Positions 1-64,000 of a DNA stretch of 64,000 nt are shown here, piece after piece. Both the position numbers and the translations under genes were made by a program. This DNA comes from Bdellovibrionota bacterium (GTDB taxonomy: Bacteria > Bdellovibrionota_G > JALEGL01 > DATDPG01): positions 59,570 to 123,569 of the forward strand of contig DATDPG010000019.1 of assembly GCA_035292885.1 (NCBI GenBank), read 5' to 3'. How positions within the stretch are numbered: the stretch's first letter is position 1; every line of letters starts with the position of its first letter. Under the pieces are notes generated by a model that was not told where the DNA came from, made no database searches, and worked only from the letters and a program-made list of their open reading frames with translations.

Positions 1-500
1 TAGGGAAGGGAAGAGGCCATGATCGTCGTGTTGATCTGCAGCGGGATGCCGAACTCGTGCGCCCAGTGTGTCGCCTCGATGGTTCGGTCGAAAGCTCCCG
101 GGACCCCGCGGAACTCGTCATGCAGTTCGGCCCTCGGAAAATCGAGACTGAACGCTACCTGATCCAGGCCAGTTTTTTTAAGGTTTCGGATGAGTTCGCG
201 AGTAAGCGTGGGTGCCGCTGCCGGAATCGTTCCCATGCGCAGATCGCGCTTTTTCCCGTGGGCGATCAGCTCGAACAGGTCGGGACGCTTGACCGGATCG
301 CCGCCGCTCAACACCATGATCCGTGTTCCCATATCCGCCACTTGGTCCAGGAGATTTTTCCCTTCATCCGTGGTCAGTTCGTTTCGGGATCGGAGCGGCT
401 GCGCCATCGCCCGGCAATGTTTGCAGACGAGATCGCACGCCTGCGTGGTTTCCCAAATGGCGAGAAACGGAGCGACCGAAAAATCGAGCGGTGCGGGCAT
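1..500 (-). CDS. Radical SAM/SPASM-type enzyme (NirJ/AhbD-related), N-terminal part; gene runs off window start
   Basis: Open-ended, so absent from the ORF track. Reverse translation from ATG 500..498 gives MPAPLDFSVAPFLAIWETTQACDLVCKHCRAMAQ...VLSGGDPVKRPDLFELI...LHDEFRGVPGAFDRTIEATHWAHEFGIPLQINTTI. It has the CX3CX2C radical-SAM motif and the GGDP SAM-binding motif. The ATG shares one base with the TGA of the upstream porin gene. Confidence 0.8.
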   Translation of the reverse strand, partial: MPAPLDFSVAPFLAIWETTQACDLVCKHCRAMAQPLRSRNELTTDEGKNLLDQVADMGTRIMVLSGGDPVKRPDLFELIAHGKKRDLRMGTIPAAAPTLTRELIRNLKKTGLDQVAFSLDFPRAELHDEFRGVPGAFDRTIEATHWAHEFGIPLQINTTIMASSLP

Positions 501-1849
501 CATAAGCTGAACTTCACCTGCGTGTAGGCAAAGTAGGCCAGATCAAGGCCGATCACATGATCCATATAGGCTCCGGGGAAGAAGAGGCCGCCCAGAGCTT
601 CGAGATGAACATGATCGTTCACTTTCAGCGCCACGAGGAGATCGAGCTCTTCGCCCGCGTGAAGCCCGGTCTCGGTAGGGGGCGAGGCCTGACCGGCCAG
701 GGGCAATTCCGTCGCAATCGAGTAAAGCACGTCGTTCTGATCCACACGCCAAAACGTATGGAGATCCGATGTGAACGTCCATGCGGCGGTTGGTTTCCAA
801 GAGAGGCGAAAGACGCCGGATTGAACGTTTTGTCTTCCGAGAATATCCATGTACCCGAGCCATCGATGTGCGGTCGGGAAAAGTTGATGGAAGCGGGTGA
901 ACGTCGACGTCGACGAGTCGTCTCCGGAGGCGCGATTGTATTCCAAACCGACACGAAGCCCTTCGCGCACGGCGAACGTATAGCCGGTCTCAAGGTCCAA
1001 CATATACGCCCGCATGTCCTCGCCGCGGTGTTCGCCCACCTGGAACGCTCCTTCAAAGCGGCCGTCGACCAGGCCTACAACAAATTTTGTCCGCGCTCCC
1101 AGCGTGGCGAAGTTAAATGTGGTGGGGGAGCCTGCACGATCGTCACGGAGCCAGAGGGTGTAGAAATCCAGAGCCTTCATCGGCTCGGGAAGCCCGATGC
1201 CGGCGTACGCACCCGCGAAGTCCGAGCCGCCACCGATTCCCGAATCCGCAACATCGCTCTCTCCCAGTTTTGAATAAAATGCGTCGATCCAGTGAGCGTT
1301 CCGGTGAAAGCGAACCAGCGCCGCATCGAACGAGCGACCGACGTTCGAAAAGTCGACGTTTCCGATCACCACGGCATCGCCGTAGTTCATCTCTTGCCGG
1401 CCGACTTTAAGGAGGAGCTCGGGATTCATATCCCACTTCACGTAGGCTTGGTGAAGTGAGAGGTCCCGATCCTTTAAGGCGCCACTGGTCGACGTTCCGC
1501 CTGTGATCGTTCCGCCCCCGCCGATGCCGGCTTCCGTCTGTCCCCAAAAGCCTGAGAATTGCGGTTGGATGAATCCCTCAAGGGTGGCCATGGGGCGCAA
1601 CGTTACGTTCATTCGGATTCGCGATCCGATGAAACGTGATCCGTCATCGGTCGTGTTTGAAAAATCGGAATTCTCCCGGCCTTCATATCGAAAACGCGCT
1701 TCCCCGCCGAGTTCCCACTTGGGCGGTGCCGCGGGTTGCGGAGAAGGAGTGGGCGTCGGAGCCGCAACTTCCTCCAGTGGTTTCGTTTCTTGAGCGTGAA
1801 GACGTGCAGCGATGAACAGGAAAGCAACGAACACTGCGCTGTTGTTCAT
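500..1849 (-). CDS. Outer-membrane beta-barrel, alginate-export (AlgE-like) porin family
   Basis: Likely start is MNNSAVFVAFLFIAARLHAQE (signal peptide), in an ATGA overlap with the upstream CBS gene. Motifs WELGGEARFRYEGRENSDF and VGRQEMNYGDAVVIGNVDFSNVGRSFDA resemble the alginate-export family. Amphipathic strand pattern throughout. Confidence 0.65.
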   Translation of the reverse strand: MNNSAVFVAFLFIAARLHAQETKPLEEVAAPTPTPSPQPAAPPKWELGGEARFRYEGRENSDFSNTTDDGSRFIGSRIRMNVTLRPMATLEGFIQPQFSGFWGQTEAGIGGGGTITGGTSTSGALKDRDLSLHQAYVKWDMNPELLLKVGRQEMNYGDAVVIGNVDFSNVGRSFDAALVRFHRNAHWIDAFYSKLGESDVADSGIGGGSDFAGAYAGIGLPEPMKALDFYTLWLRDDRAGSPTTFNFATLGARTKFVVGLVDGRFEGAFQVGEHRGEDMRAYMLDLETGYTFAVREGLRVGLEYNRASGDDSSTSTFTRFHQLFPTAHRWLGYMDILGRQNVQSGVFRLSWKPTAAWTFTSDLHTFWRVDQNDVLYSIATELPLAGQASPPTETGLHAGEELDLLVALKVNDHVHLEALGGLFFPGAYMDHVIGLDLAYFAYTQVKFSL

Positions 1850-2259
1850 TCGACATCCCAAGACAACGTGAGGAAATCGGCTTCCGTGACAATCCCGACC
1901 AAGCGTTTTTCGTGATTGATGACCGGCAGACAGCCGACTTTGGTGTCGAGCATCAAAGCGGCCACTTCACGCAGATCGGTCTCCGGTGTCGTGGTCAACA
2001 CTTTCTTCCGCATGATCTCTTTCACGATGACATGCGCAAAAATTTCCTCTTGCCGGTTCTTTGGAAGACGGGCCAAACTGGAAACGGCGGCTTTTAGAAG
2101 GTCCCGATGCGTGAGCATTCCGACGACGTGTCTGGACTGATCCACGACCGGAACATGGCGGATCCGCTGCCAGCGCATGAGGTCTTCGGCCAGATCGAGC
2201 TTGTCGTCCGGATGGACGAAGAAAACTTCGGAAGTCATGATGTCTTTGACTTTCTTCAT
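1846..2259 (-). CDS. CBS-pair domain protein
   Basis: 137 aa with two CBS repeats: VKDIMTSEVFFVHPDD...HVPVVDQSRHVVGMLTHRDLL and VKEIMRKKVLTTTPETDL...GCLPVINHEKRLVGIVTEADF. Confidence 0.85.
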   Translation of the reverse strand: MKKVKDIMTSEVFFVHPDDKLDLAEDLMRWQRIRHVPVVDQSRHVVGMLTHRDLLKAAVSSLARLPKNRQEEIFAHVIVKEIMRKKVLTTTPETDLREVAALMLDTKVGCLPVINHEKRLVGIVTEADFLTLSWDVE

Positions 2260-2356
2260 ACGAGTTCCCCGGTATCATGATGTCTCGAGGGTCGGTGCGA
2301 AAGTATGACTTGGATCATGTTGAGAAGAGTGAATCGGACCGCGGAGACACAGGCGA

Positions 2357-3553
2357 ATGAAGCCCATACCCATTACTGAGACCCACGGGACACCGGCTTC
2401 AGAGCACGCCATTGATCCGTACCGCGTCTTTTTCCCATTGGGCGTGGTGGCCGGCCTGGTCGGAGTCGGAATCTGGCCCCTTTATGCGGTCGGGTGGATT
2501 TCGACGATTCCATCGTCCATCCACGTGGAGCTTCAGCTGCAGGGCTTCCTATTCGCGTTCGTGCTGGGTTTCTTGATGACCGCGCTTCCGAGATTTTCGC
2601 TCACGTGGCACGCGACGTGGCCGGAGCTCGCCTGGTTTTCCGGCCTGTTCTTGATCGGAAATGTGGCCACCGCGTTTGGATATTTTCCCATCGGCCGAGC
2701 GGCATATCTGATCAATATGATTTCGCTGGCGATCTACGCCATTCGCCGTTTTCGGAAACGGAAATCGGATCCGCCTCCTGAATTTGTATTTGTAGGCGCG
2801 GCTCTTTTGATCGGTTTGTTCGCCGCGACTCTTCGCGTGGCGGGACTGTTCGGCTTCATGGAGTCCGGCGCCGAAGTTTTCGGGCGCAGATTGATGTCCG
2901 AAGGCATGATGTTGATGCTCGTCCTGGGAATCGGAGGCAAGCTCGCTCCGATGTTTTTCGGTTTCGACGCCACCTCTCCGCTCATTTCGAAGATGGGGGA
3001 GGGCGTCCGTTTTACGCGGAAACATCTTGCCTATCTTGGGATCGCGCTGGTTCTTCTTTTTTCTTTTGTCGCGGAATACGCGGTCTCCGAAAAGATCGGC
3101 CTCTGGCTCCGGGCGATCGCGGCGACACTGATTTTCTTGGGAACCATGAAGCTCCATCGCCGGACAAAAACCAAAGGGGTCCTGGTGGGAGTGCTGAAAT
3201 TTTCGTCCTGGGCGGTCTGCTTGTCGCTCTGGGGTTCCGCCATTCATCCGCGATATCGCGTGGAGGTCTTGCACGTCATGTTTATCGGCGGATTTGGAAT
3301 GATGATTTTGGCGATCGCCACGCGCGTGATCCTGTCCCACGGAAATTATCCTCTGGATCTAGAGCGACGATCGAAGTCTTTGTTCTTCGCCGCGTTTCTT
3401 CTGTTCGGCGCGCTGATTTGTCGTGCGATCGCGCCGCTATTTGTGGACGCGTATTTCCCCCTCCTCGGATTGGCCGGAACCTTCTGGCTTTTCGGCCTCC
3501 TCCTTTGGGGCGCACTCTTTTCGACCCGCACGATCGTCGTTCGGAAAAAATAA
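2357..3553 (+). CDS. nnrS: NnrS-family polytopic membrane protein (haem/copper, NO-stress associated)
   Basis: 398 aa and hydrophobic throughout (about 12 TM). The segment IHVELQLQGFLFAFVLGFLMTALPRF resembles the conserved NnrS N-terminal His...TAxP motif (from memory). Confidence 0.6.
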   Translation: MKPIPITETHGTPASEHAIDPYRVFFPLGVVAGLVGVGIWPLYAVGWISTIPSSIHVELQLQGFLFAFVLGFLMTALPRFSLTWHATWPELAWFSGLFLIGNVATAFGYFPIGRAAYLINMISLAIYAIRRFRKRKSDPPPEFVFVGAALLIGLFAATLRVAGLFGFMESGAEVFGRRLMSEGMMLMLVLGIGGKLAPMFFGFDATSPLISKMGEGVRFTRKHLAYLGIALVLLFSFVAEYAVSEKIGLWLRAIAATLIFLGTMKLHRRTKTKGVLVGVLKFSSWAVCLSLWGSAIHPRYRVEVLHVMFIGGFGMMILAIATRVILSHGNYPLDLERRSKSLFFAAFLLFGALICRAIAPLFVDAYFPLLGLAGTFWLFGLLLWGALFSTRTIVVRKK

Positions 3554-3555
3554 AA

Positions 3556-3583
3556 GGGAGGAAGAGGTTTCCCTCTCCCTCCC
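3556..3583. terminator. Imperfect GC-rich hairpin between convergent genes
   Basis: gggaggaagagg-ttt-ccctctccctccc lies directly after the nnrS stop, between convergent nnrS and hsp20. Pairing is imperfect. Confidence 0.4.
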
Positions 3584-3605
3584 TTCGGAGCATCAGTCAG
3601 TCAAG

Positions 3606-4115
3606 TTACTCAGCGGTTTTCAGATGGATGGTCTTCCGCTCAGTTTTGGCCGCGTCAGTCTTGGGGAGAAGAACCGACAAAACTCCTTTCTTAAATACGG
3701 CTTCCGCTTTATCGGCTTTCACCTCACAGGGAAGCGGAATCGAACGATAGAAAGATCCATAGGCTCTTTCAGCCCAGTAATAATCTTTCCGTTTCTCCTC
3801 GACCTCGGATTTCTTCTCGCCTTTGATGGTCAGCGTTTCGTTGGTGAGAGAAATCTCGATGTCCTTCTCGTCCACTCCCGGAAGTTCAGCCAACACCTGG
3901 ATATCCTTTTCGGTATCCTTGACGTCGATCTTCGGCGTGTAAGCCTCCACGCTCTCCGTCATGTAGCGGAATTGAGTTGGCATGAAGTCGCGATATAACT
4001 CGTCGAACATGCGGCTCATCAGGCGCGGCATAGCGAAGAACGGAGACTCTTCACCGAATCTCTTTCGAGGCGCTTGCGACTCTCGAAGAATCGGGATGAC
4101 ATTGGGTAGTGCCAT
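3606..4115 (-). CDS. Hsp20/alpha-crystallin small heat-shock protein
   Basis: Alpha-crystallin domain: DVKDTEKDIQVLAELPGVDEKDIEISLTNETLTIKGEK...YGSFYRSIPLP...AVFKKGVLSVLLPK. Confidence 0.9.
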   Translation of the reverse strand: MALPNVIPILRESQAPRKRFGEESPFFAMPRLMSRMFDELYRDFMPTQFRYMTESVEAYTPKIDVKDTEKDIQVLAELPGVDEKDIEISLTNETLTIKGEKKSEVEEKRKDYYWAERAYGSFYRSIPLPCEVKADKAEAVFKKGVLSVLLPKTDAAKTERKTIHLKTAE

Positions 4116-4392
4116 TCAAGTCTCCTTTCTTTTCTTTGGTTGACGTTTGACAGCCCGTTACAACCCGCAAACTTTTTCTACGTCCGAAAAGAGAAAATTC
4201 ACTGACATGTGTCATGGTTTTTGATAAATATTAACATCAAATATGTGCCGTAATTTCAACGACGGCGGGCCGAATCGCAGGTAGCTGCACGAATCGCCAC
4301 GTCCTCCGTCCCTAGAACCGAAAAACCGTGAGACAAATCAGTTTTGTTTCTGGCGGGATGCGCAGAATGACTTCAATTACAAGGGAGGTCGT

Positions 4393-4863
4393 ATGTCGAC
4401 GTATCGAGCTCGGGATATAATGAAGCGCGACGTCATGACCGTGCCGGAAGATATGACCGTTCGCGAACTCGCCACTTTTCTGATCGAAAACCAAATCAGC
4501 GGCGCCCCCGTGACCAATAAGAGGGGGAGGATCGTCGGCGTCGTATCGATGCGCGATATCGTTGGCGTGGACGTCGACCGGCCCGACTCGGTGTCCGGCT
4601 CGCGCAACCGCCCGGAATTTTACGACATGTCATGGGACAACATGAATTTGATCGACGAGGTTCCGCAGATGCACATTGAGCGGCAGGGCATGCTGGTCGG
4701 AGACGTCATGAATTCCGCGGTTTACAAGGTTCACCCCGACGCTCCGGTTCGAGACATCGCACAGACGATGCTCCAGGCGAAGATTCATCGGGTGATGGTC
4801 ATGAACGGCGGAGACCGTCTAGAGGGTATCGTCACGACGATGGATCTCCTACCTCTGATCTAG
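4393..4863 (+). CDS. CBS-pair domain protein
   Basis: ARDIMKRDVMTVPEDMTVRELATFLIENQISGAPVTNKRGRIVGVVSMRDIV plus a second CBS repeat VGDVMNSAVYKVHPD...HRVMVMNGGDRLEGIVTTMDLL. RBS AAGGGAGG lies upstream. Confidence 0.85.
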   Translation: MSTYRARDIMKRDVMTVPEDMTVRELATFLIENQISGAPVTNKRGRIVGVVSMRDIVGVDVDRPDSVSGSRNRPEFYDMSWDNMNLIDEVPQMHIERQGMLVGDVMNSAVYKVHPDAPVRDIAQTMLQAKIHRVMVMNGGDRLEGIVTTMDLLPLI

Positions 4864-4873
4864 TTGATCACGC

Positions 4874-4912
4874 AAAAATAGCCTTGGGCTCCTGCCACCC
4901 AAGGCTATTTTT
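4874..4912. terminator. Bidirectional rho-independent terminator
   Basis: Perfect 15-bp stem aaaaatagccttggg / cccaaggctattttt with a 9-nt loop and A/T tracts on both sides. It sits between convergent genes. Confidence 0.8.
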
Positions 4913-4953
4913 GTGTCAGCTTAGCCCGACTAGTTCCCCCTTGTATTACCGGA

Positions 4954-5436
4954 CTAGGCCGCTTCTTTTTCGGCGTTGTGGACCTGGAACTTATGCCACC
5001 GGACCGTGAGCACCGGGCACAGGGCGTTTCGCACCACCCTTTCGGCTACGCTGCCCATCACAAAGCGGTCGATTCCCGTTCGTCCGTGCGTTGACATCAC
5101 GATCCAGTCGGCTCCGGAGTCGTCCGCTTCGTCACAAATCATCTGCGGAACCGAACGATTCGTGGATACGACCACCGACGTCACCTTTACGGGCGCCTTT
5201 AACTCCTGAATGTACTTGTCCATTTCTTTCCGCGCCGTATCGTTTGTCTTTTGTTCCAGATTTCGTCCCGGCCAGAGCGAATCCTCGCCGTAGATCACCA
5301 AACCGCTCAAATCCCGGACGTGAACCAGGCGCAATTCGGCGTTAAAGGCTTTACATAACTCCATCGCTTGTTCGGCCGCTTCTTTTGAAGCATCGGAAAA
5401 ATCAATGGGTACCAAAATTTTCTGGATCATGGTCAT
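4954..5436 (-). CDS. Universal stress protein (UspA family)
   Basis: KILVPIDFSDASKEAAEQA...LRLVHV...WIVMSTHGRTGIDRFVMGSVAERVV is the classic Usp ATP-binding signature. Confidence 0.9.
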   Translation of the reverse strand: MTMIQKILVPIDFSDASKEAAEQAMELCKAFNAELRLVHVRDLSGLVIYGEDSLWPGRNLEQKTNDTARKEMDKYIQELKAPVKVTSVVVSTNRSVPQMICDEADDSGADWIVMSTHGRTGIDRFVMGSVAERVVRNALCPVLTVRWHKFQVHNAEKEAA

Positions 5437-5875
5437 GGGAGGCTCCTTTCTGTAGATTAAGTTTCTTTCCGAGCGCCGCCTGAACGAGGGCTACAAAATC
5501 GACCTCAGTGACGATTCCCACGAGCTTCCCGTTCTCAATTACCGGAAGGCAACCCACCTTCTCCTTAGCGATCAGTTCCGCGGCCATCTCGAGCGGCATA
5601 TCCGGACTTGCGGTTACGACATGGCTTCGCATCAGATCACGAACAGGAATGTGCGCGTTTAGATTCTTTTGATGATCGGGATGGGGATTCGCAAAACAAG
5701 AAATGGCCCCCCGCAATAGGTCCCGGTGAGTGACCAGGCCGACCAACCGACGATTGTCGTCGATGACGGGAATGTGGCGGATTCGATGCCATTTCATAAT
5801 CTCCTCCGCCATGTCGAGCGTTTGATTCTCGAGCAGTGTAAAGAGATTCGTGGTCATGATGTCGGAAACTTGCAT
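5402..5875 (-). CDS. CBS-pair domain protein
   Basis: VSDIMTTNLFTLLENQTL...HIPVIDDNRRLVGLVTHRDLL and VRDLMRSHVVTASPD...GCLPVIENGKLVGIVTEVDF. Its end overlaps the usp start. Confidence 0.85.
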   Translation of the reverse strand: MQVSDIMTTNLFTLLENQTLDMAEEIMKWHRIRHIPVIDDNRRLVGLVTHRDLLRGAISCFANPHPDHQKNLNAHIPVRDLMRSHVVTASPDMPLEMAAELIAKEKVGCLPVIENGKLVGIVTEVDFVALVQAALGKKLNLQKGASHDHDPENFGTH

Positions 5876-5983
5876 CGTATACCCAGAGATAGAATCCCGC
5901 TTCGGGCTCGGTATACTATGATCCCCATCATAGACGGATGACTGCAGCGCGTTAGAAAGAGAAATTCCTATAGGAGGTGTGAA

Positions 5984-6427
5984 ATGAGATGCAAAGATCT
6001 CATGAACGGCAACGTTCGTTTCTGCCGAGAATTAGACCCCATTCATCTCTGCGCAAAGCTGATGCGCGATCATAATATCGGTTTTGTCCCGGTTCTGGAT
6101 GTGAACGATCGGGCGGTTGGAGTGGTCACCGATCGGGACATTACGTGCCGCGTTGTGGCCGTACAAAAATCGTTCGCACTTCCGGTGCGCGAGATCATGA
6201 CGCGACATCTGTTATCGTGCGGCGCGGAAGACGAACTCGGGTACGCCGAGGCCAAGATGAGCCAGCAAAGAAAGTCGAGAATCCTCGTCATGAACGAGGA
6301 AGGCAAAGCGGTGGGCGTGATCAGTCTGTCCGATATCGCCCGTGCGGAGCCTCATCGGCGTTCCGGGCGCGTGCTGGAAGAAGTCACGCGCCGAGAGGGC
6401 AGTTCGCGCCCGGTCGTCGTGATCTGA
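5984..6427 (+). CDS. CBS-pair domain protein
   Basis: CKDLMNGNVRFCRELDP...GFVPVLDVNDRAVGVVTDRDI and VREIMTRHLLSCGAED...ILVMNEEGKAVGVISLSDI. RBS AGGAGG lies upstream. Confidence 0.85.
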   Translation: MRCKDLMNGNVRFCRELDPIHLCAKLMRDHNIGFVPVLDVNDRAVGVVTDRDITCRVVAVQKSFALPVREIMTRHLLSCGAEDELGYAEAKMSQQRKSRILVMNEEGKAVGVISLSDIARAEPHRRSGRVLEEVTRREGSSRPVVVI

Positions 6428-6489
6428 CAAGGCTATTGCGGCATCCCTTCGACATGGGCCCAAGCGCCCTTGCCGAGGGGATATCGATA

Positions 6490-8175
6490 TCAAGAAGGAC
6501 CCGAAAACTGGCTGACGAGCGTTTCTAGTTGCTCTGGTTTCATCTCGAGATGCAAGCTGACGCTATGTTTCCGCTGGTCGACGGGCTGGCAGACGACAAC
6601 TTTTCCTTTCAATAGAATCCGCTGAAACGTGTGAGGAAGGTGGATTCGAACGAAAACCGTTTCACCGGTCTCTACGAAACGTTCCGACTCTATGAACATT
6701 CCGCCATGTTTCATGTTCCTTTCGAATTCCACCCGAAGCGCGTCGGCGGTCATAAAAAAAACATCCAGGACAACAAGATCAGGTTCATTTCGTTCCTGTT
6801 GTTCGGACGGGTCGTGGTCTTGAAGGTGGTTTTGGATGTAATGATTCAGAGCGGCAATGCCGGATTGTGGAATCTCCGTGAACCGGAGCGCGGCGAATGT
6901 TTTTTTGTCTTTCGAGACCTCATAAAGAAGCCGGCCGACGCCACGAACCTGGGCGTATCCGGCGCCCAGGTGAACGACGACGGGATATTCCTGCCCACGC
7001 CGGGGGACCAACCCTTCCCACTTTACGAGCATTCCGCCGCAACTTAGCTCGCGAACTTCGAATTGAACCTTTGCCCGCTGGACCGTGTCGATGAGGTCCG
7101 TTTGGATCGCCGCCGTTTCCGTGGAAATGCGCGGATGCTTTCGGCGGTCGGCTTGGGCGAGCAAAGATTCCAGATTGGAAGAAGCGTTGGCGGCAGCCCT
7201 ATCGGCTTTGTCCGAAGTTCGAAACTCATTCAATTTAGCCGTCCATTCTGCATCCAGGACTCGTAAGCGATTTGTAAAACGCTCATGAAAATAACCGGTT
7301 ACTTCCGTAAGTTCCGTCAACGGCTGCTGGGAAAAGTGAACGTGAAATAAATGCCGCTCAAACTCGTCCACGGTTTTGAAACGCATCTCCAGTTCTTTGC
7401 CCAATGCACGATTGAAAAAGATCCGAAGAACGTTTTCATCATTTGAGCTTCGAACCAGATCTTTGCAGGGAAGGCGAGGGATCGAACCCTCCTCGATCGC
7501 GCGCGTTAGGTCAATTTTGCTGGTCCCTTCGAAGGGGCGTTGACCGAAGAAGAGATAGAACGCCAAGACGCCAAGCGAGTAGATGTCCGTTCCGGTGCTG
7601 GGTGCCGCACCTTTGAAAACCTCAGGGGGAAGAAAAGCGAGCTTTCCAAAGTGTCGGTGTGTGGCATCGGCAAAGCTTTCCTGCCCGGCGCTTCCAAAAT
7701 CGACGATGCGGATCGTGCCGTCCTGAGCGATCATCACGTTGTCCGACGATAAATCGCCATGGAACAGAACGGAATTCGAGTTCTCAAAGATGGACGTTCG
7801 GTGAAGATAACGGAGGGCCTGGCAACAATCTCGGATCAAATAAAGGGAAAGCGGCAGGGGCACTTTTTGTCCCGCCTGCTGATAATCGTCGATCAGTTGC
7901 TGAACGCTTCCGCCAAGCAAAAGCTCCATGACCAGGAAGTACGTGTCGTTTATCCGTCCTTGATCGAGAATGGGAAGGATGTTGGGATGGCGCAATTTCG
8001 AACCGATCCGAACTTCACGAATAAAGTCCGCCACGGCCTGAGGTTCATGAACTCGTTCGGCTTTCAGGCATTTAACCGCATACGGCTGTTGATCCTTTAC
8101 TCCAAGGTAAACATTGGAGAGCCCCCCTTCGCCGATCTTGTGGATTAGATGGTATCTGCCGAGACGAGGGGGCAT
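6490..8175 (-). CDS. Hanks-type Ser/Thr protein kinase fused to two C-terminal PilZ-like domains
   Basis: Kinase motifs: IGEGGLSNVY (G-loop), YAVKCLK, HGDLSSDNVMI (atypical catalytic loop), VDFGSAG, LPPEVF. C-terminal region: RRKHPR...ELSCGGMLV (PilZ RxxxR / DxSxxG-like), then a second PilZ-like beta-barrel segment HGGMFIESERFVETGETVFVRIHLP. Confidence 0.8.
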   Translation of the reverse strand: MPPRLGRYHLIHKIGEGGLSNVYLGVKDQQPYAVKCLKAERVHEPQAVADFIREVRIGSKLRHPNILPILDQGRINDTYFLVMELLLGGSVQQLIDDYQQAGQKVPLPLSLYLIRDCCQALRYLHRTSIFENSNSVLFHGDLSSDNVMIAQDGTIRIVDFGSAGQESFADATHRHFGKLAFLPPEVFKGAAPSTGTDIYSLGVLAFYLFFGQRPFEGTSKIDLTRAIEEGSIPRLPCKDLVRSSNDENVLRIFFNRALGKELEMRFKTVDEFERHLFHVHFSQQPLTELTEVTGYFHERFTNRLRVLDAEWTAKLNEFRTSDKADRAAANASSNLESLLAQADRRKHPRISTETAAIQTDLIDTVQRAKVQFEVRELSCGGMLVKWEGLVPRRGQEYPVVVHLGAGYAQVRGVGRLLYEVSKDKKTFAALRFTEIPQSGIAALNHYIQNHLQDHDPSEQQERNEPDLVVLDVFFMTADALRVEFERNMKHGGMFIESERFVETGETVFVRIHLPHTFQRILLKGKVVVCQPVDQRKHSVSLHLEMKPEQLETLVSQFSGPS

Positions 8176-8220
8176 CTTCGATGCATTATACCCCCGCTTA
8201 AGACGGAGAGGATATCGTAC

Positions 8221-9888
8221 TTAAACGTAGTTCAGATACGTCGGCCGGTACTGTTTGGCCTGAACGAAGCTCGGAATATCGGACGGCTTCGGTTCTCGCG
8301 CAAGCTCCCGCCGATGAGCGATCTCCATAACGGCCCCTGCAATAGCCGCCGAGACTTCCCGGATTTTCGATAGAGGCGGATAAATCGATCCACGCTCCAG
8401 GTCCTCCTTCGATACGTGCTGCGCCAACGTCTTCGCCGAGGCGAAAAACATTTCATCCGTCACGAATCTTGCTCCGCTAAGAACGACGCCCAAGCCGACG
8501 CCGGGGAAAATGTACGCGTTGTTTCCCTGGCCGGGAGCGAAACGCTTGCCTTCGTACGTCACCGGATCGAACGGACTGCCGCTGGCGAAGATCGCCCTCC
8601 CTCGGGTGTGAACGTATGCTTCTTCGGCCGTACATTCCGCCTGGGAGGTCGGATTCGACAGAGCAAATACGACCGGCCGCTCGTTGAGCTTGGCCATTTC
8701 TTCCAATATCTCCTTGGTAAACTGCTTCGGATGACCCGATACGCCCACAAGCGCCGTCGGTCGCAATGAACGAACGGCCTGGAAAAGATCCGCCATCGGC
8801 GCGTGGGAATGTGCGTACGGACGTTTATGTTCCTGAAGATCTTTGCGAGAGCTTTCTACGAGTCCCTTGGAGTCGACGAACCAGCATCGTGATATCGCTT
8901 CCGGTTTGGCTAACCCGCCCTCCATAATCGCGCTGACGATCAAGTCGCCGATCCCGATGGCGGCTTCACCCGCTCCATGCATCAAAATTGTCTGGTCCGT
9001 CAGCTTTTTCTGCGTGATCTTCATGGCCGAATAAATTCCCGCCACGGTTACGGCGGCGGTTCCCTGAATGTCGTCGTTGAAGCAGCAAACCCGCTCCCGG
9101 TATTTGTTCAAAAGCCGGAAAGCGTTGTGATTGGCGAAGTCCTCGAATTGAAGAAGGGCCTTCGGGAAGATATCCTGGACCGCACTGACGAACTCTTCTA
9201 TGAGATCGTCGTATTCCTTCCCTTTCAATCTTGGCGCTTGCGTTCCCAAATAGAGCGGATCTTTCAAGAGTTCCTGATTGTTCGTGCCGACGTCCAGCGT
9301 GATCGGCAGCGATTGCCTGGGGTGGACGCCCGCGCACGCGGTGTAGAGGGCCAGTTTTCCCACCGGAATCCCCATGCCGTTGGCGCCCAGATCACCCAAA
9401 CCGAGGATTCGCTCGCCGTCCGTCACGACGATGACGCGAACATCCTTCTCCGGCCAATTTTTGAGAACTTGGCGGAAGCGGCTGCGTTCATGGCGGGTGA
9501 GGAACATGCCGCGCGACCGCCGGAAGATATGGCCGTACAGCTGGCAAGCCTTTCCCACGACGGGCGTGTAAATAACCGGCATCATCTCTTCGATGTGATC
9601 TTGAATGACGCGGTAGAAAAGGGTCTCGTTCCGGTCTTGGAGACCTCCCATATGAATGAATTTCTCGAGTTCATTCGGTTTTTTTCGGTAGTTTTCCAAG
9701 ACTCGAGCCACCTGTTCGTCTTGCGAACAGATCCGGGGAGGTAGAAGCCCCTCCAGGCCGAGTCTTCGCCGTTCATCGGCGGTGAATGCCGTGCCTTTGT
9801 TCAACCCCGGGTCGTGAAGCAGTTCGTCACCCGTATAGGCGACGCGAAGCGTGTGCTCATCCAGGGATCGATGTTTGCTCGATGACAT
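8221..9888 (-). CDS. maeA: NAD-dependent malic enzyme
   Basis: 555 aa with LHDPGLNKGTAFTADERRRLGLEGLLPP, VVTDGERILGLGDLG, FNDDIQGTAAV and LSNPTSQAEC. Textbook malic-enzyme signatures. Confidence 0.95.
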   Translation of the reverse strand: MSSSKHRSLDEHTLRVAYTGDELLHDPGLNKGTAFTADERRRLGLEGLLPPRICSQDEQVARVLENYRKKPNELEKFIHMGGLQDRNETLFYRVIQDHIEEMMPVIYTPVVGKACQLYGHIFRRSRGMFLTRHERSRFRQVLKNWPEKDVRVIVVTDGERILGLGDLGANGMGIPVGKLALYTACAGVHPRQSLPITLDVGTNNQELLKDPLYLGTQAPRLKGKEYDDLIEEFVSAVQDIFPKALLQFEDFANHNAFRLLNKYRERVCCFNDDIQGTAAVTVAGIYSAMKITQKKLTDQTILMHGAGEAAIGIGDLIVSAIMEGGLAKPEAISRCWFVDSKGLVESSRKDLQEHKRPYAHSHAPMADLFQAVRSLRPTALVGVSGHPKQFTKEILEEMAKLNERPVVFALSNPTSQAECTAEEAYVHTRGRAIFASGSPFDPVTYEGKRFAPGQGNNAYIFPGVGLGVVLSGARFVTDEMFFASAKTLAQHVSKEDLERGSIYPPLSKIREVSAAIAGAVMEIAHRRELAREPKPSDIPSFVQAKQYRPTYLNYV

Positions 9889-9974
9889 GATTTTCTCCTT
9901 TTCCGGCGCGGCTTTAAGCGGCGCGATTCAGGGCATTTTCTACCGCGATTCGGCGCATGACAAGATGATTCGGA

Positions 9975-10421
9975 TCAGCGATTCGGAACGAGAAGAATCT
10001 CACCCGCGACATCGGAATCCAGCGCTAACGTCGTCTCGTCAATCTGTATAACGACGGACGGCCTGAGCTGTTTCAGTCGGAGTCGGGTCCCCGGAAGAAT
10101 GCCTAGGGAAGAGAGTTCATTGAGTCGCGTGGGATGACTCACTTGAAGCGCCGCGACTTCACCACATTGTCCGGGTTGCAGATCCAACAAGCGGGTCATG
10201 CCTCCTTCGCCGTTGATTCTTGGATGTTGGTGCGTTCCGAAAATGCGGCTCAGCCATCGCGCGGCGATCGATCGAGAGGGATCCGGAAATTCATAACCGC
10301 ACGTAGGACAGCGGATCAAGCCGCATTTTCCGGCAAACGGGCAGGCACACGTTTCCGCTTGCGGCGAGAACGCTTTGTTGCATAGAGGACAGCGAAGGGA
10401 AACTTCCGGTGTCAGAGCCAT
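9975..10421 (-). CDS. feoA: FeoA-domain protein with N-terminal Cys-rich zinc-ribbon
   Basis: Start chosen at MALTPEVSLRCPLCNKAF (10-nt overlap with the feoB stop). The CPLC...CAC...C...CPTC cluster is followed by the FeoA SH3-like domain LLDLQPGQCGEVAALQV...LGILPGTRLRLKQLRPSVVIQIDETTLAL. Confidence 0.75.
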   Translation of the reverse strand: MALTPEVSLRCPLCNKAFSPQAETCACPFAGKCGLIRCPTCGYEFPDPSRSIAARWLSRIFGTHQHPRINGEGGMTRLLDLQPGQCGEVAALQVSHPTRLNELSSLGILPGTRLRLKQLRPSVVIQIDETTLALDSDVAGEILLVPNR

Positions 10422-12463
10422 GCGGACCTCATGGCGAGATTGACCATTCCACCCACGAAAAACGCGAGAGGAAAAATCAGGGCCGTCATCCAAGCCGCTG
10501 TTTTGAGGCCATGTTCTTTAATCACCACAAAGAAGTTGGCGATACATGGAATGAAAAGCGTCATTGTCACCATCGCAACCACCACTTGAATCTCCGTTTC
10601 CGGCGCCACGCGCCCGGCCGCCAATCCCGGCCGGAATAGATCGTAAAGGCCGGCGGCGCCGTAATCCCGGCGGAGAAACCCGATCAAAAAAGCGTCCGTG
10701 GCTTTCGCCGGGAGATCGAGCCACCCGGTCACTAAGGGAGAAGCTGCTTGCTGCAGCCAACGAAGCGCGGAAAGGCGGTCCAGAAACCACAATATAAATG
10801 TGCCCAGAAAAAAGAGCGGGACGGCTTCGCGCAGATACCACTCGATTCGAGCGGCTGTTTTAATCAAGACGTTTGAGCCCAACGGTTTGCGCAAGGGGGG
10901 TATTTCGAGGATGAAATCGCTCCCGCGTCCCGGATAGAGTTTCCCGGCTAAAAAACCCACGACCATCATGACGGCGACGACGGTTCCCACCCACCAGAGC
11001 GTGGCCGCCAGGCTCAGCTGAGCGAGGAGCCCGAGGATGACGCCGAGCTGGGCCGAGCACGGAATGGCGAGCGCCAGGAGCAGCGTGACGATGATCCGTT
11101 CTTTTCGGCTGGTGAGCGTTCGTGTAGTGATCGTGGCCATGGTGTCGCATCCCAGGCCGAGAACCATCGGCATCACGGCTTGGCCGTTGAGGCCGAACAG
11201 ACGGAAAAATCGATGCAACAGAATTGCGAGCCTCGGCAGGTAGCCGCTGTCCTCCAAAATCGAAAACGCGATGAAGAAAAAACCGACGATCGGAAGGACG
11301 ATGGCGACAGAGTAGGAAAGCGCCATGGAAAAGAGGCCGTAGTCGCCGATCAAAAGGCCGGGACCCGTCCCGATCTCCACGCCTTTCGCGCCGATGAAAA
11401 AGGGTTCCCACGATGCCGGCAGAAGTACTCGGAGCGTCCAATCGAAAGCCGGCGTCAGAAATTTTGCGAAGACGGTGTTTTCAAGGAAATCCACCGCTTT
11501 TCCGGCTCCCAATACGCCGACGAATAGATAGATGCCATAAAGCACGGCGAGAGCCAGAGGGAAACCCCAAACCGAGTGTGTCGTTATTTCGCCCAATCGC
11601 GTGAGCCACGTCTGCGACTGTGTGATCTTTTGGCGACGGACGACGCTCAAGACGCGATCGACCCATTCAAACCGGCAACGTGCGACTTCCGCTAAAAGCC
11701 CGGGGCCGAGTTCTTCTCGCAATTGATTCGCGGTAGTCTCGGCCTCCCTCGCCCGGTCGTGGAGCCACGATTTCGCGCGGCCGGGCAACGAACCGTTTCC
11801 AATCAAAAGCAGCAGCGCTCGCCCCCGGCGCCCCGGCATTTCAGCCGGCATCAAGGACGCGATCCGGTGGAGCGCGGATTCAATCGCCGGCGGATACGAA
11901 AGACGGATTCGTCCGCGCTGGTAGCGAAGCTTGAGGTCCAATAGCTCTTCAAGTCCCTTATTCTGAGTAGCCACGGTACCCAGTACGTGAACGCCGAGTT
12001 CCTCGCGGAAAGCCTTGAAGTCGATTTCAAATCCGGCTGCGAGCGCCTCGTCCATCATGTTACATACAAGGACGGTGGGTGCCTCCAATTCAAGCAACTG
12101 AATCGTCAGGAAAAGAGCCCGCCGAAGGTTTTTAGCGTCGCAGACCTGAATGACTTCCAGGCCGGGGTGGTCCAATCGGTCGAGGAGCGCATCCCGAGCG
12201 ACGCGATCCGCGTCGGAAACGGCGAATAGACTGTTCGTTCCCGGCAGATCGAGGATTTTGGTATTCCGGCCTTTGAAAATACCCTGGAGAATTTCGACGG
12301 TCGTCCCCGGGTAATTCGACACATGGGCGTAATGGCCGGTCAGATGCCCGAATATCGCGCTCTTCCCTACGTTGGGATTTCCGACCAAGAGCGTCGAGGT
12401 CGTGGGCGTGGGCGCCGGTGCCTCCGCTATCGCGGCCCCGGCGCATTGCGAGTGGGCAATCAC
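10412..12463 (-). CDS. feoB: Ferrous iron transporter FeoB
   Basis: GNPNVGKSAIFGHLTG (G1), NYPGTTVE, DLPG, NMMD, then a long polytopic permease domain. 683 aa. Confidence 0.95.
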   Translation of the reverse strand: MIAHSQCAGAAIAEAPAPTPTTSTLLVGNPNVGKSAIFGHLTGHYAHVSNYPGTTVEILQGIFKGRNTKILDLPGTNSLFAVSDADRVARDALLDRLDHPGLEVIQVCDAKNLRRALFLTIQLLELEAPTVLVCNMMDEALAAGFEIDFKAFREELGVHVLGTVATQNKGLEELLDLKLRYQRGRIRLSYPPAIESALHRIASLMPAEMPGRRGRALLLLIGNGSLPGRAKSWLHDRAREAETTANQLREELGPGLLAEVARCRFEWVDRVLSVVRRQKITQSQTWLTRLGEITTHSVWGFPLALAVLYGIYLFVGVLGAGKAVDFLENTVFAKFLTPAFDWTLRVLLPASWEPFFIGAKGVEIGTGPGLLIGDYGLFSMALSYSVAIVLPIVGFFFIAFSILEDSGYLPRLAILLHRFFRLFGLNGQAVMPMVLGLGCDTMATITTRTLTSRKERIIVTLLLALAIPCSAQLGVILGLLAQLSLAATLWWVGTVVAVMMVVGFLAGKLYPGRGSDFILEIPPLRKPLGSNVLIKTAARIEWYLREAVPLFFLGTFILWFLDRLSALRWLQQAASPLVTGWLDLPAKATDAFLIGFLRRDYGAAGLYDLFRPGLAAGRVAPETEIQVVVAMVTMTLFIPCIANFFVVIKEHGLKTAAWMTALIFPLAFFVGGMVNLAMRSAWL

Positions 12464-12624
12464 CTTTTGAATTCTGCTCGGGTTGGCTTAAGCAAAACAT
12501 GATATGGAACAGGGTCGGGCTTAGGGGTCGGGCGAATCTTTCGCGAAACGGCGGAGTCATGTAAAAGACTGCGCGCTAAGATCGTGAGGTTGTTGTCGTC
12601 AGAAATTCAATCAGGAGGATCAGA

Positions 12625-12975
12625 ATGAAATCGCTTGTTGTGGTTTTGGGTGTTCTTTTCGCGTCGAGTGCCATGGCGCAAGACAAACTCGCCTCGCAGA
12701 AGGCGTTGTTCGATAAGTATTGCAAGAAATGTCATGCCGAGGATGGGAGTGGGAAAAAGCCCACCGGTGAATGGCTGCCGGTCGTAAAGACGCTTAAATT
12801 GGAAAAGCCGGAAATGTTGAGCATCATCTCGGATGAAGCCAAGAAGAAGACGGACGACGACATCAAGAAAATGATCCTGGAAGGAAAAGACAAGATGAAG
12901 GCGACCAAAGCGACGCCGGAAGAGGCGATTGAACTGGTCGCATACGTTCGTCATTTGCAGGGCGGCACGAAGTAA
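12625..12975 (+). CDS. Small periplasmic monohaem cytochrome c
   Basis: Signal peptide MKSLVVVLGVLFASSAMA and a single CKKCH. RBS AGGAGG. About 60% identical by eye to the protein at 45214..45588. Confidence 0.85.
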   Translation: MKSLVVVLGVLFASSAMAQDKLASQKALFDKYCKKCHAEDGSGKKPTGEWLPVVKTLKLEKPEMLSIISDEAKKKTDDDIKKMILEGKDKMKATKATPEEAIELVAYVRHLQGGTK

Positions 12976-13011
12976 CAAAGACCGTTTTTAGGCTGTTCAA
13001 AGCCGGTCAGT

Positions 13012-13311
13012 TTAGAGGCCGTTTGTGCCGTGGCAACCGGCGCAGGCGGCCTCGCCCTGTGTGCGGACGATTTCCTGTATCGCGTCCAGATCGATCCCGG
13101 CAAGCGAACTCTGATTACTCTGGTGGATGTTCTTCGGAAGGTGGCACCCGAAGCAATCTGAACGCTGCCACCCCGGCTGATGCTCTTCTTCCGTGAGAAT
13201 CAACGACTGCGGCGAGTTAATAATGTCTCCATAATTTTCGCCCGGACTGTCATGACCGCAGCCGCTCATGAGGACCGCGAGGAAGAAAAGGATGTACGTT
13301 GGGCGGGTCAA
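13012..13311 (-). CDS. Dihaem cytochrome c lipoprotein
   Basis: I moved the start to TTG 13311 (TTGA overlap with the upstream stop; RBS GAAAGGA 8 nt upstream). This gives MTRPTYILFFLAVLMSGC (lipobox). Two motifs, CFGCH and CAGCH. Confidence 0.7.
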   Translation of the reverse strand: MTRPTYILFFLAVLMSGCGHDSPGENYGDIINSPQSLILTEEEHQPGWQRSDCFGCHLPKNIHQSNQSSLAGIDLDAIQEIVRTQGEAACAGCHGTNGL

Positions 13312-13910
13312 AAGGAGATTCCTTTCTTCGTATGGCAATCCCGGCAAAACTGAATCTGATGGCACGAACCGCACGAATGAGGATTCGCCCGCGCTTCGAC
13401 GGAATGGACGTAAAGGAACGTGCGCGGATGGACGGTCTGAAGGATCGAATCACGCTGCATGTGGCAATCGACACAGCTCGATCGATCGTGGCACGTGGCG
13501 CAGGAAAACTCGTCCAATCGGGCGAAGACGGCGTGCCGCTGCGTCCAATCGAGACGATGGTCCGCCGGGATTAGCGGCCGGACATCCTTGTGACAGAGAA
13601 AACATCTTTGGGTGGCCTGCGCGGCCATCTCCGGTTTGCGATGACAGTCATGGCACTTCCATACCGGGCCGGCTTCGCTCGTTATTACGAGCGGTTTTAG
13701 GGCGTCGCGCTGCGGATGACAGCTCAAGCAATGGAGATTCTTCTCCTGAATTACAGGCGCATGAACGGCGTGGTTAAACAAAATGGATGGATGAACGGTT
13801 TGCTTGGGTGTGACCTGGCGCCAGTCCCCGGTGCGGACGCATCCGCCGATGATCGTAACGGCGATCGGCGCGATCCAGAAAAAATGTTGGCGTAGTTTAG
13901 AAATAAACAT
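13308..13910 (-). CDS. Heptahaem cytochrome c, probable lipoprotein
   Basis: MFISKLRQHFFWIAPIAVTIIGGC (lipobox-like). Seven motifs: CLSCH, CHDCH, CFLCH, CATCH, CVDCH, CGSCH, CRDCH, including paired CxxCH-x4-CxxCH units. The start overlaps the barrel gene stop by 14 nt. Confidence 0.85.
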   Translation of the reverse strand: MFISKLRQHFFWIAPIAVTIIGGCVRTGDWRQVTPKQTVHPSILFNHAVHAPVIQEKNLHCLSCHPQRDALKPLVITSEAGPVWKCHDCHRKPEMAAQATQRCFLCHKDVRPLIPADHRLDWTQRHAVFARLDEFSCATCHDRSSCVDCHMQRDSILQTVHPRTFLYVHSVEARANPHSCGSCHQIQFCRDCHTKKGISF

Positions 13911-15126
13911 AACGAGCCGAGACTCCCACGCGAACATCCGCCGTTTGATCGATGTTCGAATTGATTTCGCCGTTTACGCCGAGCTCAAGTCCCCATCGCC
14001 ATGCGTACAAGCATCCCAGGCCGGTGTGAAGAGCGTAATCTTCCGACCCGGTCACCTTGTCATATCGAGCGACGGCGAAAGATCCTCTGGCCCGCCATCC
14101 GAGCGAGATCTGTTTTTCGAGCGAGCTCGTGAATCCTCCGGATCGTCCGCCGTAACTATCCTGAAAGAATGCTCGGACGGAGGCGATCCAGGGGCGAACC
14201 CCCTCGATCCATTGAAACCCGCCATCCACCATATGGCCGTCCTCGGATCGGGTGGTCAGAACTTCATAACGTTGAAAACTGTACCCCGCCTGAACCGAAA
14301 GTTTCGAAGAGACTCGGTACGCCGCTGCACCTCTCCCTTGCCATTCCTCCCCCTGGGAAAAGAGCGTAAAAATCCGGTCCTGCCATTCGAAATTATCGCG
14401 GGATTCGTTGTATCGGGCGAACTCTCCGGAGAGGAGCAAGGCATCCATGGGGAAGAGTTCAAGTCCTGCACGACCTGATCCGAAAAGGGTTTTGTCCGCC
14501 AGGTAATCGATCGAACCATATAATAGAGGCGTCCAAAAAAACGGGAGCGCTTGTTTGGCTCCGGCCACGATCCATTGCCGGTGGACTGTCTCCAGATCGT
14601 CTTCATACCGATACCCCATCGTCAGTGTGGTCGAGGAGAACGGTTGCAGCGTCAGGTCGGCGCCGATCAACGTGGATTCTTCGTCGAAATCGGAAATTTC
14701 AGGATGCCTTCGCAAGCCGCCGAAGAGACGTCCCGATATTCGTCTCCGGGTACCCAGAGAAACTTGCGCGCCGTCGAGAAGGATCAGCGACTCGAACGGG
14801 TTCGCCAGAAATCTCCCCGCCTGGGCGTTCATTCCCCATTCGGGCCGATTCCACGAAACACTCGCTTGGTAAAGATCGGCCTTGTTGTCCGGATTTATCA
14901 GATTGGACAAAATCTGGCCGTCCATTGAAAATTCCCCTTGCAGCGGGGAAATTGGGGCGCTCAGGCGAAGGCGATTCACCCACGGGAGTTCCCGGTCTCC
15001 GATCAGATTTTCCCGGATCTGATTATACGATCTGAGTTCGACGGTCGGACCGGCCCAAGAGAGTGTTGGAGCAAGAATGACCATCCATCCCAGCGTCCGA
15101 TACACCCCTCGAAAAAGAAATGGCAT
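13897..15126 (-). CDS. Outer-membrane beta-barrel (porin component of a porin-cytochrome module)
   Basis: Signal peptide MPFLFRGVYRTLGWMVILAPTLSWA, alternating amphipathic strands, and a C-terminal ...VSARYVYF (aromatic terminus). Paralogous by eye to 49972..51312 (AGRFLANPFESLILLDG vs AGRQFRQEFESLYFDG). Confidence 0.65.
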   Translation of the reverse strand: MPFLFRGVYRTLGWMVILAPTLSWAGPTVELRSYNQIRENLIGDRELPWVNRLRLSAPISPLQGEFSMDGQILSNLINPDNKADLYQASVSWNRPEWGMNAQAGRFLANPFESLILLDGAQVSLGTRRRISGRLFGGLRRHPEISDFDEESTLIGADLTLQPFSSTTLTMGYRYEDDLETVHRQWIVAGAKQALPFFWTPLLYGSIDYLADKTLFGSGRAGLELFPMDALLLSGEFARYNESRDNFEWQDRIFTLFSQGEEWQGRGAAAYRVSSKLSVQAGYSFQRYEVLTTRSEDGHMVDGGFQWIEGVRPWIASVRAFFQDSYGGRSGGFTSSLEKQISLGWRARGSFAVARYDKVTGSEDYALHTGLGCLYAWRWGLELGVNGEINSNIDQTADVRVGVSARYVYF

Positions 15127-15203
15127 ATGGATATTTTAGTGTTCGTCTCCCGAAGAATAAGAACCATGATATGCATCATGCCGGGATAATTCCCGTCAAG
15201 GGC

Positions 15204-16301
15204 ATGATCAAAGAAATGCGCGCTCGGCATCCATTGGGGTTGTGGAGTCTTATTTTCACGTTGCTGAGTGTTTCCCCGGCGCTGGCGGAAAAGGAGAAAC
15301 CTAAGAGCGGCTGTATCGCCGAGGGATGCCATGCCGTTCTCATGAACGCGAAAGTCGTGCATTCGGCGATCGAGGATGGCGCATGCGACGGATGCCATAC
15401 ACCTTCGGAGGGGAGCAGTCCCGACCAGGCGGGTGCCAAACATAAATTCGAGAAGATCGACGTCGGCCAGGCCTGCGGAGATTGCCATGAGGCCGCGAAA
15501 GACAAATCGATTCACAAGCCGTACGGCGAAGCGAAGTGCACCGCTTGCCACAATCCGCACTCGTCCGACCAGCCGGCTTTGTTGCGGGAAGAGTCGCCGG
15601 CACTTTGCCAGCCATGCCACGAAAAGATCGCCGCAATTTCCTCGCGAGGTTCGAGCGATCATCTGGTGGCCGACGGAAAACTCGCCTGCCTGAGCTGTCA
15701 CGAAGGTCACCTGTCGAAAATACCGAAACTTCTCCGAAAATCGCCGAAAGAACTCTGCTTGGGATGTCACAACAAGGAAATCTCGACACCTCAGGGAACT
15801 CTGGTCGATATCGCCGGTAAGCTCACCGACAAAAAAGCGACCGTCCATGACCCCGTCGCCGATGGGTGCGTCTCTTGCCATAATCCGCATGGGAGCGAAC
15901 TCCCGCGGCTCCTCGTCCGTTCGTATCCGACGGCCTGGTACGGCAATCCATCGATTTCTGCGTACGGCCTCTGTTTTGAGTGCCATGAAGCGGCCGGTTT
16001 TGAAGCCAAGGAGACCGAGGAGGGGACGGCGTTTCGAAACGGCAAGAAAAATCTCCATGCGGTCCACATCTTGAACGATCCGCTGGGCCGCTCCTGTTCC
16101 GCCTGCCACGACGTGCATGCGGCGGCGGGAGAGCACCTCATTCCGTCGCAAGTTCCCTTTTTCGGTTTCTTGGTTCCCACGAATTTCAAGACGGCGGAGA
16201 ACGGCGGCAGCTGTTTCCCGGGTTGCCATGAAGCGAGAGCCTACGATCGCTTGGAGGCTGTGCCTCTATCTAAGCCGGACTCGGGACACCCGAAACCTTA
16301 A
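15204..16301 (+). CDS. Periplasmic multihaem cytochrome c (9 canonical + 2 non-canonical motifs)
   Basis: Start taken at MIKEMRARHPLGLWSLIFTLLSVSPALA. Canonical motifs: CDGCH, CGDCH, CTACH, CQPCH, CLSCH, CLGCH, CVSCH, CFECH, CSACH. Non-canonical: CIAEGCH (CX4CH) and CFPGCH (CX3CH). Repeated CHNPH signature. Confidence 0.85.
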   Translation: MIKEMRARHPLGLWSLIFTLLSVSPALAEKEKPKSGCIAEGCHAVLMNAKVVHSAIEDGACDGCHTPSEGSSPDQAGAKHKFEKIDVGQACGDCHEAAKDKSIHKPYGEAKCTACHNPHSSDQPALLREESPALCQPCHEKIAAISSRGSSDHLVADGKLACLSCHEGHLSKIPKLLRKSPKELCLGCHNKEISTPQGTLVDIAGKLTDKKATVHDPVADGCVSCHNPHGSELPRLLVRSYPTAWYGNPSISAYGLCFECHEAAGFEAKETEEGTAFRNGKKNLHAVHILNDPLGRSCSACHDVHAAAGEHLIPSQVPFFGFLVPTNFKTAENGGSCFPGCHEARAYDRLEAVPLSKPDSGHPKP

Positions 16302-16406
16302 GAACCAAACGGCATCCGGTCAAAATAGTTTCCGTACGAGAACTGATACAAATCATGGTTCACAAGGAGGCGTTCTGTTCTCCTAATTCTAGTAACCGGA
16401 ATTCAT

Positions 16407-16910
16407 TTGGAACCGAACGGAAGATGGCTTTTGTATGCGTGTTGTTGCGTAGGGTCGGCACTGATCGTCTCCGGATGTCAGAGCGGGAGCGGTCAGCCGA
16501 TTCAATACAATCATAAAGTTCACGTGGAAGAGGCGGGAATGGATTGCGTGTCGTGCCACGTCAACGTCCAGAGCGGCGCCCGCGCCACGATTCCGAACAT
16601 CGACGTATGCCAGGATTGCCATTCCGAGGAGCCTTCGGCGGATAAAACGGAACTGAAGAAGTTATTCTCTTATACTTCGTCGAATAAAAAGATTCCTTGG
16701 CGGAAGGTTTACCGTGTGGACGCGCATATCTTTTTTTCGCATCGAAGGCACGCGGTTCTCGGGAACATTTTGTGTGAAACATGTCACGGAAAGGTTGGGG
16801 AGAAAATGACTCCGGTGACCGGACGGGCCGTGGCCATCACGATGAAAGGTTGCATGGATTGCCATGAGAAGAGGGGGGTAGCTAATGACTGCCTTCTTTG
16901 TCACCGGTGA
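16407..16910 (+). CDS. Pentahaem cytochrome c lipoprotein (ActA/QrcA-like)
   Basis: TTG start. LLYACCCVGSALIVSGC lipobox. Motifs CVSCH, CQDCH, CETCH, CMDCH, CLLCH. Sits directly upstream of the molybdopterin-family subunit. Confidence 0.8.
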   Translation: MEPNGRWLLYACCCVGSALIVSGCQSGSGQPIQYNHKVHVEEAGMDCVSCHVNVQSGARATIPNIDVCQDCHSEEPSADKTELKKLFSYTSSNKKIPWRKVYRVDAHIFFSHRRHAVLGNILCETCHGKVGEKMTPVTGRAVAITMKGCMDCHEKRGVANDCLLCHR

Positions 16911-16939
16911 GGCGGAGCGGACAGGAGACCTGAAACGAC

Positions 16940-19444
16940 ATGGCGAATATTGACCGAAGAAAATTCCTGAAGATCCTCGGCGCGAGCGCGACTGGAACGG
17001 CGCTGGGGGGTACGGCAACGGGCGCCATGGCCTGGCTTTGGAAGGTCCCGGACCACCTAATTGAAGAAGCGTTGCGTGGACCCGGGTTCGAGACGTTCAA
17101 GAATTCCGTCTGTCAATTGTGCCCGGCGGGTTGCGGCATACGGGTCCGACTGATCGATAACATCCCCGTCCGGATCGACGGGAATCCGACACACCCGATC
17201 AATCGTGGAGGCATCTGCCCGCAGGGCGCGGCCGGCCTCGATTTTCTGTTCCATCCCGATCGGATTCAGACGCCGCTCATCCGTGTGGGGCCGAGGGGGA
17301 AGGGGGAATTCAAAGCGATCGGTTGGGACGAGGCGCTGGGCAAATTGGCTGAACGTTTGGGAACCCTACGACAGAAAAGAACCCCCGAGCAGCTGGCCTG
17401 CTTCGTTTACGAAAAACGCGGGTTGATGCACGAAACGATCGGTCGATTCATGGACGGATTCGGATCGCGAAATTTGATCGCAACGGACGACGGGGAGCAC
17501 GATTATCTGCCCTATCAGCTCCTCTTCGGCTGGAAGAACCTGCCGGCGTACGACATCGAGAATGCGCGCTACCTGCTGAGTTTCGGCGCGAACATTCTGG
17601 ACGACGGCGTTTCTCCGCTGCACGCGATTCACGGATACCGGAAAATGAGGGAAGGCGCCGCCGGGGAACGGGGAAAGTTTGTTTTCGTGGATTCCCGGCA
17701 TTCCGTGACCGCCGCCAGCGCGGATGTTTATCTGCCGATCCTGCCCGGAACCCACGGAGCGTTTGCGCTTGCCGTGGCGTATGTGTTGATCAAAGAACGG
17801 CATCTCGATACGGCGTTTCTCCGCGACCACGTCGACGGCTTTGAGTCCTGGACCGACGACCGGGGGAATCGTCACGCGGGCTTCAAGGACTATGTCCTCG
17901 CGGACTTCTATCCCGAACGCGCCGCGAAGATCACCGGAGTTCCCGCGGAGAGAATCATCGACGTGGCCCGGAACTTCGGAAGAACGCGCCTGTCGTTGGC
18001 AGTCGTGGGAAATTTGGGCACCGATACGACCAACGGCCTCTGGAACGCGCTCGCGGTTCTCTCGCTGAACGTTCTCGTCGGGAATATCGAAACCAAGGGG
18101 GGCCTTCTTGTTCCGCGGGCGGCACCGTTTTCAAAACTCCCGGTCGTTCGTCCGGATGAAATCGCGAAGCGAGGGCTGAACAAACCTCTCCTCTTCGAAG
18201 CCGAGAATCGCCAGGCTCCCTTGGTTTCCGACTCCATGGGCCTCGCGTGCGAACGGATGGCCAAAGGCGAACCGTATTCCATCGATACGCTCTTGGTCTA
18301 TGGCACCAACCCTGCGTTTGACCACCCGTACGCGAAGAGTGTTCGCAAAGCGCTCGAGAAGATTCCGTTCATCGTCTCGTTTTCGGGAATTCGGGACGAG
18401 ACTGCGGAATATGCCGATCTGATCCTCCCCGATCATGCGTTTCTCGAAAAATGGTTCGATAGTGCCGACACGCCCGGCATCAAGTTCGCTCACGCGTCGG
18501 TCGGTTCCCCGGTAGTGAATCCCCTTTATCAAACCCGGCACACGGGAGATGTCCTGACGGAAGTTGCGGCGAAGCTGGGAGGGAGTGTGGCCCAGGCATT
18601 TCCACAATCGGATTTCCTTTCGGCCTTGCAGCAAAAGTTCAAGGGGATTTTCGCTTCCGGCGAGGGAACCGTCGTATCGGGCTCGTTCGAGGAATCGTGG
18701 GCGCAGTTCCTTAAAGAGCGGGGCTGGCAGAACCTCGTCTACGAGTCCTTCGAAGGTTTCTGGAAGGTATTGGCGGAGCGCGGCGGGTGGTGGGATCCGA
18801 CGCAGGATGTGATGTCTATCAAAGAAGCGATTCAGACGCGCACGGGGAAAATTATGCTCCGGCTCGACGAGCTTCAATCCAAAGCAAGTGAAGCGGCACG
18901 ATCCGTGGGTAAGGAAAATACCTCCCCTGAAGCCGCAAGCCGGATACTGGCTGCCTGGGGAATTCGAGAAACCGCTGACGCCGCCTTTCTTCCACACTAC
19001 GAGGAGCCCACGTTCACGGGCGAAGTAAAAGAGTTCCCGTACGTGTTGGTCACGTTCGGCTTGCTTTCAAATCGCAGAGGTTTCGGCTCATTTTCGCCGT
19101 TGCTCCAGGAAATGTTTGGTTATCCCGAGCGGATTTACTGGGATTCTTGGGTGGAATTGAATCCCCATACGGCGCACGAGCATCATCTTGTTTCGGAAGA
19201 CTGGGTGAAAATCTCGTCGCCGGCGGGGTCGCTTCGCGCGCGGGTTGTTTTCAATGAAGCGTTGGAGCCCCATACGGTGGCCGTACCGTTCGGCATGGGT
19301 CATACGTCCGGCGGGCGTTACGCCAAGGGCGTGGGTGTGAATCCCTATGAGATTCTGACGGAAGTGAGCGACGTCTTGCGGGGAAAGCCGGCGAAAGTCG
19401 CGACGCGCGTGAAAATTGAGAAATCCGAAAGGAAGGTCCGCTAA
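16940..19444 (+). CDS. Molybdopterin-oxidoreductase-family large subunit (PsrA/ActB1/QrcB-like), Tat-exported
   Basis: Twin-arginine signal MANIDRRKFLKILGASATG. FS0-type motif CQLCPAGC-x27-C. 834 aa with family-typical blocks (GWDEALGKLAERL, LLSFGANILD, LVYGTNPAFDHP). Confidence 0.85.
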   Translation: MANIDRRKFLKILGASATGTALGGTATGAMAWLWKVPDHLIEEALRGPGFETFKNSVCQLCPAGCGIRVRLIDNIPVRIDGNPTHPINRGGICPQGAAGLDFLFHPDRIQTPLIRVGPRGKGEFKAIGWDEALGKLAERLGTLRQKRTPEQLACFVYEKRGLMHETIGRFMDGFGSRNLIATDDGEHDYLPYQLLFGWKNLPAYDIENARYLLSFGANILDDGVSPLHAIHGYRKMREGAAGERGKFVFVDSRHSVTAASADVYLPILPGTHGAFALAVAYVLIKERHLDTAFLRDHVDGFESWTDDRGNRHAGFKDYVLADFYPERAAKITGVPAERIIDVARNFGRTRLSLAVVGNLGTDTTNGLWNALAVLSLNVLVGNIETKGGLLVPRAAPFSKLPVVRPDEIAKRGLNKPLLFEAENRQAPLVSDSMGLACERMAKGEPYSIDTLLVYGTNPAFDHPYAKSVRKALEKIPFIVSFSGIRDETAEYADLILPDHAFLEKWFDSADTPGIKFAHASVGSPVVNPLYQTRHTGDVLTEVAAKLGGSVAQAFPQSDFLSALQQKFKGIFASGEGTVVSGSFEESWAQFLKERGWQNLVYESFEGFWKVLAERGGWWDPTQDVMSIKEAIQTRTGKIMLRLDELQSKASEAARSVGKENTSPEAASRILAAWGIRETADAAFLPHYEEPTFTGEVKEFPYVLVTFGLLSNRRGFGSFSPLLQEMFGYPERIYWDSWVELNPHTAHEHHLVSEDWVKISSPAGSLRARVVFNEALEPHTVAVPFGMGHTSGGRYAKGVGVNPYEILTEVSDVLRGKPAKVATRVKIEKSERKVR

Positions 19445-20131
19445 ATGCCGCGATGGGGAATGGTGATCGATCTCGATAAGTGCACCGGCTGCGGCGCTTG
19501 CGTGGCCGGGTGCAAAGTGGAGAACAATGTCGCCGTCGGCTCGGCTGAACTCGGGCGGGAAAACCGAGCCATGTTCTGGATGGAGATGGTGAAGTTCGTG
19601 GAAGGGGAACACTATCCCGATGTGCGGATTCGGTACGTGCCGCGGCCTTGCTTTCAATGCGACAACCCACCGTGCACCCGTGTTTGTCCCGTCCGCGCGA
19701 CGTATCTCTCCGATGAGGGGATTGTGGCCCAAATCTACGCCCGCTGCATCGGATGTCGCTATTGCCAAGCGGCCTGCCCGTACACCGTCAAGTCTTTCAA
19801 CTGGTACGAGCCGAAGTGGAGCCAAGAACGGTCCAGTTGCTTGAATCCCGATGTGTCTCAGCGGCCGAAAGGGGTCGTGGAGAAGTGCACGTTTTGTCAC
19901 CACCGCCTGCAGGTGGCGCGGGAGAAAGCACGGGCCGAAAACCGATCTCTCCGCGAGGAGGATTACAAAGTGGCTTGCCAGGACGCCTGTCCGGCCGGAG
20001 CGATATTGTTCGGAGACTTGGAAGACAAGTCGACGCAGGTGTTCAAGCTCAGCAAGAGTCCGCGTGCCCAACGTCTCATGGAAGATCTCGGAACCGAGCC
20101 GAAGGTCTTCTACCTTTCGAGGGGAGGATGA
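19445..20131 (+). CDS. 4Fe-4S ferredoxin-type subunit (PsrB/NrfC/ActB2-like)
   Basis: WGMVIDLDKCTGCGACVAGCKVENN, RPCFQCDNPPCTRVCP, CIGCRYCQAACPY, KCTFCHHR. The start abuts the upstream stop (TAAATG). Confidence 0.9.
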   Translation: MPRWGMVIDLDKCTGCGACVAGCKVENNVAVGSAELGRENRAMFWMEMVKFVEGEHYPDVRIRYVPRPCFQCDNPPCTRVCPVRATYLSDEGIVAQIYARCIGCRYCQAACPYTVKSFNWYEPKWSQERSSCLNPDVSQRPKGVVEKCTFCHHRLQVAREKARAENRSLREEDYKVACQDACPAGAILFGDLEDKSTQVFKLSKSPRAQRLMEDLGTEPKVFYLSRGG

Positions 20132-20132
20132 C

Positions 20133-21485
20133 ATGAAAGCCCGGCCGGAAGATCTGGGAGCGGAGGAACATCTCCTCAAACCGCTTCATCGGGTTTCCCC
20201 GAAGCTTCTCGTTCTTTGCGGCCTGCTTTTCCTGGCGGTTCTCAACATGCTCTTCGCCTTCGCGGGACAGGTTTGGTTCGGTCTCGGTGTCACCGGAATG
20301 AATCAGCCGGTGACGTGGGGTTTCTATATCGTCAACTTCGTCTTCTTCATCGGGATCAGCCACGCGGGGACGCTCATTTCCGCGATCCTGCGCTTGTCAC
20401 AGGCTGAATGGAGGCGGCCCATCACGCGAATGGCGGAAGTCATTACGGCCCTCGTTCTTGCGATCGGCGGTATCCAGCCGATCATCGATCTGGGAAGGCC
20501 GGACCGGGTCTTCAATATCTTTACGTCGGGCAGACTCCAGTCGCCGCTTTTGTGGGATGTGACGTCGATATCGGCCTATTTTATGGCCAGCACGGTCTTT
20601 CTCTATTTGCCCCTCATTCCGGATATCGCGCTTCTTCGGGACCGGGGAGGAAAGCTTCGCTGGGCCTACGACCTGATGTCCTGGGGATATCGCGGGACGG
20701 AACGCCAGAAGCACGTGCTGGAACGAGCCATGACGATCATGATGATCATTGTCATCCCGATCGCCGTATCCGTTCATACGGTGATCTCCTACATCTTCGC
20801 CATGACGATTCAGCCGGGGTGGCACAGCACGATCTTCGGCCCTTATTTCGTGTGCGGGGCGATCTTTTCCGGAATCGCGGCGCTCTTGATCGTCATGATC
20901 GCCTTTCGGAAGGCCTATCACCTGGAGGACTACTTAAAACCCATTCACTTCTCCTACCTGGGACAACTTCTTTTGATCATGTCGCTCCTCTGGTTTTACT
21001 TCACGTTTTCGGAATACCTTACGGCCTTCTTCGGGAACGAACCGCAGGAACTTCGTGTCGTGAATTATAAATTTACGGGGGCATACTGGCCGCTCTTCTG
21101 GGGGATGATCGTCGCGAACTTCGTCATTCCGGTGGCTCTTTTGAGTTCACCCAAAATCCGAACCATCCCGAACATCTTGGTGGCGTCGATCTGCGTGGTG
21201 ATCGGAATGTGGCTGGAGCGATTAAACATCGTGGTTCCGTCGCTCGCGAATCCGAGGCTCCCATACGCGACGGGCTTCTATATTCCCTCGTACACCGAAT
21301 GGTCCCTTTTCTTAGGGATGGCGGCGCTTTTCGTCTTGATGTTCATCGGCTTCTCCAAGTTTTTCCCGCTCATCTCGGTTTGGGAAATTCAGGAAGGGAG
21401 GACGCACGGCGTGAAAGAGGTGACCGAAAGGGTCGAGAGCTACCTTCCTCCGATGGCGCTCGAAGGAAAGGGGCGGGATTCATGA
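20133..21485 (+). CDS. NrfD/PsrC/ActC-like polytopic quinone-interacting membrane subunit
   Basis: The track ORF 19851.. is an extension overlapping the FeS gene. The real start is MKARPEDLG at 20133, 1 nt after the FeS stop. 450 aa with about 10 TM helices (GFYIVNFVFFIGISHAGTLISAILRL etc). Confidence 0.8.
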   Translation: MKARPEDLGAEEHLLKPLHRVSPKLLVLCGLLFLAVLNMLFAFAGQVWFGLGVTGMNQPVTWGFYIVNFVFFIGISHAGTLISAILRLSQAEWRRPITRMAEVITALVLAIGGIQPIIDLGRPDRVFNIFTSGRLQSPLLWDVTSISAYFMASTVFLYLPLIPDIALLRDRGGKLRWAYDLMSWGYRGTERQKHVLERAMTIMMIIVIPIAVSVHTVISYIFAMTIQPGWHSTIFGPYFVCGAIFSGIAALLIVMIAFRKAYHLEDYLKPIHFSYLGQLLLIMSLLWFYFTFSEYLTAFFGNEPQELRVVNYKFTGAYWPLFWGMIVANFVIPVALLSSPKIRTIPNILVASICVVIGMWLERLNIVVPSLANPRLPYATGFYIPSYTEWSLFLGMAALFVLMFIGFSKFFPLISVWEIQEGRTHGVKEVTERVESYLPPMALEGKGRDS

Positions 21486-21715
21486 CGAAAAAGAAAATTC
21501 TTTTTTTCAGCCAGCTCGTCTCTCTGGCGGGGATCTGGGTCTTCGTCTTGGGAATCAGCGTCTGGATTCTCCATCTCATCCGGATGGCCAACAAGCTTCA
21601 TGACGCTCCGACGGCGTCCGTATCGATCAGCCTGGTGGCCATTCCCGTCTTTCTCACAGGCGCGAGCGTGCTGACATATGTCTTCGTCGGCATACAGAGA
21701 GGTGGAAAGGAATAA
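21482..21715 (+). CDS. Small two-TM membrane protein (ActD-position subunit)
   Basis: ATGA overlap with the NrfD-like stop. MTKKKILFFSQLVSLAGIWVFVLGISVWIL...ISLVAIPVFLTGASVLTYVFVGI. Confidence 0.55.
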   Translation: MTKKKILFFSQLVSLAGIWVFVLGISVWILHLIRMANKLHDAPTASVSISLVAIPVFLTGASVLTYVFVGIQRGGKE

Positions 21716-21719
21716 TGCG

Positions 21720-22931
21720 ATGAACGGGCGGATTCCGATGGCCGTGTTCACCGTCGTTTTGGGCGCATCCTTCATGCTCGGCGGCTTCGCTCGGAGTGAG
21801 GAGGAGAATTGGCTTCCATCGGAGCCGCTCAAGGGGCGAGTTGTCTTCGAGCAAAAGCACTGCCCGCAGTGCCATTCGATCGGAGGCGCGAAAGGCGGGG
21901 TCGGTCCCGATTTAGCCGAAGCGGGAACGTATTTTCACGGGAGCTTTCTCCAGCTCTCATCCATTTTATGGAACCACATTCCGGACATGCTGGTGGAATA
22001 CAAAACGCGAAATCTTTCTTGGCCGAGTTTCTCCGAGGACGAGGTCGGCTATCTGATTTCCTATCTGTACTATCTGCGATACTTGGGAAGCCCGGGCGAT
22101 GTCGCCAACGGCCAGCGCCTCCTCCAGACGAAAGGGTGCGTCGCCTGTCATGCCGTCGGGAAACAAAAAAAGGCGGGGGACGCGCCTCCGCTGGATCAGC
22201 TCAAGAAATATGTTTCGCCGCTCTACCTGGTGCAGGCGGTTTGGAATCACGGGCCCCGGATGCAGCGGATGATCGAACAAAAGGGAATCAAGCGGCCGAC
22301 ATTCGACGGTCAGGAAATCAGCGACATGAGCGCGTACATCCGCAACGTAAGCCGCTGGAACACCGAGGAGAAAGTGTATCTCTCCCCGGGCGATCCGAAG
22401 AACGGAGAACGGGTGTTTGAAAGCAAGGGGTGCGTCAAGTGTCACTCCGAACAAAGGGGGAGGAAGCGGGCGCCGTCGCTGGAGAAGTCGAGCCTGAATG
22501 AGAGCGCGGCGGGCATCGCGGCGCTGATGTGGAACCATGCGGATGTCATGATGAGTTCGATGAAAGAGGAGAAAATCAGCTGGCCGACGTTCGAAGGGCG
22601 CGAGATGCCCGATCTGGTCGCATACCTGTTCTTTCTGGATTTTCTGGAACCGCCGGGAAACGCCGCAAAGGGCAAGGAGCTATTCGGCCAGAAACAATGT
22701 TCCTACTGTCATTCGATCCACGGAGCCGGGGGTACCATCGGACCCGATCTCGCGGTCGTCGGTTCTCTTTCCTCCACCCGGTCGATCCTCCGGATGATGG
22801 TGAATCACGCGGAAAACATGTCGGAAGCCGTCCTGGGCGCCGGGAAAGCCTGGCCGGTTCTGGGCGGTGACGAGATGAATAACATCTTCGCGTACTTAAA
22901 AAGCGTCGAACGGAAAGAAAAAAAGAAATAG
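21720..22931 (+). CDS. Tetrahaem cytochrome c built from four tandem class-I-like domains
   Basis: Start MNGRIPMAVFTVVLGASFMLGG (RBS GGAAAGGA). CPQCH, CVACH, CVKCH, CSYCH, each about 100 aa apart and each followed by a (W/V)NHxxxM motif. Paralog at 37130..38365. Confidence 0.85.
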   Translation: MNGRIPMAVFTVVLGASFMLGGFARSEEENWLPSEPLKGRVVFEQKHCPQCHSIGGAKGGVGPDLAEAGTYFHGSFLQLSSILWNHIPDMLVEYKTRNLSWPSFSEDEVGYLISYLYYLRYLGSPGDVANGQRLLQTKGCVACHAVGKQKKAGDAPPLDQLKKYVSPLYLVQAVWNHGPRMQRMIEQKGIKRPTFDGQEISDMSAYIRNVSRWNTEEKVYLSPGDPKNGERVFESKGCVKCHSEQRGRKRAPSLEKSSLNESAAGIAALMWNHADVMMSSMKEEKISWPTFEGREMPDLVAYLFFLDFLEPPGNAAKGKELFGQKQCSYCHSIHGAGGTIGPDLAVVGSLSSTRSILRMMVNHAENMSEAVLGAGKAWPVLGGDEMNNIFAYLKSVERKEKKK

Positions 22932-22945
22932 CCCCTATTAAATGG

Positions 22946-23512
22946 CTACCTTCGCAATTTAGACAGAAGGGAGGCCAGTGTTCGAGCTTCCCCGGCGCCA
23001 TACCGGCGGGTCAATTTCTTCAGGAGCGGGAGATCCAGCTTTTCACGCGAGACCTCCAATACCCCTCGCACGTCATCCATATCTTTAGGTCCCCCGGCGA
23101 AGATTTTCATCGCAATAAAATCCTCCGCCCCAATGATCCGTATGTGGCCTCCCATAAAGGCGGCCTCCAGAGCTCTGGACAGAGCTCCCGCTTCCATCCC
23201 TCGAATTCCCAACAACAAATCCACTCGGTTTTCGTAGGCATCCGCAAGCATGAGTACCGCCGTCACCGGGTCATCGACATCTCCTTTACTCAATTCCACA
23301 AGAAAACCCGCCCGATGCATCTCCTTTTCAAGTTCAGGCAAGTCGCCTGATGGCAGCGAAATGACTACATCCGCGTCTTGGCTGGCGCGAACCAGACCAT
23401 GGAAAGCGGCAGCAATCGCACCCACCACGGCATACGGAATCTTCAAATGATTCAAGATGTCGACCGCGTCCAAGAGGAGCAGCGTGGATTGTCCAGGTCC
23501 CGTTGTCTTCAT
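22946..23512 (-). CDS. Nucleotidyltransferase-fold protein (MNT/AbiEii-like), probable TA-type component
   Basis: VVGAIAAAFHGLVRASQDADVVI (hG-x-n-DxD NTase motif) and C-terminal IIGAEDFIAMKIFAGGPKDMDDVRGVL. Paralog at 42597..43094. Confidence 0.55.
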   Translation of the reverse strand: MKTTGPGQSTLLLLDAVDILNHLKIPYAVVGAIAAAFHGLVRASQDADVVISLPSGDLPELEKEMHRAGFLVELSKGDVDDPVTAVLMLADAYENRVDLLLGIRGMEAGALSRALEAAFMGGHIRIIGAEDFIAMKIFAGGPKDMDDVRGVLEVSREKLDLPLLKKLTRRYGAGEARTLASLLSKLRR

Positions 23513-23691
23513 GGAAATCGATCTCGCTCTGCCTTTCGGTTAGAGCGAAAGGACTTCCCGATCCTGTGGATCTCCATCACAAGACGGGAATGTTCCGCAT
23601 AGGCGATCAGGCGCTGCTCCGGCGACATACGCCGGGCACTTTCGATAAGCTTTCGCCGCATCCGTTCGCCGAGTCTGGATCTCTTTTTCAC
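23509..23691 (-). CDS. Small basic protein, putative partner of the NTase-fold protein
   Basis: 60 aa in an ATGA overlap with the downstream NTase gene. SPEQRLIAYAEHSRLVMEI resembles TPEQIILWLEGYRRMIFEV in the small ORF at 42449..42604. Confidence 0.4.
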   Translation of the reverse strand: MKKRSRLGERMRRKLIESARRMSPEQRLIAYAEHSRLVMEIHRIGKSFRSNRKAERDRFP

Positions 23692-23835
23692 ACGATGAGC
23701 ATATATCCAATTCGGAAAGGGCGGATAACTTTTCAGCGTAATTCTAGTCCTGGAACTACCTGAGTTCTGAAATCACGAGATCGGCGTCGTATACGGCGCC
23801 GGAGGAGATGGCGGAGGGACTTCCGCCGGGGTATG

Positions 23836-25218
23836 TCAGTCGCCGACCTCGCACTCCTGGAGGCTCCATGCGGGAAGCGAAGAATTACTTTCCTTGCCGA
23901 TCGACCGAAGCCTATAAAGGACGTCGCTCACCTGGACGACCTCGTATCCCCTGTAGTCCCAGCCCATCCGGCAGCGGGAATCTCCCGGGCATGTCATCCA
24001 TTCGGCGCAGCCGCCTTCGGGATCTCTCCTGTAGCATTCCGGGTGAGGACGCATCAACGGACATTGGTAGTCTCCGCTCAAACCGACCTTGGTCTCGAGG
24101 CATCCGTCCCAATTGGGATCGCCACCAAAAGCCTGAGTATCGTACGTTGGGGAAGAGGAGTAGTTGTTCGTATACGTCCCCGGGTTGAATGTGACTTTCG
24201 CGGTGTAACCCAACGCGTGGGTGGTTTGGCATTCAACGACGTCCGGTTTGCAGTTCTTGTCCATGCCATTGCCAAAAACATCCGGAGCCGTGGAATAGAC
24301 CGTCGGATCGTCGTCCTTGCAGTCGGTTCCCCCCGAAGTCATGTTCGCCTCTCCGTCTCCATCGTTATCCGCGTTGGTCGGATCGGTCAGCGGCTGCGTT
24401 GTCACCTCCTCGTAATCGGTCCGGCCGTCGCGATCCGTGTCTTTCGCCAAAGGGTCGGTCCTATAGGTGTGGACTTCCACGCCGTCATGAAGTCCGTCCC
24501 CATCCGTGTCGACGGACGCCGGGTCGGTTCCATAGGTCGACTCTTCGGGATCGCTCAGACCGTCGCCGTCCGAATCCGGGGGGCCGTACAAAAATCCACC
24601 TTCGAGGACGGACGAGCAACCGTCGGGATTTGCAGCCACAACATCCACCTTGCACGTGCCGGCACAGACGTGGTCTAGGCTTGGGACCGCTACGCCGATC
24701 GTCGAGTGGCTTACGGTCCCCTCGTACCTTGCTCGTTCGCCGCCGATGGAAACGATGGCCGAACCAGCTAAATCGACCACAAAATTTTCCCCCGATACAT
24801 CGACGTGCGTGTCCATCCTTCCGGAATTTGGAGTTAATGCCGTAATTTTCGGACGGGTCGTGCAGAGGGTCGCTCGCGTGTATGTGAAAGCATCAAAAAA
24901 ATCAGCCTTCCGCCCCTGAGCGTCGACCAAGGACACATCGACGGCTCCGACACTGTCACCGGCCGGCACCTGGACTTCAATCGCCGAGTCTTCGGCATGC
25001 AGGATCGCCGCCTCTCTTGAGGCGAAAAGAACCTTGCGAACCTCCCCGAAGCCCTTCCCGAGGATGGTGACCACCGATCCGCCTTCCCCCGAACCGGGCT
25101 CAATTCCAAGAAACGTCACGCTTTGCTGGAAGGACGTTGTTTCGCCATCGGGAGATGAACAGAAACAAAGCAAGAGACAGAGGGGGGCTACCCCAGCGAT
25201 CAGGTTCGGCTTCCGCAT
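23836..25218 (-). CDS. Secreted/lipoprotein with two IPT/TIG-like domains, TSP3-type Ca-binding repeats and a Cys-rich C-terminal domain
   Basis: Signal MRKPNLIAGVAPLCLLLCFCSS. IPT-like ITALTPNSGRMDTHVDVSGENF. Repeats DSDGDGLSD, DTDGDGLHD, DTDRDGRTD, DNDGDGE. MopE-like segment DCKDDDPTVYSTAPDVFGNGMDKNC. Confidence 0.7.
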   Translation of the reverse strand: MRKPNLIAGVAPLCLLLCFCSSPDGETTSFQQSVTFLGIEPGSGEGGSVVTILGKGFGEVRKVLFASREAAILHAEDSAIEVQVPAGDSVGAVDVSLVDAQGRKADFFDAFTYTRATLCTTRPKITALTPNSGRMDTHVDVSGENFVVDLAGSAIVSIGGERARYEGTVSHSTIGVAVPSLDHVCAGTCKVDVVAANPDGCSSVLEGGFLYGPPDSDGDGLSDPEESTYGTDPASVDTDGDGLHDGVEVHTYRTDPLAKDTDRDGRTDYEEVTTQPLTDPTNADNDGDGEANMTSGGTDCKDDDPTVYSTAPDVFGNGMDKNCKPDVVECQTTHALGYTAKVTFNPGTYTNNYSSSPTYDTQAFGGDPNWDGCLETKVGLSGDYQCPLMRPHPECYRRDPEGGCAEWMTCPGDSRCRMGWDYRGYEVVQVSDVLYRLRSIGKESNSSLPAWSLQECEVGD

Positions 25219-25497
25219 GTCAGTCTTTGCTTAAAGGGAACCCCCTTTGTTTCAGCTGCTACGATCCACCGACGACAGGTTTGTTGTATCCCCATACCTT
25301 CTCCGGGGGCCAATGCAGCAACCGGTGTGCCAGGTATATATTATGTTGGAAGTTTAAGAAGTTACGTAAAATCGTTCGTCAAAAGGCCGCAAAGTTTGAA
25401 TGAAGTTCTGCGCTGCTTGGGCAGAATGTCGGCGACGAACGTTGCGTTATCCAAGGCACGTAGCAATCGGCTTCACACACTCTTATAGTTCACGACG

Positions 25498-26397
25498 GTG
25501 TTGATCGTTTCGATACTGACTGGGGTAGCGATATCGGCTGCCGCCCCCGCTTCCACCAAGGTCGCGTTTTTGGCCGATCATGGGTACAGCGAAACAACCG
25601 ATGCCGTTTTCCGGATGGTTCGAAACGAAGGCGCTTCCCTGCTCGTGATTCAAGGCGATCTCGACTACAAGAGCGACGCCCAACAATGGGAGGAAATGAT
25701 CAACAGGACGTTGGGAGAGAATTTTCCGGTCCTCGTGGCTCCCGGCGACGAGGAATTTAAGCGCTGGAAAGACTACCAAACTGTCTTCCGCCGCCGCCTC
25801 GAACGAGCCAAAGAAGTTTCATGCGAGGGTGACCCTGGAATCCGTTCCACGTGCACGTTCCGCAATCTTCGGGTTCTGTTGCTCGGGGTGGGGTTGACCG
25901 GCGACGACTATTCTTCCTACATCCGCAATCCGGCTATCCATGGGAAGGAACCGTGGAAAATCTGCTCCTGGCATCTTAACCAGCGCCTCCTTCAGATCGA
26001 GAAGAAACCGGACGAAGCCGGATGGGACGCCTATGAAGCCTGCCGTGAGATCGGCGCGATCGTGGCAAACGGCCACGCGCACGTCTATGCCCGGACACAT
26101 CTATTGTCGAAAATGAATCCGCCGACCATCCTCTCGAAGGAACCGGTTCTTACGATCGCGCCCGGTCAGACGTTTCTCTTCATCAGCGGCATCGGCGGAA
26201 AATCAATCCGAAAGCAAAAGGACACCCTGGCCGCCAACCCCTGGTGGGCTACTGTTTATACCCGAAAACAACATGCCGATTTCGGTGCGCTCTTTTGTTC
26301 GTTCGGCGCCCAAGAGAAAAAGCCCAAAGGAGACTGCTACTTCAAAGACATTCAAGGCCGAGTCGTAGACCGTTTCGAGCTTCTCAGTCTTTTGTAG
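25498..26397 (+). CDS. Metallophosphoesterase (calcineurin-like), secreted
   Basis: GTG start with a hydrophobic N-terminus. FLADHGY, VIQGDLDY, ANGHAHVYAR (GHxH). The GNHE block is degenerate (APGDEE). Confidence 0.6.
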   Translation: MLIVSILTGVAISAAAPASTKVAFLADHGYSETTDAVFRMVRNEGASLLVIQGDLDYKSDAQQWEEMINRTLGENFPVLVAPGDEEFKRWKDYQTVFRRRLERAKEVSCEGDPGIRSTCTFRNLRVLLLGVGLTGDDYSSYIRNPAIHGKEPWKICSWHLNQRLLQIEKKPDEAGWDAYEACREIGAIVANGHAHVYARTHLLSKMNPPTILSKEPVLTIAPGQTFLFISGIGGKSIRKQKDTLAANPWWATVYTRKQHADFGALFCSFGAQEKKPKGDCYFKDIQGRVVDRFELLSLL

Positions 26398-26427
26398 CGT
26401 AGCTCCGGGTCGGATACGATCCCAGGC

Positions 26428-28017
26428 GTGAAGCGTTCGGCCCAGGTCGTTCAACCGGTACCGCCTTCTGGGGAGGTGGGGCGGGAGTATCCGGGCTTAT
26501 ACGAAGAACTCGACCAGCTGCGACGAAAGCGGTTGACGCTGGTGGCTACCGTCGGCGCGTTGATGTGCCTCACGATTCAAGTGATCAACTTCTGGACCCA
26601 AGCCGGCCCGCGGATCTATCCGCGGATGGAACCGGAGATCCTCGATCGGGCCACACTGCTCTTTCACGCCGCTTCGTTTCTTTCAGCCGCTTTCCTGTTT
26701 CGAATTCGTTCGCTTCAGACACAGACGGTTCTCGCTCTCGATCTCCTCTTGTTTGGGTTGAACATTCTCGCTCGATCCCTTGCGACGATCTGCATCGTTG
26801 AAACGGGCGATCATTTTCCGGGAATCGAGGGTATTTCCCTTGCGGTGATTTTGCATGGGGTATTCGTTCCGACCGGTATCACGATACCGATTGTGCTCGG
26901 CGCCTTGGCCACGATCTCCTTCCCGTTGGCCCAAATCGCGGGTTTACACTGGTTCGACTCGATCGCCGCACATTGGCAACAAGTAAGTGGGGCGGAGCCG
27001 TTTGCGTTCTTGCTTACTTTGAACACGCTTACGATCGCCTTTTTCGCCTTTCTCGGCGTTCTGGCCAACCGCGTTTTTTACGGCCTCGCCCGGGACGCCT
27101 ACCGCGCCAAACAGCTTGGGAATTATCTCATTGAAGGGGAACTCGGTTCGGGCGGGATGGGAAAAATTTTGATCGGACGGCATCGTCTGATGCGCCGGCC
27201 GACGGCGATCAAAGTTTTGCGGGCCGAGTTTTTGGGCGGGCCGGAAGCCTTGGCTCGTTTCGAGCGCGAAGTCGAACTGGCGTCAAAGCTTACGCATCCC
27301 AACACAATCGCCATATATGATTTCGGACGTTCGGCCGACGGAACCTTTTACTACGCCATGGAAATGCTCAAGGGGTTAAACCTCCAGGAACTCGTGGATC
27401 AATACGGTCCTCTTCCCTCGCCGCGGGCCGTGCATATCGTAAAGCAAATTTGCGGATCGCTGGCGGAAGCGCATTCGATGGGTGTCGTCCATCGCGACAT
27501 TAAACCGAGCAATATTTTTCTCACGCAGCGCGGAGGTCTGGACGACTTCGTCAAAGTCATCGATTTCGGTTTGGCCAAACAGGTCGCCACGCCCGACGTG
27601 CCGGGTGAGGGCCTTACGGAGGCCGGGCGTCTGTTCGGCACGCCGCATTTTATGGCGCCGGAGACGGCATACGGAGCCGATCGAGCGAGTCCTCAGTCCG
27701 ATATCTACAGCCTGGGCGCGGTCGCTTATTGGCTTGTAACCGGAAAGCGGCTCTTCGACGGCACTCCGGCGGAAATATTGGCCGCGCATGTGAAGACGGT
27801 ACCGAAGCCGCCTTCAAAAGTTTCAGAGGTTCAGATTCCGGCCTCACTCGAACAGACGATACTTACCTGCCTAAAGAAAAAACCGGAGGAGCGACACAAA
27901 TCGGCGATGGAAATCTTCACCGCGCTGGACGGCATCGAAGGGACATCACGTTGGTCAAACGCACAAGCGAGAGAGTGGTGGGAGATCCACCATCCGGGTC
28001 TGTTCACGCATCTTTGA
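26428..28017 (+). CDS. Membrane Ser/Thr protein kinase (N-terminal ~6-TM domain + Hanks kinase)
   Basis: LGSGGMGKILIG, AIKVLR, HRDIKPSNIFL, DFGLAK, GTPHFMAPE. Paralog of 30270..31850. Its 3' end overlaps the convergent gene by 14 nt. Confidence 0.85.
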   Translation: MKRSAQVVQPVPPSGEVGREYPGLYEELDQLRRKRLTLVATVGALMCLTIQVINFWTQAGPRIYPRMEPEILDRATLLFHAASFLSAAFLFRIRSLQTQTVLALDLLLFGLNILARSLATICIVETGDHFPGIEGISLAVILHGVFVPTGITIPIVLGALATISFPLAQIAGLHWFDSIAAHWQQVSGAEPFAFLLTLNTLTIAFFAFLGVLANRVFYGLARDAYRAKQLGNYLIEGELGSGGMGKILIGRHRLMRRPTAIKVLRAEFLGGPEALARFEREVELASKLTHPNTIAIYDFGRSADGTFYYAMEMLKGLNLQELVDQYGPLPSPRAVHIVKQICGSLAEAHSMGVVHRDIKPSNIFLTQRGGLDDFVKVIDFGLAKQVATPDVPGEGLTEAGRLFGTPHFMAPETAYGADRASPQSDIYSLGAVAYWLVTGKRLFDGTPAEILAAHVKTVPKPPSKVSEVQIPASLEQTILTCLKKKPEERHKSAMEIFTALDGIEGTSRWSNAQAREWWEIHHPGLFTHL

Positions 28018-30256
28018 GTAATTCTTTGAGAGCAGATCGTTCTTCGTCCGAGGCAAAGAGCGTGGCTCCGGTCTTTAGAAGGTCGGAAACGACATGGTCG
28101 ATCGGTCGAACGGTTTTTCGCTTTTGTTCATCGCTCAGATCGCCGATAAACGGCCACAGTCCCTTTTTCAGATCGGCGGGAAGGACCTGCTCCAGATATT
28201 CGAGGGCGAAGCTCCTGAGCTTTTCGTTCTCGAGAAGAATTCCATAATAGGCCGCCCGAACCGCCTCGGGCTCCAGCACCAGCGCCAACATACGGAAGGT
28301 ATGCTCGATCCCGAGCTCCCCTCGGCGTCCCACCCGTTCGGACACGAGATCATCCTCTTCCGGCTCGGTTTCATCCAAAAGCCGGTGCAGTTCCCAGACC
28401 GGCTTTCCACGGCTGACTTCCCCTTTCAAGGCTTCCCACACACCCGTCTTCCAATTTGTCTCCGACACCGGAAGGCCATGCTTTCGGCGGTTGGCTAAAG
28501 CGATCGCCGAACGATATCGAACTTCGAACCGTGAGTCTCCCAGAGCCACGACAAGCGCCTCATCCGCTTTGGCGATCGGAACTTTCGCCAGGACACGGGG
28601 GATTCTCCTGCGGATGACGAAATCGTTGTTTTCGTCCCGGAGAATCCCCGCCAACACGTGGAATCCGCCAGCCCCGACTCGAACCAAAGCGTGCGTGACA
28701 AGATCCTGAAGATCTTTTTGTGCCAGGAGACGGACGAGAGTCTCCGCATGGCTTTCATTCCAGTCCGTTTTCTCCATCAGCGCTTTTCGAACCTCGGTGG
28801 GATTTTTGGATTGAATCCGTTCCAATGTCGTGCTCTTCGTTGGCGTGACCGGCGCTTGAGAGACTTTGGCTGCACCCGAGGGTGGAAGGAGACCTCGGGC
28901 CTCCAAGTCGGCGGCTATACCCAGCCGGCTGAAGGTCGCCGTCAAAAGCCCTCTCCCCTCAAATCGGGCATCCGCCAGCATTCGTTCCGGTTCCGCCTTA
29001 TCCCGCAGCTGTTGAACGAGCGTCTCAAAATACTTCCTTCCGATTTGCCGGCTCAGCCCCAAGAAACCGAGGGCTGAGACTCCCACAAGAATCGAAAGGT
29101 ATTTGGAGGGAAGGCCTCCCAAGGTGATGCATAGAAAAATGAGTCCCGATCCGGCCCCTTCGGCAGCCGCGTCGACCAAAGAATCAATGAAGGTCTTCGT
29201 TTTTCGCCGGACCTGCGTGGGAAGAGGGATGTACACAACTTCGACGGCCGACCGAAAAATGGATTTCCGGATCGAATTGTCCGCGCCGCGCGCCAACGTG
29301 GCCGCTATTAATCCGGGCAAGAGAAAAAGCCCGGTGGAGCCGGCCAGCAAAACCATCGGCAGAACTGCGAACGTGGTCCCGACACCCGTCCTCGCCAAAA
29401 GCGGCGCTGTAACAACGACCTGAAGAAGAAGAGAAATAAGGCCGGTCCAACCGTAGAAGCTCCCGAAAAACCCGGCCAGCTGTTCCCTCGACTGCAAGGA
29501 AGCTCGAACTTGTTCCTTGAATTGATAGTCGAGGAGCGTGCTCGCTAACGTTGCCGCGAAAACGATTGAAGCCAACGTCCGCAGATGCTCGTTCCGCCAT
29601 ACGAGATGCAAGCTCTCACGCGTACTGGTCCGTTCGCCCTCCTTTTCCTTAGGGTCCATGTCCTTTCGCGCCGGAAGCAGGACTTGCAGAAGCAAAAAGA
29701 GGCCGACAAGCCCAATTAACGCCGGGATCATTTGAACGAGGCCGATCTGTTTGATCAGCGGCTTGATGGACGTACCCAGAGTGAGGGCGCCGATGGTCCC
29801 TCCGGCGCTGATTAACGCAAACAAACGCTTGGCGCGGCGAATCGGAAAAAATTCCGCCGTGACCACCCAGAAGCCGGAGGTCAAGACGAATGCGCCCAGC
29901 GCCGTCCAGAGGTAAAAGACAACCACGGCGGAAGCATTTTGCGTCGCAACCGGCCAAAGTGCGAGAAGGCCCATCGCGAATAGAAACACCGCGTAACGAA
30001 GGACACGTTGAGCTCCGTACCGGGCCATAAGTTTGGAAAACGTCCCAATCGTTGGCAACGCCAGAACCACGACGGCGGTCGTGATATACGGGAGCGTCTT
30101 GACGTCGAATGTGCCAAGGTAGAGGGCCTCACGAAGGGAGCGCCCGAGAATCATCATTCCGACGACGAAAAACGCGCCGAGAAAACAGAGAGCAACCGTA
30201 GGGAACTCGCCCGGCCTTATGTCAAGCCAACTTGTGAGCCGCTGGGCGGGTTTCAT
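28004..30256 (-). CDS. MFS/TLC-like (nucleotide-transporter-like) permease fused to a C-terminal HEAT-repeat domain
   Basis: N-terminal region of about 420 aa with about 12 TM helices (IRPGEFPTVALCFLGAFFVV...LREALYLGTFDVKTLPYI). C-terminal soluble region has HEAT-like repeats (IPRVLAKVPIAKADEALVVALGDSRFEVRYRSAIALA). Confidence 0.55.
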   Translation of the reverse strand: MKPAQRLTSWLDIRPGEFPTVALCFLGAFFVVGMMILGRSLREALYLGTFDVKTLPYITTAVVVLALPTIGTFSKLMARYGAQRVLRYAVFLFAMGLLALWPVATQNASAVVVFYLWTALGAFVLTSGFWVVTAEFFPIRRAKRLFALISAGGTIGALTLGTSIKPLIKQIGLVQMIPALIGLVGLFLLLQVLLPARKDMDPKEKEGERTSTRESLHLVWRNEHLRTLASIVFAATLASTLLDYQFKEQVRASLQSREQLAGFFGSFYGWTGLISLLLQVVVTAPLLARTGVGTTFAVLPMVLLAGSTGLFLLPGLIAATLARGADNSIRKSIFRSAVEVVYIPLPTQVRRKTKTFIDSLVDAAAEGAGSGLIFLCITLGGLPSKYLSILVGVSALGFLGLSRQIGRKYFETLVQQLRDKAEPERMLADARFEGRGLLTATFSRLGIAADLEARGLLPPSGAAKVSQAPVTPTKSTTLERIQSKNPTEVRKALMEKTDWNESHAETLVRLLAQKDLQDLVTHALVRVGAGGFHVLAGILRDENNDFVIRRRIPRVLAKVPIAKADEALVVALGDSRFEVRYRSAIALANRRKHGLPVSETNWKTGVWEALKGEVSRGKPVWELHRLLDETEPEEDDLVSERVGRRGELGIEHTFRMLALVLEPEAVRAAYYGILLENEKLRSFALEYLEQVLPADLKKGLWPFIGDLSDEQKRKTVRPIDHVVSDLLKTGATLFASDEERSALKELLKDA

Positions 30257-30269
30257 TCAGAGGTGTTTA

Positions 30270-31850
30270 CTACGCCGCCTCGGCGAAGTCGACCGGCTGG
30301 CGATGAAGCGACCACCACTCCCTCGCCTGATTCTGCGTCCAGAGTCTGTTGGGTTCACAGGTTTCAAGCGCACCGAGGAACTCGTCCATATTTTGAAAGC
30401 GATCTTCGGGCTTCTTGGCCAGACACCGAAGAACGAACCGGTCCAACGCTTCGGGAATGGCGATCTCGGAGAGTTCGGAAGGTGGTTTAGGGTCGGTCTT
30501 GGCGTGATCGACGAGAAGCTCGACGTTGGACGACGCGGCAAAAAGCGGCTGTCCCGTGAGCAACCAGAAGGTCACCGCTCCCAGATTATAGATATCGGCA
30601 CGATGATCCACTTTCGATGAGCCGTACACCATCTCCGGCGCGATGTACCGAGGGGTCCCGAAAATCACTCCGGTCTTCGTCAAGTGGGAGGCTCCGTCAA
30701 TTTTCATCTCTTTGGCCAGACCGAAATCCAGAACCTTTACGAAATCGTAAATGCCACCCCGTTCCGTCAGAAAAATATTCGCCGGCTTGATATCGCGGTG
30801 AATGATGTCCTTGTTGTGAGCTTCACCGAGCGAGCCGGCGACCTGACGGAGAATATGAATGGTACGAGCGGCCGGCAGGGGACCGTATTTCTCGACGATC
30901 TCCTGAAGGTTTAGGCCGTCCAGGAACTCCATCACGTAAAAAAATTTGTTGTCGTCCGTCCGTCCGAAATCATAAATTGAAATCGTATTGGGATGACTGA
31001 GTGTCGAGGCCAGTTGAACCTCCCGTTCGAAACGTTGGATCGCCGCTCCGGAATCGTCGTCGCCCGGCACAAGCATCTTTAATGCGGTCGGCCGGTGCAT
31101 CATGGCGTGATGGGCGATATAGACCTTTCCCATGCCGCCGCTCCCGATCTCTTTTTCCAGGATGTAATTGCCGACTTGCTTCGCTTGATGGAGGTCCTTT
31201 CGCATGTTGTAAAGCGTCTTTGTGACCAGAGCCGAGACAAGACCATATATCGCGATTTGAATCGCTTGCGCCGGTGTGGCTCCGACCATCGCGTCGTATC
31301 CTCCACGCGTCTCCCAAAAGGTTTGGACGGAAGGGAACCAGAGATAGGACAAGAATCGCATGACGACGAAACCGAGTGTTGCCCAAACGCCCATGCTGAT
31401 CTGGCAACTCAAGAGACAGGGAACAAATGCCGCGTGTACGAAAAGTATCAATGAAATCGGAAAAAGTGGAGCCTCGGCCGGAAATGCGATGGCCCCAACC
31501 CACGTAGCCAGCAAAAGGTTGAAATGGAATACAACGTTATCGATCGTGCGGAGGGTCCCCGCTCGCCAATCCTTCAAGGAACGTAGAAAAAGCAGTGCTC
31601 CGGCAAAAGAAGCGGCATGAATCCATTTGGAAATCAGAACCCAATTCGGCGCGATCACACTTTCCCATTGAACCGGGCCCCACAAGTATTTTGTAATAAC
31701 CCAGCCGATCACACTGAGCGTCAGGCCCAAATAGGAGACGAGAATCAGGCGCTGATGAAGAAGCCCGCACCTCTCCTTCTGAAACGAGTCGCTCGTCTGG
31801 GCGGGCGACGGTTCCTTTTTCTTACAGCAAAGGGGCATCGTGATCGGCAT
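30270..31850 (-). CDS. Membrane Ser/Thr protein kinase (paralog of 26428..28017)
   Basis: IGSGGMGKVYIA, ALKMLV, HRDIKPANIFL, DFGLAK, GTPRYIAPE. The N-terminal polytopic domain is collinear with the other kinase. Lies 13 nt upstream of the transporter-HEAT gene. Confidence 0.85.
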   Translation of the reverse strand: MPITMPLCCKKKEPSPAQTSDSFQKERCGLLHQRLILVSYLGLTLSVIGWVITKYLWGPVQWESVIAPNWVLISKWIHAASFAGALLFLRSLKDWRAGTLRTIDNVVFHFNLLLATWVGAIAFPAEAPLFPISLILFVHAAFVPCLLSCQISMGVWATLGFVVMRFLSYLWFPSVQTFWETRGGYDAMVGATPAQAIQIAIYGLVSALVTKTLYNMRKDLHQAKQVGNYILEKEIGSGGMGKVYIAHHAMMHRPTALKMLVPGDDDSGAAIQRFEREVQLASTLSHPNTISIYDFGRTDDNKFFYVMEFLDGLNLQEIVEKYGPLPAARTIHILRQVAGSLGEAHNKDIIHRDIKPANIFLTERGGIYDFVKVLDFGLAKEMKIDGASHLTKTGVIFGTPRYIAPEMVYGSSKVDHRADIYNLGAVTFWLLTGQPLFAASSNVELLVDHAKTDPKPPSELSEIAIPEALDRFVLRCLAKKPEDRFQNMDEFLGALETCEPNRLWTQNQAREWWSLHRQPVDFAEAA

Positions 31851-31927
31851 ACGCTCGCATCTCCCGGTGGGGCCTATCTAGCGATGATAATGATCATTGT
31901 CCAGGAGGTCCCCGTATCTCCTTTATA

Positions 31928-33238
31928 TTGATTCAGTCCGGAGGAAGGTCTAAAAATTACAAATTGATTCCAAGGGCTTACACGGTTCTTTTGGGGATCC
32001 TCTGCACGATGACGCCTGCGGTCGCGGAAACCGTACCCGCGCCGATCTCCGGAACAGAACCGGAAACCCCGGTCGTCATCCAGGAAAAGGAACCTCGCTG
32101 GCCCAAAATCCTCGCTTTTCCCTTGGATCTTCCACCGACGGTTGTTCGCGGCGTCGGTCTCCCTTTCTCCATGTTCGCGAATTGGGCCGAGGAGACGAAC
32201 CTGCCCCTTCGGGCGCTGGAGTTTTTTTCCAACGATGACCGAACGGCGTATTGGTACCCGACCTTTCGAATCGGCGGTAAGGGAGGCGCATTTTTCGGCG
32301 CCGGAGGAAAGCACCGAGACCTTTTCGGGAGGGGATACAGCGGTTCGGCGCTCGCGAATGTTTCGTTAGGCCTCGATCTCGATGCCAAACTTTCCTTCAC
32401 GCATCCTCATCTCGGAAACAGCGATGTCGCCGGAGGTTTGGCCGCAACGTATTACCGGCGGCAACTGGAGGAATACTACGGCATCGGCAACGATTCCCGG
32501 GCGGAAGATTCCCGGAAATTCGAAGGGCGTCTTTTATATTTGTCCGCGCCGCTTGGCGGACAATGGGGTCGTCATTTCAATTGGGACGCGGCGGCGAAGT
32601 ACGCGGTTCTTGAGCAAGATGAGGCTTTCCCTGGAGATTTAAGCGGCAATTTTCCGTCCAACGAACTCTTCGGATTGGGCGAGTCGATCTCGGGGGGAGA
32701 CTTCGGCTTTGGTCTTCGTTGGGACGACCGGGATTTTAAAGGAGCGCCCGGGAAAGGGACGGTGATCAAGGGTTCGTTCAACGGCTTTGTTGGAGAGAAC
32801 GATTTTCGTTTTATTCGGACCAAAGCGGCGTTCAGCCGTTTTCTGACGCTCCGAAAACGAGGGCGAACGCTCGGTTTCGGCGGACGGTTTGAGTGGGCGG
32901 CTACGCCCGGGGGCGGCGAAATTCCGTTCACTTTCGTTCCATACTTGGGCGGAAGCGGAAATTTTCGCGCCTACGACGATTTTCGGTTCCGAGACAACGC
33001 GCTGTTTATGCTGATTAGCGAGTACCGTTATCCGCTCTGGCGGTACGCCGACATGGCGCTCTTTTTTGAAAGCGGCCGTGTCGCGGGCAGCCCGAGAGAT
33101 CTAAGTTTCCACGATCTGCACTACTCGTACGGCGCTGAAATTCGTTTTCGGACGCTCGACATCGCCTTTTTTCAAATTCTCATCGCTCACGGGGAGGACG
33201 GGTTCCGCGCGACGATGTCTCTGAACCAAAGTCTATGA
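31928..33238 (+). CDS. Omp85/BamA-superfamily-like outer-membrane barrel (short, without an obvious POTRA array)
   Basis: Signal-like AYTVLLGILCTMTPAVA. PYLGGSGNFRAYDDFRFRDNALFMLISEYRYPLW...FFESGRV resembles the lGG..lRGY loop-6 region of surface-antigen barrels. Confidence 0.5.
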   Translation: MIQSGGRSKNYKLIPRAYTVLLGILCTMTPAVAETVPAPISGTEPETPVVIQEKEPRWPKILAFPLDLPPTVVRGVGLPFSMFANWAEETNLPLRALEFFSNDDRTAYWYPTFRIGGKGGAFFGAGGKHRDLFGRGYSGSALANVSLGLDLDAKLSFTHPHLGNSDVAGGLAATYYRRQLEEYYGIGNDSRAEDSRKFEGRLLYLSAPLGGQWGRHFNWDAAAKYAVLEQDEAFPGDLSGNFPSNELFGLGESISGGDFGFGLRWDDRDFKGAPGKGTVIKGSFNGFVGENDFRFIRTKAAFSRFLTLRKRGRTLGFGGRFEWAATPGGGEIPFTFVPYLGGSGNFRAYDDFRFRDNALFMLISEYRYPLWRYADMALFFESGRVAGSPRDLSFHDLHYSYGAEIRFRTLDIAFFQILIAHGEDGFRATMSLNQSL

Positions 33239-34989
33239 ACGCACCCTTTTTTCGCACGGTCCTGATCGTTTTATCCGTCACGGGTTGCACGCATCATTCG
33301 CCTGCGCCGATTCTCACGCAGCACCAAATCGCCGACGATCGGAAGCCGATCGCCCCGGTCAAGGAGCGAACCGACTTGAAATATGGCGAAGTCGCCGATC
33401 GAAACACGTTCGAGCGACTTGCACGGGTCGCGGACGTTCGAACCTACCTAACGGGCGTAGGAAATAGCCTGGGCGGTGACTGGGGCCCCGAAGCCCTCAA
33501 CGCGAACTCGTTCGACGAAGTCGCCGACTCCAGCTGGTTTACGAATCGGAATGCACGCCAGGAGGTCGCTCTCGATATTCTTCGAGACGGCCCGCCGCCG
33601 GCGATTCACCTGTCGACCGTAGGGCCACTCGCCATTATCAGCGGCAAGGGATCGGGGGATATTCCGGGATTCATCGTGGCGGACCCAAACAACCAGCGGT
33701 TCCTTCTGAAGTTCGATTCGAGCGAATATTGCGGCCTATCGACGTCGACCGACGTCATCTCCAGCCGTTTCTTGTATGCCGCCGGTTACAATACTCGGGA
33801 AACACGGATCGAGCATATCGATCCGGCTCGATTCGTTCTCGATCCGAAAGCAAAAACCAAAGACCGCTTCGGGAAGAAGGTTCCGATGGATCAGGAGGCG
33901 TTTGCTCGCCTGATCGCCCGGCTTCCCGGCTGCCGGAAAGACGGAAAAGTTCGAACGATGGCCAGTCGCTTTTTGGAAGGGAAACCTGCCGGCCCGTTCT
34001 CCTATCAGGGTCGACGCGCCGACGACCCCAATGACAGGCTTCCCCATCAACACCGGCGGGAGTTGCGCGGTCTCGTGGTTCTGGCGTCATGGATCAACAA
34101 CACCGACTTTCAGGATTACAACACGCTCGACATGTTCAAGGAGGCGGGCGATGGGAATGGGCATCTCGTCCATTACTTGCTCGACTTCGGCGGATCCTTC
34201 GGCCACGGGACGCTCCACCCGAAACAAAATTACCAGGGCCATATTCATTTTATTGATTTCGAGGAAGCAGGATTAAATCTTCTGACGTTCGGACTTCGCG
34301 ATCCCGTCTGGGCGCAAGATTTCCCAATTCGGTATCGGTCGATCGGAAACTTTCGGGCCGACAACTTCGACCCATCGGAGTGGCGGCCGAGCAATCCCCA
34401 TCCGGCCCAGCAACAAATGACCGAACGAGACGGATTCTGGGGGGCGAAGCTGGTGGCCTCTTTTTCCGATGAACAGATCCGCACCGCCGTCCGGGCCGCC
34501 GAGCTTCCCGAAGATGGGGCCGAAGAGGAGATGGTTCGAATTCTAAAAAGTCGGAGGGACACGATCGCGAAGTACTGGTTTTCAAAGGTCGGAGCTCTCG
34601 ATCGTTTTGTCATCGAAGGGGACGTCCCCACCGTCCGATTTGTAGACTGGAACCAGGCGGGGCTCTGGCGGCCGACGCAGGCTGTGTCGTATCGCTGGCA
34701 TCTTCGAGGGAGGAAAATCTATCGTAGCGGTACGACACTCAAACCTCGGATCGAATTATTCGCAACGAAGGAGGCATTCGAAACTTGGCAGAAACAGATC
34801 CGTAAGAGCGCCGATCGTTACCTGCGACTGAACATCACGCCGATGATCGAAGATCCCGTCAGCCTGCCGTACGAGAAAGTTGCAACAACCGCTCGCGCGG
34901 CGGGCCACTCGACCGAGGCGAGCATTTTCCTCCATGATGACGGTCGATTCTATTGGGTTGGAACCGATCGAAAGCGATCGTCGAACTAA
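33235..34989 (+). CDS. Lipoprotein of unknown function with protein-kinase-like catalytic motifs
   Basis: ATGA overlap with the upstream barrel gene. MNAPFFRTVLIVLSVTGC lipobox. RFLLKFD, WINNTDFQDYN (D-x4-N) and LLDFGGSFG (DFG). Confidence 0.6.
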   Translation: MNAPFFRTVLIVLSVTGCTHHSPAPILTQHQIADDRKPIAPVKERTDLKYGEVADRNTFERLARVADVRTYLTGVGNSLGGDWGPEALNANSFDEVADSSWFTNRNARQEVALDILRDGPPPAIHLSTVGPLAIISGKGSGDIPGFIVADPNNQRFLLKFDSSEYCGLSTSTDVISSRFLYAAGYNTRETRIEHIDPARFVLDPKAKTKDRFGKKVPMDQEAFARLIARLPGCRKDGKVRTMASRFLEGKPAGPFSYQGRRADDPNDRLPHQHRRELRGLVVLASWINNTDFQDYNTLDMFKEAGDGNGHLVHYLLDFGGSFGHGTLHPKQNYQGHIHFIDFEEAGLNLLTFGLRDPVWAQDFPIRYRSIGNFRADNFDPSEWRPSNPHPAQQQMTERDGFWGAKLVASFSDEQIRTAVRAAELPEDGAEEEMVRILKSRRDTIAKYWFSKVGALDRFVIEGDVPTVRFVDWNQAGLWRPTQAVSYRWHLRGRKIYRSGTTLKPRIELFATKEAFETWQKQIRKSADRYLRLNITPMIEDPVSLPYEKVATTARAAGHSTEASIFLHDDGRFYWVGTDRKRSSN

Positions 34990-35075
34990 GTCAGGCGCCA
35001 CGTAAGCTGCTGGAATTACTTACGATTTAAATACCTTAAAAGTCAGCCGCATAAATCGTAAAATAGAAATACTCC

Positions 35076-35861
35076 TTGTTCCGCCATTCCAATACGGGTC
35101 GTATTCTGCTGTTTTTGACAGTCCTGATCTCCATCACTTCGGCGCAGGCGGCGGAAGATTTTTCACCGGGATCCTTTGAACTGCCGCCCCATCCTCGTTT
35201 TACGGCATTCAGACAGAGCCTATTGGCCGAACAAGCAGCCCTCATCGCCGGAACAACCTTCGCCGCATCGTTTCTGGCGTATCGCCTGGTGGATACACCG
35301 CTCGGGGTCGACGGAAGCGCCGGCGCTTTAGGACCCGCCAGTCAATGGATCTCGGATATCGGCAACTATCTTCCGTTTGCGCTGCCGGTCGGGTTTTTTG
35401 CCGCGGGCCAGTTTTTCGAAAAGGGAAGTCTGGAGAGGTCCGAGGCATTTAAGACGGCCCAGGAGTTGGCCGAAGCGATCGCCCTAACCTACGGAACGAC
35501 GATAGGACTCAAGTACGCCGTGGGCCGAACGAGACCGAACGGTCAGGATGATGCATCGTTCCCCTCCGGTCACGCGTCGATGGCCTTTGCTGCGGCCGGC
35601 GTCCTCGCGCAACGATTTCCTTGGTACGTTGGCGTCCCCTCCGTGGCGTTCGCCAGCGCAGTTGGGTTCACCCGGTTGGACCTGGGCAAACACTACCTCT
35701 CCGATGTCGCTGTCGGAGCAGGATTGGGTCTCTTCTTCGCCACCACGGTTCACCTCTACCATTCCAATTTGTCTTTTATGGCCCATAAGCCATCGCAGCA
35801 GACGGTTGTCCCGATGGTGGCAAAAAACATTTTAGGTCTCAGCTTCACGGGGACCTTTTAG
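35076..35861 (+). CDS. PAP2-family (acid) phosphatase, membrane/periplasmic
   Basis: KYAVGRTRP, PSGH and TRLDLGKHYLSDV give the three PAP2 motifs. N-terminal signal ILLFLTVLISITSAQA. Confidence 0.85.
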   Translation: MFRHSNTGRILLFLTVLISITSAQAAEDFSPGSFELPPHPRFTAFRQSLLAEQAALIAGTTFAASFLAYRLVDTPLGVDGSAGALGPASQWISDIGNYLPFALPVGFFAAGQFFEKGSLERSEAFKTAQELAEAIALTYGTTIGLKYAVGRTRPNGQDDASFPSGHASMAFAAAGVLAQRFPWYVGVPSVAFASAVGFTRLDLGKHYLSDVAVGAGLGLFFATTVHLYHSNLSFMAHKPSQQTVVPMVAKNILGLSFTGTF

Positions 35862-35955
35862 TCTTCGATTTGGAAATCGGCCGACGTCGCTGCTGACTCA
35901 GGTGATCAAGTAAACCCGCTTGATTTTAGCGGTTTATGTGGTATAACGCCTTGCG

Positions 35956-37113
35956 TTGGTATCCACAAAAAAAATCATCTTTTTCTTATTCGCTTTGATA
36001 ACCTTTGCACCCCCCTCCCAGGCGGAGGGGCCGGTCCTGGGTATCGGCGATGTCTTAAATCTTCTTACCGAGCTGCGTAGGTTCCATCAGAATTGCATTC
36101 CGGACGATGGCAGAGAGGTTTCCGAGGATACCCACGCGTTTTTAAATGAATGGAACAACCTCTCCACTCTGCCGTTCAACGCAATCGACTACCCGGCTCT
36201 GGCCGCAAAGATGGGGCCGAGTCTCTTACGAATGGGGAAGCTTCTCCACAGATACACCTATGGCGGGTCCTATGACGAACTGAATCCCGGTCATTCACGG
36301 GAGTTCGGCAACGGTACAAGGAGTCGCAATTTCAGGGGACGCCGCAATCATGAACTCAGAGATCCGGAGAATTGCGGCCCGCCGGTCGTCGACAGAATTC
36401 TCGCTGAGAAACAATGGGACAGAGTCCCCGGTTTCGACCCCAGCGTTTGGCGGCAACGTAATTCATTGGTAACGCAAGCCAGATCGCTCCTTCAACCGAG
36501 TCTAATCGTAACGGCGACGACAGCAGCGGCTGTCGCTGCGCTCTCTAGTCTCGCTTTACGTCAACCATCCGCTCTCCTCTCTCAAGCGAGTTCACCAATA
36601 ATTATGCCCAGGCTAACGGACCAGATCGTTCCAGACGCCGAGATACGACGTGACCCACCAGAAGTGTTCCTCGCTCTTTGCAGCGCTATCACATCGAATG
36701 GCCGGTGCGAACCGGAGCTCGATATAAACTGGCAAAAGCTTTACGTGTTGTATGCCTCGCGGGCGATCAACGACTTTTCCGAAGTGGTGACGAAGGAAAT
36801 CGAATTCCGGGAGAAAATCCTACAAGGTTACCGACCGACTCTCGCCCAACTGCTGGAGATGTACGCGCGCCGAGATGTTCTGGGTCAGATCAAGATCTGC
36901 GACGGAAACATCGAGAGCTGTTTGCCTCCTGAAAAGGGTTTTCATTATCAAAAGGCCGCACAGATTCTTCAATGTCTTGATAACGATGCGGAAGGCTGTC
37001 GTGAACTTCCGGAAGGCTTCGGGAAGCTCAGCCGGGGCTACGTTGATAAAGCGATCAAACGACAGTTCGGAATAAGACCTTTTCCATCTCGCCTTCCTCC
37101 GAAGTGGAGCTAA
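35956..37113 (+). CDS. Secreted hypothetical protein
   Basis: 385-aa ORF with a TTG start and signal peptide KKIIFFLFALITFAPPSQA. No motif recognised. The region looks more AT-rich than its flanks. Confidence 0.5.
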   Translation: MVSTKKIIFFLFALITFAPPSQAEGPVLGIGDVLNLLTELRRFHQNCIPDDGREVSEDTHAFLNEWNNLSTLPFNAIDYPALAAKMGPSLLRMGKLLHRYTYGGSYDELNPGHSREFGNGTRSRNFRGRRNHELRDPENCGPPVVDRILAEKQWDRVPGFDPSVWRQRNSLVTQARSLLQPSLIVTATTAAAVAALSSLALRQPSALLSQASSPIIMPRLTDQIVPDAEIRRDPPEVFLALCSAITSNGRCEPELDINWQKLYVLYASRAINDFSEVVTKEIEFREKILQGYRPTLAQLLEMYARRDVLGQIKICDGNIESCLPPEKGFHYQKAAQILQCLDNDAEGCRELPEGFGKLSRGYVDKAIKRQFGIRPFPSRLPPKWS

Positions 37114-37129
37114 ACAACAGAATATGCGT

Positions 37130-38365
37130 CTACGGTAAGTGCTTCGCATTCGGACTCGCCGGAGCCAGGCTCGTCAGAAACGCATAGAGATCCGCCATCT
37201 CCCGGCCCGTCAGTTTGGGCCACTTCAAGTGTTGCTCGGTATGCTTCTCTTGCATCTCGGTGGAGTGGTTCCACATCGCCGCGACCATGCCCATGGGGGA
37301 GTTCAATTTGCTGATGGCGGCGAAATCTTTCGCCGCGTTTCGTCCCTTGCCGTTTAAGGAGTGGCACGTCAGGCATTCTCGGTCCCTAACGAGATTCTCC
37401 CCTGTGGCGGGGCTCCCCGGTGCGTCCTCCAGTTTCATGCTGTAGAGATACGCGATGACGTGCGCCATCTCCCCCTCCTTGAAATCCGGGAACGTGAGTT
37501 TCTTTTCTTTCATCATCTCCCACATGGCGGGGCCGTGATTCCACATCTTGGCCGCGATCTCGGTCACGGGATAGTTGAAATCGACCTCAGCGAAATCGGG
37601 CGCCGTGGTTGGTGGTTTGGCACGGAACGAATGGCAATGCATGCACCCTTTTTCGGTCAAGAGTTCCTTCCCCTTTGAGGGATCGCCGAGGTCATAGTCG
37701 CTGGCCGGGAAGACGGTCGGGGCCATATACGAACGGATTCCGGCGGCCAGGGCGTCCATCTCGTCCTCTTCGATGACGGGCCGATCGATCTTGTACTTCT
37801 CAAAAAGCGCCAGCATTTTCGGGCCATGGTTCCACATCGCTTCCGCCAGTCGGATGGGGGAGATGTATTCCTTTTTCGCGCTGATGTCGGGAGCGATTCG
37901 GGCGCCTTCCCCTCCAAATTGATGACAAGAGAAGCATCCCTTTTCCTTCAGCACCTTTCTTCCCATCGATTCCCTCACCGGTTCCGCCATGTACCGGATG
38001 AAAGAGAGATAGCGAACCAGCTCGGACATCTCCTTCGGCGTGAACTTCGGAAAGGCATACCCTTTGGTCTCGATCTTCTTCGCCATTCTCGGAAGGTGAT
38101 TCCACATGACGGAAGAAAGCTCGAGGTATGTACCGTAAAACTTGCGGTTGCCCAGGTCGGGACCGCCGCGGCCCCCCCTCCCGTACACGGAATGGCACTG
38201 CGCGCATCCCTTCTGATGGAAGACTTCCCGACCCGGCCACGGTGAGGCCGAAGTGGCTGCTTCCTGCGCCCGAAGGGCGAAAATGGAGCCGGATGACATC
38301 AGGAGATACGCGAGAATGAATTGCAGGAGGCGGATGCAGTTTCTCCGGGTAGTGGACATAGTCAC
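37130..38365 (-). CDS. Tetrahaem cytochrome c built from four tandem class-I-like domains (paralog of 21720..22931)
   Basis: Signal LLQFILAYLLMSSGSIFALRA. CAQCH, CFSCH, CMHCH, CLTCH, each followed by MWNHxxxM. Confidence 0.85.
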   Translation of the reverse strand: MTMSTTRRNCIRLLQFILAYLLMSSGSIFALRAQEAATSASPWPGREVFHQKGCAQCHSVYGRGGRGGPDLGNRKFYGTYLELSSVMWNHLPRMAKKIETKGYAFPKFTPKEMSELVRYLSFIRYMAEPVRESMGRKVLKEKGCFSCHQFGGEGARIAPDISAKKEYISPIRLAEAMWNHGPKMLALFEKYKIDRPVIEEDEMDALAAGIRSYMAPTVFPASDYDLGDPSKGKELLTEKGCMHCHSFRAKPPTTAPDFAEVDFNYPVTEIAAKMWNHGPAMWEMMKEKKLTFPDFKEGEMAHVIAYLYSMKLEDAPGSPATGENLVRDRECLTCHSLNGKGRNAAKDFAAISKLNSPMGMVAAMWNHSTEMQEKHTEQHLKWPKLTGREMADLYAFLTSLAPASPNAKHLP

Positions 38366-38516
38366 CTCGTCGTTTCTTGTGAGATTAAAGCCCTGCTCCG
38401 TTTATCTCATGCATGACAAGAGGGTGAACGGCTGTATATGATTTAGATCAGCTGCCGGCGGACAACCGTCTGGAGAGCAATCGACGTTGCGCTCGTGGGG
38501 TCGGCCACGAGACAAG

Positions 38517-38768
38517 CTACTTTGCGGTGCCTTTCTTCCGAAAGATTCGAATAGGAGTTCCCAGCTTGTATAGCTCGCCCACTTTGCAGATGTCTTCGCA
38601 TTGGACGGAGATGCTCGCGCCCACGACTTTTTCGACGTCCGGGATTTCCTCCCATTCCTCCTCCAGGCCGCTGATTTCGGTCGCGACGCGGTCGAGTGTT
38701 GCGTCCGGAACGAGCTTTCCGAAGTGTTTCGTCAAAACCGTTCGGATTTTATCGGCGTCCCGGGGCAT
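38517..38768 (-). CDS. Small acidic hypothetical protein
   Basis: 83-aa ORF between vapC and the tetrahaem gene. No recognisable motif. Confidence 0.4.
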   Translation of the reverse strand: MPRDADKIRTVLTKHFGKLVPDATLDRVATEISGLEEEWEEIPDVEKVVGASISVQCEDICKVGELYKLGTPIRIFRKKGTAK

Positions 38769-38828
38769 AGAATCTCTCCTTCGCTTTCCATTCTCACCGT
38801 TGTTTGCGTATTTTAAATATGACCAGGA

Positions 38829-39257
38829 TCATTCTTTGAAGGGATTGAGGATTCGCAAGTCCTCTACGTGAAAACCATGCTGCAGGTCTTCGGTATAGAG
38901 CGCGTCACAATTCGAGGCCAGTGCCTGAGCCACAATGGCCGCATCCCAGAAAGACCAGCGATAACGATGCCGAAGGCGACACGCGTGGACGAAGATTTCC
39001 TGAGTTGTCACGACCGGGTCCCATGAAAAGTAACTACGACAGACATCGACGGCATCCTCGAAGGAAAGAGGTTTCGGGATCTTGGTCGCGACCGTGACGA
39101 GAAATTCCTGCAACACCTGCAGGCTCGTCGCAGCCGATTGGTTTTCCCAATGGGCCTTTACGAGATCCGAAGATCGATTTGATTTACCGGAATCACTTCG
39201 ATCATACGCATAGACGAGAATATTCGTGTCAAAGAAAGCGCGCCTATTTTCGGACAT
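38829..39257 (-). CDS. vapC: PIN-domain toxin VapC
   Basis: RAFFDTNILVYAYD (N-terminal acidic PIN motif), plus a later FWDAAIVAQA and ...YTEDL. Overlaps the upstream antitoxin gene by 14 nt. Confidence 0.85.
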   Translation of the reverse strand: MSENRRAFFDTNILVYAYDRSDSGKSNRSSDLVKAHWENQSAATSLQVLQEFLVTVATKIPKPLSFEDAVDVCRSYFSWDPVVTTQEIFVHACRLRHRYRWSFWDAAIVAQALASNCDALYTEDLQHGFHVEDLRILNPFKE

Positions 39258-39489
39258 GCAGGGCGTCCCTCGACCAGGTCACCTTTCCCACTTCATACAG
39301 GCCCTTCGCCATTCTTCGCATTTCCTTGCGAAACGCACGTTGATGAAGCGATTTCCGCGAAATGAGTTCGTGGGCGTATTTGGCAAGAAGCCTGGAGACA
39401 GACTGGTTGGCTTCGGCCGCGGCGATTCGGAGCTTTCGCAACAACGGGCGGGGGAGGGTCAACGTGATGTTTTCGAGATCTCTCTTCAT
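39244..39489 (-). CDS. vapB: Ribbon-helix-helix antitoxin VapB
   Basis: Start at MKRDLENITLTLPRPLLRKLRIAAAEANQSVSRLL (RHH beta-strand + helix pattern). Confidence 0.7.
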   Translation of the reverse strand: MKRDLENITLTLPRPLLRKLRIAAAEANQSVSRLLAKYAHELISRKSLHQRAFRKEMRRMAKGLYEVGKVTWSRDALHVRK

Positions 39490-39551
39490 TACACTATTAT
39501 CGTGTAACACGATTATCGTGTCAATGCCTCGACCGGGTGGTGCCAAGACAG

Positions 39552-40793
39552 TTACTTGCGCGGCGGAGGAAGCGAACGGATTTTGAGAGCCAGAGCGATG
39601 ACCAACAACGTGAGGAATATTGTGCTGATTCCGAGGCCGACTCGGCGGGTTTTGTTTTCGCGGAGAGCGGCTTTCCCCAAAGCGATGGCTTGATCCACAG
39701 CTTTTCGTCCCTCCGTGATCTTCGCCTCCACCCCCGGCATGGAAAAGGAGTGAATCTCGGTTCGTGCCTGAATCAACGCCTGCCGGGCATTTTGCATGCT
39801 GTCCTCGGCTTCGGTGACGTCCATTCCCTTGTCCCTCGCTTCTTCGATAATCTTCGAAGCTTCGGCCGAATAATTCTTCAAAGAGCCGATCATCTTGGAG
39901 AACGCCATGGCCACGGCGGCGCCTTTATCCCCCTCTTTGTGGCACTTGGCGCAGATCGCGCCTTGCTGCGTCCCGATCCGGTCATCTGAGATGTGAACGA
40001 TCAGATGATTGCCGTGGCAGGAAATGCATTCGCCGTAGGGATCCTTCTGCAGGGCTTTCGCCATGGGACTCTTGAGAAACAGCTCGGCGTTGTGGACGTG
40101 GCAGGAGCCGCAAATATGGGCGATGGATTTCAGTCCCGGCGGTGTGGCGCCGTGGTTGCCGTGACAATCGTTGCAGGCGGGAGCGCCCCGGACATCTCCT
40201 TTTTCAAGCAGAGCTTTCCCATGCACACTTTTCGCGTACTCGGCATAGACGGTCGTCGAGATCTTGTACGGCTTCATATATTCGGGGTCGGCGTGGCAAT
40301 GGGCGCACATCGTCGGCAGGTTCACCGCGTAAACCGGAGACTTCGCGTCGTTGACTTTCCGGATGTTGTGCACGCTGTGGCAGCTGACGCATTCGGCGAC
40401 TTTGGTGTCCCCCTGTTTCAGTTTCTTGCCGTGCTGGCTGGTCAGGTAGAGCTCATACTGATCGACCCGAAGCATCGGGTTGTATTTCTTCATGAAGACC
40501 GGGTTGCTGTGGCATTTCGCGCAAAGTTTCGGAATGTCCGCCCTCTTCGGCGCCCCTTTGAAGCCTTTCTTCGGGTCCATTGAGATATCTTGGTCGTCCG
40601 AGGTCGGATCTCCGCCGTGGCATTCGTTGCACCCGATTCCCGCCGTGGCGTGCACGTCATCCTTCCAGCGGGTGGAGGGCTCATCTTCCATCGACTGATG
40701 GCAGATAAGGCATTGGCCGCCGGGCAGCGCAGCAGCTTCTTCGGCGTATGCCGACGAAAGTACGTTCAGCAGAATGAATAAAATCCAACTCAT
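39552..40793 (-). CDS. Nonahaem cytochrome c with C-terminal TM anchor (partner of the Rieske/cyt b complex)
   Basis: Start MSWILFILLNVLSSAYA in an ATGA overlap with the cyt b stop. CLICH, CNECH, CAKCH, CVSCH, CAHCH, CNDCH, CGSCH, CISCH, CAKCH. C-terminal GLGISTIFLTLLVIALAL. Confidence 0.85.
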   Translation of the reverse strand: MSWILFILLNVLSSAYAEEAAALPGGQCLICHQSMEDEPSTRWKDDVHATAGIGCNECHGGDPTSDDQDISMDPKKGFKGAPKRADIPKLCAKCHSNPVFMKKYNPMLRVDQYELYLTSQHGKKLKQGDTKVAECVSCHSVHNIRKVNDAKSPVYAVNLPTMCAHCHADPEYMKPYKISTTVYAEYAKSVHGKALLEKGDVRGAPACNDCHGNHGATPPGLKSIAHICGSCHVHNAELFLKSPMAKALQKDPYGECISCHGNHLIVHISDDRIGTQQGAICAKCHKEGDKGAAVAMAFSKMIGSLKNYSAEASKIIEEARDKGMDVTEAEDSMQNARQALIQARTEIHSFSMPGVEAKITEGRKAVDQAIALGKAALRENKTRRVGLGISTIFLTLLVIALALKIRSLPPPRK

Positions 40794-41881
40794 GCGAGTA
40801 CGTGTCCGGCGATGGTCATTCCTATAAAAAAAAGCAATAGCGCCATCCCGATGCCGCGGAGAATCTTTGTGGTCGATTTCTTTTTTCCGCAGTCGATCCA
40901 TGGAATAAGCAGCCAAAACACGCCGATCCCGCCGAAGATCATGTGTCCGACCAGCTCCCCGTCAATCGGCCCCACCTTGGCGGGCAAGAACTTGAGCGTC
41001 TGGAACATGAAAAGGAAATACCACTCCGGTTTGATTCCGGCCGGGGCGGAGGCGAAAGGATCGGCTTTCCTTCCCAGTTCCCAGGGGAAGAAGACCGCCA
41101 GGATCGCCAAAATATCGAGAATGATAAACCAAAGTAAAACGTCCCGGAGAAAGAAGTGCGGGAAAAACGGGATACTCTTCCGGTTTTCCGGGTGGCGTTT
41201 CCAATCTTCGGGCTCGTGCATTCCCTGGATCTGCACGAACAGCAAATGAATACCCAGAACGGAAGTGAAGATCGCCGGGAGGAGGGCGACATGCAAAGCG
41301 AAGAAGCGGGTCAGCGTAGAGCCGGTGACTTCTTCTCCGCCGCGGAGAACATGCATGAGGGTTTTCCCGATGTACGGCACGACGCCGATCATGTCGGTGC
41401 CGACCTTGGTGGCGAAGAAGGAAAGTTCGTTCCACGGCAGCAGGTAACCCGAAAACCCGAACGTCATGACGATTCCCAGAAGGGCGAGCCCCGTGACCCA
41501 GCTGAGTTCGCGGGGTTTCCTGTAAGCTCCCATGAAAAAGACGCTGAACATGTGGATGATGACGGCCAGGACCATCAAATTGGCCGACCAGCTGTGGATC
41601 GACCGGATCAGCCAGCCGAAAGGCACTTTCGATGTGATAAATTGAACGCTCTCGAAGGCCGCGTCGGCGCTCGCCTTGTAATAGAACATCAGGAGAATGC
41701 CGGTGGAGAGTTGGACGATGAAGAGAAAGAGGGAAACTCCGCCGAAGTAATACCAGATCGCGGTCTTTCCCATCGGCACTTCTTTGTGCCGCCCCCACTC
41801 AATCAGCTGTGCGATGGGATATCGGTCGGACAGCCATTCGATCGCGAGAGCGGCCCTACGCTTTAAGTGAGATGTAAACAT
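40790..41881 (-). CDS. Cytochrome b (fused b6 + subunit-IV-like) of a bc-type complex
   Basis: YYFGGVSLFLFIVQLSTGILLMFYY, RSIHSWSANLMVLAVIIHMF, GYLLPWNELSFFATKV and the PEWYFLFMFQTLK (PEWY) motif. Confidence 0.9.
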   Translation of the reverse strand: MFTSHLKRRAALAIEWLSDRYPIAQLIEWGRHKEVPMGKTAIWYYFGGVSLFLFIVQLSTGILLMFYYKASADAAFESVQFITSKVPFGWLIRSIHSWSANLMVLAVIIHMFSVFFMGAYRKPRELSWVTGLALLGIVMTFGFSGYLLPWNELSFFATKVGTDMIGVVPYIGKTLMHVLRGGEEVTGSTLTRFFALHVALLPAIFTSVLGIHLLFVQIQGMHEPEDWKRHPENRKSIPFFPHFFLRDVLLWFIILDILAILAVFFPWELGRKADPFASAPAGIKPEWYFLFMFQTLKFLPAKVGPIDGELVGHMIFGGIGVFWLLIPWIDCGKKKSTTKILRGIGMALLLFFIGMTIAGHVLA

Positions 41882-42308
41882 CTTCTCCCTGAACGTGGAC
41901 TTCGTACGTGTCGAGCGGGTGAGGCGGCGGGCCGGCCACATTGTTTCCGTTCAAATCGTATTGACCGTTGTGACAAGCGCACCAAATGCGCTCCATGTCG
42001 GGCCGGTACTGGACGATGCAGTCGAGGTGCGTGCATTTTCCCGTGAACGCGGCGAAACTGCCGTCCTTCTTGCGGACCAGCAGCGCCGGTTTGTTTCCGA
42101 ACTTGCAGATTTTCCCGCTGTTCGGGGGAATCTCGGAGACCGCAGCGACTTTCGCCGAAGAGACTTTGGCTTCGGTCTCCGCGACAGGAGTGAGGTAGCG
42201 AACGATCGGATAAAAGACGGACCCCACCCAGGCGAAACCGCTGGCCCCTAAAAGGGTGTTCAAGAATCCGCGTCGGGAGGTTTCGGTCGAGCTTCGAATC
42301 GGTTTCAT
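41856..42308 (-). CDS. Rieske [2Fe-2S] protein, Tat signal
   Basis: SRRGFLNTLLGASG. CTHLDC...CACHNGQY Rieske boxes. Confidence 0.9.
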   Translation of the reverse strand: MKPIRSSTETSRRGFLNTLLGASGFAWVGSVFYPIVRYLTPVAETEAKVSSAKVAAVSEIPPNSGKICKFGNKPALLVRKKDGSFAAFTGKCTHLDCIVQYRPDMERIWCACHNGQYDLNGNNVAGPPPHPLDTYEVHVQGEDVYISLKA

Positions 42309-42448
42309 TGAATTACAGTAACGAGATTTCGCCCCAAGAAAATGGAGGAGATTTTAGAGTGTTCCCTTGCTTCAATCCAGTTTTGAGGTCGACGAAGCGG
42401 AGTTTCGCAGGATCGGAAAGGTCGACCATGATCCAAATCAGCTTGAAA

Positions 42449-42604
42449 TTACGACGAACGGTTGATTTTTAACCACCGGTCTCGGAGCGCGGGGTTATTT
42501 CTCCAGACCTCAAAGATCATCCTTCGGTATCCTTCGAGCCAAAGAATAATCTGTTCAGGCGTGAGTTTGGGTGTTCGTCCCCAGTCATGAGTTGTTTTAG
42601 GCAC
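42449..42604 (-). CDS. Possible 51-aa small ORF downstream of the NTase-fold gene (below track cutoff)
   Basis: GTG start overlapping the NTase stop. Hand translation gives MPKTTHDWGRTPKLTPEQIILWLEGYRRMIFEVWRNNPALRDRWLKINRSS. It resembles the small protein at 23509..23691. Confidence 0.25.
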   Translation of the reverse strand: MPKTTHDWGRTPKLTPEQIILWLEGYRRMIFEVWRNNPALRDRWLKINRSS

Positions 42605-43094
42605 TTTCTTGCCCTGTAAGTTTTCTCAATTCCGCTGCGTCGAAAAGGTCCTTGTCTCTGCCGGCTCTGTCCTTCATTTCAATCAGGTCCATTTTGCCGA
42701 TCACTCTAATTTTAATTCCAAAGGCATCGACCAACAATTGCCTGCCCGCAAGTTCCTGAAATGGCTTGGGTTCTTGTGAAAAGACATCGATGACTTCAAA
42801 TGGATTTCCCGGGTGAATGAAAGAGAAAACCATCATTCCCTTTTCCTCTATCCATTCTTTGCGTTTATGCGCATCGGCGAAATCTTTTGCATCAACCGGC
42901 AGGCGGGGCTTGAAACCAAGATGCGAGACCATTTCTACAAATGCCAGGACATTTTTGCGCTCAAGGTGCACGATGAGATCAAGATCCACGGTCGCTCGTT
43001 GGACCTGATGAAAATTCACGGCGAATCCGCCTGCGACGAGATACTCGATTTTTCTTCGGTCAAGCTCAATGAAAAGTTCTTTGTACGGAACCAT
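42597..43094 (-). CDS. Nucleotidyltransferase-fold protein (paralog of 22946..23512)
   Basis: LVAGGFAVNFHQVQRATVDLDLIV and VIGKMDLIEMKDRAGRDKDLFDAAEL. AT-richer than its flanks. Confidence 0.55.
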   Translation of the reverse strand: MVPYKELFIELDRRKIEYLVAGGFAVNFHQVQRATVDLDLIVHLERKNVLAFVEMVSHLGFKPRLPVDAKDFADAHKRKEWIEEKGMMVFSFIHPGNPFEVIDVFSQEPKPFQELAGRQLLVDAFGIKIRVIGKMDLIEMKDRAGRDKDLFDAAELRKLTGQESA

Positions 43095-43236
43095 CGTTCG
43101 ATACTGTAACGAATCTGGGTAGAAATTCCCATTCGTCGCCTTGGGAGGATGGCGAAGGCCTCATCGGCGTGTAAAACCGATCGGACGGCGTCCCGCGGAA
43201 TCAAAGACTTTCCAAGATTCTCTCTCTAAGTATGGG

Positions 43237-45168
43237 TTAAGGGTTGGGGCGATCGAGTTCGCGCGGATGATCCCGTTCCATTTCATGGCGGGTCACTTTG
43301 CCCGTGAGCCACGTTACGTTCATCGGATATTCATCCGGATGGAATATCACGAAGAAGAGGTGCCACACGAGAATGGCCAGCGTCGCCAGCCACGCCTCAA
43401 AATAGTGAATCAACTCCGCCAGCGGGATGCCCCAAACGGGAAGGAATCTTGAAAACAGTTCTGGAAACCAGAGCGCAAAGCCCGTGACCGACATCACGAT
43501 CGTTCCCCAAATGAGCGCCCAATATTCCGCCTTGTGAATGTACGTGTACCGGCCGAGCTTCGGTGCCGTGGCTGCGCGCGCCCGGACGAGTTTAACGTAA
43601 TAAAAGATGTTGGCCGATAAATCCCGGACATCCGTGAGACGCGGAAGAAGCTCCCGAATCTCCTTTCGGCCCTGACGTGTGAAGATCGAATGGAAAATGT
43701 GAAGGACTCCCGCGCTTAACATGATCACCGCGCTGGTACGATGGATGACGCCGCGAGCGTGTTCACCCAAATGAACCCAATCCAAAATCACCGTCCAGCC
43801 GGCGCGAGAAAAATGAAGCGCGAAGCCGGTGATGACAAGCGTCGTAAAGCTCACCAGGAGCAGGCCGTGAGCCACGAGCTGAATCGTTGTGAATCGGGTG
43901 TAGACGACTTCTTCCCGGTGTGAGCGGATCTTTTTCACGACGGCCGCTGCATAAATGAGCAAGTTATGAAGAAGCATCAGGCCGATCGTGCTGACAATCA
44001 TCCAGAGATAGAGAATGCGAACCCAGTAGAGAATGGGGCTGGCTGTCGGAGAGGTGTCCAAGTGCACGGGAACGCGGCTGAACGCCTGCGTTGCATCGGG
44101 GTGGCACTTGCCGCAGGTCTTGGCCAGGTTGTCCGGATGAATCGAGGAGCGGGTATCGGAAGAGGGGAGAATCCGGTGCGTTTCATGGCAGCTGGAACAG
44201 TTTGCGACGGTGACCGAGCCGCGCCGGACGGCCATGCCATGATAACTCTGCATGTACGTTGAAAGCCGTTGAATTGAAAATCCGTATCGCTGGGCCAGAG
44301 TAAGATCGGAATGACAGTGGCCGCACGTCTTCGTTGTCAGCTGTGCAGGCGACACAGGCGATTCAGGCGATTTCGTGTCGACGATGGCGTGTTCGCCGTG
44401 GCAGTCCGTGCAGGCGGGGGCGTCCGTAATCCCGCGAGCGACGGCCTGTCCGTGCACGGAGACCTTATAATCTTCTAAGATATCGCTGTGGCATCTTCCA
44501 CATGTTGCGGGAATTTGTTTCTTCGAAACCGCGGACATCATTTCACGTCCCGGCTGGATCGTGTGATAGCCGTGACAGTCGGTACAGACGGCGGCTTTCA
44601 GATTACCAGCCGCAATGGCACGACCGTGGACGCTGTTTTTATACGCGCCGACAGGGTCGGACACGGGGATGTCGTATTTCTTGGCGAGTTTGATGTCGGC
44701 GTGACACTTGGCGCACAAAGCGGGGACGTTGGCTTTGCTGTGTCTCGCGGTTTCGCTGGTGAACGGCTGAATCAAATGCGCGTCGCCGTGGCAATCGACA
44801 CAAGAAGGCGCATCTGAAATCCCATTGTTCTTTGCAGTGCCGTGCGTGCTGCCGCGGTACTCCTTTTCGGCATCTTCATGACAGCTTCCGCAATTTACTT
44901 TTTGTGGAGCTTCCTCATGCTCGCCGAAGGGCCCGCCGGCGTGGCAGTCGGTGCAGGCTAGTTCGCCGTGGACGGAAGCCTTGAAAACTTTGGGATCCAC
45001 GACGTCATGGCAATCAACACACTTTTTCGGATCGATTCGGTTCGCGGCAAAAACCGACGAAATCGCAAACATTGCGCAGCCGACGAATGCCAAGCCCGAT
45101 TTTGTAAAGGGAACCCCGGTCGGTTTCAAAAATTGGACACTCATCCGATGAAAACGCCCGCCAAGCAT
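43237..45168 (-). CDS. CbcL-like inner-membrane fusion: 11-haem cytochrome c domain + HydC/FdnI-type cytochrome b domain
   Basis: Eleven CXXCH motifs: CVDCH, CTDCH, CGSCH, CVDCH, CAKCH, CTDCH, CGRCH, CTDCH, CGHCH, CSSCH, CGKCH. These are followed by a 4-TM b-type domain (YTRFTTIQLVAHGLLLVSFTTLVITGFAL...IHKAEYWALIWGTIVMSVTGFALWFP) with conserved His. The start may be the internal MSVQF at 45144. Confidence 0.8.
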   Translation of the reverse strand: MLGGRFHRMSVQFLKPTGVPFTKSGLAFVGCAMFAISSVFAANRIDPKKCVDCHDVVDPKVFKASVHGELACTDCHAGGPFGEHEEAPQKVNCGSCHEDAEKEYRGSTHGTAKNNGISDAPSCVDCHGDAHLIQPFTSETARHSKANVPALCAKCHADIKLAKKYDIPVSDPVGAYKNSVHGRAIAAGNLKAAVCTDCHGYHTIQPGREMMSAVSKKQIPATCGRCHSDILEDYKVSVHGQAVARGITDAPACTDCHGEHAIVDTKSPESPVSPAQLTTKTCGHCHSDLTLAQRYGFSIQRLSTYMQSYHGMAVRRGSVTVANCSSCHETHRILPSSDTRSSIHPDNLAKTCGKCHPDATQAFSRVPVHLDTSPTASPILYWVRILYLWMIVSTIGLMLLHNLLIYAAAVVKKIRSHREEVVYTRFTTIQLVAHGLLLVSFTTLVITGFALHFSRAGWTVILDWVHLGEHARGVIHRTSAVIMLSAGVLHIFHSIFTRQGRKEIRELLPRLTDVRDLSANIFYYVKLVRARAATAPKLGRYTYIHKAEYWALIWGTIVMSVTGFALWFPELFSRFLPVWGIPLAELIHYFEAWLATLAILVWHLFFVIFHPDEYPMNVTWLTGKVTRHEMERDHPRELDRPNP

Positions 45169-45213
45169 ATCTCAGCTTGGCGGGCGCCGAAACATGAACT
45201 CATTCTGAGCCTG

Positions 45214-45588
45214 TTATTTCGCCTTTGACTGCAGGTCTCGCGTGTATTCCGTCAACGCCGTAATGTCGGCGTCCGACAGTCCTTCCAACTTCTTCATCTT
45301 CCCTTTGCCCTCTTTCATCGACTTCTTAATGTCGTCGTCGGTGATTTTCTTGGCTTCGGGGGAAAGGATGCTGAGCCCTTCCGGCTTTTCGAGCTTCAGG
45401 GTTTTAGCTACCGGCATCCAGGAGCCGTCCGCCTTCTTTCCGCCGCCGTCTTCCGCGTGGCATTTCTTGCAATGCTTGTCGTACAGCGCCTTTTTCGCGG
45501 CGTCATCCGCCGCGAATGCGGACGCGGCAAACATCAAAGCGGGCACAACCAGGATTCCGATCAGTCCAATCAACGTCTTCTTCAACAT
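45214..45588 (-). CDS. Small periplasmic monohaem cytochrome c (paralog of 12625..12975)
   Basis: Start MLKKTLIGLIGILVVPALMFAASAFA behind RBS GGAGGA. Single CKKCH. Confidence 0.85.
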   Translation of the reverse strand: MLKKTLIGLIGILVVPALMFAASAFAADDAAKKALYDKHCKKCHAEDGGGKKADGSWMPVAKTLKLEKPEGLSILSPEAKKITDDDIKKSMKEGKGKMKKLEGLSDADITALTEYTRDLQSKAK

Positions 45589-45650
45589 AGGCTTCCTCCA
45601 GTGTTTCTTTTTAGATGATGCCAAATTTACGAACATGATTCGGATCAATG

Positions 45651-45685
45651 AAATGAAAAGAGGGCCGGCCCGTATGGGCCGGCCC
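45651..45685 (-). terminator. Rho-independent-type hairpin inside the cytochrome gene string
   Basis: Perfect 10-bp GC stem gggccggccc / gggccggccc with a 4-nt loop (45662..45685). On the minus strand it is followed by TCTTTTCATTT. Confidence 0.6.
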
Positions 45686-45719
45686 CGTCAATCGCTCTGG
45701 ACGGTTCAAACTCTCGCGC

Positions 45720-48700
45720 TTAACGCAACGTCGCGTTCGGAACCGCCACGCCGGTGATTACCTTATACGTCCCTTGGAGGACGCCGACCTCGTATCCGGC
45801 GTTATGGACGCCCATGCTGCCGTCTCGAACCACCAGATTGTGGTTCCAGATCGCCCGGCGGATCTTGTCGGATCGGGCCCACTTGAAGGCCCCGCCGGCG
45901 GGATAGACGCTAACGCCGGGGTTGCAGTCCGCGGCGTTCGTGCAGGCCGTAGTAAGGTCGTTGTCGCACTTGCCGGCAATGTACGCCCCGCACGTGCTGA
46001 GGCACTTGTCGTGCGTCGGCGTCGGATCCAAAGGATCGACCGTACCACACGAGATGGTCGTATCTTCTTTGCACCGGTTCTTGCTCGAACCCGAGGTATT
46101 GCACGGACGCGCATCCGCGCCTGCACCGTTGAAGTTCGAGTAACCCAGAGCGTCCGGAACGATGCAGTCGTTGTCCGTGGAACACTCGATCTCATCCGTA
46201 CTCCCGGCGGTGGACCTCGGTTTTGCGATGGTGCACTTGTTGGTCGCAGTGACACAGGGGCCGAAGTACATCGTCCCCGTCGTCGCAATTTTGCAGTCCT
46301 CGTCCTTGGAGCAACTATAGGCCGAACGTTGATCACACTTTCCGGCTGTGATCGTCCCGCACGGTCCGTAGTTCGTCGCTGATACGGTCGTCACATTCAC
46401 CTTCTTCAGGTTGCATCCGGCATCCGAAGTGCAGAATTGAGCGTCGGCCACAATCGTAGTACTTGCTGCCGAGCAAGTCTTGACCGCGTCGCAACTCGTG
46501 TCACCAGCCGCCGTGCAACTGATGTAGGGCGCCAGCGTACACTTCTTGTTTGCGTTGCAGTCACCCGCGTCCAGTGTAGTGACACTGCACGTTCCCAGGT
46601 TCACGTCGTCGTACGCTTTGATGGCGTCCGACAAGAGGAGCGCAAGCCCCGTGACTTCGTCCTGGATCCCCTCGATCGTCCCATCGCCGTCGTAATCGCC
46701 GCGAGCCTCACGGTTAATCTCCGTGAGATCCGTGTGACATGGCGTGCACGCGCTGATGTTCGCGAGCTCACCCGCTTCACCGGCTACGGTCTCCTCTTCC
46801 TCGGCACCGACTAGATGGCCGACGCCGTGACCGCTCATAATGTTGAAAGAGTGACCGCCCAAGTGGCGGAACCCATCCTCCGTCGCATCCGGCCCCTCGG
46901 CCATGTGGCACGTGAGGCACTTCCGGTTCTCCGTCGGCAATGTCGGGTCACCCGAAACATCCGCCAGAATAAATCCCGGCTCGGAATGGAACGAATTCCC
47001 CGTTGTGAAGACATCGTCGATTCCGTTTTTGTCGAGGTCGAGAAGAGCCCCCTTTCCTTCGAGAACGGGAGCCTGCGGATTGTAGTGGACCTGTCGCGTG
47101 TAATAGTCCGCGTTTTGCTCCAACGTCTCGCAGAGCGTATCTGAAACGCCGTCGCGATTCGTGTCGCACGAAAACTCTCCGAAACTGTAGAGGCCGTCGT
47201 GGCACTTGTAACAAACGGCCGCCTTCCCGGCATCCACTGTCGATTCGTCGATGATCATCTCGAGCTCTCCGTGCATTCGAAGCTGGTCCTCGTTTGTCGC
47301 GTCGTGCGGGTCATGACACCCAGCGCACCCGATACCGACGAAAGCCTCCTGTTCCGTGATCGGCGTGAGGGCTTCCTCGCCCCCCTCCACATAATTGATG
47401 AAGCCCTTGGAGGTATGGCAGCGTGTACAGGCTGCGTTCGTGAGCCATGAAACCTGATAGCTGGCGGAGCCGTGCGAGACGCCGGTCATGTTGTGCGAGG
47501 AGTTGATCCATTCGGCCTCTTGCGTATGACACTGGCCGCAGATACCGGTCTGAGAAGCGGAGACACCGATCTTCGTGGCGTCGCCGTTGTGTCCCGAACC
47601 CGGGCCATGGCAATTCTCACACTGAACACCGCTTAGAGCGGCCACGGAAGGCGCATCCGCCAAGAAATCGGCGTATGTGCCCGGCTGGGTGGAAACGTCA
47701 AAGCCGGTCGAGGCCACGGCCTCGTCAAATCCGCCGTTTGCGGCGGACGTATTGTAACCGACCGTTTCAAAGCCCCACAGATAGGGCTCGGGTGCCAGCG
47801 ATGACATGGCCAGATACGAATTTTCGTAGAGCTTTGAGTGATTTGTTCCCTGCCACTCGCCGACTTTGTCCGGCATCGCCGAACCGTCATGGCATCCGGC
47901 GCACTCGGGCCTCGCCGCGTCGCCGGTGATACTTCCGATGCCTACATACGTCCCGGCATACATCCGGAACGAACCCACGATCGTGCAATGATCCACGCCG
48001 CCGTCCGAGGTGTATTTACAATTGGGCGCGACACGGCCGCACGCCCGTACACCATCCGCATCGGGTCCCACAGCCGATTCATCGACCGTCGCCGTGTAGG
48101 CCACCGTGTAATACCCCTCGACATCCGGCGTGAACTTGGGGAGCTGAAGCGCTGAGGCTACGGTTCCGGAATCGGCAAAAACGGCTGCAGATCCATCCGG
48201 GGGTGTCAGCGTCCAAGACCAGTCATCGTTGATGGGCTTGGCGCGCCTCGTGGTCGGCGTGCTCGTCGAAGGCAACGAACCGTTACACGCTGTCGAAGTG
48301 GATGTGTACTCCAATATGACCGAACTGTTCGGTCCCTGCAGGTAGAGGGGAACATTCAGCGGAACGGTCCAAAGACCGCTCGACCGCTGAATCTCGGCAC
48401 CGGCGTCCTGAACATAGACCACCTGTGTCGTGCTGTCGCTGTTCCCGGCACCGTCGTCCACCGTCAACCTGAAATAGAGTTTCGTATCTTCGATCGAAAC
48501 AGGGAGCGGTTGCCACTTGTACTCATCACTTTGTCCGCCGTGCGCGGCGTTCTCCTCAGCTTCCCTCAAACCGACGGTCAGAAAATCCTTAAGCGCGGGA
48601 GCGGTGAACGGAAGAGTTGAGGACGTGCTCCCGGCCGTCGCGGTCGCGAAGGGGCCGGAGACCTGCTGCCAGCTGTAGTTCACGACACTTCCGCGGCTGT

Positions 48701-49163
48701 TTTCGCCGGAGAGAATTCCACCCGCGTCTTCCAAATCGATGGCCAGTTCATCCGTTCCGAATCGTGTGCGTGTGGTGATGGTGGAACCGGAACCGTTCGT
48801 GATGACCGCAAGAATCGTCTTGGCCGTGACGCTGACCGTGTCGGTGCTTTCGGCATCGTGGAGAGAGAGTTTCAACACGTACGTGCCGGCCGCGTCCGCG
48901 ACAAAGCTGGTCGCGATTTCGGAACCGCCCGTCAGAGCGGCGGAAGAACCGTCGGGTTTCGATTCAAGCGTCCATATAATATTGCCGACGACCGTGCTTC
49001 CGGAACCGTCCAAATTCACGGTGTCGCCGATCAGGACCTTCTGGTCCTCGCCTGCGTTAGCGGCGGCGGTCCCTTCCGGATCGTCGTCGCATGCCGAAAC
49101 ACTGATCGCCACGGCGGCAGCCGCGAGAAGATTGATCATCCAAAGTCCCTTCGTGCTTTTCAT
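45720..49163 (-). CDS. Giant surface lipoprotein octahaem cytochrome c with PKD-like domains and Cys-rich C-terminal repeats
   Basis: Start MKSTKGLWMINLLAAAAVAISVSAC (lipobox; RBS GAGGGAGAG). Motifs CAGCH, CENCHGPGSGH, CGQCH, CTRCH, CAGCHDPH, CYKCH, CLTCH, CTPCH. PKD-like DTVNLDGSGS...AGTYVLKLSLHD. C-terminal 4-Cys modules. Confidence 0.85.
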   Translation of the reverse strand: MKSTKGLWMINLLAAAAVAISVSACDDDPEGTAAANAGEDQKVLIGDTVNLDGSGSTVVGNIIWTLESKPDGSSAALTGGSEIATSFVADAAGTYVLKLSLHDAESTDTVSVTAKTILAVITNGSGSTITTRTRFGTDELAIDLEDAGGILSGENSRGSVVNYSWQQVSGPFATATAGSTSSTLPFTAPALKDFLTVGLREAEENAAHGGQSDEYKWQPLPVSIEDTKLYFRLTVDDGAGNSDSTTQVVYVQDAGAEIQRSSGLWTVPLNVPLYLQGPNSSVILEYTSTSTACNGSLPSTSTPTTRRAKPINDDWSWTLTPPDGSAAVFADSGTVASALQLPKFTPDVEGYYTVAYTATVDESAVGPDADGVRACGRVAPNCKYTSDGGVDHCTIVGSFRMYAGTYVGIGSITGDAARPECAGCHDGSAMPDKVGEWQGTNHSKLYENSYLAMSSLAPEPYLWGFETVGYNTSAANGGFDEAVASTGFDVSTQPGTYADFLADAPSVAALSGVQCENCHGPGSGHNGDATKIGVSASQTGICGQCHTQEAEWINSSHNMTGVSHGSASYQVSWLTNAACTRCHTSKGFINYVEGGEEALTPITEQEAFVGIGCAGCHDPHDATNEDQLRMHGELEMIIDESTVDAGKAAVCYKCHDGLYSFGEFSCDTNRDGVSDTLCETLEQNADYYTRQVHYNPQAPVLEGKGALLDLDKNGIDDVFTTGNSFHSEPGFILADVSGDPTLPTENRKCLTCHMAEGPDATEDGFRHLGGHSFNIMSGHGVGHLVGAEEEETVAGEAGELANISACTPCHTDLTEINREARGDYDGDGTIEGIQDEVTGLALLLSDAIKAYDDVNLGTCSVTTLDAGDCNANKKCTLAPYISCTAAGDTSCDAVKTCSAASTTIVADAQFCTSDAGCNLKKVNVTTVSATNYGPCGTITAGKCDQRSAYSCSKDEDCKIATTGTMYFGPCVTATNKCTIAKPRSTAGSTDEIECSTDNDCIVPDALGYSNFNGAGADARPCNTSGSSKNRCKEDTTISCGTVDPLDPTPTHDKCLSTCGAYIAGKCDNDLTTACTNAADCNPGVSVYPAGGAFKWARSDKIRRAIWNHNLVVRDGSMGVHNAGYEVGVLQGTYKVITGVAVPNATLR

Positions 49164-49189
49164 GTTTTCTCTCCCTCTCATGAAAGTTC

Positions 49190-49984
49190 TTACTGCGTAT
49201 GACATATGATGCAAGCCTGTCCATTGTCCGGATGCCGAAGCGGCGTATGGCAGCCCCGGCAATCCGCGTTAGGTAGATGGTTGACGTTGCTCGGTCGCCT
49301 CGGCGTGGCCATGTGAGCCGAGCTCGTTTGGTGGCACACCACGCACCTCTGTGCCCCATACGATTCCAGCGGGTAATGACAGTTCAGGCAGTGCCGATTT
49401 TGGGACGCCCCGAACCCGGCCATGTGATCGATCGGCTTCGTTTCCATATGGCACCGCTGGCAGAAGTCGGTCCGGTGGCACGTCATGCACTGCGATCGGT
49501 CGAAGCCCACCTGGAGCGCATGGCCGCGGAGGCGGAAGAATTGGTTGTGATTCGCCGGCGGCGTGATCTGGTGGCATTCCGAGCAGCTGGACTGCGTGTG
49601 GCAGAGGTTGCAGCTGTTCTTCGTGTCGAACCTAAACCGCTGCACCAGCGCGCCGTGCTCATGCTTGAACGTCAAATCGTGCCAGGCCGGTTTCGTGTCT
49701 TTGGTCATCCCGCCTTCGTGACATTCCGAACAGTCGCTGTCTCGCGCAACATCCGGGTGCTCCCACGTTGTGCCTTCGTCGCACCCTTTGTTGCCGAGAA
49801 AAAATGGGACCGCGAGCATTATTGTTAAAACAGACAACGATCGTCTGATGGGGTGCCAAGAAAATACGTTCGGGCTCCGGTCCCGACGGTACCCCCCAAG
49901 TCCATGCTCGAGACTGCGCGTGGACTTGGGTGTCCCCGTCGGGCCACCCGAACGTATTTTCTTGGCACCCTTCAAAAGTTCCAA
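49190..49984 (-). CDS. Nonahaem cytochrome c (periplasmic/barrel-inserted component)
   Basis: CSECH, CNLCH, CSECH, CMTCH, CQRCH, CLNCH, CVVCH, CRGCH, CIICH, with paired CxxCH-x4-CxxCH units as in 13308..13910. Hydrophobic segment LSVLTIMLAVPFFLGNKGC. The exact start is uncertain. Confidence 0.85.
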   Translation of the reverse strand: MELLKGAKKIRSGGPTGTPKSTRSLEHGLGGYRRDRSPNVFSWHPIRRSLSVLTIMLAVPFFLGNKGCDEGTTWEHPDVARDSDCSECHEGGMTKDTKPAWHDLTFKHEHGALVQRFRFDTKNSCNLCHTQSSCSECHQITPPANHNQFFRLRGHALQVGFDRSQCMTCHRTDFCQRCHMETKPIDHMAGFGASQNRHCLNCHYPLESYGAQRCVVCHQTSSAHMATPRRPSNVNHLPNADCRGCHTPLRHPDNGQACIICHTQ

Positions 49985-51312
49985 GCGACCCTCACATCCA
50001 ACGTATGGAAATTGTCCAGGTCACTGGTTTCAAATTCGTACCCGAGCCGCCCCTCAAAGTCTTTGAGAAACTTCACGGTTCCCCGCGCATAGTACGTTTG
50101 GACGTTGTCCGATTCGTTCCCGGCTAAAAGGTTATATCGATAGAGGTAGAAAGCTGTTCCGGCCGTCAGCCGCAGCTTCCGCTTCAACAGGTCTTGGGCG
50201 ATGGAGAAAGATGTCCCGTACGTATCGTTCTGAAGTTCGTTGTCCTGTCCCAAATAGTAATCGCCGGTTAACGAAAGGCTCATGCCGTCGAGCGGCCATT
50301 CGATCGTTGACCCCGTCAAAAAGAACCGCTGAAAACCGTGATTGAACGCACTGGCGACCTGCTCTTCAATCAAAATACGGAATGCATACCCCGCATCCAG
50401 GGCAAAATGCTCGCCGATCCCCTTCATCCCGGTGAAGGCCATTTCGTAATACGGTTTGTATTCCCCGGCGAACGAATACGGATCCAGATCGATCACGCGG
50501 ACACCGTACGACTCGAGGAGACTGAAGAAGTGAAACTGGAGAGAAAGGTTCTGTTCGATGAATCGGTACCGGGTGTCGAGGGCCAAGTCCCGGACTTGAT
50601 CCAAGAACGATGTAAACCTCGAGGAAATCATGAGCCCCGGCTGGGCGTCCCACCAAACGCTCAGGCCGAAGAGATCATCTTCGATGTCACCGACGTTCGC
50701 CCGGAAGCCGGTGAAGTCATCCTTCAAATGAACGTAATCGAAACGGGCCCGAACCACCTTGACCGGATCGATCTCAAACGCTCCGCCGGCGACAAAATCG
50801 CCGCTGTCGGAACCGGTTTCCGTTTCGTAGAAATGGACCGGAACGCCGCCGTACGACATCAGCTTGAACCCTTTGGCTTCCCGCCACTGAAGGGAGAGGC
50901 CGTCGAAGTACAGCGACTCGAATTCCTGCCGGAACTGCCGTCCCGCGCGAAGCCGATCGAATACGCCGAGGTTGTTGGCGTCGAGGTAGGCGTGGTAGAT
51001 CCGCCCCGCGGCGCCGGTGTTGAAGGAGTCGTACACGCCATTGAACGTGGAATCCGAACTGTCGCCGTCCAGGTCGAAAATCCCGCCGGCCTGCAGGGAA
51101 ACCGCCACGCGGTCGTTCAAAGGCTCGCCCATGTTGAGCGAAAGAAGCGTTTCAAGATCCTGATCGCTGGTATCGGCGGTGGCGCGCAGTTTGTAACGGG
51201 TGCTGATGGAACCGAAAATATTGGAGTCTTCCGCGATCGCCGCATCGCAATAGACATACGCCCCAAAAAGGAGAAGCGTACATCCCAACCGACGGCGGCG
51301 AGAGGCGAGCAT
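49972..51312 (-). CDS. Outer-membrane beta-barrel (porin component of a porin-cytochrome module)
   Basis: Signal MLASRRRRLGCTLLLFGAYVYCDAAIA, amphipathic strands, and C-terminal ...LDVRVAWNF. Paralogous by eye to 13897..15126. Confidence 0.65.
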   Translation of the reverse strand: MLASRRRRLGCTLLLFGAYVYCDAAIAEDSNIFGSISTRYKLRATADTSDQDLETLLSLNMGEPLNDRVAVSLQAGGIFDLDGDSSDSTFNGVYDSFNTGAAGRIYHAYLDANNLGVFDRLRAGRQFRQEFESLYFDGLSLQWREAKGFKLMSYGGVPVHFYETETGSDSGDFVAGGAFEIDPVKVVRARFDYVHLKDDFTGFRANVGDIEDDLFGLSVWWDAQPGLMISSRFTSFLDQVRDLALDTRYRFIEQNLSLQFHFFSLLESYGVRVIDLDPYSFAGEYKPYYEMAFTGMKGIGEHFALDAGYAFRILIEEQVASAFNHGFQRFFLTGSTIEWPLDGMSLSLTGDYYLGQDNELQNDTYGTSFSIAQDLLKRKLRLTAGTAFYLYRYNLLAGNESDNVQTYYARGTVKFLKDFEGRLGYEFETSDLDNFHTLDVRVAWNF

Positions 51313-51718
51313 GATAAATCAACCTACAATGTGAATCGTCCCCATACGGATTCCATGACGTAAATCAAGTTGCTGAATATTTCTCAACTTCTTGATGATT
51401 CCAAGAATAATCTCACAATCAACGCGGGCAGCCGCAAAGGATCCAGAATTTCCTCTCTTGGCGGTTTCGACGAAATCCCGCGTGATGGCGGCAGGGAGCG
51501 GGTGGATTTTCGATACAGGCGGGCGAACCGCCGAGCGGGCAATCTTCGCGCAAAGCTGTGGAAAAAGGGTCTTCCGGCCGCATCAGCTGAAGAACGCCGT
51601 TGAAGGCGAAACCGTGCGTCGCCAAAACAACGACCTTTCCTTCTTTTTCGGCCATGCGGGTTCCCGGTTTCTCGAAAACTCATTATCACCGATCATCACG
51701 CCGAAGAATAGGACTGAA

Positions 51719-51947
51719 ATCAGGATTGGAACGCTTGGACCGCCGACCAAAGGGCGAACCCGAAAAAAAGCGCCGCGGCCACCCATCGGACCCACTTCAT
51801 TTTGATCTTTTCGGCCATTCGGTCGCCCAAATAGACGGCCAGACCGCCAGCTCCGACGACCGGGCGGAATTCGTGCGTAGGAACGTCAACTCGTCCGATT
51901 TTCTCAAATCCGTACTCATTTGAGAGGCGTCGAAGGCTCTCATTGTG
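51719..51947 (-). pseudogene. Possible remnant of a UPF0016/GDT1-like membrane protein C-terminus
   Basis: Open frame between an upstream TAG and a TGA reads ...FRPVVGAGGLAVYLGDRMAEKIKMKWVRWVAAALFFGFALWSAVQAFQS. No start codon lies upstream of the internal Met, and the ExGDKT motif is missing. Confidence 0.3.
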
Positions 51948-51973
51948 CTACTCTCCACTCGACGACGAATCCC

Positions 51974-52660
51974 ATGGGCCAGAACGAACGACGAATCCAC
52001 ACACGGCTTCAGCTGAGCGAGGAGGTCCGGGCCTCCACTCCCAAAGGCTTTCTGACAGGCTACCTCCGAGATGTCTCCAAAGGGGGCGCGGGAGTCGTCT
52101 TCGAAGAGAGCGTCGGGGATGTCGGGGAAACGATCGAGATTTTTCTCCCCTTCCCCGGCGGCGTGGAGATCGCCGTGATGGCGGAGATTGTCCGAATCCA
52201 AGAAACCCAGGGCGGTCTCTTGCACGGCCTCTGCTTCAGCCTCGTTGAACCTTCGATGCAGGAAAAACTTCTGACGCTCGTCGAGACCCTCCTCGCCGGA
52301 TCGGGGGGAAAGCGACGGGAGCACCCGCGCGTCTCCAAGAGAATTCCGATCCGCTACGGGAACCAGGCGGAGTTTCAAGCCGGCCTCCAAACGATCTCCA
52401 TGGGTGGGTTGTCGATGATGATCGACACTCCCGTGGTTCTCTTCCAAGAGGTCGAAGTCTCCATTCCGGACGTCAGCGGTCGCGAACTTCTCATCCTCCC
52501 CGCCCGGGTGATCTACCAGCACAACCTCGAGAAAAGTGGAAAGAAGCAGTATGAGGTCGGTCTTCAGTTCCGTGAACTGACGGGTCCGCAGAAGGCCTGC
52601 CTCGCCGAACTCCTCCGCTACGTGATGGATACACCGGCCGACGCCACAGGTTCCAAGTGA
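51974..52660 (+). CDS. Tandem PilZ-domain protein (c-di-GMP receptor-type)
   Basis: Start MGQNERRIHTR. Two RxxxR...D/NxSxxG pairs: RRIHTR...DVSKGG and RREHPR...TISMGG. Confidence 0.8.
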   Translation: MGQNERRIHTRLQLSEEVRASTPKGFLTGYLRDVSKGGAGVVFEESVGDVGETIEIFLPFPGGVEIAVMAEIVRIQETQGGLLHGLCFSLVEPSMQEKLLTLVETLLAGSGGKRREHPRVSKRIPIRYGNQAEFQAGLQTISMGGLSMMIDTPVVLFQEVEVSIPDVSGRELLILPARVIYQHNLEKSGKKQYEVGLQFRELTGPQKACLAELLRYVMDTPADATGSK

Positions 52661-52960
52661 CTCCGTAAGCCATTTTGCGACGGCGTCCGCCTGGCCTCAC
52701 CGGGCCAAGCTTCGAACTCGGGAATTTCTAACGACCCTATACATGATGAAGATCATGTACAGACTCTCCCGACGAGAGTGTTATTGCGCGCAGGTTTAGT
52801 AGCTTCGGAGGCGTACGTCGGCTTGGGAGAAGCTGATCCACAAGATTGACTTTGAGACCCAAGAGGCATACGCCTTCGCGCGATCCGTGTGGAACGCCGA
52901 TGGCGGCCCGCACGATATTTTTCAATAAAACTCAATATTTGATTTTGGAGGAACGTACAA

Positions 52961-54211
52961 ATGCCAGAGCTCAATCCGTTTAAAATTGCTCAGCAACAGT
53001 TCGATGAGGCGGCCGAAAAGCTCGGCCTCGACAGCGCTACGCGAGAACTTCTCCGGTGGCCGATGACCGAAACGATCGTCAGCATCCCCGTCCGGATGGA
53101 CGACGGAACGACGAAAGTGTTTCGGGGGTATCGCGTTCAATACAACGGGTCCCGTGGGCCGACAAAAGGCGGCCTTCGGTGGCATCCGGAAGAGACGATC
53201 GACACCGTGCGAGCCCTGGCGGCATGGATGACCTGGAAGACCGCGTGCGTCGATATTCCTCTCGGCGGCGCAAAAGGCGGCGTTACCTGCAATCCGAAGG
53301 CGATGTCGACGAATGAAAAAGAGCGTCTGGCGCGCGGCTATATCCGCGCCGTCTCTCGTCAGCTGGGCGTCATGAAGGATGTTCCGGCGCCCGACGTCTA
53401 CACGACGCCGCAAATCATGGGTTGGATGATGGATGAGTTCGAGACGATCGTCGGCGAGCATCATCCGGGCGTCATCACCGGGAAACCGTTGCCGTTAGGC
53501 GGCTCCGAAGGTCGCGGCGATGCAACGGCTCGCGGCGGAATTTATTGCGTCCGCGAAGCGGCCAAGAAAATCGGCCTCGATCCAGCCAAGGCGACTTACG
53601 CCATCCAGGGATTCGGCAACGCCGGCCAATTTGCGGCGACGTTGCATAAGGAAGTCCTCGGCGGCGGCCGGCTGCTCGCGGCCAGCGACTCCCGCGGCGG
53701 CGTCACGAGCCCGGACGGCATGAATCCGGAGGCTCTGGTGAAGTTCAAGAATGAAACCGGCAGTGTCGTCGGATTCCCGAATACGAAGCCGATTTCGAAC
53801 GAGGAACTTCTGGTCATGAAATGCGATGTCCTCTATCCGTCGGCGCTGGAGAATGTCATCACGAGTCAAAACGCCGCGAACATCAAGGCGAAGATCGTTT
53901 GCGAGCTGGCGAACGGCCCGACGACGCCGGAAGCGGACACGATTCTGTTCAAGAATAATGTGTTCGTTCTCCCGGACTTCATGGCCAATGCCGGAGGCGT
54001 GACGGTCTCTTATTTTGAGCAGGTCCAGAATACGTACAACTATTACTGGCCGATCCAAGACGTCCATCAGCAGTTGGATCGAAAGATGACCGACGCGTTC
54101 AACGCGGTGTACGAGACCTCGCAGAAGAAAAAAGTCCACATGAGGCTGGCTGCATATATGGTGGCCGTGGCGCGCGTGGCGGAGGCCTGCAAGCTGCGCG
54201 GCTGGGTCTAA
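52961..54211 (+). CDS. gdhA: Glutamate dehydrogenase
   Basis: KGGLRWHPEETIDTVRALAAWMTWKTACVDIPLGGAKGGV, IQGFGNAGQFAA. 416 aa. RBS GGAGGA. Confidence 0.95.
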   Translation: MPELNPFKIAQQQFDEAAEKLGLDSATRELLRWPMTETIVSIPVRMDDGTTKVFRGYRVQYNGSRGPTKGGLRWHPEETIDTVRALAAWMTWKTACVDIPLGGAKGGVTCNPKAMSTNEKERLARGYIRAVSRQLGVMKDVPAPDVYTTPQIMGWMMDEFETIVGEHHPGVITGKPLPLGGSEGRGDATARGGIYCVREAAKKIGLDPAKATYAIQGFGNAGQFAATLHKEVLGGGRLLAASDSRGGVTSPDGMNPEALVKFKNETGSVVGFPNTKPISNEELLVMKCDVLYPSALENVITSQNAANIKAKIVCELANGPTTPEADTILFKNNVFVLPDFMANAGGVTVSYFEQVQNTYNYYWPIQDVHQQLDRKMTDAFNAVYETSQKKKVHMRLAAYMVAVARVAEACKLRGWV

Positions 54212-54217
54212 TTAAGC

Positions 54218-54378
54218 GTCCCGAGCCCGACATATCTTGATAGTCGGCCGCCGCTGCATCCCGGTTGGCTGCGTTGCTCCCCCTCGACGTACAGCTTTGC
54301 AAGTACGCCGTCGTCGTCGCGCCTTGCCAACCGGGCGCATCGGCGTCCTTTGTTATCAATCTATCTCGGGCTCGGGAC
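54218..54378 (+). mobile_element. 161-bp palindromic MITE-like element, copy A
   Basis: Terminal inverted repeats GTCCCGAGCCCGAcATAtcTTGATA / TATCAAtcTATcTCGGGCTCGGGAC (22/25 match; outer 13 bp perfect). Internal arms are also self-complementary. 152/161 identical (hand count, no gaps) to the reverse complement of 63143..63303. Confidence 0.7.
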
Positions 54379-54442
54379 GCTAGCGTTCCATAAGGGAACA
54401 CGGCGTTCTTTGCGGCGCCGGGTGGAATGTTATCATGCCGAT

Positions 54443-56827
54443 ATGCCCACCCGGCGCCGTCGTTTATCTCCTTCGAAATCGGCTCGTAAACGGCCTCCTC
54501 AGACTGAATCGAGTCGAGTCATTCAGCGCTATCTGCGCCGGTATCCGGGGCTCCGCGCCCGAATCATTCAGAATTTTCTCGTCCGCCTTCATTCCCAAGG
54601 GATCGTTTCGGTGGACGAAGTCTACCGGATTGCACTCGGGAAATCGGCGCTTCGGCAGCAGATCAAACACCGAGTCGCCATGAACATCGATACGGCCGTT
54701 CAATGGACGCGGACGGAACGGAACGCCGTATGGAAAACCGTTTTGTCGTACGCCGAGCGGCACTTTTCTCCGGAAGAAATTCACGATCTGGTCGGCGTGA
54801 CGGTCAAACGGGAAGAAGCGCAGAATCTTCAAGACATCGCCGGTCTTCCGGGAATTTCCTTCGAAATTCTTAAACGCAGGGTCGCGGATTTCTGCAAGCT
54901 TCCGCGGACCATCATTTCCCTGCCGCCTTCCGATCTGGTGGCGACCCGCGTCGCCCTCATGCGGCAGTTTGTCAGCGATCACATTGATTTTCTTACGGTC
55001 GCACGAAACTACGTCCAGGTGCGGGACCTGGACGTCGTCGCCCAGCGAATCATCGGTCCGAGGGAAGGAATGGGGCGGATCGGCGGGAAAGCGGCCGGCC
55101 TGCTTCTGGCCGACAAGATTTTACGCCAGCATTACCAGAACGCGGGAAGAGAGCCTCTGATGCCGCTCAAGACACCCGACTCATATTATTTGCGGTCCGA
55201 TTTGAACGACGAGTTCGTCCGCCGGAACGGCCTCATGGAATACGCGAGCCAGAAATACAAATCGCAGGAGGCGATCGAAGCCGATTACCCCCTGCTCCGG
55301 GAGCTTTTTCACGCCGGTTCATTCCCTCCCGAAGTCGTCTCCCGCATTCGAAAATTGCTGGAGAAACTCGGACCCACGCCGTTGATCGTCCGTTCCTCCA
55401 GTTTGTTGGAAGACAGCCTCGGCGCCGCGTTTTCCGGGAAATACCGGAGCATCTTTCTGGCGAATCAGGGCTCCCTTTCCAATCGACTGATTCGCTTTTT
55501 GAGCGCCGTAAAGGAGGTTTACGCGGGCGTGCTCTCGGCCGATCCACTGGTCTACCGGCGGGAGCGGGATCTAATCGACTACGACGAATTCATGGCGATT
55601 CTGATTCAACCGGTCGTGGGAAGGACGTATCGGCACTATTATTTTCCACTTTTCGCCGGCGTGGCGTTTTCGCGAAACGATTACTACCGGTGGGACCGCC
55701 GAATTCGCCGCGAGGACGGCTTGGTCCGCCTCGTCGCGGGGCTCGGCACACGCGCCGTGGACCGTGTCAGCGCGGAGTATCCGAGAATGATCGCCCTCAC
55801 GGTCCCGTCGCTCCGTCCCCAAGGGGACGTGGACGAGATCTGTCGCCAGTCTCAGCGCCGCGTGGATGTCGTGAATCTTAGAACGAACAGATTTGAAACA
55901 CTCAATTTTACCGACGCGATCGAGGCGGAACCCCCGCCGAATTTCGATCTGGTGGCTTCCATTGTAGAAGAGGAAGCCTTGCGACCGATCGTCGGAAATT
56001 TCGTGGATACCTCCCGACAATCGATCTGCCTGACGTTTGACAAATTGATTGAATCGACGCCGTTCGCGCCTCACATGCGTGAGGTGTTAAGCGTCTTGGA
56101 AAAGGGCTACGGATGCCCGGTGGACATCGAGTTCGCCAGCGATGGAAAAGATTTTTATCTGCTTCAATGCCGGCCGTTGGCGCAGAAAATCGAAGCTAGC
56201 CGTGTGCGCGTTCCGACGGACGTCGAGCCGAAGCGGGTTCTGTTCAACGCCCAGCGTGACGTGATGAACGGCATCGTGCGAAATATTGAATACATTGTTT
56301 ATGTTCCGGCCGAAGCGTACGACGACGTCTCTGATCTGACGACGAAACAGATGATCGGCCGCGTGGTGGGGCAGCTGAACCAGAAACTGCACGGCTCCAG
56401 ATTCATCTTGCTCGGTCCGGGACGCTGGGGATCCAACGACATCAATCTGGGCGTGCGCGTGAATTACGCCGACATTCGAAACAGCCGCGCTCTCATCGAG
56501 GTGGCTCATGAGAAGGACGGTTACGTTCCCGAAGTTTCGTTCGGCACACACTTCTTTCAAGATCTTGTGGAATCCGGAATCAGTTACCTGCCGCTCTATC
56601 CGGATGAGCCGGGCGGAATCTTCAATGCGGATTTTCTTCTGAATTCACCGAACCGCTTGCCGAAACTGTTGCCCAACCACAAGAGTTTTGCCCCGATAGT
56701 GCGGGCCATTCATGTCCCTGAAGTGGCGGAAGGCGAGTACGCCCATTTGCTGATGGACGGCGAGAATGAATTGGCGCTCTGTTATCTGGGCCCGATGCAG
56801 AGGGAAGAGGCGTCGACGCAGGCGTAG
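54443..56827 (+). CDS. PEP/pyruvate-binding (PEP synthase / PPDK N-terminal ATP-grasp-like) domain protein
   Basis: Start moved to MPTRRRR (the track ORF start at 54350 lies inside the repeat element). GRIGGKAAGLLLA and LIVRSSSLLEDSLGAAFSGKYRSIFL match the PPDK_N-type signature. I did not see a phospho-His swivel motif. Confidence 0.75.
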   Translation: MPTRRRRLSPSKSARKRPPQTESSRVIQRYLRRYPGLRARIIQNFLVRLHSQGIVSVDEVYRIALGKSALRQQIKHRVAMNIDTAVQWTRTERNAVWKTVLSYAERHFSPEEIHDLVGVTVKREEAQNLQDIAGLPGISFEILKRRVADFCKLPRTIISLPPSDLVATRVALMRQFVSDHIDFLTVARNYVQVRDLDVVAQRIIGPREGMGRIGGKAAGLLLADKILRQHYQNAGREPLMPLKTPDSYYLRSDLNDEFVRRNGLMEYASQKYKSQEAIEADYPLLRELFHAGSFPPEVVSRIRKLLEKLGPTPLIVRSSSLLEDSLGAAFSGKYRSIFLANQGSLSNRLIRFLSAVKEVYAGVLSADPLVYRRERDLIDYDEFMAILIQPVVGRTYRHYYFPLFAGVAFSRNDYYRWDRRIRREDGLVRLVAGLGTRAVDRVSAEYPRMIALTVPSLRPQGDVDEICRQSQRRVDVVNLRTNRFETLNFTDAIEAEPPPNFDLVASIVEEEALRPIVGNFVDTSRQSICLTFDKLIESTPFAPHMREVLSVLEKGYGCPVDIEFASDGKDFYLLQCRPLAQKIEASRVRVPTDVEPKRVLFNAQRDVMNGIVRNIEYIVYVPAEAYDDVSDLTTKQMIGRVVGQLNQKLHGSRFILLGPGRWGSNDINLGVRVNYADIRNSRALIEVAHEKDGYVPEVSFGTHFFQDLVESGISYLPLYPDEPGGIFNADFLLNSPNRLPKLLPNHKSFAPIVRAIHVPEVAEGEYAHLLMDGENELALCYLGPMQREEASTQA

Positions 56828-56828
56828 C
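56732..56828 (+). repeat. 97-bp direct repeat, copy 1 (authentic 3' end of the PEP-binding gene including its TAG)
   Basis: 92/97 identical (hand count) to 57486..57582. Confidence 0.9.
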
Positions 56829-56861
56829 GGCAAGCGTGGAGTTCGCGATCGGGAAACCCGG

Positions 56862-57143
56862 TCAGCTGATTTTTTCTTTCTCCGCCATCCGCCCGCTTAC
56901 AAACTTGTAAAGTACGCTTGAAATCAGCGTCTGATAAGGTATCCCTTCTTCCGCCGCCTTCACCCGAAGCCGCTCCAGCACCTGAGACGGAATTCTTATA
57001 TTCACCCTCTTGTCTTTGGCGAGCGTAGCGCGGGCGTATTTTTGGTATTTAGATTTTTCCCTTCTCAGTGAACGAACGGAACGCCATTCGTCTCGATCAT
57101 AAGAATCAAGAATCTCCTTCTCCTCTATATTTGGATGCTTCAT
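56862..57143 (-). CDS. brnA: BrnA-type (CopG/RHH) antitoxin
   Basis: RVNIRIPSQVLERLRVKAAEEGIPYQTLISSVLYKFVSG. 4-nt overlap with brnT. Confidence 0.8.
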   Translation of the reverse strand: MKHPNIEEKEILDSYDRDEWRSVRSLRREKSKYQKYARATLAKDKRVNIRIPSQVLERLRVKAAEEGIPYQTLISSVLYKFVSGRMAEKEKIS

Positions 57144-57421
57144 TTGCGTCCCTTTCGTATATATATTCGGGTAGCCTTACGACTCGGAATGATGGTTTTA
57201 AACACGATTTCTGCGCCCTTTTCTTCAAAGGGGACCAAACATGCGTAACCGTTGATATCGAGGACGAAAATTCGCTGAAAAGGGTACTTCGCCTTATTGG
57301 GATGTTCCAAGATATCGAGAACACCTCCTCTTTCAATGACCAAAACCGCTTCCTCGAAGGAAATTTCTCGTTGGCTCTTAAGGCTCGCATTCTTCCCCGG
57401 ATCCCACGTAAAAACCTTCAC
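57140..57421 (-). CDS. brnT: BrnT-type (DUF497) toxin
   Basis: MKVFTWDPGKNASLKSQREISFEEAVLVI... is the characteristic BrnT N-terminus. Confidence 0.85.
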   Translation of the reverse strand: MKVFTWDPGKNASLKSQREISFEEAVLVIERGGVLDILEHPNKAKYPFQRIFVLDINGYACLVPFEEKGAEIVFKTIIPSRKATRIYIRKGRK

Positions 57422-57485
57422 TGTTGCTAATTGTAAGACAATGTGTGCCTAACGTCAACAACACTCTGGGCTAGTCGTCGCAGCC

Positions 57486-57582
57486 GGCGAGTACGCCCAT
57501 TTGCTGATGGACGGCGAGAATGAATTGGCGCTCTGATATCTGGGCCCTGTGCAGAGGGAAGAGACGTCGACGCAGGCCTAGC
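57486..57582 (+). repeat. 97-bp direct repeat, copy 2 (non-coding relic of the gene 3' end)
   Basis: ggcgagtacgcccatttgctgatggacggcgagaatgaattggcgctctg... repeats 56732..56828 with 5 substitutions. Confidence 0.9.
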
Positions 57583-57651
57583 TGCAGGCTTGGACTGATT
57601 CAGATCATAGTAATTGTGCGTGCCGGCAATCATGATCCAGAATAGGAAATT

Positions 57652-58734
57652 ATGACCCAAATCCGAGCCTGGAAGTTCCAAAAAGCGGGGGAGCCGTTTT
57701 CGTTTGCGGAATCCGCCATGCCCAAACCGGCGCCGGGAGAAGTGTTGGTGCGAGTCGCGGGTTGCGGGGTTTGCCACACGGATCTCGGATACGTCTACGA
57801 CTCCGTTCGGACCGTCAAACCCCTTCCGCTGACGCTCGGTCACGAAATCAGCGGATTCGTGGAGGAGGTCGGCGCCGGGGCAAAAGAATGGATGGGAAAA
57901 GCGGTGATTATTCCGGCCATCCTTCCCTGCGGCGAATGTGATCTTTGCAAGAAGGGGAGACGATCGATCTGTCGGCGGCAGAAAATGCCTGGGAACCATA
58001 TCGACGGTGGTTTCGCAAGTCACATTGTTGTTCCCTCCCGTTTTCTGTGCGCCGTGCACGTTCGAAACGAAAATGAACATTTCGGCGATTCCGGCGTCAC
58101 GCTGAAGGAGCTCTCCGTCGTGGCGGATGCCGTTACCACGCCGTACATGGCGATTAAAAGGAGCGGCTTGGCAAAGGGCGATTTGGCGATCTTCGTCGGT
58201 GTCGGCGGAATTGGGGGTTTTGGTGTTCAGCTCGCCGCCGCTTTGGGCGCAACGGTTGTGGCCGTCGACATCTCGGACAAACGTCTTCAATTCATGAAGG
58301 AACATGGCGCCGAGGCCATTTTCAATTCGAAAGAGATCAACGGAAAGGAACTCCGAAGGGCGATCGGCGCGTTCGCGGCCGAACGAAAACTTCCGTCGTA
58401 CGAATGGAAGATTTTTGAAACCTCGGGGAGCGCCGCCGGGCAAGAACTAGCGTTTGGGCTCTTGACCTTCGGCGCTCATTTGGCCGTCGTCGGTTATACG
58501 ATGGAACAACCCGCCCTGCGCTTAAGCAATTTGATGGCGTATGACGCCCAAGCTTCGGGAAATTGGGGATGTGATCCGGTCTATTACCGGGAGGTGCTGG
58601 ATCTGGTAAAGAGCGGAAAGATCAAGCTTGCGCCGTTCGTGGAGCTGCACCCATTGAACCAGATCAACGAGATTTTCAACTGGGCGCACCACAAGAAACT
58701 GGAACGGCGCGCCGTTCTGATACCGGAAAAATAA
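57652..58734 (+). CDS. had: Zn-dependent alcohol-dehydrogenase-family enzyme, probable 6-hydroxycyclohex-1-ene-1-carbonyl-CoA dehydrogenase
   Basis: GEVLVRVAGCGVCHTDLGY, LTLGHEISGFV, structural-Zn cluster CGECDLCKKGRRSIC, and GVGGIGGFGVQ. The function is assigned from its context next to oah/dch/bcr. Confidence 0.65.
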   Translation: MTQIRAWKFQKAGEPFSFAESAMPKPAPGEVLVRVAGCGVCHTDLGYVYDSVRTVKPLPLTLGHEISGFVEEVGAGAKEWMGKAVIIPAILPCGECDLCKKGRRSICRRQKMPGNHIDGGFASHIVVPSRFLCAVHVRNENEHFGDSGVTLKELSVVADAVTTPYMAIKRSGLAKGDLAIFVGVGGIGGFGVQLAAALGATVVAVDISDKRLQFMKEHGAEAIFNSKEINGKELRRAIGAFAAERKLPSYEWKIFETSGSAAGQELAFGLLTFGAHLAVVGYTMEQPALRLSNLMAYDAQASGNWGCDPVYYREVLDLVKSGKIKLAPFVELHPLNQINEIFNWAHHKKLERRAVLIPEK

Positions 58735-58744
58735 AGGAGGACCG

Positions 58745-59845
58745 ATGTCGCCGTTTAAAGATCATGATTTGGTTCCGAATCCGAAGTTCACGCAGATCCT
58801 TTACGAATTAAAGCCGTGTCGGAACCCGAAAGGGTCGTCCGTTGCCGACCTTTTCAACGCGTGGATCACGCTGAACAATCCGGAGCAGTTCAATTCGTAC
58901 ACGACGCAGATGGTGAAAGAGACCATTTTGGCGTTTCGGACCGCGTCGAATCAGCGCAATGTGGTCGCGGTCGTCTTGACGGGCGCGGGCGAAAAAGCCT
59001 TCTGTACGGGGGGGAACACGAAGGAATACGCGGAGTACTACGCGGGCCAGCCGGACGAATATCGCCAATACATGAGGCTGTTCAACGACATGGTGACGAC
59101 GATTCTCCAGTGCGACAAGCCGGTGATCTGCCGGGTCAACGGCATGCGGATCGCCGGAGGCCAGGAAGTCGGCATGGCGTGTGACTTCTCGATCGCGAGC
59201 GACCGCGCAGTTTTCGGACAGGCCGGACCGAAGCACGGCTCCGTTCCGGACGGCGGCTCGACGGATTTCTTGCCTCTTTTCGTCGGCGTGGAGCGGGCGA
59301 TGGAAAGTTGCACGCTCTGCGAGACCTGGAGCGCCTATCAGGCGTATCGGCTCGGATTGATCACCGACGTCGTTCCGGTGCTGAAACGGAATGGAACGTT
59401 TATTTCGAACCCGGCGGTCATTACGGGCCGCTGGATCGATGAGGCCGGAAAGATCGTCTACGGCCAATTCAAGACGGGAGAGGACCGATCGAGCGCCGAA
59501 AAGATCGTTCGCGAATGCAAGGTGGATCTGTCGGCGCTCGATCGTGCGGTCGAAAGTATGTGCACGTCCCTTCTAATGACGATGCCGGGGTGCCTCTCCA
59601 AGACGCTCAGCTCCGTTCGAAAGCATAAGCTGGAACATTGGGACCGGAACCGAGAGACCAACCGCGACTGGCTCGGCCTGAACATGATGACCGAAGCGAA
59701 GGTCGGGTTCCGGGCGTTCAACGAAGGAACGAAGGAAAACCGCGAGGCCGATTTTATCGAGCTGCGCCGGAGACTTGCCCGCGGCGAGCGATGGAGCGAC
59801 ACGTTGGTCGAGGCGGTCCTCCCGTCGAAGAAGGAGAAGATTTAG
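58745..59845 (+). CDS. oah: Crotonase-superfamily enzyme, probable 6-oxocyclohex-1-ene-1-carbonyl-CoA hydrolase (Oah/BamA-like)
   Basis: 366 aa, long for a crotonase. VVLTGAGEKAFCTGGN, VNGMRIAGGQEVGMACDFSIA. Confidence 0.6.
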   Translation: MSPFKDHDLVPNPKFTQILYELKPCRNPKGSSVADLFNAWITLNNPEQFNSYTTQMVKETILAFRTASNQRNVVAVVLTGAGEKAFCTGGNTKEYAEYYAGQPDEYRQYMRLFNDMVTTILQCDKPVICRVNGMRIAGGQEVGMACDFSIASDRAVFGQAGPKHGSVPDGGSTDFLPLFVGVERAMESCTLCETWSAYQAYRLGLITDVVPVLKRNGTFISNPAVITGRWIDEAGKIVYGQFKTGEDRSSAEKIVRECKVDLSALDRAVESMCTSLLMTMPGCLSKTLSSVRKHKLEHWDRNRETNRDWLGLNMMTEAKVGFRAFNEGTKENREADFIELRRRLARGERWSDTLVEAVLPSKKEKI

Positions 59846-60616
59846 ATGGTCCCCTTCAAGAAGATCAAAGTCGACAAACTCTACGACGGCCAGGTTTGGT
59901 GGATTACGTTGAATGTTCCCAAGGGTAACGTTCTGGACCGGGAGATGATGTTGGAGATCGAAGACTCCGCGAGATCGGCCCGCATTCCGTCGGTGAAGGC
60001 GCTTGTTTTCGAGGGGGCGGGGGATCATTTCTCGTTCGGCGCCAGCGTGGCCGAACACACCAAAGAAGCGGCGCCGAGCATGCTGGCGGCGTTCCATCAA
60101 CTCTTCCGAACGTTGATCGATTCATCGAAACCTCTGGTTGCCGTCGTACGGGGTCAATGTCTCGGAGGAGGAATGGAATTGGCGACGTTTTGCCACTGGG
60201 TGTTCGCTTCCGAAAACGCCATGTTCGGCCAGCCCGAGATTCAGCTCGGCGTTTTTCCGCCGGTCGCATCGATCGTGCTTCCAGCCAAGGTCGGCCAGGC
60301 GGCCGCGGACGATCTCATCCTGACGGGTCGGTCGATTCCGGCGCGCGAAGCCAAGGAAATCGGCCTCATCACTTCCGTTTCCGGCGATCCAAAGGCGGAA
60401 GCGACGAACCTGCTCGACAAACAGATTCTCCCCAAGAGCGGTGCGGCGCTGGAATTCACCGTAAAAGCGAGCCGGTATGAATTTCATGAAGCCTTCCGCC
60501 GTGGAATCGAGCGGCTGGAGAAGACGTATGTTCGTGAATTGATGGAAACCGCCGACGCCAACGAGGGAATCGCATCCTTCCTGGAGAAACGGAAACCGGC
60601 CTGGAAAAATCGATGA
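59846..60616 (+). CDS. dch: Crotonase-superfamily enzyme, probable cyclohexa-1,5-diene-1-carbonyl-CoA hydratase
   Basis: The start abuts the upstream stop (TAGATG). LVFEGAGDHFSFGASVAEH, VVRGQCLGGGMELATFCH. Confidence 0.6.
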   Translation: MVPFKKIKVDKLYDGQVWWITLNVPKGNVLDREMMLEIEDSARSARIPSVKALVFEGAGDHFSFGASVAEHTKEAAPSMLAAFHQLFRTLIDSSKPLVAVVRGQCLGGGMELATFCHWVFASENAMFGQPEIQLGVFPPVASIVLPAKVGQAAADDLILTGRSIPAREAKEIGLITSVSGDPKAEATNLLDKQILPKSGAALEFTVKASRYEFHEAFRRGIERLEKTYVRELMETADANEGIASFLEKRKPAWKNR

Positions 60617-60624
60617 GGAATTCG

Positions 60625-60695
60625 GGGGACACACGACTGGACCCAAACTCCAATTGCTTCTCAAGAAGCCAATTCGGGTCCATACATGTGTCCCC
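60625..60695 (+). promoter_or_regulatory. 71-nt extended three-segment hairpin in the dch-bcrC spacer
   Basis: GGGGACACA/TGTGTCCCC (9 bp), TGGACCC/GGGTCCA (7 bp) and AATTGCTTCT/AGAAGC(C)AATT (10 bp with one bulge), nested. No U-tract follows. Confidence 0.5.
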
Positions 60696-60706
60696 TTAAT
60701 TAAGAG

Positions 60707-61870
60707 ATGACCGTCGAGCAGATCATCGGGCGCTGTCAGGTGCTCTACGACGATCTGGAATTCAAATACGTCCGAGAATGGAAATCGAAAAAAGCCGGGC
60801 GCAAAGCGGTGGGTTACATGCCGATCTATATCCCCCGGGAGCTGGTGCGGGCGGCCGGTATTCTTCCCGTCGGCCTGATGGGCGGGGGGGACCAGCTGGA
60901 AATCATCCGCGGAGATTCGTACTTTCAGTCATACATCTGCCACATTCCGCGAAGCACGATCGAACTGGGTCTCCTCAAGAGATTCGATGACCTCGATGGT
61001 TTGATCTTTCCGAGCACGTGCGACGTCATCCGAAACCTGTCGGGGATGTGGAAGCTTCTGTTTCCCGACCGGTACGTGAAATATTTTGATGTTCCGCAGA
61101 ATTTCGACCGAAATACGGCGGGAACGTATTACCGCCACGAGCTTCAGACGCTGCAAACGGATTTCGAACGGTTGTCCGGACAAGAGATTTCGGCGGAAGG
61201 ACTTCGAAAGGCGATCCGGCTCTATAACGAGAACCGGCGCTTGATTCGGGAGCTGTACGATCTTCGCTGCGAGCGGCCCTGGCTCGTTCCAACGACCGAG
61301 AGCTACCTGCTCCTTCGAGCGGGAAATCTCCTGGACGTCGAAGAGCACAATCGAATGCTGGCGGACTACCTCCGAGCCGTCATTCGCGTCGACCGCCGTC
61401 CTCTGGACAACAGCCGGGTCGTGATCCGGGGCGTTTTCTGCGAGCAGCCGCCGCTCAACCTGATCAAGACCTTGGAACGTTCGGGCTGTTACATCGTGGA
61501 AGACGATTTCGTCCTGGTCTCCCGCTGGATTCGAGGAGACATCCCCACCGAGGGGGACCCGCTCGAGAATCTGGTTCGCGCCTTTTTGGAGGACAGCGTG
61601 GAAACCGCCGTTCGGTACGACAGCGCGGACGAAAAAGGAACCCGATTGATCGAAATCGTCCGAAAGCGAAAAGCGGACGGCGTGATTTTTTGTGCGCCCA
61701 GTTTCTGCGATCCGGCACTTCTGGACCAGCCGATGTTGACGGCGGCTCTGGAAAAAGAGGAGATTCCTTATACGCACTTCAAGTTCGCCGAGAACACCGG
61801 GCAGTTTCAGGTCATCCGGGAGCAGGCCGGAACCTTTTCGGACTCCGTGAAACTTTGGGGGACCCTATGA
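60707..61870 (+). CDS. bcrC: Benzoyl-CoA reductase / 2-hydroxyacyl-CoA dehydratase family subunit (BcrC/BadD-like)
   Basis: 387 aa. KAVGYMPIYIPRELVRAAGILPVGLMG...YICHIPRSTIE...FPSTCDVIRN is an HGD-D-type fold signature. Confidence 0.7.
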   Translation: MTVEQIIGRCQVLYDDLEFKYVREWKSKKAGRKAVGYMPIYIPRELVRAAGILPVGLMGGGDQLEIIRGDSYFQSYICHIPRSTIELGLLKRFDDLDGLIFPSTCDVIRNLSGMWKLLFPDRYVKYFDVPQNFDRNTAGTYYRHELQTLQTDFERLSGQEISAEGLRKAIRLYNENRRLIRELYDLRCERPWLVPTTESYLLLRAGNLLDVEEHNRMLADYLRAVIRVDRRPLDNSRVVIRGVFCEQPPLNLIKTLERSGCYIVEDDFVLVSRWIRGDIPTEGDPLENLVRAFLEDSVETAVRYDSADEKGTRLIEIVRKRKADGVIFCAPSFCDPALLDQPMLTAALEKEEIPYTHFKFAENTGQFQVIREQAGTFSDSVKLWGTL

Positions 61871-63141
61871 GCGGAAAAATTCAAAAAGAACAGAGCATGG
61901 TCGTTCAAAAAGAAATGATCGCCGACTATTACAGCCGTCTTTCCCGGGCGCACGACGAAGGGAAGAAGGTCGTCTACACGTTTGTCCCCGGAAATTTGAT
62001 TGAATTGATCGACGCGCTCGGATTTTTGCCCGGTCTACCCGAGATCAACGCTCTTCAATCGGGGATGCGCGGCAAGTCGGCGGGGTACATCGCCGAGGCG
62101 GAAAAGGCGGGACATTCGGAAGATGTCTGCACGTACGTCAAGTGCGACATCGGGATGAAAAAATCGGGAAACATCGGTCCGACCGGCGAGAAAATTCCCG
62201 AACCGGATCTGTTGCTCCTGTCGTACACCGGCTGCTTCACCTTCATGAAATGGTTCGAGCTTCTCCGGAAGGAATACAACTGCCCGGTGGCGATGCTCCA
62301 CGTTCCCTACCAAGCGGACGGCGTCATCACCGACAACATGCGCAACTACGTCGTCGACCAGTTAAAAAACAACATTATCCCGACCATGGAAAAGGTGGTC
62401 GGTCGAAAGCTCGATCTGGACGAATTGTCGGCCCGCATGGCTCGCTCGGCGAAGGCGGAAGACGATTTGGTAAGCGTGTTCCAGTCGGCCAAGAAACGGC
62501 CGTCGCCGATCGACGCGTATTTCGGGGGCGTCTATTATATCGGGCCGATCTTCACGGCGTTCCGGGGCAGCGAAGCGTGCCAGACCTATTACCGCGTTCT
62601 CCGCGGTGAAGTGGAAGAGCGGATCGAGGAGCACAAAGGGCCGGTGACGCCCGAAGGGGACATTTCGCAGGAAAAATACCGTCTCGTCGTAGAGGGGCCT
62701 CCCAATTGGACCAACTTCCGGGAGTTCTGGAAGATGTTTTACGATGAGGGGGCGGTCGTTGTCGCCTCGACCTATACGAAAGTCGGGGGCGTCTACGACC
62801 GAGGCTTCCGGCACGATCCGAATCGTCCGCTCGAATCGCTCGCCGAGTACTGTCTCGGCTGTTACACGAACTTGAATCTCCCGTCGCGGATTTCGATGCT
62901 GGAAAAATATGTGAAGGAGTACGACGCGGACGGCTTTCTCATCAATTCGGTCAAGAGCTGCAATTCCTTCTCGGCCGGACAGCTTTTGATTTTGAGGGAA
63001 CTCGAAGCCCGCACGGGAAAGGCGGGAGCGTTCATCGAGACGGACCTCGTCGACCCCCGGTACTTCTCGGCGTCGAACGTGAAGACTCGACTTGAGTCGT
63101 ACTTTCGAATGATCGACATGAAAAGGGCAAGGGCAGCCTAG
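61867..63141 (+). CDS. bcrB: Benzoyl-CoA reductase / 2-hydroxyacyl-CoA dehydratase family subunit (BcrB/BadE-like)
   Basis: Real start MSGKIQKEQ in an ATGA overlap with the bcrC stop (the track ORF start 61690 is an extension). KKVVYTFVPGNLIELIDALGFLPGLPE...CTYVKCDIG...SYTGCFTFMKW...VKSCNSF. Confidence 0.7.
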   Translation: MSGKIQKEQSMVVQKEMIADYYSRLSRAHDEGKKVVYTFVPGNLIELIDALGFLPGLPEINALQSGMRGKSAGYIAEAEKAGHSEDVCTYVKCDIGMKKSGNIGPTGEKIPEPDLLLLSYTGCFTFMKWFELLRKEYNCPVAMLHVPYQADGVITDNMRNYVVDQLKNNIIPTMEKVVGRKLDLDELSARMARSAKAEDDLVSVFQSAKKRPSPIDAYFGGVYYIGPIFTAFRGSEACQTYYRVLRGEVEERIEEHKGPVTPEGDISQEKYRLVVEGPPNWTNFREFWKMFYDEGAVVVASTYTKVGGVYDRGFRHDPNRPLESLAEYCLGCYTNLNLPSRISMLEKYVKEYDADGFLINSVKSCNSFSAGQLLILRELEARTGKAGAFIETDLVDPRYFSASNVKTRLESYFRMIDMKRARAA

Positions 63142-63142
63142 T

Positions 63143-63303
63143 GTCCCGAGCCCGAAATAGATTGATAACAAAGGTCGCCGATGCGCCCGGATGGCAAGGC
63201 GCGACGACGAAGGCGTACTTGCAAAGCTGTACGTCGAGGAGGAGCAACGCAGCCAGCCGGGATGCAGCGGAGGCCGTCTATCAAGATATGTCGGGCTCGG
63301 GGC
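63143..63303 (-). mobile_element. 161-bp palindromic MITE-like element, copy B (inverted relative to copy A)
   Basis: The reverse complement aligns gap-free with 54218..54378 (9 mismatches). Fills the bcrB-bcrA spacer. Confidence 0.7.
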
Positions 63304-63309
63304 ACTAAG

Positions 63310-64000
63310 GTGGAGTGCTTTATCGGAATTGACTTGGGATCGACCACCACAAAAGCGGTCATCATCGATCGAAACCGGAATATTTTGGGCAGTGGAATTA
63401 CGAACAGCCGGAGTAATTATGACGTCGCCTGCAAGATCGCCCGCGAGGAGGCGTTCACAAACGCCCGCTTCTCTCTGATTCGCGGTAAGGCAAAGCAGCG
63501 GGGCTTGCTGAATTCGGAGGGAGAGAAGGCCCTGGTCCGACTCGGAAACGAATTTTTCGTCCAAGACTTTTTGATCCAGTTGTGGAACCTTCGCGATTTA
63601 GCCACGGAACGGCTTCGGAACGAGCGCTATGCAACTTCCCGATTGACACTGCAAAAAATTCTCAGAGAAATATTTGAAGATATTGAAGAAAAGGCGATGA
63701 AAGACGTCGGGGGAGGGGGGAGACGAAAATCGGACTTTTTCCGAGATCTGGCCGGAGCCTATTATCAAGAATCGGCGGAACGTTACGCCCGGGAGGGAAA
63801 AATCCCCTTCGAGCTGCTGATGAGCGTGTTCGACGGCGTGATTTTTCTTGTCGAGAATTCGATGGAGGAAAAAGGATTCGCTGAAATCATGAAAGGTCTC
63901 TTCGACCGGGTCGGCTTCGGCATCTTCCCGAAGGAACGGGAAACCGATTGGCGGGAGTTGATCGAGGCAACGGCCTCCACGCCTTTCAATGAAGCGGGAA
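63310..64000 (+). CDS. bcrA: BcrA/BadF/BzdQ-type ATPase subunit (BadF/BadG/BcrA/BcrD family), 5' part; runs off window end
   Basis: Open-ended, so absent from the track. Hand translation from GTG 63310 gives VECFIGIDLGSTTTKAVIIDRNRNILGSGITNSRSNYDVACKIAREEAF... (acetate/sugar-kinase-fold phosphate-1 motif). Confidence 0.75.
   Translation, partial: MECFIGIDLGSTTTKAVIIDRNRNILGSGITNSRSNYDVACKIAREEAFTNARFSLIRGKAKQRGLLNSEGEKALVRLGNEFFVQDFLIQLWNLRDLATERLRNERYATSRLTLQKILREIFEDIEEKAMKDVGGGGRRKSDFFRDLAGAYYQESAERYAREGKIPFELLMSVFDGVIFLVENSMEEKGFAEIMKGLFDRVGFGIFPKERETDWRELIEATASTPFNEAG

Follow-up and report, generated by a model that had tools for sequence, protein, structure and literature searches.

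How does a toxin-antitoxin (TA) operon come to lie between two copies of the 3' end of a host gene? Spread of TA pairs without mobility genes between chromosomes is poorly understood. Bracketing by a duplicated gene end is known for restriction-modification genes and, to our knowledge, has rarely been noted for TA pairs. We analysed such an arrangement in a contig of a Bdellovibrionota bacterium; the window is the whole stretch of DNA studied, 64 kb in length. The flanking genes and the repeats are the following.

54611..56827, plus strand: PEP/pyruvate-binding (PPDK_N domain) gene, 738 aa (Pfam PF01326, E = 2.4e-49)
56732..56844, plus strand: direct repeat copy A, predicted functional gene 3' end (96 nt including TAG) with 17 nt downstream
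57486..57598, plus strand: direct repeat copy B, putative pseudo 3' end, last 16 nt at 75% identity, directly upstream of had
57652..58734, plus strand: had, 6-hydroxycyclohex-1-ene-1-carbonyl-CoA dehydrogenase gene (NCBIfam TIGR03201, 498 bits, cut-off 339)

The first-pass annotation of this DNA had reported a 97-bp duplication with five substitutions, and direct alignment bears this out: segments 56732-56828 and 57486-57582, spaced by 754 nt, are mismatched at 5/97 positions (offsets 50, 62, 63, 78 and 92), copy B lying downstream of the end of the PEP-binding gene. The continuation of the repeat beyond the stop codon had been overlooked, as had the named precedent among restriction-modification units that is taken up below. 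Past the TAG the similarity goes on for 16 nt with 12/16 identical, which brings the full repeat to ~113 nt, with a sharp left edge and a fuzzy right edge. BLAST of flank against flank aligned 109 nt at 92.7% identity (E = 9e-43). The 64-kb window contains no other long direct repeat, and the ~113-nt repeat is present as two copies only. At this length it is, as had been claimed, far above transposase-type target duplications. Mismatches are unevenly spread along the repeat, in a gradient of 0/50, 5/47 and 4/16 with the copies differing by 8% overall; under simple decay after an in-place duplication such a spread has P = 0.005-0.05. An age similar to that of the two copies of a MITE, a true one that sits elsewhere in the 64-kb window, had also been suggested. 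We give this no weight, since only similar percentages (8% and 7%) stand behind it.

As had been proposed, the repeated sequence is genuinely the 3' end of the gene upstream. Copy A holds the last 31 codons and the stop, and the C-terminal motif hMDGE..A.CYL encoded there is shared by the closest homologues of the PEP-binding protein, at 70% and 63% identity, whose downstream neighbours differ. The protein is identical to HLG18492.1 (P0001/P0121, MAG TPA Bdellovibrionota bacterium), for which the NCBI call is 794 aa with the start at 54444. Copy B has an in-frame TGA at 57534-57536, where the corresponding codon of copy A is TGT (Cys), and its other changes in the coding part are M>V, A>T and two synonymous ones. 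The Cys lost in copy B is conserved in the two nearest homologues. Because copy B carries this nonsense change at a conserved position, copy A, which completes the gene, is the predicted working end and copy B a predicted dead pseudo-end.

To the right, had opens a had-oah-dch-bcr-like block, in which oah was identified by NCBIfam TIGR03200 (560 bits). It is separated from the end of copy B by 53 nt. Inspection by eye and a consensus scan gave no convincing match to a sigma-54 or sigma-70 promoter for had within copy B. The nearest had clusters (66% identity) have an Rrf2 regulator gene as upstream neighbour and no PEP-binding gene, so that an ancestral PEP-had adjacency is not supported; the adjacency is specific to the Bdellovibrionota lineage studied. 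As the adjacency is itself lineage-specific, the history of this junction is a more complex one. Between the two repeat copies lie the following features.

56845..57485, minus strand: unique inserted DNA, 641 bp, GC 47%, consisting of 17 nt, brnA, brnT and 64 nt of upstream region
56847..56863, plus strand: short GC hairpin GATCGGGAAACCCGGTC with a T-run behind it, resembling a terminator for the PEP-binding gene by consensus match only
56862..57143, minus strand: brnA, predicted antitoxin, 93 aa, ribbon-helix-helix/CopG type (Pfam CopG_antitoxin 37.1 bits, cut-off 28)
57140..57421, minus strand: brnT, predicted toxin, 93 aa, DUF497/BrnT, GTG start (Pfam PF04365)
57430..57458, minus strand: candidate brnTA promoter TTGACG-N17-TACAAT (10/12 consensus matches)

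The length of 657 bp given earlier for the DNA between the 97-bp copies is correct, and becomes 641 bp when the further 16 nt are assigned to the repeat. Its AT-richness is equally real: the window averages 0.560 GC (sd 0.025, 641-bp windows) and the insert 0.471, within the lowest 0.5%. Codon usage, which had been suggested as a check, agrees, with a GC3 of 0.49 in brnT and 0.51 in brnA against 0.64-0.77 in 13 other genes. The insert carries nothing but the brnT-brnA pair on the opposite (minus) strand, and the repeats bracket the operon tightly, with 17 nt left beyond brnA and 64 nt ahead of brnT; ~40 nt of these 64 are the conserved promoter-operator of the BrnTA family. The hairpin GATCGGGAAACCCGGTC and its T-run fall within the first bases of the insert and overlap the brnA stop codon.

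Assignment of the pair was based on profiles, homologues and gene order. Against Pfam PF04365, brnT reached E = 2.5e-6 and 28.1 bits, below the gathering cut-off of 34.5, and an NCBIfam profile search gave no match for it. BrnT homologues at E <= 1e-5 number 677, the best at 67% identity, and mostly carry PF04365 or the name 'BrnT family toxin'; all 24/24 invariant columns of a 30-sequence alignment are retained in BrnT, which also has a weak full-length match to the 'toxin' of PDB 7vd7. In addition to CopG_antitoxin, brnA scored 24.2 bits against Pfam BrnA_antitoxin, just below the cut-off of 26.1, and E = 5e-6 against NCBIfam BrnA, below cut-off. The brnA start and the brnT stop overlap by 4 nt (ATGA), and the order of brnT followed by a brnA homologue is kept in 79/80 related loci. 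With a putative BrnT toxin and a CopG-like antitoxin downstream, the pair can be placed by its sequence among the BrnT/BrnA type II TA systems.

The candidate promoter ends 8 nt ahead of the GTG, which would make the transcript near-leaderless, and is overlapped by a conserved operator-like motif, GGCACACA. This promoter/operator-like module is conserved over 77 BrnTA loci and ends at about -40. The BrnTA subfamily is spread over many phyla and occurs both on plasmids and within integron arrays, and is therefore mobile; the plasmid-borne BrnT relatives are only ~45% identical, and the phage collection contained no BrnT relative. Both the composition and the intact TA operon support the earlier view of the insert, which is a compositionally foreign, self-contained BrnTA cassette.

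An assembly artefact, which had been named as a possible refutation, is excluded because the identical arrangement occurs in six independent contigs: the structure is 100% identical in four ENA assemblies, ERZ27254795, ERZ27254861, ERZ27254863 and ERZ27254865, and in two from JGI, 3300025324 and 3300002124, which represent different samples and two pipelines. The duplication is thus a real structure. An empty site with a single 97-bp copy, the comparison recommended at the outset, was sought in all searched collections and none was found. Identical-protein look-ups with BrnA, BrnT and Had returned the same occupied locus only, and every contig encoding the identical Had protein is occupied by the cassette. 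Homologues of the PEP-binding protein, their loci and the 90% cluster gave no empty site either, and a codon-degenerate 41-nt repeat pattern retrieved no contig beyond the same one from JGI metagenomes. As the collections lack an empty site, the insertion is inferred, not observed; a plausible reconstruction of the empty site is the gene end, a 69-nt spacer and had. The same cassette with other flanks was also looked for, without result, and since the best BrnT relatives are <= 67% identical there is no recent second copy of it.

Neither comparison against Pfam of the 34 larger ORFs of the window nor the gene calls for 46.9-63.3 kb revealed an integrase or transposase, and no tyrosine or serine recombinase gene lies between the repeats. 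The insert ends lack the terminal inverted repeats that would be expected of a DNA transposon or MITE, and the ~113-nt duplication is unlike the 2-15 bp typical of such elements. A check for att-like cores at the repeat boundaries, likewise recommended earlier, found none, and no attC-type structure either. Folding of the repeat gave z-scores of -0.6 and -1.6 for the plus strand, +0.9 and +1.4 for the minus strand, against -5.5 and -6.5 for the real attC-like repeats of two other BrnTA loci, L011 and L076; an attC or hairpin structure of the repeat was rejected on this basis. With the codon-degenerate 41-nt pattern, the viral collection yielded no copy of the repeat on a circle or a phage, and an Rfam search of 54-64 kb gave no match. 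Of the proposed integration of a circular DNA at the gene end, the part that the repeat is a gene 3' end stands; an att core, a recombinase and a circular copy were not found in these searches, and such integration is therefore one of two routes that may have led to the structure.

The best fit to these results, and in our judgement a probable one with considerable room for doubt, is that the brnTA cassette was gained horizontally and inserted with a long target duplication and no dedicated recombinase. A 641-bp brnT-brnA addiction cassette (promoter, toxin and antitoxin) would have been acquired from elsewhere and placed at the boundary of the PEP-binding gene and the had operon, a step that need not have called on a dedicated recombinase. 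It would have left ~113 bp of target on either side, namely the last 31 codons, the stop and a spacer of ~16 nt. The upstream gene would retain its conserved C-terminus by way of copy A, and had its native upstream DNA, consisting of copy B and the following 53 nt; because the duplication preserves both, the insertion would have been harmless. An insertion into a gene end can in this way spare both the gene and the regulatory DNA of the operon that follows, in this case the had-oah-dch block of the benzoyl-CoA pathway. Copy B may now be decaying as a pseudo-end. If the two repeats recombined, the cassette would be cut out precisely, and cells that lose the TA pair would be expected to be poisoned by the longer-lived toxin, which could hold the structure in place.

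Two routes could produce this arrangement. In the first (a), a staggered or resected double-strand break would be filled in around a captured linear fragment. In the second (b), the cassette would come from a related donor along with that donor's slightly divergent gene end, through a single crossover or through a join that is homologous on one side and illegitimate on the other. The uneven spread of mismatches (0/50, 5/47 and 4/16) mildly favours the donor route (b) over (a). Homology-facilitated illegitimate recombination during natural transformation, with one homologous anchor and one illegitimate join, was reportedly described by de Vries and Wackernagel in 2002; it would likewise require no recombinase of the element's own and could bring a donor allele of the gene end with the cassette. 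This process usually deletes recipient DNA and does not duplicate it, and we saw no clear microhomology at the 57485/57486 junction. What we infer is that the event was an insertion and not a loss, that the TA pair stabilises the structure, and by which molecular route it may have arisen.

The closest precedent is found among restriction-modification gene complexes, for which Nobusato et al. are said to have described insertion with long target duplication in 2000. It was treated for such complexes by Furuta, Abe and Kobayashi in 2010 (PMC2853133). Restriction-modification units without mobility genes have been inserted between duplicated targets that measure from 30 bp up to several hundred bp (PMC2853133; PMC3874152), and published cases were proven by genomes with the empty site and have near-identical repeats, e.g. 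44/46; the mechanism is not known, though double-strand breaks have been proposed to be connected with it (PMC2853133). Set against the criteria of Furuta et al. 2010, our locus has a complete addiction module, no mobility gene found among the ORFs screened, an insert of < 20 kb and flanking direct repeats of >30 bp that are not a multi-copy element. Like those insertions it is a small post-segregational-killing unit without a mobility gene and of a composition atypical for the host, bounded by direct repeats of ordinary host sequence, tens to hundreds of bp long, that permit excision or amplification. Unlike them it has no empty site in the collections searched, and its copies differ by 8% with a gradient. 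The cargo is also different, a type II TA pair with a predicted RNase-type toxin and not a DNA-cutting system, so that the link to self-inflicted DNA breaks is not transferable.

A TA operon bracketed by a long host duplication extends the restriction-modification pattern to a cargo that does not cut DNA, which constrains mechanistic ideas for the pattern. It is doubtful whether type II TA cassettes such as BrnTA generally move autonomously by insertion with long target duplication, the long repeats then allowing excision or amplification. If they do, the route does not depend on cutting of DNA by the cargo, and would be general to addiction modules or to the capture of short foreign DNA at break sites. 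A single case without an empty site is an anecdote and not a demonstration.

The same structure could have arisen otherwise. Two unrelated events may have met at this point, the TA pair sitting or being inserted just behind the PEP-binding gene and the had-oah-dch-bcr block being separately recombined in from a relative; copy B would then be a gene fragment at the edge of an island, the relative's DNA starting 96 nt inside the end of the PEP-binding gene. Synteny is lost downstream of the PEP-binding gene in every comparison, and the nearest had clusters follow an Rrf2 gene, a different upstream neighbour, so that the had block has changed position in this lineage. The divergence gradient resembles that of two alleles each under coding selection, and gene fragments occur beside BrnTA cassettes at other loci (L027, L009). 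We nevertheless consider such a history unlikely. Two independent breakpoints must coincide with the ends of a 641-bp cassette, and the donor already needs the rare PEP-had adjacency. Moreover, GC and GC3 of the had block are the same as in the remaining window, and the 16 nt after both stops are still similar, a better fit to one duplicated target. Somewhat less likely again is an integrase-borne element (prophage, ICE or IME) at the 3' end of the PEP-binding gene, which would have carried a surrogate gene end and since lost all but the addictive TA pair, so as to be now a CIME-like remnant with the repeats as attL and attR. In e14 and phage 21 at icd, in tRNA-targeting islands and in ICE-derived CIMEs, a surrogate copy replaces the gene 3' end, and here too the 3' end of a target gene, stop included, is repeated, with one copy functional and the other displaced. 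A difference of a few percent beside an identical 50-nt block would be expected of an attP-borne surrogate end and a crossover core, and TA pairs are typical survivors of decaying elements, which counts in favour. However, the ORFs screened in the 64 kb included neither an integrase nor any other gene of such an element, the element would be 641 bp and amount to one TA operon, and bracketing at 17 and 64 nt needs two deletions that end almost at the att sites. Nor did the repeat occur on any phage or viral contig or a BrnT relative in any phage record, and 113 nt, while possible, is long for att identity.

Relatives of this BrnTA pair do sit in integron cassettes, and placement by an integron integrase with the repeats as attC-like sites was considered. 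The subfamily occurs in attC arrays (L011 has 8 copies with GCCTAAC...GTTAGGC cores), R' cores lie ~48 nt upstream of brnT at several loci, and the integron cassettes of L011, L021, L038, L055 and L048 share the subfamily, the promoter-operator and the tight boundaries with our insert; there, successive attC sites look like direct repeats around the operon. But attC sites are structured, present in many copies and not host coding, whereas the repeat of the window forms no hairpin, exists as two copies only and is the conserved coding sequence of a host gene end. The host-coding repeat and the missing attC fold effectively refute the integron origin, to which we attach very little probability. 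The ORFs screened also contained no intI-like gene. The pdif (XerC/D) modules that carry brnTA on Acinetobacter plasmids have sites of 28 bp in inverted orientation. They resemble our case in that the pair is a discrete small unit bounded by repeats, and differ in that our repeats, of 113 nt, belong to a host gene and run in direct orientation, with no inverted repeats flanking the insert. Chance similarity or an artefact has practically no credibility: its one recommendation is that the source is a metagenome-assembled genome, and it is contradicted by the E-value of the flank alignment, by nine diagnostic mismatches that separate the copies and by the recurrence across samples and pipelines.

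Insertion of the cassette with a long target duplication remains our preferred account of this locus. BrnTA cassettes do not as a rule have flanking repeats. A survey of 69-75 BrnTA loci from other genomes found bracketing repeats at 7/69 loci against 9/304 control placements (p = 0.016), a modest enrichment. About half of the repeat-flanked loci owe this to attC or array repeats, and the rest are heterogeneous. An identical BrnT, P0168, is present on 17 contigs, and the loci tested among them have no bracketing repeats; in the orthologous pair L009/L022 the second repeat copy is present in L009 and absent from L022. We accordingly abandoned long repeats as a component of the BrnTA unit, given the modest enrichment, the P0168 contigs and the difference between L009 and L022. 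The gene fragments that adjoin BrnTA cassettes are rfbB-like at L027 and hemW-like at L009.

A BrnTA cassette of foreign origin is bracketed here by a ~113-nt direct duplication of the neighbouring gene's end, and the structure is both real and cleanly delimited. The first-pass annotation described a 97-bp repeat (56732-56828 and 57486-57582), and comparison within the window confirmed that 5 of these 97 positions differ. Similarity runs 16 nt past the TAG (12/16 identical), giving a full repeat with the following surroundings.

56732-56844: copy A of the direct repeat
56862-57143, minus strand: brnA, between the copies, in ATGA overlap with brnT
57140-57421, minus strand: brnT, GTG start, between the copies
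57422-57462: predicted promoter-operator region of the operon
57486-57598: copy B of the direct repeat
57652-58734, plus strand: had, the right-hand neighbour

The left edge of the repeat is sharp, with an abrupt onset of 50 identical bases, and its right edge is gradual, similarity fading. BLAST of flank against flank aligned 109 nt at 92.7% identity (E = 9e-43); no second long direct repeat occurs in the 64-kb window. Copy A is the true 3' end of a PEP/pyruvate-binding gene with a PPDK_N domain (Pfam E = 2.4e-49). The repeated part starts at GEYAHLLMDGENELALCYLGP, a motif (hMDGE..A.CYL) kept in the nearest homologues (70% and 63% identity), in which the tail beyond it is not kept. Copy B, which has TGA in place of copy A's conserved Cys codon as well as two amino-acid and two synonymous changes, is a dead pseudo-end.

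Unique DNA separates the copies over 641 bp (657 with the first-pass coordinates); it is indeed AT-rich and carries only brnT-brnA. Its GC content is 0.471 as compared to 0.560 ± 0.025 for 641-bp windows, placing it in the lowest 0.5%, and the two genes have GC3 values of 0.49 and 0.51, versus 0.64-0.77 in 13 other genes. BrnT matches Pfam DUF497/BrnT under the gathering score (E = 2.5e-6), retains every one of the 24 residues that are invariant in a 30-sequence alignment and has 677 database homologues, the majority annotated BrnT/DUF497. BrnA scores above the CopG_antitoxin threshold of Pfam, and a BrnA homologue lies 3' of brnT in 79 of 80 related loci. A predicted promoter, TTGACG-N17-TACAAT, sits 8 nt ahead of the brnT start codon and is part of a promoter-operator module, TTGACA/TTGCCA-AAAGGCACACA-..GTG.TA.AAT, conserved across 77 BrnTA loci from many phyla. 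Within the 90 nt compared ahead of brnT (for example in L012, L017 and L020), this conservation ends abruptly at about -40. The -10 box ends 7-10 nt ahead of the start codon, which suggests a near-leaderless or leaderless toxin mRNA. Genes and promoter-operator fill the insert except for 17 nt at one end and about 24 nt at the other, so it corresponds exactly to a single, self-sufficient TA operon.

A Pfam screen of 34 window ORFs (outside 46.9-63.3 kb, those of at least about 200 aa) identified no integrase, transposase or other mobility gene, and none was found among the annotated genes of the matching contig, which covers 46.9-63.3 kb. The repeats do not fold into hairpins (z-scores -0.6 and -1.6), as compared to -5.5 and -6.5 for true attC-like repeats beside BrnTA cassettes in other genomes. 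Neither terminal inverted repeats at the insert ends nor Rfam families in 54-64 kb were found, and viral contigs and phage records yielded no repeat copies and no BrnT relatives, respectively. Of the first-pass interpretation, integration of a circular or cassette DNA or duplication-capture, the foreign cassette and the long duplication stand, and circular integration stays a hypothesis; att-like features, sought at the repeats, are lacking.

The BrnTA subfamily was surveyed in 80 loci of GTDB species genomes from many phyla, taking direct repeats scoring at least 40 bits as bracketing and placements within the same loci as controls. Bracketing repeats were found at 7 of 69 operons versus 9 of 304 control placements (odds ratio 3.7, p = 0.016), the positives being heterogeneous in kind.

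Repeats flanking BrnTA operons in surveyed loci
L011, L048: more than two repeat copies per locus, within the 7/69
L072, L077: more than two copies per locus, from a wider 600-nt scan, outside the 7/69
L011 (Acidobacteriota): eight attC-like repeats at 475, 704, 1322, 1792, 2255, 2886, 3576 and 4174, with classical GCCTAAC...GTTAGGC cores
L076: 96-nt hairpin repeat
L009, L040: two-copy repeats, unstructured and non-coding, 78-84% identity
L027, L067: gene fragments involved

BrnTA occurs as an integron cassette in L011, L021, L038, L055 and L048, and several loci have an R' core about 48 nt upstream of brnT. The tested loci of 17 contigs encoding one identical BrnT protein (P0168) lack a flanking repeat. 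The BrnTA loci L009 and L022, both from Thermodesulfobacteriota MAGs, are orthologues that share 88% identity over 1.35 kb. In L009, brnA is truncated and 58-76 nt of the upstream non-coding sequence recur 3' of it, beside a hemW-like fragment; this second copy is missing from L022. Given these scattered, mixed cases, long flanking repeats are occasional and not part of the BrnTA unit, and the flanks of TA cassettes appear rearrangement-prone. The survey shows the subfamily as a frequent integron cassette that is widely transferred.

The window structure best fits the class of insertion with long target duplication, which is on record for gene complexes of restriction-modification systems (Nobusato et al. 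2000; Furuta et al. 2010, PMC2853133; review PMC3874152). Its members are addiction-type units without mobility genes, lying between direct repeats that range from about 30 to several hundred bp; in strains with an empty site, the repeat is host sequence present as a single copy (Nobusato et al. 2000; PMC2853133; PMC3874152). Three of the four criteria of the class are found at this locus, the fourth being the empty site. In contrast to the restriction-modification cases the cargo is a TA pair, which adds such an example to a known, mechanistically unexplained kind of insertion, as a single case without empty site and with a bracketing pattern that does not extend across the BrnTA family. The duplication accounts for the tolerance of the insertion, since the PEP gene retains the conserved C-terminus and the native DNA ahead of had is preserved. 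If the 113-nt repeats recombined, the cassette would be lost precisely; post-segregational killing, as generally known for TA systems, would select against such deletants.

Two routes would both give the observed topology: (a) a linear fragment could have been captured, a staggered or resected break being filled in around it; or (b) the cassette could have arrived with a homeologous gene-end copy, by a single crossover or by one-sided homologous plus illegitimate joining. The conserved coding part is free of mismatches (0/50), whereas the unconserved tail has 5/47 and the spacer 4/16. Under simple in-place decay of copy B, a mismatch-free stretch of 50 nt has P = 0.005-0.05, depending on the constraint assumed on copy A. 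The gradient resembles that between two alleles which each diverged while selected as coding sequence, or the outcome of gene conversion in the 5' half; based on nine differences, it mildly favours route (b).

The single-copy empty site and the same cassette elsewhere, comparisons raised by the first-pass annotation, were not found. The closest PEP-gene homologues (70% and 63% identical) both have different downstream genes, the latter retaining the upstream GDH-PEP synteny; contigs encoding the identical Had protein are all occupied, a codon-degenerate repeat pattern matched solely the same JGI contig, and no BrnT relative exceeds 67% identity. In the databases this lineage stands isolated. 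3' of copy B lie had, oah and dch of the benzoyl-CoA pathway, had and oah exceeding NCBIfam cut-offs, followed by two HGD-D family genes. The nearest had clusters, only 66% identical (L107, L108), share the had-oah-...-dch-...-HGD-D order; upstream they have an Rrf2 regulator gene, absent at the window locus, and no PEP-binding gene. With a PEP/had junction that is specific to this lineage and no empty site, the direction of the event is one we infer. As a separate observation, 57652-63141 constitutes a benzoyl-CoA ring-reduction/ring-cleavage block in a Bdellovibrionota-labelled MAG.

Insertion with long target duplication has to be weighed against two unrelated events, in which a had block was relocated and copy B marks its edge. 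The junction, specific to this lineage, and the gradient, which looks allelic, agree with this, yet two breakpoints would have to match both ends of the 641-bp cassette and the donor must already have had the PEP-had adjacency, making it improbable. Somewhat less probable still is the relic of an integrase-borne element carrying a surrogate gene end: the topology matches, but the screened ORFs and annotation hold no element gene and the repeats fit the operon too closely for a deletion remnant.

An integron cassette is effectively excluded, the repeats lacking attC-like folding. Even more firmly dismissed is an artefact or chance match, the former considered by the first-pass annotation: the structure is base-for-base identical in six contigs (four ENA and two JGI assemblies), which excludes misassembly. 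An NCBI MAG with the annotation Bdellovibrionota bacterium matches the source (HLG18492.1).

Other features were observed in the window and contigs. A second AT-rich islet at 42300-43200, with a GC content of about 0.46 that is no higher than in the TA cassette, separates the Rieske/cytochrome b genes from a gene for a multihaem cytochrome. It has two minus-strand ORFs, 42597-43094 (165 aa) and 42449-42604 (51 aa), which match neither Pfam nor NCBIfam, and no repeats flank it; the islet may represent a further small module of two foreign genes. A MITE-like element of ~165 nt with 13-bp terminal inverted repeats (GTCCCGAGCCCGA / TCGGGCTCGGGAC) is present in two copies, 93% identical, at 54215-54383 (plus), between the GDH and PEP-binding genes, and at 63138-63306 (inverted), directly 3' of the second HGD-D gene. 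These inverted copies enclose the entire PEP-TA-had-oah-dch-bcr-like block, and contig L001 terminates within the second. L003, the same as L089 (JGI Ga0209640_10040269), is identical to window 55708-58177 and switches at locus position 2470 (window 55708) to an unrelated, GC-rich gene for a sigma-54 activator, which cuts the PEP-binding gene down to 368 aa; either the assembly is chimeric or the PEP gene has undergone a strain-level rearrangement.
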